A stretch of DNA of 32,000 bases from Candidatus Thorarchaeota archaeon (GTDB lineage: Archaea > Asgardarchaeota > Heimdallarchaeia > Hodarchaeales > Hodarchaeaceae): assembly GCA_048882505.1 (NCBI GenBank), contig JBHLRO010000001.1, positions 60,001 to 92,000 of the forward strand. The letters are read 5' to 3'. How positions within the stretch are numbered: the stretch's first letter is position 1; each line of letters starts with the position of its first letter. The notes under the pieces are model-generated. The model worked only from the letters and a program-made list of their open reading frames with translations, searched no databases and was not told the DNA's origin. Positions 1 through 32,000 of the stretch are shown here, piece after piece. The translations under genes were made by a program, and so were the position numbers.

Positions 1-1
1 G

Positions 2-751
2 TTTGATCTCTACGTGCCTAGTTTCGTACTGCTTCCTGTCGAACTCCTACAGGACGTTTCCTATAATTATACCGAAATTAGCGCTATAAACCCAGTGCTA
101 TTATCCGTAGGATTGACGGCAATTATACCAATCAGTTCTTATTTTCTTAACGAAGGAAAAGAGACAAACTACTTACGGTCCGCCCTAGTAAGTGTAATTT
201 GGGGATTTTTAGCGGTCCTCGTTGTTATTTTAACATGGCTGTTTTTTCTAATCATTCTTGGGATATTGTTCCTCACAGTTTTATCGAGTTTATCTACGAC
301 CTCCCTACCAGATCCAGAATTTCTGACAGTCTGGGCAGCTGTTTATATTATATTCCTTGCTGGGGTCCTCAGTTTTATGTATCAACGAATGTGGGCAATG
401 TTGGTCTATAAAGGACTGAATCCTGAGTCATCCTTGAGATCTAGTTTCATATGGGTGAAACACGGAGGAGGGAAAGGCCAGCTCGGCTTTGTAATCCTGT
501 TGTTTGCTCACCAAATAATACAGTTCGGGCTAATTTTCTTCTTTAGGACAATTCCCACGTTTTCTCCTGATCTGGAGCCTTTCGATATTGCACGTATTTC
601 CCTTCCTTTACCCATGGTCTCGTTTCTTATCCTTGTAGTTTTTGAGATCGGCTCTTTTATTATCTTGACACTGTACCAGTTTGCGCAAATACCTCACAAG
701 CGGGATTGGCAGCATCAAGATGATGTCACACCCGAACTCTCCACCAAATAG
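2..751 (+). CDS. Polytopic membrane protein of unknown function, probably 5'-truncated
   Basis: The frame is already open at position 2 (FDLYV...), before the GTG at 14. It has about 5 hydrophobic segments, and the TAG at 749-751 is followed by a T8 tract. Confidence 0.75.
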   Translation, partial: FDLYVPSFVLLPVELLQDVSYNYTEISAINPVLLSVGLTAIIPISSYFLNEGKETNYLRSALVSVIWGFLAVLVVILTWLFFLIILGILFLTVLSSLSTTSLPDPEFLTVWAAVYIIFLAGVLSFMYQRMWAMLVYKGLNPESSLRSSFIWVKHGGGKGQLGFVILLFAHQIIQFGLIFFFRTIPTFSPDLEPFDIARISLPLPMVSFLILVVFEIGSFIILTLYQFAQIPHKRDWQHQDDVTPELSTK

Positions 752-757
752 TATTAC

Positions 758-765
758 TTTTTTTT
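758..765 (+). terminator. Oligo-T archaeal-type terminator
   Basis: T8 run 6 nt after the stop, between convergent genes. Confidence 0.45.
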
Positions 766-773
766 CTGGTGGA

Positions 774-1820
774 TTAGGAAAATGAAGTTAAGTCAACATA
801 GTCCGTGATAAGTTTTTCAAGGAGCAGGATCTTTTCGACTTCCTCGGGAGTGAACAAAACCTCCATCTGGTTTATCTTCTTTGCAGCTGCAAAAGTATCA
901 TCAGGAACTAATAACAAAGGAATTTTATTCGCATTTGCTTTAGATTCTATGACAGGATCTTCCGGTAAAATTCCATTTGTTAAGACAATTCCAGCGGTAC
1001 TACTATCTAGGGCTGCAATGATCATATCAGGTCTATCACCAGGGGTTATGATTAACTTATTTTCCAATCTCCAAAGAGCTTTCTTTACAACTTGGATTGC
1101 GGACATCGCCCCGACAAAGACATGGTTGACAATATTCTGCATTCCGCCCTCCCCAGCAATGATCTTAGCTTCCAGTGTTCGGTTTAGATAATCAACTGTG
1201 AAGTGAGTTAATTCCTCGCGATAGGGAACAACACCCAAAACTTTTACTCCTAGATCCATAATAGAATTCATATAGTTCTCGTGAAAGCCTTCAACATCCT
1301 TAATCTGGTTAATGATGACTCCCATGAGGGGAACATCTTCCGTGTTCACACACTTCTGAAGAAATGTTATATCATCAAGTATACCGTCCTCGTCTCCACT
1401 CAAAACTAGTAAAAGCTGCGAATTGGTACTCCTAACGACAGAGAGCGGATCGAGGTATACAGATCTTCCAAAAGATAGGTTTCGACTTCCCTCTAGAAAT
1501 ATTAAATCTTTATCCGCGGAAACTTTTGAACACATATCAGCTAATTTGTCTTTAGTCCTCTCAGCATCATACATGTAGCGCAATTTCGAATGTCCGAAAC
1601 CCATTGAAAGGTCTTCAGGATTATCGTCAAGGCCAAAGATATCCCTTATCAAAGCTGAATCGTAGTCCCATATTTTCTTTTCCTGGTAGAGTAAGCGATC
1701 CCCGAGGGGTTTCATATATCCAATCCTAACATGTTTTTTTGATAATGCTTTGGCAAGGCCAATGATTAAACTTGTTTTTCCTGCTTCCTCACGAGTGGAT
1801 GCAACCGTTATCTTCTTCAC
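774..1820 (-). CDS. Phosphotransacetylase N-terminal-like protein (BioD/AAA_26 P-loop + DRTGG domain), lacking the PTA catalytic domain
   Basis: N-terminal STREEAGKT P-loop, GYMKPLG, FLEGS and a DRTGG-like ITPGDRPD motif. It lies 5 bp downstream of the acetate-CoA ligase. Confidence 0.85.
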   Translation of the reverse strand: MKKITVASTREEAGKTSLIIGLAKALSKKHVRIGYMKPLGDRLLYQEKKIWDYDSALIRDIFGLDDNPEDLSMGFGHSKLRYMYDAERTKDKLADMCSKVSADKDLIFLEGSRNLSFGRSVYLDPLSVVRSTNSQLLLVLSGDEDGILDDITFLQKCVNTEDVPLMGVIINQIKDVEGFHENYMNSIMDLGVKVLGVVPYREELTHFTVDYLNRTLEAKIIAGEGGMQNIVNHVFVGAMSAIQVVKKALWRLENKLIITPGDRPDMIIAALDSSTAGIVLTNGILPEDPVIESKANANKIPLLLVPDDTFAAAKKINQMEVLFTPEEVEKILLLEKLITDYVDLTSFS

Positions 1821-1825
1821 TTAAT

Positions 1826-3994
1826 TCACCTTTTTTCAGAGGGTTTTAGCAATATTCGAGTGTCGATGGCTAGTACACCTCTTTTTTGTTCGAAAGCTAA
1901 TACTGGATTGATTTCAATATCACTTATATCCGGACAGGATAGAATAACCTTTGCTAATCTCATAATAATATCAATACATCCTTCTATGTCCCTTCTTTCC
2001 TCGCCTCGAACTCCCATTAGCAATGGATACGCCTTGATTTGTCTTACCATATCACTGGCATCTCCTCTCGTCAAGGGCGCCGCTCTAAAAGCAACATCTT
2101 TTAGAATTTCAACATAAATCCCCCCAAGGCCGAACATTACCGTTGGACCAAAAGAATTGTCTATACGCGCTCCTATAATAGTTTCAATTGCCTCCTCCAT
2201 ATTAATCATTGTCACAACTTCGACGCCCGTAATCACTGCATCAGGGCTGTACTTTTTTGTTGAGTTTATTATCGCTTCGTAGGCGTCAATTACCTCGTCT
2301 CTGTTCTCAAGGTTTAGGGCAACCCCTCCAGCGTCACTCTTGTGAATTATATCCTTAGAAACAATCTTCATGACTACGGGATATCCTATCTCTTCTGCAT
2401 ACTTAATAACTTCTTCCAAGTTTTTGGCAATGCGGCTTTGAGGTGCAGGAATTCTCGCCGCCCTGCAAACTTCTAATGCTTCGTTGGCTAATAAGAATGT
2501 ACGATTTTCCCTCCTAACGGCATTAATTATCTCATTTATTTTATCAATGTCTACCTGAACTTCGGGCATCCCTGTCGTTGGTAATTCATCTGCAAAAATC
2601 CGAGTACGATAATTGGAGTACAAGGCGCCCAAACAAGAGACTGCTTCATAAACGTCAGGAAAAATCGGGACTCCTTTGGCTTTAAAACCTATCAGTCCTC
2701 CTTCGAATTCACCCCCTCCGAAAAAAGAGAAGATAAGTGGTTTTTTGGGGGTGCTGATTAGGAATTTTTTTTCTACGACGGCAGAGAGTTGGTTACAATC
2801 AAAACTCGCGGTTTCACAGCCCAAGCAAATAACAGAATGAATTTCCTTACTATCTAAAGCAGCCTGAATAGCATCCTCATAATCTTGATTTGAGGCTCCG
2901 CCTGTAATATCAACTGGGTTTTTCGTGGATCCAAAAGATGGCGTAACAGGGCGGAAAATCTTTCGTAAAACTTCCTGATCATCATAAAGCGTAACCCCAT
3001 AAAGTTCACAAGCATCGGTAGCCAGAACGCCTATTCCACCTCCATTGGTCACGATGACTGTTTGCTCCCCTATAGGTAGATCCTCTTGAATTGCTAAAAC
3101 TTTGGCCCAGTTAAGCGCTTCTTGAACGCTAATAGCTCTAAGTGCCCCAACTTGCTTCATAATATCCGTAAAAACATTATCTGCTCCAGCTAGAGATCCT
3201 GTGTGGGATGCAGCCGCCATTGCACCACGTACAGATCGCCCCGATTTAATTACTATAATTGGTTTCTTTCTTGTTGCTTTTCGAACGATTTGGACTAACT
3301 TCTCACCTCGTTTGATCCCCTCAATATAAAGCACAATAACGCGAGTTAGAACATCATCTATCAAATATTCAATTAGATCAGCTTCATCGATATCGGATTT
3401 ATTTCCGACAGATACAATAGACGATAAACCGATACCTTCAGTTTTGGTTTTGCCAATTAATGCTACACCCAAAGCCCCACTTTGTGTAACAATGGCCACG
3501 TTTCCAGGATTTATATCTTTAGTTCCAAAAGTAGCGTTTATTGGAGATTTAGCAGAATAAATACCAAATATATTCGGCCCCTGAATCCGCATTCCATTTC
3601 TCTTAGCCAAATCGACGATTTCCCTTTCCTCATCCAATTTACCTACCTCAGAAAATCCTGAAGTTATTATTGAGAGAAATTTCACTTTCTTTGTTGCACA
3701 TGATTGAACCGCGTTGTAAACGTACTTTGCCGGAATGCAGATAACAGCCAGGTCAACATCCCCCTCCACTTCCTCGATACGCTTGTAAACGCCGTATCCC
3801 AGTATTTCTCCTCCTTTAGGATTAATTGGATACACCCTTCCTCGATATCCAGAGTAGTTAATATTGTCCAGAACTTGATAACCGATTTTTTTGGGATTTG
3901 CAGAAGCTCCTATAATGGCAACAGACCGAGGTTCAAAGAGAAATTTGATAGGCGGACTTTCCAAAGAGGAACCATCCATTGAACTGATTATCAT
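1826..3994 (-). CDS. ADP-forming acetate/acyl-CoA ligase, fused alpha-beta (ACD)
   Basis: CoA-binding PRSVAIIGAS and YPINP, QGPN, QSGALG, the phospho-His motif ASHTGSLAG, NPVD, and a beta/ATP-grasp part with HKSDAGGV, FGLGGIYVE and DIEINP. Confidence 0.93.
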   Translation of the reverse strand: MIISSMDGSSLESPPIKFLFEPRSVAIIGASANPKKIGYQVLDNINYSGYRGRVYPINPKGGEILGYGVYKRIEEVEGDVDLAVICIPAKYVYNAVQSCATKKVKFLSIITSGFSEVGKLDEEREIVDLAKRNGMRIQGPNIFGIYSAKSPINATFGTKDINPGNVAIVTQSGALGVALIGKTKTEGIGLSSIVSVGNKSDIDEADLIEYLIDDVLTRVIVLYIEGIKRGEKLVQIVRKATRKKPIIVIKSGRSVRGAMAAASHTGSLAGADNVFTDIMKQVGALRAISVQEALNWAKVLAIQEDLPIGEQTVIVTNGGGIGVLATDACELYGVTLYDDQEVLRKIFRPVTPSFGSTKNPVDITGGASNQDYEDAIQAALDSKEIHSVICLGCETASFDCNQLSAVVEKKFLISTPKKPLIFSFFGGGEFEGGLIGFKAKGVPIFPDVYEAVSCLGALYSNYRTRIFADELPTTGMPEVQVDIDKINEIINAVRRENRTFLLANEALEVCRAARIPAPQSRIAKNLEEVIKYAEEIGYPVVMKIVSKDIIHKSDAGGVALNLENRDEVIDAYEAIINSTKKYSPDAVITGVEVVTMINMEEAIETIIGARIDNSFGPTVMFGLGGIYVEILKDVAFRAAPLTRGDASDMVRQIKAYPLLMGVRGEERRDIEGCIDIIMRLAKVILSCPDISDIEINPVLAFEQKRGVLAIDTRILLKPSEKR

Positions 3995-4399
3995 TTGGTT
4001 TGGAATTGGCTAAGTTAGGACTTAGATTGGAGATGGATATAATAATTCGTATTAAAAGGAGTTTGGTTAATTTCGACACCGAAAGGAGGTAAATCTACAG
4101 TTACTTATAGAAATGAGACGCGAATTACCCCAGAAGATTTTACACAAGTTTTAATGTCCGAAACGGATTTTATAAGGAAAAATTGAAGGATCGGCTATCG
4201 ATCTCGGCAAAGGCCCAATTATTTGACCTTTTTTAATAATACAACAAAAATTATCGATATAAAAAGGATAAGCATGACCGATGTTAATCCTAATCTTAGC
4301 CTGTTACTCCAGTTTATGGTAAATATGCAATTATTTTTTTAATACCTTCCATATCTTATTCCTTTAATCCTTTTCTCGGTTTAGGAAGTCTCGACGAGG

Positions 4400-5302
4400 A
4401 TGAAAACGTTCATTGTCAACCGATTGATGCCTGGGTTCTTGGTCCGATGGTTCGCCCGCCCATATGTATCTGGAGATAGTTTAGAAAAAGGTTTAGAATG
4501 CGCCCAAATGCTTTGGTCAACAAAAAGGATAATGTCAACCATCGATCTCTTGGGAGAAGAGCTTACAGCAAAAAAAGAAGTTGAAAAAGTTGTACGCATA
4601 TATTTAGATATTATTGAAGCAATCAAGAAAGAAGAATTTGCCAGTATTAGTGTTAAACCGAGTGCATTTGGAGTTAGAATTTCTCAGGATTATTGTTTGG
4701 GGAATTTTCGGCGGCTGCTCTCTGAGGCTGCCAAGGCGAGTGTTCAAGTGACTATGGACATGGAATCGTCAGCCTACACTGATGTTACGCTAAGTATGTA
4801 TCGAAGATTAAAACCTGAATTTGCAAACTTCGGGACAGTCCTGCAAAGCCGTTTATTTAGAACTAAAAACGATATTAAGGAACTTCAGGGCTTAAACGCT
4901 CATATACGTCTCTGTATTGGAATCTATTTGGAGAAAAGCGATATCGCGTACACCAAAAAGAAAATTATGAAGGAAAAACTAGTAGAATATTTTCAGGAAC
5001 TTCAAGATGGCGGACATTATGTCGCCATCGCAACCCATGATGAAAAAACTATCCAGCGAGTTGTAGAGATTATTGAAGAACAAGGGATTCCTTCATCAAG
5101 CTTCGAGTTTCAGATGCTTCTTGGAGTTCCACGGCGAGAAATTCAGGAAAATCTAATTGAAAAAGGATATGTGGTCAGACTATATGTTCCCTTCGCTACT
5201 CATTGGGGCGCGGCCGTTGCATATTTGAAACGCCGCTTGATTGAAAATCCTCACATGGCGATCTACACACTTAGAAACATCTTTGGACGTTTATCCTTTT
5301 AA
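4400..5302 (+). CDS. Monofunctional proline dehydrogenase (ProDH family)
   Basis: Motifs DLLGE, SVKPS, MDMES, GTVLQS, ATHD, EFQMLLG, VRLYVPF and YLKRRLIENP. Confidence 0.92.
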   Translation: MKTFIVNRLMPGFLVRWFARPYVSGDSLEKGLECAQMLWSTKRIMSTIDLLGEELTAKKEVEKVVRIYLDIIEAIKKEEFASISVKPSAFGVRISQDYCLGNFRRLLSEAAKASVQVTMDMESSAYTDVTLSMYRRLKPEFANFGTVLQSRLFRTKNDIKELQGLNAHIRLCIGIYLEKSDIAYTKKKIMKEKLVEYFQELQDGGHYVAIATHDEKTIQRVVEIIEEQGIPSSSFEFQMLLGVPRREIQENLIEKGYVVRLYVPFATHWGAAVAYLKRRLIENPHMAIYTLRNIFGRLSF

Positions 5303-5317
5303 AGCCCGCATCATTCA

Positions 5318-5797
5318 GTGATTGGAATGGGTGGTTCGAACAGAGAGACCGAAATCACCCAGAGTATAATTAAATTCCGGAAACTGCTATTATTTCTTGT
5401 CTGGTTCACTAGTTTTTTGAGCTTGTTTGTCCTTTTGGTGGTTCAAGTGATCTTTCCGCAACCTTCTGGCCATTTTCTTGCCTTCCATTCAAATTTGGTA
5501 ATTGTTTTGATACTCGTATGCGTAATAGTGGTTAGTTTCGCTCACTTTCGCATGCTTCCAAAGGCTAGAAGAATAAAAGATCCTTTCCTTCGGTTTAATG
5601 TCCATCTTAAAGCACTTATGATTGTTGTGAACATTTTGGGACTTTCTGGACTATTTATGGGGTTGACCACTTTGCTTTTGGAGAGGGTGGCTTTGGACTG
5701 GCTTGAAATTGGCGTTTTCTTTATTTTTTCATTCACCTATGGAACATACTTACTTATAATCGAAATACTACCAGTATTTCGTGATTATCAAATATAA
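5318..5797 (+). CDS. Hypothetical 4-TM membrane protein, probably co-transcribed with ProDH
   Basis: 15 bp after the ProDH stop, with four hydrophobic segments. The start could be GTG 5318 or ATG 5327. Confidence 0.7.
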   Translation: MIGMGGSNRETEITQSIIKFRKLLLFLVWFTSFLSLFVLLVVQVIFPQPSGHFLAFHSNLVIVLILVCVIVVSFAHFRMLPKARRIKDPFLRFNVHLKALMIVVNILGLSGLFMGLTTLLLERVALDWLEIGVFFIFSFTYGTYLLIIEILPVFRDYQI

Positions 5798-5928
5798 AAA
5801 GAGATCTCAATTAAGAAGGAGGAATGAACAGGTTTTAGTCTATAAAATCATTTTGTGCCTGATTCGACTCGAATCTCTGTGATATGTGTTCGGTATACCC
5901 GTAAACCATAGAATTAAGACTTATACTT

Positions 5929-6195
5929 CTAACGTCGTCGCTGCTGCTGTTGACGTAGTCGTTGTCGCTGTTGTTGTGCCGCTGCACCCTCCATGTAACG
6001 TCTTCTCGTTTTTGGATCAAGCTCACTCCTATTACCTCGAACTTGAAGTATTTGTGATGCGGCTAATCCAACAAATCCTCCTAAAAAGATGCCTACTTCC
6101 TGACTATCTGATAAAACAGCAGCTCCTACAATAGCTCCCAAAATAAATCCGATTGCGAGTAATATAAGCCATTTCAAAATGCTAACGATCAACAT
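5929..6195 (-). CDS. Small 2-TM protein with a Gln/Arg-rich C-terminal tail
   Basis: Two Gly-rich hydrophobic helices followed by AAAQQQRQRLRQQQQRRR. A TTTATA-like box lies about 40 bp upstream on the minus strand. Confidence 0.65.
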   Translation of the reverse strand: MLIVSILKWLILLAIGFILGAIVGAAVLSDSQEVGIFLGGFVGLAASQILQVRGNRSELDPKTRRRYMEGAAAQQQRQRLRQQQQRRR

Positions 6196-6527
6196 ACGCT
6201 TTTTTCCTCTCTATTCGGTTGGGAAAAGAGCATATAAACCTATCTAGTGTGATTTCGAAATGCCAGCAAAACCATTTTCTTGGCTTAAAGATTCCGTGTA
6301 GAGAAACGTACCATAATCATCTTCTTGAAATTGTTTTTGAAATGTCGAATGGTGATCAAGGATAGCTTTCTACAAAACTCAAGCATGACTTTCGTTTTCA
6401 TAATTTATTTAGATGCCCAGAAGTATTGTTTCCATTTCGCAAACCTAAAAAATCTGGTTGGAAACAAAAACCTTGACATTTGCCTGGATTGTCGGAAATC
6501 ATGCCGTATCGCTAAATGATATACTTT

Positions 6528-6536
6528 AAAAAAAAA
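6528..6536 (-). terminator. Oligo-T terminator (T9 on minus strand)
   Basis: A9 run on the + strand about 30 nt past the stop of the 6565-7479 gene. Confidence 0.4.
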
Positions 6537-6564
6537 GGGAGAGGGGGATCTAACCTTGGTGATA

Positions 6565-7479
6565 CTAAACCCCAAACGAATATCCTGTGACTTCTTTCGC
6601 TGGAGAAAGTGAAAGGGTAAAATCCAATTCTTCTGAGGGATCAGTCGAACCATGGTAAACCGAAAGAGGTTTATCTGTCGCGTAATTCGTTTCTAGGCAC
6701 TCTTGTGCAACCCCAATTAGAAGTGATTTCCATGCTGAAGGTGTTGTTTCTGGACGTCGACCATGGAACCGTAAAATTAGCCGTTCTTCCTCATCCCCAG
6801 GTTGTTTAAACAATAAAGGCGCTGTCGCCTGCACAAGTGTTTCTCCGTCGAATGCTAGAATAGCGTGATCCGCTGGGATGACTCGTTCTGAGAAATATTT
6901 CTTAATCTCGGCATCTGAGGATAACTGGTCCGAGTACCTACCATCTGCTTTTATAAGGTCCACCAGTAATCCGATGTCTTCCTTCGTTCCCTTACGCACG
7001 GTAAAACGTGTGTCATTCACCTGTTCACTGAGCTTTGTCAAATCGACATTGTATCGATAATTCTTGGACACTTCCTGCAATCCTTTTTCCTTGAAAAAGC
7101 TTAAAACGTTTTTCTGCTCTATCCCAGCATTCATGCGGATTGTAAATTTCTTCGCTATTTCACGTTGCTTGAGATATTCTAACGTTTCATCAAATAATTT
7201 GTGTTGCACGTCAGTCGGGCATCCATCCAGGGCCCACGGATAACCAAGATGAGTTTCCTTTAATTGGTCATAATCCCTTGCTTGGATATATGCCAAAGGT
7301 TTCCCATCATCAGAAAAAGCGTAGCGAACGGTCTTAGGATCGAAATTGTTCTCTCCTTCAAATCGTTCGCGTATTTGTTTGGCTGTAGCCGGTTGTTGTT
7401 CAGGATTGTTTGTGTTATAGATGTTTGCTTGAATTTCTTCGAGTCCTTTTTCAGGTTCCCAATATTGAAATTTTGTCAT
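6565..7479 (-). CDS. Hypothetical protein with a probable tandem GNAT-like fold
   Basis: Two successive GNAT-like patterns. First: VRYAFSDDGKPLAYIQ...KLFDETLEYLK...FFKEKGL. Second: FTVRKGTKEDIGLLVDL...AILAFDGETLV...KSLLIGVAQEC. No clear acetyl-CoA-binding motif. Confidence 0.6.
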   Translation of the reverse strand: MTKFQYWEPEKGLEEIQANIYNTNNPEQQPATAKQIRERFEGENNFDPKTVRYAFSDDGKPLAYIQARDYDQLKETHLGYPWALDGCPTDVQHKLFDETLEYLKQREIAKKFTIRMNAGIEQKNVLSFFKEKGLQEVSKNYRYNVDLTKLSEQVNDTRFTVRKGTKEDIGLLVDLIKADGRYSDQLSSDAEIKKYFSERVIPADHAILAFDGETLVQATAPLLFKQPGDEEERLILRFHGRRPETTPSAWKSLLIGVAQECLETNYATDKPLSVYHGSTDPSEELDFTLSLSPAKEVTGYSFGV

Positions 7480-7524
7480 CGTCTTATTTCTTCCTACGTG
7501 TTACTTTTTTGATTTGACCCAGAT

Positions 7525-7571
7525 AAAATCTCATCATCATGAGAATTAGTTACCCATATCCATGAGATTTT
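7525..7571. promoter_or_regulatory. Inverted-repeat operator candidate in a divergent promoter
   Basis: Perfect 10-bp IR, AAAATCTCAT (7525-7534) and ATGAGATTTT (7562-7571). A nested TCTCAT-N4-ATGAGA lies at 7529-7544, and a TTTTATAT box overlaps the right arm. Confidence 0.5.
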
Positions 7572-7615
7572 TTATATTGTTTTGTCGCGGCAAAAACTGA
7601 AGAACCACTCTCCTT

Positions 7616-8317
7616 GTGAATCGTGTGCGTAGGTTTGAGAGTCCAATGTCAATCGACCAATCAGAAAAGTTCCAAGATGCTATCACGTTTACTCAACCAA
7701 TCATTCAGGAGATCAATGATCCTGAAACCATAAATCTATTCGATGATCAAAATCATATGATGGTTTTATCAATACTCAGGACCGGACCACATACTGTACC
7801 CGAAATTCAGGGGGCACTTCGCGAAAAAAGTCTGGACAGATCTACAAAAACAATATATCGATATTTAAAGAAGCTAGAAGGAAAAAAACTAGTGGTTCAA
7901 GGTGGAAAAAGGGTTTACTTGACCCCAGATAGGAAGCATAAGACCCAAACCTTGTTCATGCGATCTGCAAAAATCTTCTTTCCAATCAAGGGACGGACAA
8001 AGAAAGAGATAACCAAGGATCATAGCGAAATGCACGAAGTACTAGCCCATATTCTCGAAAAAAGACTCGATTCTCCAGTTTCCTCTCTCAATTGCCTGAT
8101 TGAAGTTTTGTCTAGGTTTTTTGAAGAAGAAACAGAGCTGACCCAGAGATCTATTTTGGTTGCAGAAGAGAAAAGTGGAAAGGAGCTTTCAGAAACTATC
8201 GATAAGCTTGAATGGAAACAAATCGAGGGGCTCGTCACTCTCCTTGGCATTGCAAGTATTTTACTCGAGGGGCAAAAGTGGGAAAATCGTATCAAAAAAT
8301 GCTTTGAAAAAGAATAA
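7616..8317 (+). CDS. Winged helix-turn-helix transcriptional regulator (ArsR/HTH_20-like)
   Basis: MVLSILRTGPHTVPEI...STKTIYRYLKKLEGKKLVVQGG is a wHTH pattern. The C-terminal domain looks helical. Confidence 0.8.
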   Translation: MNRVRRFESPMSIDQSEKFQDAITFTQPIIQEINDPETINLFDDQNHMMVLSILRTGPHTVPEIQGALREKSLDRSTKTIYRYLKKLEGKKLVVQGGKRVYLTPDRKHKTQTLFMRSAKIFFPIKGRTKKEITKDHSEMHEVLAHILEKRLDSPVSSLNCLIEVLSRFFEEETELTQRSILVAEEKSGKELSETIDKLEWKQIEGLVTLLGIASILLEGQKWENRIKKCFEKE

Positions 8318-8450
8318 TAATTAGGTTCAATGCGCTTCAAAAATCGAATAAATTATATATTCACATCTACACATAAATGGGTTATTACCGAAAACAAGGG
8401 AATCAAAGAGTCAGAATTAGCACAACAAGTGACGAGGAGTAAACACAAGT

Positions 8451-8783
8451 ATGGCTGATCTAAGGACTGAGATATTAATCCAAGGAACAGGACCGACTCC
8501 AAAGAAAGGTGATAGATGTCGTGTCCATTATACTGGCTGGCTTACAGACGGAAGGAAGTTTGACAGTAGTGTAGACCGTGGGGAGCCATTTGTATTTGAA
8601 GTAGGAATAGGACGCGTGATTAAGGGATGGGATCAGGGTATTCTCTCAATGAGCGTTGGGAGTAAACATCGATTCACTATCCCACCAGAGTTAGCTTACG
8701 GAAAGAGGGGAGCCGGAAACGTTATTCCCCCCAATGCAACGCTTATATTTGAGGTTGAATTACTGGGGATCGATACGCCATAA
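8451..8783 (+). CDS. FKBP-type peptidyl-prolyl cis-trans isomerase (single domain)
   Basis: [24 protein letters not shown] and ELAYG...[14 protein letters not shown]. Confidence 0.97.
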
Positions 8784-8949
8784 AACGACGTTCAAGTCAT
8801 TTAAGCCTTGTTAATGGCTGATAAATACAATTGCGCTTTATGTTTTGAAACTGAGATAGAGAAACATCTTTCTACGTAACACAATGAACTATTTTTCCAA
8901 ATATTGAAGATTTGGTGCCTATTGCTGGAAAACAAATTTACAGGATTGA

Positions 8950-9405
8950 TTAAATGAGGTAAGGAATCGATTTTGGTTCTATTCCGAGGAGACGGTAATA
9001 AACAAGAATTTGGCCTCGATGTTGAATGGAGTGCTCCAACATCTCTAGGAGGAATGCTATTGCAGGTGCCGACTTGGCGGACGGTGAAATTGTTTTCATT
9101 GCATCTGCCGGAGTTATTTCAGCCAAAAAGGCCCTTGTCTTTTTCACCACTTCTTCATAAAGCATTTGAATGGCGTTAACATCGCTATACTTATTTAAAT
9201 TGTAAGATAGGGGTTCCCATTTACCCGTGGCTACCCCTCTTGAGTAGAATTCGAATGCACGAATCATATGTAAGATTATTTCGCCTAGGGGTCGGCCAGT
9301 ATCTACTGGTTTGGATTGGATATTTTCATCTGTAAGTTGCTTAAGTAAAATTCGAGTTTCATCAAAATGGCGGTCGACAGCTTCTAAAACGAGTTGTAAT
9401 ACCAT
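8950..9405 (-). CDS. DinB/YfiT family protein
   Basis: Metal-binding His pattern ILHM...LEHSIQHRGQILVYYRLLGIEP. Confidence 0.88.
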   Translation of the reverse strand: MVLQLVLEAVDRHFDETRILLKQLTDENIQSKPVDTGRPLGEIILHMIRAFEFYSRGVATGKWEPLSYNLNKYSDVNAIQMLYEEVVKKTRAFLAEITPADAMKTISPSAKSAPAIAFLLEMLEHSIQHRGQILVYYRLLGIEPKSIPYLI

Positions 9406-9455
9406 AATAAGTCTCCTATAAGTTTCATAACTTCAAATCAAGCTGAAATTTGCGG

Positions 9456-9980
9456 TTAAGTGTCTTTCTCAAAAGGCAACGCATATAATCTCTTCAAGAA
9501 CAATATCTGCCCAATGTGCATTGCTTCATGTTCAATAAGATGAAAAAGGATCCACTCAATGCTAAAATAAGCACTACTATCGGAGATTACAAGGCGGTCG
9601 AGGTCAGTTTCTTGAGGAATTTCCGCTAAAACCCTTTCTCGGACATCTGCGAGTTTTTTTACGTAATAGTCCTTTGTTTTTCCTTTTATCTGTGGTATAT
9701 TCACGCTGGGTCGCAAAGCAAAGGCATGTTTCCACTCCTCTTCCTCAAATTTCTCTCCGTAAATATCTTCAAATATCCAGGAGAATTCTATGGCGGCGAT
9801 ATGAAATAAGAGTGTGCCAATTGTTTCAATTCTCCGTTCATCGGGAGTAAAATCGATTGCAGCTTCATCTAGATCTTCAATGATTGTAATCAATCGCTGG
9901 CGTACTTCGTTCATCTGTGCAATCCATGTGGCCATACGAAGATCTAATCCTTCAGGCTTAGTGAGTTTAATTTGCTCCAT
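9456..9980 (-). CDS. DinB/YfiT (DUF664-like) family protein
   Basis: TIGTLLFHIAAIE...SIEWILFHLIEHEAMHIGQI. Confidence 0.88.
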   Translation of the reverse strand: MEQIKLTKPEGLDLRMATWIAQMNEVRQRLITIIEDLDEAAIDFTPDERRIETIGTLLFHIAAIEFSWIFEDIYGEKFEEEEWKHAFALRPSVNIPQIKGKTKDYYVKKLADVRERVLAEIPQETDLDRLVISDSSAYFSIEWILFHLIEHEAMHIGQILFLKRLYALPFEKDT

Positions 9981-10244
9981 TTTCTTGAAATTCCTTTAAA
10001 TCCGATAAAATTCAAAATCGGAATCCGTGTTTAATTCCCCTGTTTCCTAGAATGCTCATAATGAGGGATTTATTTTACCAACACTACGATTCACAGCAAT
10101 AGTTCGTAATTTTCAGTTTTTGAAGGAAACCTAAGAGAAAGGCTCGTGAATTTGTCTAGTTTCCTGAATAATAACGAAAAAAGGAGGAAATGGGAGTGCA
10201 CAAGCTGGTCTTTTTGTAGAGGTTTGAATGGTAAAATCAGGATT

Positions 10245-11081
10245 TTAAATCTCCCCTTTTTGACAAGTAATAACGTAAAAAGTTCCTCTAGCGGTCCACC
10301 AAAGTTTAATGTTCTTGACATTAAACGGAAGGTCATCAAGGGGAGGTTTTGCAGAAAATAAGGTGTTCCATTTAAGAATGGATTCACCTCGGTGTGTTTT
10401 GCGTACCGCTGGTGAAAGACCTTCGTCAACGAAAACAAGTGTCCCCTCAGGTTTTAGCACTCGAACCCATTCCGTTAGCGTTCTTGGAATGTTAGAAAAA
10501 GTATTGATTCCTCCTGAGTGCGTAACTATATCAAACCTGTTATTTTTGAACGGAAGAGAGTGTACTTGCGAATGCAGCAACAGACTCTGAATCCCGCCTT
10601 TCTTAAACTTCTCAAGAGCCACCTGTAGAAATCCGATAGAAAGGTCGATCCCTGCCAATTTCAACTTTAAATTTGGATAGACTTGCTTTATCGCCAGATT
10701 CACATTTCCAGTTCCAACTGATACGTCAAGAATTGATTGATTTTGCTTAACAGGGAGGTGATCCGCAAGTTCTAGATAAGAGTCACGGAGGTGTGTATCC
10801 AGCTTTTCATTGTAGAATTCGAGTGCGGCATCATAGGATTCCGCACGTTGATCGTAATCAAATACCCATTTTGCATCTTCAGGGGAAATTTCACCACGTT
10901 CCACAAATCGTGGAATCTCATTAATGATCTGGAAGTTATGGGAATCGTTGTTCTCACATCGAATATCACTGGTTTTTCGTTTGAATTGCAGATTACCGCC
11001 GCATGTTGGGCATTGTAAATCGCTTTCAAAAGCCGATATAAGATCTAGCAAGAAAATCACCGATGTATGTCGTAACTTCAC
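10245..11081 (-). CDS. Class I SAM-dependent methyltransferase with an N-terminal Trm112/zinc-ribbon-like module
   Basis: LQCPTCGG...RCENNDSHNFQIINEIPRF, then ILDVSVGTG, GIDLS, LPFKNNRFD and WVRVLKPEG. Confidence 0.85.
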   Translation of the reverse strand: MKLRHTSVIFLLDLISAFESDLQCPTCGGNLQFKRKTSDIRCENNDSHNFQIINEIPRFVERGEISPEDAKWVFDYDQRAESYDAALEFYNEKLDTHLRDSYLELADHLPVKQNQSILDVSVGTGNVNLAIKQVYPNLKLKLAGIDLSIGFLQVALEKFKKGGIQSLLLHSQVHSLPFKNNRFDIVTHSGGINTFSNIPRTLTEWVRVLKPEGTLVFVDEGLSPAVRKTHRGESILKWNTLFSAKPPLDDLPFNVKNIKLWWTARGTFYVITCQKGEI

Positions 11082-11127
11082 ATAGACTGGACTTTATATT
11101 TGGTTTCGGAAGATGGAATCAATTCAC

Positions 11128-11135
11128 TTTTATAT
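11128..11135 (+). promoter_or_regulatory. TATA-box candidate for the 11173 gene
   Basis: TTTTATAT about 40 bp upstream of the ATG. A GAGGA RBS-like element precedes the ATG. Confidence 0.4.
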
Positions 11136-11172
11136 CTGCATTTTTAATTGCAGTGTTTGATGAGGAACCAAA

Positions 11173-12903
11173 ATGACGACCCTCGAACCGAGTTTCGAAT
11201 CACGAATCCCCTCGATTGAAGCAACGAAACTAGATCAATTCATTCAAATCCTTGAGATTAGTTTCATCTTTCTAATCTGTTTCACGCTTATAACGCTGGT
11301 TAATTCAGCCCTGTTTAAAGAAGTAATAGATTTGTATAGCCCTATCGCAGATGCGTTTCTAGGGGAACGTGATATTGGAAGTTTCAAAGGTGGCAATTTT
11401 GGAGTAATTGTAGAAATCACACTTGTGTTTAACGTTCTCTTGTTCTCAATTTCACTCTTCTTTGGTTTGTGGATTCGCCGATCACGGGACGGATGGTCTT
11501 GGAGTCAATTGGGATACACATATAAAACCCAGAAATATAATACCAGCAGTCTTCTAAGGCGTGCGATTATTTTAGGGGTCCTCTGTATTCTTGTTTTCTT
11601 TACTATTGTTTCACCATTGGTTTTCATCAATTCTCGGGGTGATCTTACAAAAACGTTCCTATTTTATGCCTACGAAGAGGGGGGCGTGTTGTTCACCCCC
11701 AATCAGTTAAATGCTGAATATTATTTCGGTTTTATCGAAATGGGTTTTCTTTGGCCATTATCTGCTGGGTTCTTCTTCTTCAGCTATGTTTATAATTCCT
11801 TTAAGGCCCGATTTTCCACAGGGGTGGCGAATTTGATCTCTACTGTCTTTTATGTAATCTATCTGATCTTTTTCTTTATGATTGACGAGCCAGATAAGTT
11901 GGTCCAGCTTCCCCAAGCCATGCTTGATCCGATCTTTTGGGGAAGGGCCATATCTTTCTTTTTTGTTTTGTATATTTCATTTAGTGCTTTTTCTGAGACA
12001 GGATCTGTGGTCTTGCCATTTACCCTTAATTTCGTTTTCAATGTTGGGCTTACCATAATAAGGGCCACCAATTCATTGATTTTTGCGTCCCTACCTACCT
12101 CTACTTACGTTTTTATGCTGATCCCTTACTTTTTACTAGTCTCAATAATCGGGTTATGGTTTGTTGTAAAAAAAGATGACTTTTCAACCATTAGATTAGG
12201 TGTTCAAGATTTCTTGACGGTTTTTAGGAAAAAATCAAGAAAGAATACCAGCCTGAAGTACTTAACTGGCATTACTATTCTCTTCTTCTTTATTTCGTTT
12301 TTCATACCAGGGACTCTTGAGCATATAGTTGCTAATCCTACTGCCTACCCTCCTGAGCTTTTCGCCTTTATCAATGCCGTCATATATGTTGTACTAATTG
12401 TTCTTGCCCTTGTTATCTTGAACTATTCGCCTACACAGGTATATGACGTTCTCATGGTAAAGCATCCCGAAGGCATCCCCATTGCTTCCAAACTGAGCTT
12501 TTTCCATTCTGATGAAGCCCTAATCTCTGGATATCTTTCGGCTGTCTCTAGTGTTTCGAAAGAATTGGATTCTGAAGACACCGAGCTACGATCGATCAAA
12601 CGCGGTGATCGGGAAATAATTTTGGAGGATGGTGTTTTTACCCGCGTAATCGCACTAGTTGATCGAGATCATCCTCGAATTCGGCATGGCATTATCGAAC
12701 TTCAAAGACGATTTGAGGGAACATATGCAGATACGTTAGCCTCTTGGATCGGGGATAGAGGAGTTTTTACTCAATCTGAGGACTTTATTGATAATATCGC
12801 CAAACTAGAGGTTAAATTTGATATCCCCCAGCAGGCTAGATGGTTAGCGGTTATTACGTTGCTTTTTACTCCGATCATGATTGCTTTAATAGGCATTTTT
12901 TAG
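11173..12903 (+). CDS. Polytopic membrane protein (about 10 TM, CPBP/Abi-like) + longin-like domain + C-terminal TM helix
   Basis: About 10 hydrophobic segments, then a roughly 125-aa soluble domain (DEALISGYLSAV...LRSIK...FEGTYADTLASWIGDRGVF) in the pattern of Asgard longin-like domains, then a final TM helix WLAVITLLFTPIMIALIGIF. Confidence 0.75.
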   Translation: MTTLEPSFESRIPSIEATKLDQFIQILEISFIFLICFTLITLVNSALFKEVIDLYSPIADAFLGERDIGSFKGGNFGVIVEITLVFNVLLFSISLFFGLWIRRSRDGWSWSQLGYTYKTQKYNTSSLLRRAIILGVLCILVFFTIVSPLVFINSRGDLTKTFLFYAYEEGGVLFTPNQLNAEYYFGFIEMGFLWPLSAGFFFFSYVYNSFKARFSTGVANLISTVFYVIYLIFFFMIDEPDKLVQLPQAMLDPIFWGRAISFFFVLYISFSAFSETGSVVLPFTLNFVFNVGLTIIRATNSLIFASLPTSTYVFMLIPYFLLVSIIGLWFVVKKDDFSTIRLGVQDFLTVFRKKSRKNTSLKYLTGITILFFFISFFIPGTLEHIVANPTAYPPELFAFINAVIYVVLIVLALVILNYSPTQVYDVLMVKHPEGIPIASKLSFFHSDEALISGYLSAVSSVSKELDSEDTELRSIKRGDREIILEDGVFTRVIALVDRDHPRIRHGIIELQRRFEGTYADTLASWIGDRGVFTQSEDFIDNIAKLEVKFDIPQQARWLAVITLLFTPIMIALIGIF

Positions 12904-13120
12904 GTATAATCCTAACTAGTGGAAGATAACGTGATTATCATTTTGTTATACGTCTTGGGTATATCGAAACTTCTATTTGGCTTTTTCCTCAAAGATGTTG
13001 TCTAGCAACCCTCCGTACGAAAGCTGACCTGCTCCTAAATACCACTTTCGTAAATTATATTAGACGTTCTTTCCTCTTTGTCACTAGAATTCCAGGAACT
13101 ATATAGGAGTTAGAATAGAA

Positions 13121-14173
13121 ATGAGATTCAAGCTACTGGGTCAGAGCGGAGTTCGGGTTTCAGAAATTTGTCTAGGAACAATGACATTCGGGCCAAAATG
13201 GGGATGGGGCGCATCAAAAGAAGATTCAAGGCAGATATTTGATAATTTCGTTGATGAGGGAGGTAATTTTATCGACACTTCCTGTAATTATACAGACGGA
13301 GAATCGGAATCATTCATTGGTGAATTTATACTAGGTGATAGAGATCGTTACGTTATCGCAACGAAATATACCTTGCACGATTATCGGTATCGCAGCGATC
13401 CAAATGCAGGGGGTAATTCACGTAAAAACCTTATCAGATCGCTGAAAGGCAGTCTAGAGCGTCTGAAAACTGATTACGTTGACATTCTCTACCTCCATAT
13501 GTGGGATTATTTCACTCCTATCAAGGAAATCATGCAAGCGATGACTGATGTGGTCAGGGCTGGTAAGGTCCATTATATTGGCATTTCGGATACTCCTGCA
13601 TGGATTGTGGCTCGTGCAAATACAATGGCCGAATTTCGAGGATTAGAACCCTTTGTCGTCTACCAATTTCCGTACTCGCTGGCTTACCGCCATGCGGAAA
13701 GAAGTACCATTCCCTTATGTAAAAACCTTGATTTAGCGATGGCAGTATTTGGTGTTCTTCGTTCTGGTTTGTTTACAGGTAAATATACGAGAAACATTCC
13801 TGATAAAGGACGATTAACACCGGATCATTGGGGAAAACCCTCGGAAGGCGCCATTCAAATCGCGAGGGAAGTTGATACAATTGCTGACGAAATTGGTTGT
13901 CCATCAAGCCATGTAGCTATTAATTGGATTAGAAATCAGGAAAAAGGAGTCTTTATTCCCATCTTAGGTGCCACACGCGTTAGTCAACTCCAAGAAAATC
14001 TTTCTTGTCTTGACTCCAAGTTGAGTACAGAGCATCGTAATCGATTAGACAAAAAACTAACAGAACTCACTAAGTTCGAGCTGGGTTTTGCGAAAGGATG
14101 GCTAAGGGGCACTCACGACCTCGTCTATGGCGATACGTACGAGCTTGTAGACAATCATAGGCCTTATGAATAA
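13121..14173 (+). CDS. Aldo/keto reductase
   Basis: LGTMTFG, catalytic tetrad residues in FIDTS, NY, ATKY and YLHMWD, plus GISD and PILGA. Confidence 0.95.
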   Translation: MRFKLLGQSGVRVSEICLGTMTFGPKWGWGASKEDSRQIFDNFVDEGGNFIDTSCNYTDGESESFIGEFILGDRDRYVIATKYTLHDYRYRSDPNAGGNSRKNLIRSLKGSLERLKTDYVDILYLHMWDYFTPIKEIMQAMTDVVRAGKVHYIGISDTPAWIVARANTMAEFRGLEPFVVYQFPYSLAYRHAERSTIPLCKNLDLAMAVFGVLRSGLFTGKYTRNIPDKGRLTPDHWGKPSEGAIQIAREVDTIADEIGCPSSHVAINWIRNQEKGVFIPILGATRVSQLQENLSCLDSKLSTEHRNRLDKKLTELTKFELGFAKGWLRGTHDLVYGDTYELVDNHRPYE

Positions 14174-14721
14174 AAAAGACTGGAAATTCTTTTCCTTTTT
14201 AAAATTCCATCAAAGGTCAATAAAGGAAGTAATAGAGGTCACAGGTGCAGTAATAAGACTTACTCCCAAGTCATCCATAATCTATGAACCTTCATACCTG
14301 ATGAGAAAACTGAAATGTCCTGGGATTTATGATCTGATTTAAATCCAGGCAAGGCTTTTAGGGCTATATTCGTATCCAATCCTTGATTTCAGAATCAAGA
14401 GAGGAAGACGGGGGTTCAAATTCATTGCCATCATAATTCCTGATTATTATGCTTCATCGCCTTAGATAATATAGGTAATATCCATGGTCTCGCTGCCATG
14501 CTGTTTCTTCAAGCCCGCTGCTAACATATCTTCGAGGAGAAAATATTTACTCAAAACAAAGATGATTATACTAAAGATTTCCGCTTTAAACCGTGGAAAT
14601 AAGCATATGGGCCATAAAAAGCCCAGAGGAGTTTCCGAGGCCTCTTCTTACTGGCATTGATTCGACATCCTTTAAATAATTGTGACGCCAGAGCTATTCG
14701 TCAATCAAGTCTGGTGCAAAT

Positions 14722-16599
14722 GTGGCGGAAATTGAATTAGTTTTTCGATTTTTGTATGTCCTTGTCATTTTCATATCTTGTTTTCTGTATTTTGGAGCGG
14801 CATTGAGCGGTTTACGAAGCAAAGATTTGAAGAATGACACTCTTCTCTTATGGTATGTTGTTCTTCTTGGTACAGTGGGGATTGCACTTGTTTTGCTCTT
14901 GACTGAACAAATTTTGCTTGAGATATCGTTTCCTCTTGCTGAGTACCCCCTTGGCCCCCTCCCCGAGTTAGAAGATCAATTAATAGCTCAGATCGGGAGG
15001 ATTATTGTGTCATTTGCTATCTTCTTCTCTGGTATAGCCGTTCTTGCAAGTAATATGTTCGTCCTTCACTTCCTGGGACCGAAATTTACGAGAATCGGTT
15101 ACTTCGTGGCAATCTGGGAACTTTTGTACGTTTACTTTTATTTTACCTTGCCTTATATGTGGGTTCGCCGTCCTGATGTTTGGGAGTACTCACACCCTGG
15201 TTTTCACAGTTTTACTCTGTTTCTTTTCTTAATTCCAGTTTATACTAGCGTCCTATTCTTTATCATCTTAGTTATTCTAGTCATACGAAGAGAAGGGGTT
15301 CAATCAAGGAAACTTAGGGGTACTATATACTTTACAATTGCATTTACAACATTAGCGATCGGTTACACTAGTCAAGTTCTCTCTCCGAGCCTTTTATCCA
15401 TCTTATCCATCTCTATATTTCCTATACTTATGTATAGAACGTTTTCCATACCTCAGCTATTCGCTGAATACAGGTCGGACATTCTATCACTTGTGGAAAC
15501 ACCGATCGAAGAAAAAGAAGATATTCTGAGAGTCATATCAGAACAATCTCTCTTAGGCATCGCCATAATCCAAGATAATCGTGTTAAATACGTTAATGAA
15601 TCAATAGCAAGGATTAACGGCTATTCCATCGAGGAAATGATGACCTGGAAACTTCCGGATGATTTTACCAAAGGAATTCATCCCGAGGATCTAGAGTTTA
15701 GCATGGAGCAGGCCCGAAAAAAACAAACAGGGGAAGAACAGGGAATTGTTACTAATTACTCATATCGTCTTATAACGAAGGATGGGGGTATAAGATGGGT
15801 TGATCAATACTCAAAAACAATCAAGTTCGGTGGAAAACCTGCTGATTTCGTCACATTGATTGATATTACTGATCGGAAAGCAAGGGAAAAAGAATTTCAG
15901 CGGCTGCAAGAACTTTTTATCGCTATGACCTCCCATGAGCTTAGAACTCCAGTAACAGTACTTAATGGTTACACCGATCTAATTGAGAGAATTCTTGAAA
16001 ACGAACCTAACTCAATGGTAAAGTCACGACTTGAACAGATAAACCAAGTAATGAGGAAAAACCTCTTTAGATTAACTAGATCAATAAACTCAGTACATGA
16101 TACTAGTCGAATAAGGGCTGGTCAATTCGCTGTAACTTTGCAACCTGTTCCCTTTCCTAAATTCTACAGCGCCGTTCAGAAGGACATTAAACTTCTATAT
16201 TCGGATAGAGAAGTTTCAATTATGAATTCTATTGCGAATCCTGATGAGTTATCAATATTGGTTGATGAAGAATCGCTTATGCAGGTCATCCATAATTTGG
16301 TGAGTAACGCCGTGAAACATTCTCCAGAAACTAGCGCCGTGGAAATTTTGTTTTCACTGCAAACTGGGAGTTTCAGCATTACTGTAAAGGATTCTGGCTG
16401 TGGAATAGAGGAATGTGACCTCCCAACTCTATTCACGCCTTTCTTCCATAAATCATCAAAATATTCGTCAAAAGGAACTGGACTCGGGCTATATATTTCG
16501 AAAGCAATTGTAGATGCTCATGGAGGCGAGATTACTGTTCATTCGGAATTGGATGTTGGGAGTACATTTACCGTTCGTATTCCGCAAGTTATCAGTTGA
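14722..16599 (+). CDS. Membrane sensor histidine kinase (about 7 TM + PAS + HisKA + HATPase)
   Basis: H-box TSHELRTP, N-box NLVSNAVK, G1 KDSGCGI, F-box LFTPF and G2 GTGLGL. The PAS domain shows IHPED...YRLITKDG...WV. Confidence 0.93.
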   Translation: MAEIELVFRFLYVLVIFISCFLYFGAALSGLRSKDLKNDTLLLWYVVLLGTVGIALVLLLTEQILLEISFPLAEYPLGPLPELEDQLIAQIGRIIVSFAIFFSGIAVLASNMFVLHFLGPKFTRIGYFVAIWELLYVYFYFTLPYMWVRRPDVWEYSHPGFHSFTLFLFLIPVYTSVLFFIILVILVIRREGVQSRKLRGTIYFTIAFTTLAIGYTSQVLSPSLLSILSISIFPILMYRTFSIPQLFAEYRSDILSLVETPIEEKEDILRVISEQSLLGIAIIQDNRVKYVNESIARINGYSIEEMMTWKLPDDFTKGIHPEDLEFSMEQARKKQTGEEQGIVTNYSYRLITKDGGIRWVDQYSKTIKFGGKPADFVTLIDITDRKAREKEFQRLQELFIAMTSHELRTPVTVLNGYTDLIERILENEPNSMVKSRLEQINQVMRKNLFRLTRSINSVHDTSRIRAGQFAVTLQPVPFPKFYSAVQKDIKLLYSDREVSIMNSIANPDELSILVDEESLMQVIHNLVSNAVKHSPETSAVEILFSLQTGSFSITVKDSGCGIEECDLPTLFTPFFHKSSKYSSKGTGLGLYISKAIVDAHGGEITVHSELDVGSTFTVRIPQVIS

Positions 16600-16702
16600 A
16601 TTTTTCCACCCCTGGTTTGTCCTTTAATTAGTGTAGTAGTTTGATAAAACAAGATAAGAATTAAAAATAATCAACTGGATGATCAGAATCTAATTCAGCC
16701 AT

Positions 16703-17050
16703 TTAACAGGTTAAGTGGAGGGCTAGCGCGAGATCTTGCCTTTGATTCACCAGCTGATTATAAAGCTCCACTGCATTTCGCGAATCTTTAACGATAACAT
16801 CGATTCCGAAGGATTCTAATTCCTCTGTAAGCTCATCTGGAACCTTCATTCTGCCATTATATCCTGTGCCAATTATTAACAGTTGTATCGGCCTTTTGAG
16901 TAAGTGAACCAGATCCTCCCGACATAACTCATGACCTTTAAGACGCCACCAATCCGTAATAATCGTATCAGGGAGTATTATTAGATCTCGGCTATAGGAC
17001 TCACCTGAGACATTAATAAGTCCGAACTCGTAATTATCAACCTTGTACAT
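16703..17050 (-). CDS. Mth938-like domain protein
   Basis: YSRDLII, WWRLKGHEL, LLIIGTG, AVELYN and ALHLTC. Confidence 0.9.
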   Translation of the reverse strand: MYKVDNYEFGLINVSGESYSRDLIILPDTIITDWWRLKGHELCREDLVHLLKRPIQLLIIGTGYNGRMKVPDELTEELESFGIDVIVKDSRNAVELYNQLVNQRQDLALALHLTC

Positions 17051-17165
17051 CTTGCTTGATCTTGTGACTGGATCGAAAAGTTAAGTTTATTCTCCAAAAG
17101 AAATTCCCCTTCTACAGATTAATCTGTCTAATAAAGGTCAAATCATCTACAAATCGTCACGAGTC

Positions 17166-18023
17166 TTGATCTCTATGTCAGTTGAGCATAAGAACTCCCT
17201 GAGTTCTAGTCTAAAAGCGAAACTACTGGGTTTCCAACAGTTTTTTAAGGATAAGTCAATTGTTATCGCCTATAGTGGAGGGGTCGATTCCTCTGTTCTA
17301 GCTGAACTGGGGCATAGGTATGCGAAACGCGTAGTTGCAGTTACAGCCGATTCACCTACTGTTCTGCCTGGAGAAGTGGAAGCAGCAGCACGATTGGCGG
17401 CAAGTAGAAACTGGAATCATCGCATTATTCAAATAAATGAACTAGAGGATCCTAACTTCGTCGCTAATCCAATAGATCGTTGTTATTATTGTAAACATGG
17501 GCTTTCTGAGGCGTTACAAACTGTTGCAGACGAATTTAGAGCTGATATCGTCGTTGAAGGTACCAACTTCAGCGAAGTTCGTGGTCACCGTCCAGGACTC
17601 CGAGCACTCAAAGAACACTCCGTGGATTCACCTCTGTTACAAGGCGAACTGACAAAAGACGATATTCGCCAACTGGCCCATTATTTCGGTCTTCCTAATG
17701 CGGATAAACCTAGTCTTGCTTGTTTGAGTTCTCGATTTCCGCCAGGGGAGCGGATCACTGCGAAGAAACTACGACGAGTTGGAAAAGCTGAACGATTCCT
17801 CATGGATACGTACGGGATCCGTGTGGTCCGTGTCCGTGACCATGACGGATTGGCGAGGGTCGAAGTTGCCCCTGAGGAGCGAGAAAAGTTACTAGAGGGG
17901 CAAATTCTCGACGAGATCAATCGACGGTTCATAGAATTCGGATATCGATATGCGGCCATAGACTGCGGGGGGTACAGAACAGGGTCTTTGGTCCAAGCGA
18001 TCCTTGAAGAATCTGACCTCTAA
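17166..18023 (+). CDS. larE: LarE-family ATP-dependent sulfur transferase
   Basis: PP-loop SGGVDSS, RCYYCK, EGTN...RPG, ACLSSRFP, VRVRDH and GYRTGS. Confidence 0.9.
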   Translation: MISMSVEHKNSLSSSLKAKLLGFQQFFKDKSIVIAYSGGVDSSVLAELGHRYAKRVVAVTADSPTVLPGEVEAAARLAASRNWNHRIIQINELEDPNFVANPIDRCYYCKHGLSEALQTVADEFRADIVVEGTNFSEVRGHRPGLRALKEHSVDSPLLQGELTKDDIRQLAHYFGLPNADKPSLACLSSRFPPGERITAKKLRRVGKAERFLMDTYGIRVVRVRDHDGLARVEVAPEEREKLLEGQILDEINRRFIEFGYRYAAIDCGGYRTGSLVQAILEESDL

Positions 18024-18096
18024 GAATCAGTGCCTTTCTCCACTTCTTTATAGAGGACACCAAAAATAATAACGGTTGAAACACGATCGTGGAAGG

Positions 18097-19089
18097 TTAT
18101 TTTTCTCGGTTTACAAGAGTAATACCCGAAATTATTAGAGTAATCGAAGATCCATGAATCAAAACATCAAAAACCTCCCCCAAAAGAACTACTGAGAGGA
18201 TTACTCCAAAAATTGGTACCAAATTTTGAAATATAACAGCTCGACTTGCGGACAATCGTTTAATGCCTTCGAGATAGAACCAATATCCAATAATTGAAGA
18301 TAGGAGGGCCAAATATAGAATACCGAACCATACTCTGTCAGGGATTTGGACAAATAAGACGGGATTGTTTAGATATTCAGGATGAATTATCAAACTCACA
18401 GGTAGTAATGTCATCATCCCAAAAAAGGACACCCAAGAGACAATATAAAGGGAAGAAGGCGAAAACGCATTCGATAGGCCAGTATTCTCATTAATAAAGC
18501 GTCTAGAAGCAACCAGGTATACTGAGTATGATATGGCGGATACGAAGATAAGTATATTTCCTAGAACCCGATTTAAAACCGAAGTGTTTGGCGAGAAGAT
18601 AAAAACCAATAAAATGCCTGAAAATGATAATAATGTCCCGAACAATTTCTTCAGGTTTAATTCTTCTATTTTAAATATTAAACTTGCCAAAATCAATACA
18701 AGCAATGGTTGGCTGCTAATAATAATCACTGCATCACTCGCTGAAGTGTAAAATTCTCCAATGAGATAACCCGCTTGATAGATAGTCACCGATATGATTC
18801 CGAGAAAACAGAAAAATTTCCAATGGAGTTTTACAAAGCCTATATTGACCGTACCCTCCTTTAAACGTAAGAAAGTTAAAATGACGGGAGCAACGATCAA
18901 ATAGCGTATAAGGGCAATCATCATTGGAGGGATCGTTTCTCCTCCGATGCTTTCCGAGACTAGCCACCTGCCAAGGGGCCAAGTACCTGCCCACACAATG
19001 GTAGTAATAAGCAAAAGAACATACGCTGTTACTTGGTAACTCTTTTCATCATGGGAGAGCAAAGAGACACCTTGCTTAAAAATTGTCAA
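18097..19089 (-). CDS. EamA/DMT-family transporter
   Basis: About 10 TM in two repeats, with WAGTW, QP and QNLVPIFGVILS. Confidence 0.9.
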   Translation of the reverse strand: MTIFKQGVSLLSHDEKSYQVTAYVLLLITTIVWAGTWPLGRWLVSESIGGETIPPMMIALIRYLIVAPVILTFLRLKEGTVNIGFVKLHWKFFCFLGIISVTIYQAGYLIGEFYTSASDAVIIISSQPLLVLILASLIFKIEELNLKKLFGTLLSFSGILLVFIFSPNTSVLNRVLGNILIFVSAISYSVYLVASRRFINENTGLSNAFSPSSLYIVSWVSFFGMMTLLPVSLIIHPEYLNNPVLFVQIPDRVWFGILYLALLSSIIGYWFYLEGIKRLSASRAVIFQNLVPIFGVILSVVLLGEVFDVLIHGSSITLIISGITLVNREK

Positions 19090-19198
19090 AAATGCTTTAG
19101 AACAATTCGTCTGTGGTTTTCGGGAGGATATGAATAATAGCTGTGATTATGTGAAAATTTATTGATAGGTAGAAGTGATTCGAGACTGAAAACGAACG

Positions 19199-19846
19199 AT
19201 GAGGTCGGGCACGAAAATGAACAATCTTTACCCAATGAAGACGAATGATTCGAAAAACGAACAACCTTCTCCAATTGATCCTCATTGGATTAGATACACG
19301 AACATTCCTCTACCCGCGTATGCCCATATTCCTTCCGTTACTCCACATCCTCTAAATGATCCACGGGGCCATAGTTATGGTACCCTACCTAATAATGCTG
19401 AACTTATTACCGAAGACTCGTGGCAAACCAACCAAATCTATTTATATGGATTCGACCTCTACAATTTCTCTTATTGGTGGGAAGCCCATGAAACCTGGGA
19501 GGGTATTTGGCAGTCTAGCGAAAAAAAGGCCCCTCTGGGTCGTTTCCTTCAAGGTCTTATTCAGTTATCGACCGTCTTTCTTAAACGCCATCAACGACGA
19601 ATAAAAGGGGTAAGAAGCCTAAGTATGAAGACAATACGGAATTTGGATTACGTTAATAGAAATATTGATACTGCAGTCTATCTGGGAGTAGATATTCTAG
19701 CTTTATTGGGTGAATTCAAAGCCTGTATTGCAGCCTTTTTGGAGGATGCACCTTCTGGCGATCCGTTTAAGGATCCCAAACCTCAACCTCTCATCAAACT
19801 CCGCTTAGATCCGTATATGATAAACCTAAAGCAAAGATCATTGTGA
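19199..19846 (+). CDS. DUF309 family protein
   Basis: YNFSYWWEAHETWE...FLQGLIQL, with an N-terminal LPAYAHIP...PHP extension. Confidence 0.85.
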   Translation: MRSGTKMNNLYPMKTNDSKNEQPSPIDPHWIRYTNIPLPAYAHIPSVTPHPLNDPRGHSYGTLPNNAELITEDSWQTNQIYLYGFDLYNFSYWWEAHETWEGIWQSSEKKAPLGRFLQGLIQLSTVFLKRHQRRIKGVRSLSMKTIRNLDYVNRNIDTAVYLGVDILALLGEFKACIAAFLEDAPSGDPFKDPKPQPLIKLRLDPYMINLKQRSL

Positions 19847-21940
19847 TAACTCCTCGCGTACGATTGAATCAATAGCGGGTAGACACTCTTTTTGGGCCTC
19901 CTTAACCGTTGATACCTCTAGTTCGGAAGCGAATTTAACTAGCTTGGCCTGGACTTTGGCAGAAACACTTGAAGGATTTAGGATAGGTGTCATCATTAGT
20001 TCTCTTGGTTCAACCTTAAGCGTATCCCCCCCATAGGTACGTCCCGTTTCTCTCATGGCCTTCCTAGTCTCATTCGAGTTTAGTATAACCCAAAGAAGAC
20101 GAAGTTCACGAGAGGACAAATCTATATTTGGTTGAGGGTAGAGCATTAGGAAGCTATTAAGGGGGCGTACATCCGCATTATTTAGAATGAATCGAGATGC
20201 CCCTCTACTAAGGTAGGTGAAGAGTAAGACAGGAATTTCTCGTTTTTCTAGCTGGTACCAGATTTTCCGGCTTTTCACGAGGCTTCCATTAGGTACGCCA
20301 GTCGATTCTCCATGTTGCAGATAATTCCGTAGTGTTGGCAGTTTATCCAGGCTGATATCACCTTGAATATATAACAACCATACCTTCTTATTCTGATTTG
20401 ATAATCGGTTAAAATCGTTTCTTGTTAGAACATATTTCTGGACTAGACGTGTTTTTGTTATAGTAGGAACAAGAAATCTCTTGGATAACTTATATTTTCG
20501 TCGTTCCGCATCCGTAAGGACGAAATATTCATTCCTACCGGTAGCAATGCCCCGCATCACATGAAAAAAACGCGACAGGGGTACTTCATTCGATCTCCGA
20601 CCTCCCAAAGAAAACGATCGCGCCTGAGTCCAATTCAACTTGGGATCAAGACTGGTTTGTTTGGTTTCGTATATCTTGACAGCATCTCTATAAGCCCACT
20701 TCGAGATAGTTGATGCTGATTGAAATACAATTTTAGGAAGTAGAGGGACTATTACGTCGTCATTGATAATAATCAATCTTGTTCGATCGGAATGTTTTGG
20801 CTTGTTTCCATCAATGACAAAAATACATGCTGATGTGTCAACTCCCTCGAAAACATTTAATCTATGGTGAAAAACAATGATGTAAGGGACTTGAAACCGC
20901 TTTCTTAGAATTTCTTTCAGATACTGGCTATTACGCGACTCGAAGGCAATAGTAGGAGTAATAAAGACCATTCGACCATTTCGGATTAAGAGTTTCAAAG
21001 CTTTAATGATAAAATACATGAATTGACTCGAAATTCTAGAAAATTTTCCCCCAAAGGTTCGTTCAAATTCATCACCCACCATATCCTTTATTTCTTTTGG
21101 AAGAATATGGTGACGCGAGTAGGGGGGATTACAGATGATACCATGATACCCAAGAGAGGGTATAGGTTGGAGGATTGATGAAAGATCCTTTCCAGAAGTA
21201 ACAGCCAGAGCTCCTTTAGAACGGAAAGGGAGTTCGACCGGAGCGATAGTCAGAAAATCAGAATATACGATTTTGATATTCGTTCTTTCTGAGTACGAAT
21301 TTACTTGCGCGATCTCATAGAGCAATGGATGAATTTCTATCCCCCCAATCTTCACGTCAAGCTTTCTCTCCAATTGCGAAATTTTCTGAAGAAAAATTCC
21401 AGTACCTGTACATGGATCTAAGATTGTTTTTGATTCATCAATTTTACCTTGAAATAGGAGGTCCACCATAACATCAGCAATGGGAGCTGGTGTCCAAAAT
21501 TGCCCTAGCTTCCGGCGATTATTCTGTGATAAGATTTCTGTGAACAACGTTGCCATAATCTTATCGGAACCATCTTTTTTGATGAAATTCAATTCTTCCA
21601 AGGTGGGGTGAAAAGTGCTGTTCAAAGCGATTTTTTCTAGGATGGATGATACAAAAAGATTTGAGTGCTGTTTTTTGAGCTTTTCTATGATATTCAAAGT
21701 CATTTGATCCAATGAAATTCCTTTGGGCTGAGAAAGTACGATGAAGCGTAATCGGTTTAAAATCAATAATGCGGCCAGTTTTCGATAAACCTCATGGTCC
21801 TCAATAGACAGACCTGTAAGTTCCGAGAATTTCAGAGCTTCTTTACTGTTAATTGTTAATTCTTTAGATAATACTGATATATGGATCGATTCAATGATTG
21901 ATTTCAGTAATTTTTCGTATTTCCTCCTATTAGGCAACAC
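19838..21940 (-). CDS. N6-adenine DNA methyltransferase, gamma class (TaqI/Eco57I/HsdM-like) with a C-terminal target recognition domain
   Basis: LGQFWTP, motif I ILDPCTGTGIF and motif IV IICNPPY in gamma order. The TRD carries RGIATGRNEYF and GRTYGGDTLKVEP. A GGAGG RBS precedes the GTG. Confidence 0.9.
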   Translation of the reverse strand: MLPNRRKYEKLLKSIIESIHISVLSKELTINSKEALKFSELTGLSIEDHEVYRKLAALLILNRLRFIVLSQPKGISLDQMTLNIIEKLKKQHSNLFVSSILEKIALNSTFHPTLEELNFIKKDGSDKIMATLFTEILSQNNRRKLGQFWTPAPIADVMVDLLFQGKIDESKTILDPCTGTGIFLQKISQLERKLDVKIGGIEIHPLLYEIAQVNSYSERTNIKIVYSDFLTIAPVELPFRSKGALAVTSGKDLSSILQPIPSLGYHGIICNPPYSRHHILPKEIKDMVGDEFERTFGGKFSRISSQFMYFIIKALKLLIRNGRMVFITPTIAFESRNSQYLKEILRKRFQVPYIIVFHHRLNVFEGVDTSACIFVIDGNKPKHSDRTRLIIINDDVIVPLLPKIVFQSASTISKWAYRDAVKIYETKQTSLDPKLNWTQARSFSLGGRRSNEVPLSRFFHVMRGIATGRNEYFVLTDAERRKYKLSKRFLVPTITKTRLVQKYVLTRNDFNRLSNQNKKVWLLYIQGDISLDKLPTLRNYLQHGESTGVPNGSLVKSRKIWYQLEKREIPVLLFTYLSRGASRFILNNADVRPLNSFLMLYPQPNIDLSSRELRLLWVILNSNETRKAMRETGRTYGGDTLKVEPRELMMTPILNPSSVSAKVQAKLVKFASELEVSTVKEAQKECLPAIDSIVREELSQ

Positions 21941-22015
21941 TAATTAACCCTCCCAGGAGAATCGATAGATCATTCCAAACTGAAAGAAGTTAGGGGCCTT
22001 TTTTTTAGGGCCAAT

Positions 22016-22306
22016 TTACAATCTTCTCAATACATAACCCAAAAATCCTAAAAGGGCGAATCCGATTCCAGTGATGGCTCCACAAGCAACTAGAAGGAAG
22101 AATAAGTTGAAAAATGGGAATCCAAGGCCAGGCCTTACTTGATCAATAGCCGACGCATCAAAAAAACCAAGGTGTAGATCTATTCTAAGATTCGCAACTA
22201 GGATGCCTAAAACAAAACATATCACTCCAATTACAAAGAAAAAACTAATTTCTAACAGGGTTTTTGGTAGGAAACTTTGTTCCTTATGCTTGTTCATGGG
22301 TTGCAT
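22016..22306 (-). CDS. Small 2-TM hypothetical protein
   Basis: Two hydrophobic helices, same strand and 75 bp upstream of the MTase. Confidence 0.6.
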   Translation of the reverse strand: MQPMNKHKEQSFLPKTLLEISFFFVIGVICFVLGILVANLRIDLHLGFFDASAIDQVRPGLGFPFFNLFFLLVACGAITGIGFALLGFLGYVLRRL

Positions 22307-22423
22307 ACTACTACCAAAGTTAAAACGCGGCTTTTAAGGTATTGCGATAAAGACTGTTGACCCCTGGATTCTCTTCATCCAGACCATTCATGCCTAATTA
22401 AATTTCATATCATTTTATAATCC

Positions 22424-23452
22424 GTGGAAAGGTGTTCAATGACAGATTCGCTTATTAAACATCGTTTACTGGAGTATTATAAAAAGAATTTTCCCCAGAT
22501 AGATAATATTACGATTCCTAGCTTTGAACGGCTCGCTGACGGGTGGGAAACCGAGATATACGCCTTCAGCCTTTTGGAAAATATCCACCCAAAGCAGGAC
22601 TTGATATTACGGATTTATCCTGGCAAGGATGCACAGGCAAAATCTACGCGAGAATTCTCAGGCATGGTGCACCTAAAAACTCTAGGTTACCCAGTACCGG
22701 AGGTCTATCACTATGGGGAGCGTCAGAACTCACCATTTGACGGTAAACCATTCTGTATTATGGAAAGAATCTTTGGTAGGCTTCTCGGAGATTTATCCGA
22801 TCCTTCCGTTGTTGATCTCTTTGCATCACTGCTGGTGCGGCTACATGAACTAAAATGGCGAAAATTGATTCCTTATGTAAAGCATTACTCACCTGTGGGA
22901 TTTCTCGAGGAGACATTAGATAAATATCGTGCTACAATAATGGCTTCGGGTTTTTTGGGTTTTCTAGAGCCTATTTCATGGATCCAAGAGGAAGCTACGA
23001 ATCGGGATCTCAAGATATCTCTAGCGATTACCCATAACGATTTCCACCCCTATAACATCATTCTAGATATGCATAACAGACCATATGTCATTGATTGGAG
23101 TGGTTTTGCCATATCGGATTATCGTATGGACCTTGCATGGGCTCTCATGCTTATAGAGGCCTACAGAACTAAAGAACGTCGCCTCCATTTTAAAAATAGA
23201 TACGCTGAGATAAGTATGAAGAATCTAGAGCATTTAGATCTTTTCGATGTAATGGCTTGCACACGACGCTTATTTAACATTGTGGTTTCAATTGAACAGG
23301 GGCCTGATAAGCTTGGGATGCGTCCCGAAGCACTTACCGTCATTATAAGAGATTTAGATAAGCATAAACGAGTATATAGGCTCTTTCAAGAACGTACCCG
23401 GTTTTCTATACCAGAAGTGGAGGCCTTGATTTCAAAACTTGAAAAATCTTAA
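22424..23452 (+). CDS. Aminoglycoside-phosphotransferase/choline-kinase-like phosphotransferase
   Basis: Catalytic loop THNDFHPYNII, VIDWS and MDLAW. The start could be GTG 22424 or ATG 22439. Confidence 0.88.
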   Translation: MERCSMTDSLIKHRLLEYYKKNFPQIDNITIPSFERLADGWETEIYAFSLLENIHPKQDLILRIYPGKDAQAKSTREFSGMVHLKTLGYPVPEVYHYGERQNSPFDGKPFCIMERIFGRLLGDLSDPSVVDLFASLLVRLHELKWRKLIPYVKHYSPVGFLEETLDKYRATIMASGFLGFLEPISWIQEEATNRDLKISLAITHNDFHPYNIILDMHNRPYVIDWSGFAISDYRMDLAWALMLIEAYRTKERRLHFKNRYAEISMKNLEHLDLFDVMACTRRLFNIVVSIEQGPDKLGMRPEALTVIIRDLDKHKRVYRLFQERTRFSIPEVEALISKLEKS

Positions 23453-23467
23453 ATCCAAGGCTATTCC

Positions 23468-23475
23468 TTTTTTTT
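23468..23475 (+). terminator. Oligo-T terminator
   Basis: T8 run 15 nt after the stop, between convergent genes. Confidence 0.45.
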
Positions 23476-23491
23476 GACCAAGCTCGATAAT

Positions 23492-24679
23492 TTATACCTT
23501 AGAGTAAAGTAAACCGAGTAAAGCATGAACTGCAGTTCCTTTCCATAGAATGGTTTCATCTACTTCAAATTTTGGATGATGCGTTGGATAAATGGTACCT
23601 TTTTCTTCATTATATATCCCTAAGGCCATAAAGCATCCTTTAATTCTTTCTAGATAGAAAGCGAAATCTTCAGCGCCCATTGTAGGTTGCATGGATTCAA
23701 CTGATTCAAATCCATCGAGAACAACCTTTAACTTGGCCATAGCTTCGGGATGGTTTATAACGGGGGGATAAGGGATCATATCCCCTTCATTGAATACTAC
23801 TTCCCCCTCGCAACGCCATGCTGTACAATATCCCTCCACGATCTGGGGGAGTCGGGCCAGTATATGATTTCGTATTTCTGGATCCATTGTGCGAAAGGTG
23901 CCTTTCATAACAGCAAATGGAGGAATGACATTATGGGCCTTACTTGCAGAGATATCAGGAGTAGATATGACTACGGGCTGAAATGGCGTAATCTCCCTTG
24001 TACAAACTTTCTGTAGAGCATTATAGATATCTGCAAGCACAGCTGTCGGATCGACAGTTAAGTGGGGAGAAGCAGCATGACCTCCTCGTCCTTTAACGGT
24101 TACTCGAAAAAAATCGGCACTGGCCATCATCCGAGGAATTGTCGCAATTGTCCCACTGGGAAGGGTTCCCCAAACATGCATCCCAAAAATGACATCTACA
24201 TCATTTATATGCCCCTCAGCAACAATTCGTTTACCCCCGCCACCACCTTCCTCGGCTGGTTGAAAAATTAATTTTACGGTACCTATAACCTCTTTCACGT
24301 GTTTTTGCAAAAGACGGGCGGCACCAAGAAGCATAGCCATATGCGCATCATGGCCACAGGCATGCATCTTTCCGGGAATGGTAGAATGGTATTCTAAGTC
24401 CGTATTCTCTTCGGTGACATTCAAAGCATCTATATCTGCCCTCAGGGCTATCGTTGGACCTGAAACTTCTCCGCTAATGGTAGCCATTACCCCTGTTTTT
24501 GCCACACTGATCGGATTATAGCCCATCTTTGACAATTCGGTGGAAATTCTCCCAGCGGTCTTGAATTCCTCGTACATAGTTTCTGGGTAACGGTGGAAGG
24601 TTCGACGTAAATTTATAATATAGGGCTCCAGTTCCTGAGCATCTTTCACAATTTGGGCTCGTAATCGCTCTAAGCTCAT
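23492..24679 (-). CDS. M20D amidohydrolase/carboxypeptidase
   Basis: LRADIDAL, MHACGHDAH, FQPAEEG, GMHV, GAEDF and HHPKF. Confidence 0.95.
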   Translation of the reverse strand: MSLERLRAQIVKDAQELEPYIINLRRTFHRYPETMYEEFKTAGRISTELSKMGYNPISVAKTGVMATISGEVSGPTIALRADIDALNVTEENTDLEYHSTIPGKMHACGHDAHMAMLLGAARLLQKHVKEVIGTVKLIFQPAEEGGGGGKRIVAEGHINDVDVIFGMHVWGTLPSGTIATIPRMMASADFFRVTVKGRGGHAASPHLTVDPTAVLADIYNALQKVCTREITPFQPVVISTPDISASKAHNVIPPFAVMKGTFRTMDPEIRNHILARLPQIVEGYCTAWRCEGEVVFNEGDMIPYPPVINHPEAMAKLKVVLDGFESVESMQPTMGAEDFAFYLERIKGCFMALGIYNEEKGTIYPTHHPKFEVDETILWKGTAVHALLGLLYSKV

Positions 24680-25267
24680 GTTGTTCAGCCTTTTTTAATT
24701 GGTTTTTCAGCGGAATTGCTTTAATCTATGGTGGTAAATCAGAATGCAATATCATGAAATAGACGAATGGTTAGATTTAATATTGTATTATGTCATCCAA
24801 GGGATTCCAAACTGCGATATATTAGTTTTCAAATTTACATTTCCAAATTACTGAAAGGAATACTTCCGTTTCGGAGTTTTAGAAACCCCTAATATGAGAT
24901 CATGGATTCTCTGGAAATTTAGGAGCCACATCCCAGCAGTTTATCGAAATCACTAGTAATGCCCAGCGTCAGACCCCTTCGTGTAATTGTCCAATTAAAG
25001 GTTTTTTGAGTTTGAAGTGATTTACATGCCTGGGTTTTGGATTTTCATGAACCTTTGTTGAAACGCAATACACTTCTCATCCCCTATTCAGTATAAGTGG
25101 AACAGCCTTGAGCTGACTACCGCTCGGCTTTTCCAAAACAATAGCTATAAAAAACATCGATTCTTCAATTTAGCTATCAAGCTCTCTGATCTTTACAGCC
25201 ACCCAGAAGTACCTAAAAGATTCTGAATCAGATAAATAACCTCCCATCACCCCAAAAGGAGAATTTA

Positions 25268-25642
25268 ATGCAAACCCTCAGCCGTGGTCTATGTCCCTTT
25301 CGCATCCAGTTACCAGACTTTCAATCTGGGTGTGTTTTACAGTTAAAGAAAGAGGCAACATGTTACACTCAAGATCTCAGACCTTTGATGCACCAAAATA
25401 ATCAATATACATGTCCACTGTTAGGCGTCCGGATAGACGAAAAACTTTATGCTAAAATTGAAATTTTAGTTGATCAGGTCTTGGCCATTCAAACTGACGA
25501 TGAAATATGTTCGAATTGCTGGCCCATGCTTTCTGGAATAGCTCGAATGAAGAATTCGGAAACTTTACAAGGATTAGAGCTAGAACAGTTGGCAGAGGAA
25601 GTTACAGATAGACTTCAAGATATTGTTATGGATTTCTCCTGA
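25268..25642 (+). CDS. Hypothetical four-Cys protein (paralog 1)
   Basis: AAGGAG RBS, and clear alignment to the downstream ORF (CPFR, GC.LQ, CY.Q..RPL, CP.L, WP.LSG). Confidence 0.75.
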   Translation: MQTLSRGLCPFRIQLPDFQSGCVLQLKKEATCYTQDLRPLMHQNNQYTCPLLGVRIDEKLYAKIEILVDQVLAIQTDDEICSNCWPMLSGIARMKNSETLQGLELEQLAEEVTDRLQDIVMDFS

Positions 25643-25846
25643 TCTGCTGAAAAACTTCCACCCCGTAATAAACGAAATATTAAACTTGACTTTTTAAGCC
25701 CAAAGGTATTACGGTTAATGGAGTATCGTATGGATTTTACAGGACGATAGCTAAAAAAAATTTCATTTCATGTTTCTAACCGCCCATCAACGAGCTTATT
25801 TAGGATTAATACATCCTAGACGTTCATAGACTGGTGGAAATTTTTC

Positions 25847-26233
25847 TTGTCGATAATAGGTTTTGGATTTTGTCCGTTTCGCGTTGAATACGAATCTTTC
25901 AGGGCTGGGTGCAAGCTCCAGATAAAAACCCTGTGTTATTCTCAACATGTGCGGCCTTTACTTCAAATGGACACCAATCCGGGTTACTATTGTCCGGTAC
26001 TCCATTTTACCCTCTCCGAAGGCACCTATGAGGAGATCCAATCCCTTATTCAACAGATCCTTAAAATTCAGGATGAAGAAAACATAGCTCTTAATATCTG
26101 GCCATTGTTAAGTGGCGTTGCGAATCCAAAGCACAAATCGACCACTCCAAAAGGAAAAGGGATGCAACAACTGAGCAAGAAAGTGAGGGATGAACTTGAA
26201 CAGATCATTTACGACATAAGCGAAATTCGTTAA
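25847..26233 (+). CDS. Hypothetical four-Cys protein (paralog 2)
   Basis: TTG start after GGTGG. It is collinear with paralog 1 over the full length. Confidence 0.75.
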   Translation: MSIIGFGFCPFRVEYESFRAGCKLQIKTLCYSQHVRPLLQMDTNPGYYCPVLHFTLSEGTYEEIQSLIQQILKIQDEENIALNIWPLLSGVANPKHKSTTPKGKGMQQLSKKVRDELEQIIYDISEIR

Positions 26234-26308
26234 TCACAAAGGAGATAAAAATCTTAGTTGTTTAGCCTGGAGAAGTTTACAACTTGAATAGAGGTAGAAT
26301 ATCCAGCT

Positions 26309-27436
26309 ATGGAACTCGTCAATGGAAAAAAATCTACTAAGGCGCTTCATGATTCAATCTTCCTCCTAGGCGATGAAGATTCTCCTCAAGTCATTCAGAC
26401 AAGTGTTTTTCCTCCCACTCGTTACCAGGGAAGTAAATATAAGCTAATTAAGTGGTTTCTTTCGATCTTCAAAAAATATAAATTTAAAACAGTTCTAGAC
26501 GCTTTTGGAGGGACGGGAGTCGTTAGTCATATGTTTAAACGTATGGAAAAAGAGGTAACATACAATGACCTCTTGGTAAGCAATTATTTTATTGGAAAAG
26601 CACTGATAGAGAATAGTGGAATCATTACTAATGTTTCGGACGTTGTTCATATCTTTAAGAGGCATAAAGCTCAGAAATATAAGACAATAATTCAAGATAA
26701 CTTCCGCGATATCTATTATACAGACGAAGAAAACAAATTTCTTGATATTTGTGTTCAAAACATAATAAAGTCAAGGGATGAATACAAGAAAGCCCTATAT
26801 TTCTTTTCTCTTTTTCAAGCCTGTCTACAGAAGCGCCCTTTCAATTTATTTCATAGAAAAAACTTATATCTAAGGCAAAGAAACGTTAAGAGGAGTTTTG
26901 GAAACAAAAAAACGTGGGACACCCCGTTTGAAGAACTCTTTATGAAAGCGTTAAAACAGGCGAATAAGGCTATTTTTGACAATAATCAAAATAATAAAGC
27001 TTTAAATTACCCCATTCATGATCTTTTGCTTCCAGAGGAGGGTTTTGATTTGATCTATCTTGATCCACCCTATATATCCCATACAGGTGTTGGTGTAAAT
27101 TATCGGGATTTTTATCATTTCTTAGAAGGGATTTGCAATTACCATCACTGGTTAGAAATGATTGATTTCCAATCCAAACATAGACGGCTAAAAGTTCATA
27201 AGAATGGCTGGATCAACAAAAATCAGGTAGAAAGCGAATTCGAATCGGTGGTGGCAAAATTTCAAGATTCGATCATTTCTATTTCCTATCGAGATCCAGG
27301 AATTCCTCCAATCCCGACTATCCAAGATATAGTTTCTACCTACAAGAACGTTGTTGATACTTACACTAAAGGTTACAGTTACGCTCTAACTTCTCGCAAA
27401 AATCGGGGACGGGAAATCCTTATTATTGGTAGGTAA
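26309..27436 (+). CDS. D12-class (Dam/FokI-like, alpha group) N6-adenine DNA methyltransferase
   Basis: Motif X RYQGSK, motif I LDAFGGTG, YND, motif IV YLDPPY, ISY and a C-terminal EILII. Confidence 0.9.
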   Translation: MELVNGKKSTKALHDSIFLLGDEDSPQVIQTSVFPPTRYQGSKYKLIKWFLSIFKKYKFKTVLDAFGGTGVVSHMFKRMEKEVTYNDLLVSNYFIGKALIENSGIITNVSDVVHIFKRHKAQKYKTIIQDNFRDIYYTDEENKFLDICVQNIIKSRDEYKKALYFFSLFQACLQKRPFNLFHRKNLYLRQRNVKRSFGNKKTWDTPFEELFMKALKQANKAIFDNNQNNKALNYPIHDLLLPEEGFDLIYLDPPYISHTGVGVNYRDFYHFLEGICNYHHWLEMIDFQSKHRRLKVHKNGWINKNQVESEFESVVAKFQDSIISISYRDPGIPPIPTIQDIVSTYKNVVDTYTKGYSYALTSRKNRGREILIIGR

Positions 27437-27497
27437 ATTATCAAGGAGTAGAAACCTATTTGAAATTAAGGGCCAAGATTCCTTAGGGGTCAAAACA

Positions 27498-28985
27498 ATG
27501 GGATTGAAAGATTTCTATCACCTTCTTGATAACGGGGACATGAAAGAAGCGTTGGTTGTTATGGAATCCTTGGAGGGTGATGAAAGGCTCGAGGCAGAAC
27601 TCACCAAGGCTACGCTTGACCTAAACTTCTACGGAGGAGTACATGAGATTTCTTCTCTTGTGAAAGATCTAGTTAAAAAAACTCATCATAACTCACTTCT
27701 CCAAAGTTTCGCTCGAGCATGTCTTGCTTTTATTTTCATATGGGAAGCCAAATATCCAGAAGCGCTCGCCGAATTGGATGAAGCAGCCAGGTTAATAAAT
27801 GAGAATCCCACGAAAAGCAGATACAGTGTTCCAGTCATATTTGTATCATTCATAAAAGCCTTTTATTTGGTTGAGGTGGGAAAACATGATGAAGCAATAG
27901 CTATTTACTCCCACGTCATAGAAACCGCTTTGGCCCAACAATTCCCTTTGAAAATTTTCGGCATGGCAGCGTTCCACAATCTTGGGTCAATCTATGAACA
28001 CAAAGGGGAATGTAAGAGAGCCATAGAAAATTATCTTAAGTGTATGAAGATTGTCGAAGAACTAGGAAACAAAATCTTACTTGCCTACCCACTTACGAAA
28101 TTGGGGAATCTATACCATCTTCAAGGTAACTTAACTCTTGCGACCGACATGTTAGAGGAAGGATTGGAAAATTCTCGAACTTTTAAAGATAGTCGGGCTG
28201 CTGCATGGGCTTTGGAGGGATTGGGTGCCGTATATCACTCCAAGGGGGATTTTAGTTTGGCCCTCCGAATGTACGAAGATGCCCTAGAGACAACAAAAAC
28301 TGCCGAACTAAAGGCATCGGATCTTACTTCGACATTATATAGGCTCACTGTCCTCTATCTAGATATGGATAATCCTGATATGGCTAAAGAGTATTTGAGG
28401 CAACTGCAGAATCATGCTACCAGTGATACAAGTCTGCATACTAAAACAATGAGTTTATTCGCTGAAGGATTGATTCTAAAGAGTAGTAAACGATTCAAGG
28501 ATAAAGCGCGTGCACAGGACCTATTTCAATCAATATTTGAAGATAAGAAAAAGACACAAAAAATCAGATTCCTTGCTATGCTCCATTTCTGTGACCTCTT
28601 GCTCCAACAGTCTGAAGATAACATGATGTTAGACAAAGCCCGGAAAATAGCGGGAGAGTTGTATGAATTTGCCCGTTCCTCAAAATTTATACCAGACCAA
28701 ATCAATGCTCTTATTCTGCAGGCAAAATTCGCGTTGATAGAAGGAGATGTAAATCGGGCTTTGGATTTGCTTGAACAAGCGTATAATTTCGCAAACCGAA
28801 AGGAACTCACCAATTTGAAGCATGCCGTTGAGGAGGAGCAAAATTCGTTGAGAAGAGATCTTAACAGATGGCAAAACCTATTGGACATTAATGCTTCATT
28901 GAGAGAGCGGATCAAACTATCTGAAATAGAGGAATATCTTGAGACGGCAATCAAGATCCGTGATCGAACATTAGAAATAACCTGA
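27498..28985 (+). CDS. Tetratricopeptide-repeat protein
   Basis: Repeated TPR units (AFHNLGSIYEHKGECKRAIENY; PLTKLGNLYHLQGNLTLATDML; ALEGLGAVYHSKGDFSLALRMY) and a helical C-terminus. ATG 27498 is preferred over the overlapping TTG at 27426. Confidence 0.85.
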   Translation: MGLKDFYHLLDNGDMKEALVVMESLEGDERLEAELTKATLDLNFYGGVHEISSLVKDLVKKTHHNSLLQSFARACLAFIFIWEAKYPEALAELDEAARLINENPTKSRYSVPVIFVSFIKAFYLVEVGKHDEAIAIYSHVIETALAQQFPLKIFGMAAFHNLGSIYEHKGECKRAIENYLKCMKIVEELGNKILLAYPLTKLGNLYHLQGNLTLATDMLEEGLENSRTFKDSRAAAWALEGLGAVYHSKGDFSLALRMYEDALETTKTAELKASDLTSTLYRLTVLYLDMDNPDMAKEYLRQLQNHATSDTSLHTKTMSLFAEGLILKSSKRFKDKARAQDLFQSIFEDKKKTQKIRFLAMLHFCDLLLQQSEDNMMLDKARKIAGELYEFARSSKFIPDQINALILQAKFALIEGDVNRALDLLEQAYNFANRKELTNLKHAVEEEQNSLRRDLNRWQNLLDINASLRERIKLSEIEEYLETAIKIRDRTLEIT

Positions 28986-29018
28986 AAGCGAGCATCAGAA
29001 GAGAATCATATTGAGCGC

Positions 29019-29702
29019 TTATTCATAAATAAAACGCTTTATTTCAGTCCATAGGTTTTCCTCTTTCCCCTGCAGACTATGATCCGCTGGTAACTTCTTC
29101 ATTATTACATTTGAATTATCATTGGCAAAATTCTCACTCCATTTGCAAGGAACTACCAGATCCTGGCTACCATGTAGGATTAACGTGGGCACGTTGGATT
29201 CAGTAAATATTGGTGTTGGAGGCGGGAAAGCGATCATATCCTGACAAAAGCTGTACATAAGAGGTACTAGCTTCTTATAGCGATAATGTTCTACCAAGAC
29301 GAATCCTTGTTTTTTCCAGTCCGATAAGGAAACGTTGAGAGCAGATTGAATAAAATCCAGGGAAAATTGCAGGGCTGGTGCCATCAGGATTAGGCGATCA
29401 ACGAATTCAGGATGCATTTGGGCAAACCAAGCGGCCAAGAAACCTCCAAAACTCGAGCCTATCAAAATGCATCTTTCTTGGCGGTAATTAGCTAGAATCT
29501 TGGGAATATCAGTTTCAATTCTTTTAAGGAGTCTAGACAGCCGCAGCTCCGAGAAGGCTGTTTCTGATGAAATGTAATCATATACGAAGAACTTTGCGAT
29601 CTGATCTTCCCCACGGATTCTTTCACGAAAAAAGGATGCTTTTCTGGAATTAGGGCCCGAGGCGAATCCATATAAATAGATCAGGAATCTTGGTTTATCC
29701 AT
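29019..29702 (-). CDS. YqiA/YcfP-like alpha/beta-hydrolase (esterase)
   Basis: GFASGP oxyanion region, nucleophile GSSFGG, HGSQD and DH. Confidence 0.88.
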   Translation of the reverse strand: MDKPRFLIYLYGFASGPNSRKASFFRERIRGEDQIAKFFVYDYISSETAFSELRLSRLLKRIETDIPKILANYRQERCILIGSSFGGFLAAWFAQMHPEFVDRLILMAPALQFSLDFIQSALNVSLSDWKKQGFVLVEHYRYKKLVPLMYSFCQDMIAFPPPTPIFTESNVPTLILHGSQDLVVPCKWSENFANDNSNVIMKKLPADHSLQGKEENLWTEIKRFIYE

Positions 29703-29761
29703 CGATTATAACTCAGTTAATCCGATATTAAAACGAAGTTTATGGAGGAACCTGAGGGCTT

Positions 29762-30805
29762 TCAGGGGACCATGACCACTTTTCCGAATTGTTTTCCTCC
29801 CTCAAGAATCCGCTGGGCATCCTGGGCTTTTGATAATGGTAAAACAGTGTCAATTACTGGTTTTAGGTTTCCCCTCCATACATAATCCAGAACTTCCCGT
29901 AATTCTTGACGACTTGCCATGGTGGATCCAATCAGCTCGAGTTGATTCCAGAATAGCAGGTTGAGATTAGTTATAGCTCTTGGCCCTGTGGTCGCGCCAC
30001 AAGTTACCAGCCGACCACCTTTCCGAAGGGCTCGCATGTTCTTTTGCCAGTTTTCTTGCCCTGATGAGTCAATAACTACATCGACGCCTCGCCTATCGGT
30101 GTGATAATAAATCTCCTTATGATAATCAGGATTATCAACATAATTGATGCCTAGGCTTGCGCCAAGTTCTTTTGCCTTCTTTAATTTTTCATTAGAAGAT
30201 GAAGTGACAAAAACCCGCGCACCAAGCAATTGTGCAATTTGCAGGGCAGCCAAGGCGACTCCGCCGCCTATTCCTGTGATTAAAACATTATCAGCCTTTT
30301 TAACCCGAGCTCTTGTTTTCACCATGCGATACGCAGTCATAAATGTTAAGGGGACAGCAGCGGATTCAGTCATATCTAACGGACTGTTTTTGGGAATTAA
30401 AATCGCGTTTTCCCGTGGAATAGCCAGGTATTCTGCGTATCCCCCTCGAATATGTTCACCAATGACACCATAATTACGACAGAGAGAAACCTCGCCGATT
30501 TGACAAAATCTACATTTCCCACAAGAAATTCCTGGATCAACAACAATCTTGTTTCCAGCTTCGAGATTCTCCTCACGATTTTCACTGCCTATTTCCTCTA
30601 TCTCTCCGCTGATATCGCTGCCAAGAATATGGGGCATTTTAAGGTTCAATCCTGGTATCCCAGCGCGGACAAAGAGATCTAGGTGGTTTAATGCAACCGC
30701 CGCGACCTTTACCAAGATTTGATTAGATTCAATTGTTGGAGTCGGATATTCTGAGAACTCAAGCTTCTCAATAGATCCAAATTCATGTAACAATACTGCT
30801 TTCAT
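29762..30805 (-). CDS. MDR-family NAD(P)H oxidoreductase with a structural Zn site only
   Basis: MKAVLLHEFG start, CGKCRFC...C structural-Zn lobe, GIGGGVA and FGKVVM. The catalytic Cys position reads ALNHLD and the GHE motif reads GSD. Confidence 0.88.
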   Translation of the reverse strand: MKAVLLHEFGSIEKLEFSEYPTPTIESNQILVKVAAVALNHLDLFVRAGIPGLNLKMPHILGSDISGEIEEIGSENREENLEAGNKIVVDPGISCGKCRFCQIGEVSLCRNYGVIGEHIRGGYAEYLAIPRENAILIPKNSPLDMTESAAVPLTFMTAYRMVKTRARVKKADNVLITGIGGGVALAALQIAQLLGARVFVTSSSNEKLKKAKELGASLGINYVDNPDYHKEIYYHTDRRGVDVVIDSSGQENWQKNMRALRKGGRLVTCGATTGPRAITNLNLLFWNQLELIGSTMASRQELREVLDYVWRGNLKPVIDTVLPLSKAQDAQRILEGGKQFGKVVMVP

Positions 30806-31114
30806 GCTTCTAACCCTATAGGACGTAATAATAAAAAAAATCAATATTCTTAGGATCGAAAACATCAAACTGATCCCGTTTTTTGGAGAGTAAAGTCTGT
30901 CCTCATTTATCTTTATTCGCTGGTCGGAAACATTTCGTTTCTTAATATAATCATATTATGCGTATTATTTCATTAATAATTAAACAAACAATTAAAACTG
31001 TTTTAATAGCCATTAAATCACTGAAATCTTTATATGTCAAGAGGAGAGGTGAATAATTGAACCTTTAGAGATGTAGCGATTCAATCTAGTGGATTAGTCC
31101 CTGGAGAATTGATA

Positions 31115-32000
31115 GTGCGATCTAAGGTAAAGAATAAGAGAGATTTGTTCATATTAATTGTTCTGTCATCTTTTTTTATACTTTACTTATCAAGAGCTAT
31201 TTGGGGCCTAGTGGCACCAATATCCTACATTCGAGTTGGCCAAACAGTGGCAGAATATCAGGGAGGGGATGGCATAGACCTTGAAGCCCAGGCTTGGCTG
31301 AATATCGACATTGCTAAAGCAATGTATGAATCTTTACCAATAAACAGATCCCGCATCGCCATTATTGATTCCGGGTTGGCAACGAGCGCTTGGACCTACA
31401 TTGAGGCAAATTCAAAAAGCCATGTGCTTCAATATATACGGTGCAACGAAGTTTTCAATCTGTGGCCTCCTCCTTTTTTTTGGAAATGGGATGGTACATA
31501 CTCAGTGGCAACCGATCCGGATGATCCCATTGTAACTGACATTAATGGCCACGGAACCGCAGTTACCTCGATTCTTGCGAACACTTTACCTCATGCGGAA
31601 ATAATTTTCATTTCCATTCAACGTGGACATCCCTCCATGGTAGAGGGAGCACTTCGCTGGGTTAAGACCAACCATAAAGCATTCAATATTAGGACGGTTT
31701 CTATTTCCACTGGTGCTACCTCTGACTACGAGAGATTTCATGACGAAATAACTTATCTTTACGGTAATGGAGTTACCATTGTGTGTGCAGCTGGCAATGG
31801 TGGTGCTTCAGAGACTAACTGCTATCCAGCTGGGTTTTCTGAGACATTAGCAATCGGTGCGCACTATGATGATCCGGATGGTTTCTTAGAGGACGGAACC
31901 GCCATAAGGGAGGCGGGAAATGTTGTAACCTCAAAACGTTCGAGACAAACTTCCGAATATGCCAATTCATGGAGCTCGATGTGTGGCCCAATACTCGATT
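31115..32000 (+). CDS. S8 subtilisin-like serine protease, 3'-truncated (not in the ORF track)
   Basis: Translated by hand. The frame is open from 31061 to the window end. It has a basic N-terminus and hydrophobic signal/anchor, IAIIDSG (Asp at 31367), NGHGTAV (His at 31550), AAGNGG (oxyanion Asn at 31796) and YPA. The start is GTG 31115 or TTG 31109 after GGAGA. Confidence 0.88.
   Translation, partial: MRSKVKNKRDLFILIVLSSFFILYLSRAIWGLVAPISYIRVGQTVAEYQGGDGIDLEAQAWLNIDIAKAMYESLPINRSRIAIIDSGLATSAWTYIEANSKSHVLQYIRCNEVFNLWPPPFFWKWDGTYSVATDPDDPIVTDINGHGTAVTSILANTLPHAEIIFISIQRGHPSMVEGALRWVKTNHKAFNIRTVSISTGATSDYERFHDEITYLYGNGVTIVCAAGNGGASETNCYPAGFSETLAIGAHYDDPDGFLEDGTAIREAGNVVTSKRSRQTSEYANSWSSMCGPILD

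Follow-up and report, generated by a model that had tools for sequence, protein, structure and literature searches.

A predicted CPBP-fold pseudoprotease joined to a cytoplasmic longin domain in a Heimdallarchaeial Asgard archaeon

The window analysed here, a stretch of 32,000 nucleotides from contig JBHLRO010000001.1 of an Asgard archaeon of the Heimdallarchaeia, carries a gene for a polytopic membrane protein (P0001), the parts of which are listed in Table 1. The reading frame is not a chance ORF, since 67 full-length or partial orthologues with 42–90% identity have the same architecture, and a divergent clade of relatives is found at 25–31% identity. As judged from hydropathy and the AF2 model, ten TM helices are followed by a soluble domain (aa 418–550) and a last TM helix (aa 554–575). 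An earlier note on this DNA, made from the sequence alone, had described a body of ~10 TM helices before the domain and a single terminal TM helix at nt 12841–12900; both methods count ten helices, and the hydrophobic tail lies directly after the domain, as the note had it. The protein is built of four parts, i.e. an eight-TM domain of CPBP/Rce1 fold, a two-TM hairpin (TM9–TM10) in which F371 and P379 are invariant in the orthologue alignment, a cytoplasmic longin domain and the final TM helix. In the AF2 model only ~4 residues separate the longin domain from TM11, and the domain is predicted to be pinned to the inner membrane face by both its ends.

Table 1. Location of the gene and of its predicted features in the window
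Feature	Residues	Positions	Strand	Basis
Whole gene (P0001), stop codon included	576 aa	11173..12903	+	ORF list and translation; 67 orthologues of like length and architecture
CPBP/Rce1-fold body, eight TM helices	19–332	11227..12168	+	AF2 helices; VIA-align; ESM Atlas match
Remnant of CPBP motif 1 (EExxxR), TM4, L-S-A198-G199-F-F-F-F203, both Glu lost		11758..11781	+	Divergent-clade alignment and 10 CPBPs of the same genome
Remnant of CPBP motif 2 (SSxxFxxxH), TM5, S223-T224-V-F226-Y-V-I-Y230		11839..11862	+	Alignment column counts; CPBP motif strings of the same genome
Remnant of CPBP motif 3 (RTxxSxxxPxxxHxxxN), TM6–7, E275-T276-G-S278...P282...N286...N290		11995..12042	+	Alignment column counts; CPBP motif strings of the same genome
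K/R-rich cytoplasmic linker and amphipathic helix	333–360	12169..12252	+	9 K+R here, family mean 5.4; AF2 helix 334–351
Extra TM hairpin TM9–TM10, leading into the longin domain	361–417	12253..12423	+	Hydropathy/AF2 helices
Cytoplasmic longin domain, order b1-b2-a1-b3-b4-b5-a2-a3	418–550	12424..12822	+	AF2, Foldseek, VIA-align
C-terminal TM helix TM11	554–575	12832..12897	+	Hydropathy and AF2; preceded by the conserved junction F549-D-I-P552-Q-Q554

The soluble domain is, as modelled, a canonical longin fold, through which eukaryotes regulate the GTPases of membrane traffic. The domain-only AF2 model (pLDDT 91.3, pTM 0.86) consists of the elements E7–16, E21–26, H34–51, E60–63, E66–72, E76–82, H87–110 and H121–129, which is the canonical longin order of strands and helices; an N-terminal helix is absent, and the C-terminal part consists of two helices. 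All of the top 50 Foldseek matches in the PDB were longin or roadblock structures (prob 1.00, E 2e-4 to 2e-3). VIA-align returned Fuzzy (Z 10.7), Mon1-Ccz1 (10.6), VAMP7 (10.2), Bet5 (9.9) and Sec22b (9.6), with 106–132 residues aligned. The best structural matches, Fuzzy/Inturned of CPLANE, Mon1-Ccz1, TRAPP Bet5/Trs23, VAMP7 and Sec22b, thus have the same fold, although identity to these eukaryotic longins is only 8–16%. The longin-like domain that the earlier note had placed at aa ~423–547 is therefore recovered by AF2 topology and structure searches in agreement, with borders within 5 residues of the modelled ones, and AF2, Foldseek and VIA-align alike gave a longin where the note had asked for a longin/profilin-like fold. 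Both motifs that it had read are present, namely D.xLISGYLSAV as D447-E-A-L-I-S-G-Y-L-S-A-V and FE..Y...L..W.G....F as F514-E...Y518...L521...W524.G526....F530.

Sequence comparison gave a fainter picture of the same relationship. Neither the whole protein nor either of its halves matched anything in searches of Pfam, NCBIfam and PDB sequences, and the family profile likewise found nothing in the PDB; a profile of the longin domain gave weak PDB matches only (Bet5, E 0.11; Roadblock3, E 0.25). The curated Pfam thresholds of Longin, Fuz_longin_1, Intu_longin_1 and Sybindin were reached neither by this protein, which had no match at all, nor by its relatives. The sub-threshold matches of family members all fall in one clan, comprising Robl_LC7, Fuz_longin_1, Intu_longin_1, Sybindin and Longin, and among the relatives the best E values were 4.8e-4 for Fuz_longin_1, 1.3e-3 for Intu_longin_1 and 1.1e-3 for Sybindin.

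The presence of Robl_LC7 in this clan raises the question of whether the domain is instead of the roadblock/LC7 (MglB-like) type. Sub-threshold Robl_LC7 matches were observed in 12 of 58 orthologues (best E 0.0023), and the best Foldseek matches include the Asgard protein Roadblock3 (9jue; 21–27% identity). However, the roadblock matches span only the b-b-a-b-b-b core (aa 419–520, 80–100 residues; ~80–90 columns in Foldseek), whereas the longin matches run through both C-terminal helices and cover 125–168 columns (TMq 0.55–0.67). Loss of the N-terminal helix and an additional C-terminal helix are what distinguish longin from roadblock domains (Tran et al. 2024, PMC10933270). In P0001, TM10 runs straight into strand 1 and there is no soluble N-terminal helix, at odds with the roadblock order a-b-b-a-b-b-b. 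A roadblock assignment is on these grounds very improbable.

The longin domain is predicted to lie inside the cell, because the short loops carry on average 15.4 K+R on the predicted cytoplasmic side versus 5.3 on the other side (mean of 58 orthologues). These positive-inside counts place the domain on the cytoplasmic and not on the extracellular face, as the earlier reading needs. The inverted topology, with the domain facing outward as a surface module, would be in keeping with the net acidic character of the domain (family mean 16.8 K+R vs 23.0 D+E), but it is extremely unlikely: the positive-inside ratio is ~3:1 in favour of an N-in protein with a cytoplasmic domain, the K/R-rich loops aa 101–129 and 333–361 lie on the same side as the longin domain, and domains paralogous to it occur in fusions with cytoplasmic GTPases.

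Small GTPases and longin/roadblock proteins number in the dozens in Asgard archaea, and the domain studied here belongs to the lineage-specific longin/roadblock expansion (e.g. 8yqg, MK-D1 Roadblock3 9jue, asCOGs of Liu et al.), with which it has the signature D..L.SGF..A plus FE..Y...L..W.G in common; its structural Z to the Lokiarchaeal Roadblock-Longin 8yqg is 8.7. The paralogous longin domain occurs in 39 copies in this genome. Two of the paralogues are fusions of an Arf-like GTPase and the longin domain, and in a third open frame of the same genome the domain is joined to a RagA-like GTPase. Among 80 homologues of other architecture, 59 have a TM helix; in 36 of these it lies ≤45 residues before the domain, in most others only slightly further upstream, and a TM helix right after the domain was seen only once in the 80. 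Eukaryotic longins are soluble or peripheral, whereas the P0001 domain is flanked on either side by a TM helix of the same polytopic protein, and its binding of GTPases is putative. A homodimer prediction for this domain reached 0.36, where the mark is 0.42.

A longin domain followed by a tail helix had reminded the earlier reader of phytolongins, plant proteins with a longin domain and a C-terminal TM helix but without a SNARE motif, which are N-terminally free, single-pass and tail-anchored, with a linker. The order of the parts does hold, since a longin domain precedes a C-terminal TM helix and no SNARE motif separates the two. The resemblance is nevertheless a loose analogy only: here the domain is internal, between TM10 and TM11 and thus after ten TM helices, and lacks a linker before the last helix, so that the protein does not qualify as a phytolongin. 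No evidence of common descent with phytolongins was found.

The identity of the TM body emerged from structure comparison. In VIA-align, the two best of 48,161 chains were SpdC (6u0o_A, Z 11.8, 229/248 residues aligned) and MmRce1 (4cad_C, Z 11.2, 235/251), each alignment covering >90% of the target, with the caveat that all-helical bundles can reach Z ~11–12 from common packing. Independently, the ESM Atlas's own model matched a PF02517 cluster with a TM of 0.75 over 231 of 250 aligned residues. We disregarded the highest-ranking feature match in the Atlas, 'dihydrodipicolinate synthase' (0.89), as noise. For the TM body, a Foldseek search started from the full model found nothing in the PDB, and it took VIA-align to find a match. 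Likewise, no link to CPBP was obtained by HMM or profile–profile comparison: the TM body has no Pfam match, the gene is absent from the PF02517 matches of its own genome, where 12 other genes match, and an hhalign comparison with ten genuine CPBPs of this genome yielded a prob of 1.3%. The CPBP assignment rests on the predicted fold together with short motifs that were read in register.

The spacing of the motif-2 and motif-3 scaffolds is identical to that of true CPBPs of the same genome, and the residues that define catalysis are replaced in the main clade (EE by AG, H by Y, H by N). In place of EExxxR in motif 1, all 58 main-clade members have A198-G199-F-F-F-F203, and the divergent clade has A-E-L-Y/F-F-F; this register was inferred from sequence and not from a residue-level superposition. 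The alternative register, E189-M190...W194 as EExxxR, was dropped when the alignment with the divergent clade and true CPBPs put motif 1 at A198-G199. In motif 2 (FxxxH) F226 is kept and the His position is taken by an invariant Tyr, Y230, and in motif 3 (HxxxN) the sequence is N286-x-x-x-N290, with the Asn retained and His exchanged for Asn. At these columns the divergent clade reads H-I/V-T-V-N and keeps HxxxN. Since both motif-1 Glu and both His are lost while the scaffold is kept, the TM body is best described as a predicted catalytically dead relative of the CPBP/CAAX proteases, a pseudoprotease. The earlier note had not recognised the architecture and had suggested a membrane sensor or transporter; the ~10 TM helices stand, and the body resolves into an eight-TM CPBP/Rce1-fold pseudoprotease plus a two-TM hairpin.

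Conservation within the TM body is nevertheless pronounced. No variation was seen at E189, M190, W194, P195, Y227, Y230 or N290, and 57 of 58 orthologues have N286. The invariant polar and aromatic residues E189, M190, W194, P195, Y230 and N290 seem to mark a specific site, which could be non-canonically catalytic. An active intramembrane hydrolase with a remodelled site (e.g. E189, Y230, N286/N290), for which the longin domain recruits a substrate or acts as a regulator, would account for an invariance that exceeds the need of a pure anchor, and the divergent clade still has HxxxN and one Glu. Yet the canonical Glu, His and His are all replaced in the main clade (A198/G199, Y230, N286), and the position of E189 is H, Y, F or Q in the divergent clade, so that E189 cannot be a shared catalytic residue. 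The genome also lacks a classical substrate: none of its 57 small GTPases has a CaaX-type tail or near-terminal Cys (Cys in the last five residues), the count on which a role in CAAX processing was rejected. Retained activity is accordingly quite improbable, and the likeliest task of the pseudoprotease is to bind something, not to cleave it.

MmRce1 (4cad), a type II CAAX prenyl protease, has the same fold, with the motif-2 and -3 scaffolds in the same helices (TM5, TM7) and at the same spacing, but in P0001 the catalytic Glu, His and His are replaced and there is no CaaX-tailed GTPase in the genome. SpdC, a non-catalytic CPBP/Abi protein of S. aureus, has the same eight-TM fold and has likewise lost the catalytic Glu/His with the fold kept; it differs from P0001 in showing no detectable sequence similarity, and the archaeal protein has two additional TM helices, the longin domain and the last TM helix. 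Non-catalytic CPBP proteins such as SpdC, Abx1 and the gamma-secretase subunit APH-1 act as anchors and possibly as binding sites for lipids or for TM segments of partners, and in Firmicutes Abx1–CovS and SpdC–WalK/SagB are cases of CPBP-type scaffolds modulating another membrane protein.

In the searches made here, full-length relatives were found only in part of the Heimdallarchaeia. Even among genomes of the same genus its occurrence is patchy: of the 21 others searched, 9 gave a full-length match, eight of them over at least 98% of the query and one (G065) over aa 253–574 only. Matches were also obtained in the families f2, f5, f6 and f32, and none in f4 or f7. A search of 5.8 billion proteins with a TM-body profile returned family members only, full-length or cut by contig ends, and neither a stand-alone TM body nor a CPBP-annotated relative. 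Between the two clades the longin domain is far more alike than the TM body (25–28% identical). Inspection by eye of proteins with 6–7 TM helices plus the domain from other Asgard lineages revealed no CPBP motifs. DNA of the locus was seen in sediment metagenomes of one study, and no RNA datasets listing the locus were found.

No gene neighbour, and in particular no GTPase, is conserved across ten orthologous loci. The neighbours vary by lineage and are housekeeping or metabolic genes (methyltransferase, aldo/keto reductase, pyruvate kinase, acyl-CoA dehydrogenase, MFS transporter). Two genes downstream of P0001, both in the window and in the closest relative, there is a gene for a membrane histidine kinase. 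Together with the fact that the best structural match, SpdC, was solved in complex with the hydrolase SagB (6u0o), this is compatible with a CPBP-type scaffold that modulates another protein of the membrane or envelope (a histidine kinase or a cell-envelope enzyme, for instance), in which case the longin domain would only oligomerise or sense a cytoplasmic cue and no GTPase would take part. Numerous fusions of Asgard longins to two-component modules are also reported (Liu et al., bioRxiv 10.1101/2020.10.19.343400). Conversely, the kinase is lost from all more distant orthologous loci, and the domain family is repeatedly fused to GTPases in the same genome, which makes this scaffold reading possible but unlikely.

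Longin domains bind GTPases or their regulators in Mon1-Ccz1, TRAPP, CPLANE and the Rag regulators, and have GTPase-unrelated roles too. We lean, with moderate confidence, towards a docking platform that is fixed in the membrane and receives a small GTPase or a regulator of one. The longin domain would bind an Arf-, Rag- or Rab-like small GTPase, or another longin/roadblock regulator, and the dead CPBP body would be the anchor, where a lipid or the TM segment of a partner might also bind. Such a platform would give a membrane address to archaeal GTPases that carry no lipid-anchor signal. Docking is the most likely of the roles considered. The coupling to small-GTPase signalling that the earlier note had suggested is putative, with indirect support from the fusions of paralogous domains to Arf-like GTPases and none from the gene neighbourhood. 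In a more specific and rather doubtful version, the protein would be a receptor, embedded in the membrane, for one particular Asgard small GTPase that is not lipidated or for the longin/roadblock GEF/GAP of that GTPase; the CPBP cavity would read a lipid or peptide signal in the membrane, making the protein an archaeal counterpart of the Ragulator, Mon1-Ccz1 and TRAPP platforms.

Among the numerous longin proteins of Asgard archaea, the joining of a CPBP-fold body to a longin domain is new as a combination of domains; its function is putative, and no description of such a fusion was found in the literature. The protein is a concrete, testable candidate for a membrane address tag of Asgard GTPases, in a genome where these have no CaaX-type tail. 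Non-catalytic scaffolds derived from CPBP proteases are a known theme, to which it contributes an archaeal example. If no partner is found, it would be one more lineage-specific domain shuffle among the many reported Asgard longin proteins; if the receptor reading is true, a lineage near the eukaryotic root would have joined two folds that eukaryotes came to use for processing CAAX proteins and for controlling GTPases.

P0001 is encoded by one 576-aa ORF, flanked by a divergently transcribed UbiE-type methyltransferase gene and, downstream, by an aldo/keto reductase gene. Sequence searches of Pfam, NCBIfam and PDB returned no match above noise. Still, when 5.8 billion proteins were searched by word index, 67 relatives came up at 42–90% identity, nearly all of 560–600 aa; exhaustive phmmer (1.8 billion representatives) and, later, a profile search extended the family by a divergent clade of equal length at 25–31% identity. 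Judged from sequence, P0001 is a real, conserved gene despite the silent family searches. The named relatives are nearly all labelled as Heimdallarchaeota, Hodarchaeales/Hodarchaeota or Kariarchaeaceae MAGs, with Odin-, Hermod- or Promethearchaeota labels on three rows. The layout listed in the table is the one given both by hydropathy and by an AF2 model from 58 orthologues (pLDDT 80.5, pTM 0.78), and the motifs and coordinates quoted in the earlier note are correct.

Coordinates and motifs of P0001, its surroundings and related proteins of the same genome
Feature	Position or pattern	Strand	Remark
P0001 gene	window 11173–12903	+	576 aa
Ten TM helices	aa 19–416		hydropathy, AF2 model
Soluble domain	aa 418–550		hydropathy, AF2 model
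Last TM helix	aa 554–575		hydropathy, AF2 model
UbiE/COQ5-type class I methyltransferase	window 10245–11081	-	divergent from P0001
Membrane histidine kinase	window 14722–16599	+	two genes downstream of P0001
Small ORF	window 8950–9405	-	151 aa
Small ORF, adjoining	window 9456–9980	-	174 aa
Arf-family GTPase (N-terminal), longin-like domain (C-terminal)	L034:287–1237	+	317 aa, PF00025 E 5e-30, C13
Arf-family GTPase (N-terminal), longin-like domain (C-terminal)	L035:293–1324	+	344 aa, PF00025 E 2e-32, C4
Putative longin-like domain, RagA-like GTPase frame	L033:311–1774	-	488 codons, C6
CPBP motif 1, true CPBPs of own genome	G..EE.x[FWY]R
Motif 1 counterpart	L-S-A198-G199-F-F-F-F203		main clade; divergent clade A-E-L-Y/F-F-F
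CPBP motif 2, true CPBPs of own genome	SS..F...H.P
Motif 2 counterpart	S223-T224-x-F226...Y230		main clade; divergent clade L-L-V-L-Y
CPBP motif 3, true CPBPs of own genome	RT..S...P...H...N
Motif 3 counterpart	E275-T276-G-S278...P282...N286...N290		main clade; divergent clade H-I/V-T-V-N

The neighbouring genes are shared between close relatives only and are unrelated metabolic genes. The methyltransferase, which has an N-terminal CPTC...C...H pattern resembling a small zinc ribbon, is kept as a neighbour only in the closest relative. The histidine kinase, which by eye begins with some six hydrophobic helices, has a PAS-like middle and shows HELRTP as its H-box as well as a G2 box, lies near the longin gene only here and in the 90%-identical relative. 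The two small ORFs carry His-rich helices and are, by eye, putatively DinB-like.

The soluble domain was modelled alone (aa 415–552) on a 72-sequence alignment that included homologous domains of other Asgard proteins (pLDDT 91.3, pTM 0.86). The order of its elements, b1-b2-a1-b3-b4-b5-a2-a3, is that of longins, and all of the top 50 Foldseek matches in the PDB were longin or roadblock domains. The longin alignments (Fuzzy, Mon1/Ccz1, Sec22b, Bet5, VAMP7, AP sigma) extended over 125–168 columns, those to roadblock domains over only about 80–90. Likewise, when VIA-align was run on 48,161 representative chains, Fuzzy scored Z 10.7, Mon1-Ccz1 10.6, VAMP7 10.2, Bet5 9.9, Sec22 9.6 and the lokiarchaeal longin 8yqg 8.7, while roadblock matches reached at most 8.5 and ended at about aa 520. 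No match placed the domain in a curated sequence family; sub-threshold Pfam matches among relatives (Robl_LC7, Fuz_longin_1, Intu_longin_1, Sybindin, Longin) belong to one clan. In combination, element order, both structural searches and the same-clan matches indicate that the modelled fold of aa 418–550 is that of a longin, as the earlier note had proposed; that it is instead a roadblock domain, which shares the Foldseek list and the clan, is very unlikely.

Short loops carried on average 15.4 Lys and Arg residues on the predicted cytoplasmic side against 5.3 on the other (58 orthologues), and two K/R-rich loops, aa 101–129 and 333–361, lie on the same side of the membrane as the longin domain. 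This charge distribution predicts a cytoplasmic domain, and an outward-facing orientation is extremely improbable. Consequently, neither of the two outcomes that the earlier note took to speak against its proposal, a domain without longin/profilin-like fold or an extracellular one, applies.

Foldseek found nothing with the TM body, and sequence profiles gave no link between it and the CPBP family (PF02517). VIA-align, however, ranked S. aureus SpdC (6u0o_A, Z 11.8, 229/248 residues) and the CAAX protease MmRce1 (4cad_C, Z 11.2, 235/251) as the two best overall; both alignments cover model residues of about 20–356. Independently, the ESM Atlas model of P0001 matched a cluster that is 100% PF02517 (TM-score 0.75 as listed, 231 residues aligned), with CPBP clusters at ranks 2, 3 and 5 by language-model features. 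Three motifs common to ten true CPBPs of the same genome have short-motif counterparts in the P0001 family, and the T-to-P, P-to-(H) and (H)-to-N spacings of motif 3 are identical in both. In the divergent clade an intermediate state is still visible. The invariant E189 had been considered as motif 1 and was dropped in favour of A198-G199; E189-M190-x3-W194-P195 is specific to the P0001 family. Because of the SpdC/MmRce1 fold match and the motif counterparts with their spacing, the body is best read as CPBP-derived and catalytically dead, the catalytic Glu/Glu/His/His having been replaced. A CPBP-like body with a remodelled active site is quite unlikely.

Canonical CPBP genes, in which EExxxR, FxxxH and HxxxN are all intact, number about 12 in the genome, and several of them stand in adjacent pairs (e.g. 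L001/L002 on sequence C5, L005/L008 on C53); L001 has a Cys-rich, zinc-ribbon-like C-terminal tail.

The architecture is fixed. A TM-body-only profile search found the P0001 family alone, and never the body without longin domain. In a survey of 400 genomes of the phylum, full-length matches were present in 9 of 21 other same-genus genomes searched (eight spanning at least 98% of the query, that of genome G065 only aa 253–574), in both genomes of a sister family and in two more families of this class; a distant family had one match, of 31% identity. With the P0001 query no full-length match appeared in f4 and f7, two large families of the class, and the rest of the phylum gave domain-level matches only (aa about 446–546), in ORFs of 400–2500 aa.

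The domain profile had 39 matches in the own genome. Among 80 homologues of other architectures, a TM helix was present in 59, at most 45 residues before the domain in 36 of these and mostly only slightly further upstream in the others; a single one of the 80 had a helix directly after it. The typical form is a signal anchor, an ectodomain of roughly 1000–1400 aa, a TM helix and the domain; others place 5–12 TM helices before it, including an MFS transporter fusion. P0130, a 537-aa protein of another Asgard metagenome, joins a 12-TM MFS transporter to a C-terminal longin-like domain with a sub-threshold Fuz_longin_1 match (E 0.004). A large receptor-like family of 1400–1900 aa in other Asgard genomes (P0092, P0096, P0111, P0116, P0128 and others) has an N-terminal signal anchor, a ~1000–1400-aa ectodomain, one TM, the longin-like domain and a ~270–400-aa tail; two such ORFs, of 1547 and 1553 aa, occur in the own genome on C5 and C33. 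Extensive domain shuffling among the very many longin/roadblock genes of Asgard genomes is already known (Liu et al., bioRxiv 10.1101/2020.10.19.343400, with 130 Roadblock/LC7-superfamily asCOGs; Tran et al. 2024, PMC10933270). Full-text literature searches turned up nothing relevant on CPBP with longin, or on Asgard together with CAAX and prenylation.

Two own-genome paralogues fuse an Arf-like GTPase to the domain (hhalign to the domain profile, probability 95.6%). The frame L033 runs from longin-like domain through a Gtr1/RagA-like GTPase to ~140 further residues; its earliest ATG/GTG/TTG lies inside the domain, so that its start is tentative and a frameshift may be present. None of about 57 small GTPases (Ras/Arf/Rag-like frames) has a CaaX end or a Cys among the five C-terminal residues, and the organism appears to lack prenyl-type anchoring. 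A scaffold that modulates a kinase or enzyme, with no GTPase involved, is a rather doubtful alternative beside these fusions. Non-catalytic CPBP proteins such as SpdC, Abx1 and APH-1 serve as anchors or bind ligands or TM segments. By analogy, the dead CPBP body of P0001 may act as an anchor, perhaps with a binding site for a ligand or TM segment, and the longin domain, held to the membrane at both ends, would offer a surface on which a small GTPase, or else a longin/roadblock regulator, docks.

Follow-up and report, generated by a model that had tools for sequence, protein, structure and literature searches.

What kind of protein is encoded by two adjacent archaeal genes whose products resemble each other over their full length, share four cysteines and cannot be placed in any named family? 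This question is raised by a tandem gene pair in a 32,000-nucleotide stretch of DNA (the window) from a Candidatus Thorarchaeota archaeon of the GTDB order Hodarchaeales (assembly GCA_048882505.1, contig JBHLRO010000001.1, positions 60,001 to 92,000 of the forward strand). Hodarchaeales belong to the archaeal groups that are placed nearest to the eukaryotes; to our knowledge, hardly any of the proteins specific to this lineage have been characterised. Lineage-restricted hypothetical families as such are common.

Two paralogous genes and the extent of their family

The first gene (paralogue 1, 25268..25642, + strand) is the 5′ copy of a conserved tandem pair and encodes 124 amino acids from an ATG start codon. 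The second (paralogue 2, 25847..26233, + strand) is the 3′ copy and encodes 128 amino acids from a TTG, which is its sole possible start. On reading the sequence, a Shine-Dalgarno-like AAGGAG was found at 25256..25261 (+), 6 nt 5′ of the ATG of paralogue 1, and a Shine-Dalgarno-like GGTGG precedes the TTG of paralogue 2 by 9 nt (25833..25837, +). Both the TTG and the upstream GGTGG are identical in the orthologue of paralogue 2 from the sister genome G016. The two proteins align over their full length with 40% identity (E 2e-34), which confirms, at these positions, the two end-to-end alignable open reading frames of 124 and 128 amino acids that a sequence-only reading of the window had described. 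Between species, dN/dS was 0.05-0.22 in nine orthologue pairs, and the two are therefore real, constrained protein-coding genes. That they are real had also been claimed beforehand, and the identity between the paralogues supports it together with these ratios. By this measure, both copies are under strong purifying selection. A search of positions 24000-27000 against Rfam found no RNA family. The pI is 4.6 for paralogue 1 and 6.8 for the window's other copy, and most family members are hydrophilic, with a pI in the acidic to neutral range. Neither a signal peptide nor a transmembrane segment was seen when the family sequences were read. The best explanation is that both proteins would be small, soluble and cytoplasmic, as part of an overall reading, set out below, that we regard as evenly balanced.

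The breadth of the family was assessed by profile searches. Using a three-sequence profile, members were found in 18 of 21 other congeneric genomes in addition to the window's own genome, whereas 39 genomes of the class that represent other genera gave none. A 43-sequence profile was run against 400 genomes of the phylum, and the 379 Asgard genomes outside the genus gave no credible match, with three marginal partial ones at E 6e-4 to 8e-3. When 1.84 billion proteins were searched exhaustively with HMMER, only 23 cluster representatives matched, several of which are fragments and a few of which are long repetitive proteins that are apparently spurious. A word-indexed profile search yielded 68 clusters at 90% identity and nothing in the twilight zone; 67 of these clusters were matched at E 3e-29 or better, the exception being a 74-aa fragment. 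All named family records are annotated as 'hypothetical protein' and come from MAGs of Candidatus Hodarchaeales, Hodarchaeota or Heimdallarchaeota, a few being labelled Promethearchaeota or Thorarchaeota. A single-protein scan recovered only the sister MAG, in which the copy is 97% identical. The sequencing runs that carry the sequence are of DNA from sediment and other metagenomes, with no RNA run listed, and a literature search on the family returned nothing relevant. Family breadth had been suggested as a point to check, and the profile searches restrict the family to one Asgard genus. Judged from its sequences, the family is narrow, sharply bounded and confined to a single genus of Hodarchaeales (Heimdallarchaeia).

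Most family-positive genomes carry 2-3 copies. Of the 19 genomes that hold family members, 17 retain the tandem pair, and the remaining two have short contigs or the third paralogue only. In a maximum-likelihood tree, the solitary third paralogues form a clade with 98/95 support. The 5′ copies group apart from the 3′ copies with good support, and the deepest splits between these clades are unresolved in the tree. The duplication would be older than most speciation in the genus, and the side-by-side copies probably act together or split one ancestral role. An old duplication of which both copies were kept fits sub-functionalisation or heteromer formation. Likewise, retention of the pair together with purifying selection on both members is compatible with a partnership, without being proof of it. 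That the two copies work together as partners is plausible, with a chance somewhat below even. Prediction of a complex (A3 and A4 with 2 Zn), which was run without controls, gave ipSAE values of 0.00 and 0.01 and reported no contacts, which speaks neither for nor against a heterodimer.

Cysteine pattern and predicted fold

Four conserved cysteines with an unusual spacing that avoids CxxC had been proposed from the two window sequences, and this pattern was borne out in 43 sequences (alignment A2). C22, C32 and C49 are invariant in all 43, and C9 is absent only from one N-terminally truncated sequence. Across the family the spacing is C-x12-C-x7/9-C-x16-22-C, so that the last gap is widened to x16-22, and there is no conserved CxxC. 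The invariant cysteines span 25292..25414 (+) in paralogue 1 (C9, C22, C32 and C49), within the beta-rich N-terminal half, and 25871..25993 (+) in paralogue 2 (C9, C22, C30 and C49), in which the C22-C30 hairpin lacks two residues that most members have. A near-invariant proline directly follows both C9 and C49, giving two Cys-Pro dipeptides. Further invariant residues of the 43-sequence alignment include G21, P39, Q75 and G102, and conservation of at least 90% was observed for C9, P10, F11, R12, G27, Y33, R38, L40, P50, D76, N83, W85, P86, L116 and I119. In the N-terminal alignment (A5), to which a fusion protein described below was added and from which one truncated sequence was dropped, all four cysteines as well as R12, G21 and P39 are invariant. 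The list above also bears out the earlier view that the motifs of the helical half are conserved, with Q75 and G102 among the invariant positions and D76, N83, W85 and P86 at 90% or more; this half carries a conserved polar patch with IQDE and N-x-W-P motifs. The extra C-S-N-C of paralogue 1 is indeed present (residues 80-83, 25505..25516, +), but as a general feature it did not hold: it is lineage-specific and occurs only in the window, in G016 and in the metagenomic protein P0003. Extra cysteines in other clades differ, as for example in WPIFCRDSK.

Single cysteines without any CxxC, spaced as in this family, match no known Zn or Fe-S signature. The family nevertheless resembles a zinc ribbon or rubredoxin-like Cys4 domain in its small size, its richness in beta-hairpins and its four invariant cysteines, and its two C-P-x-x turns resemble one half of a C-P-x-C-G zinc knuckle. 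A zinc ribbon, however, has two CxxC (CPxCG) knuckles, whereas the family carries one cysteine per knuckle and places two cysteines inside strands; no Pfam zinc-ribbon match was found in the 43 members. The ArfGAP domain (PF01412) combines a Cys4 zinc finger with an arginine finger in about 120 amino acids and has the pattern CxxC-x16-CxxC. By analogy, the family may be compared with it in size, in the order of a Cys4 region followed by helices, in having an invariant arginine and in the fusion of one member to an Arf GTPase. In contrast to the paired CxxC-x16-CxxC of ArfGAP, the four cysteines of the family are isolated; none of the 43 members matched PF01412 at E up to 1, and no ArfGAP structure was among the Foldseek or VIA matches. 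With Fe-S proteins (CxxCxxCxxxCP) and the CGGC domain (PF08821) the family has Cys-Pro dipeptides in common, and the third paralogue has genes for CGGC, NifX-like and MinD/Mrp-4Fe-4S proteins as neighbours. The cysteine spacing of the ferredoxin and CGGC signatures is, on the other hand, unrelated to that of the family. No Fer4 or CGGC Pfam match was found in the 43 members, and an hhalign comparison of their alignment with the neighbouring CGGC proteins gave a probability of 0.09%, which marks them as unrelated.

An AF2 model of the monomer was computed from the family alignment and reached a pLDDT of 83.4 and a pTM of 0.79. It has six short strands (residues 12-14, 20-26, 29-34, 40-43, 46-49 and 54-57) followed by four helices (58-72, 77-82, 84-93 and 100-123). 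The protein would thus form a single compact alpha/beta unit, in which the six-stranded N-terminal half with the four cysteines packs on the four-helix C-terminal half. When the N-terminal 55 residues were modelled alone, the pLDDT was 56, which is too poor for a fold search. Because these residues alone reach only this value, the beta half would be not an autonomous zinc ribbon but a part packed on the helices. The models therefore suggest that the beta half depends on the helical half and that the protein is one integrated fold.

The statement that the proteins cannot be assigned to a family was upheld by all sequence searches. Neither paralogue had a significant match in Pfam, NCBIfam, PADLOC or PHROGs, a Pfam scan of all 43 members at E up to 1 returned no consistent family (best E 0.013, below the cut-off), and the best E in a sequence profile search of the PDB was 3.3. 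A comparison of the AlphaFold monomer with known structures by Foldseek had been recommended, and the confident model found no fold match: the best E was 0.5 against the PDB with the full AF2 model and 0.12 in the viral database BFVD, and the best TM in the ESM Atlas with the full model was 0.43. VIA-align wide against 48,161 representative chains gave a best Z of 4.1, mostly for the helical half, and a feature search of the ESM Atlas with protein P0001 returned nothing. All of these fold searches stayed at noise level. The ESM Atlas matches include small Zn-domain proteins, namely an IBR_1-type protein (TM 0.58 by target, over 51 residues) as well as A2L and DnaG zinc ribbons. By query, the TM of these Zn-domain matches is 0.29-0.34, and as a pointer to relatedness they may serve as a weak lead. 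The family is accordingly new and specific to its lineage; its fold appears to be unmatched, and its Cys4 pattern is unusual.

Gene neighbourhoods and the putative metal site

Genomic context was examined by all-against-all clustering of open reading frames in 20 fetched loci, with 16 pair loci having flanks. The typical gene order is M20 peptidase, DnaJ-type Zn-finger protein (9 loci), copy 1, copy 2 and hydrolase. In the window, the M20 peptidase gene (23492..24679, −) is the divergent upstream neighbour, as it is in 12 of the 16 pair loci, and a gene for a UPF0227-type alpha/beta hydrolase (29019..29702, −) is the convergent neighbour, present in all 16. The DnaJ-type Zn-finger protein, which is membrane-anchored and encoded between the M20 peptidase and copy 1, is absent from the window according to tblastn. 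Wider neighbours of the pair encode acyl-CoA dehydrogenase, acyl-CoA synthetase (AMP-binding enzyme), HAD, PAP2, ACT and ABC proteins; apart from the DnaJ-type Zn-finger protein there is no metal theme, and the setting is one of general metabolism. The hydrolase gene directly abuts copy 2 in 14 of the 16 pair loci, namely those without an insertion. Only in the window and in its sister G016 (2 of 16) is the pair separated from the hydrolase by two further genes. In the window, these encode a D12-class N6-adenine DNA methyltransferase of 375 aa (26309..27436, +), which begins 75 nt after the end of copy 2, and a TPR protein of 519 aa (27426..28985, +), whose start overlaps the methyltransferase gene by 11 nt. 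The stretch 22424-30868 was examined and yielded no restriction endonuclease gene. Because all genomes are congeneric, synteny is weak as functional evidence.

Two local differences were seen besides. In G016, about 670 bp of the spacer between the M20 peptidase gene and copy 1 (L022:6224-6896) do not align to the window (24850-24860), and the remaining region has 80-84% nucleotide identity. In G003 (L030:8801-11394), two actin-family genes lie between the family copies on the same strand, in the order copy1-actin-actin-copy2 and with gaps of 54-88 nt. The actins have 389 and 456 aa (Pfam Actin E 6.5e-59 and 1.3e-71), and this insertion is absent from the close relatives G001, G018 and G020.

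The solitary third paralogue was found in G003, G018, G020 and G013, where it is located beside or inside metal/Fe-S gene islands. Its neighbours include the gene for a CGGC-domain protein, which overlaps it by 4 nt in L038, and genes for an HTH/MetOD1 regulator, an ArsR-like wHTH protein, radical SAM proteins and a DUF134/HypA-like protein. Two NifX-like proteins and two MinD/Mrp ATPases with ferredoxin (4Fe-4S) inserts are also encoded nearby, as are a ZIP transporter and a CDF transporter that carries a fused NifX-like domain. An independent metagenomic contig has a different gene order: two DUF134, two NifX-like and two MinD/Mrp-Fer4 genes are followed by the third paralogue on the same strand, with a peroxiredoxin gene 3′ of it and a gene for a protein with a DtxR-type Fe-repressor domain in the vicinity.

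Viewed as a unit, a common metal/Fe-S island that hosts the third paralogue was observed at L040:145-8675, L037:3258-10062 and L050:749-10424. Its gene content comprises DUF134, two NifX-like (Nitro_FeMo-Co) proteins, two MinD/Mrp proteins with 4Fe-4S inserts, CGGC, radical SAM, the CDF-NifX-like fusion, a ZIP transporter and ArsR/DtxR-type regulators.

Four invariant cysteines in a cytoplasmic protein usually constitute a metal site. Since the family proteins would be cytoplasmic and have four invariant cysteines, two of which are part of Cys-Pro dipeptides, a metal site is the most economical explanation of their conservation. On this reading, the four cysteines would serve as ligands to structural Zn or to an Fe or Fe-S centre, and we lean towards this assignment of a putative metal site with somewhat better than even confidence. 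As read from the DSSP string of the AF2 model, a regular beta2-beta3 hairpin would put C22 and C32 on opposite faces, which would argue against a simple tetrahedral site in the monomer; the site may for this reason be irregular, be shared between subunits, or not be one tetrahedral centre. Since metal/Fe-S gene islands surround the third paralogue, the family would have a role that touches the handling or sensing of metals or Fe-S. Such a role is the best-supported functional guess and a tentative one, which we hold to be doubtful. The third-paralogue context and the Arf fusion described below are both weak as functional leads, each being single-lineage or within-genus. Overall, the chances seem about equal for and against a description of the genes as an orphan paralogous pair of one Hodarchaeales genus, with a putative Cys4 metal site, paired copies and a metal- or Fe-S-linked role.

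An Arf GTPase fusion and alternative roles

In G005, a single 543-aa open reading frame (L039:634-2265, −) joins a Zn ribbon, a Lon_C-like region, the family domain and an Arf-family GTPase. The family domain of this fusion is without its last helix, and the Arf domain is full (E 2.7e-42). P0011, a separately assembled protein of 315 aa, has the same Lon_C-to-family junction with few substitutions. A profile search with the 43-sequence alignment gave no longer fused forms, a weak result since the 315- and 543-aa fusions described here escaped it as well. By eye, a Lon catalytic Ser motif is not evident in the G005 protein. A gene for an 804-aa TPR protein, similar to the TPR protein beside the window's pair, is located directly upstream of the fusion gene. 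The window's own genome has at least 37 Arf-family loci above the Pfam cut-off; many of these are in open frames of 300-660 aa, suggesting multidomain GTPases. No match to a canonical ArfGAP was found in this genome, and the control genomes likewise gave none.

Alternatively, the family might be a structural-Zn adaptor or regulator domain of Asgard small-GTPase signalling, acting as an effector or in a GAP-like manner via the invariant Arg12 or Arg38, and not a metal-handling protein. This would agree with the position of the family domain between the Zn-ribbon/Lon_C-like region and the GTPase, with the recurrence of the junction in the independent P0011, with the adjoining TPR gene and with the many Arf-like loci that lack a detectable canonical ArfGAP. 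Nevertheless, we consider it unlikely. There is only one fusion lineage, and Asgard Arf-like GTPases sit in long multidomain open reading frames with many partners, so that little weight attaches to one fusion. The annotated neighbours of the pair include no Arf gene, and sequence or fold similarity to ArfGAP was not found. In addition, the similarity between the two TPR proteins is generic, and the ArfGAP search says little since it was also empty in the control genomes. Because the Lon-like/family-domain/Arf fusion hints at such a role, a far-reaching combination can be imagined, in which a new Hodarchaeales metal-binding fold forms a paralogue heteromer that bridges Zn or Fe-S between subunits and acts as a redox- or metal-sensitive, GAP-like (invariant Arg) regulator of Arf-like GTPases; it would be a long shot.

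Instead of ligating metal, the four cysteines could be redox-active thiols, in a thiol/disulfide switch or a small metal-free redox protein. The cysteines are single, lie on separate strands and are not arranged in chelating CxxC knuckles, a peroxiredoxin gene follows one member of the third clade, and a DnaJ-type Zn-finger protein frequently neighbours the pair. On the other hand, the family has no CxxC and no thioredoxin-like motif or fold, and no reductase partner is conserved nearby. Moreover, four cysteines that are all invariant and partly set in Cys-Pro dipeptides are rather what is typical of metal ligands, and a redox-thiol function appears distinctly improbable.

A role as small DNA-binding transcription factors, in which a Zn-finger-like N-terminus would be joined to three C-terminal helices resembling an HTH, is very improbable. 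The helices 58-72, 77-82 and 84-93 are of HTH-like length and the weak VIA matches include a sigma-70 fragment (Z 3.2), but these fold matches are at noise level, no HTH family was found at E up to 1 in the 43 members, and most members, including the window's two copies with the pI values given above, are acidic to neutral. A modification or defence cassette of the pair with the methyltransferase and the TPR protein, four genes on one strand of which the methyltransferase matches PADLOC type II MTase models (6.6e-53), is contradicted by synteny, as the linkage exists in only 2 of 16 pair loci and the family proteins have no significant PADLOC or PHROG match, and its probability is close to negligible.

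We therefore return to the orphan pair with a putative Cys4 metal site. The family is a clean, strongly constrained orphan, and its Cys4 pattern is unlike the textbook Zn and Fe-S signatures. It has so far no tie to any process of broad importance. If the proteins do bind metal, they would represent a new small metal-binding architecture, and if the Arf fusion reflects function, the family would offer a handle on the regulation of small GTPases in Asgard archaea.
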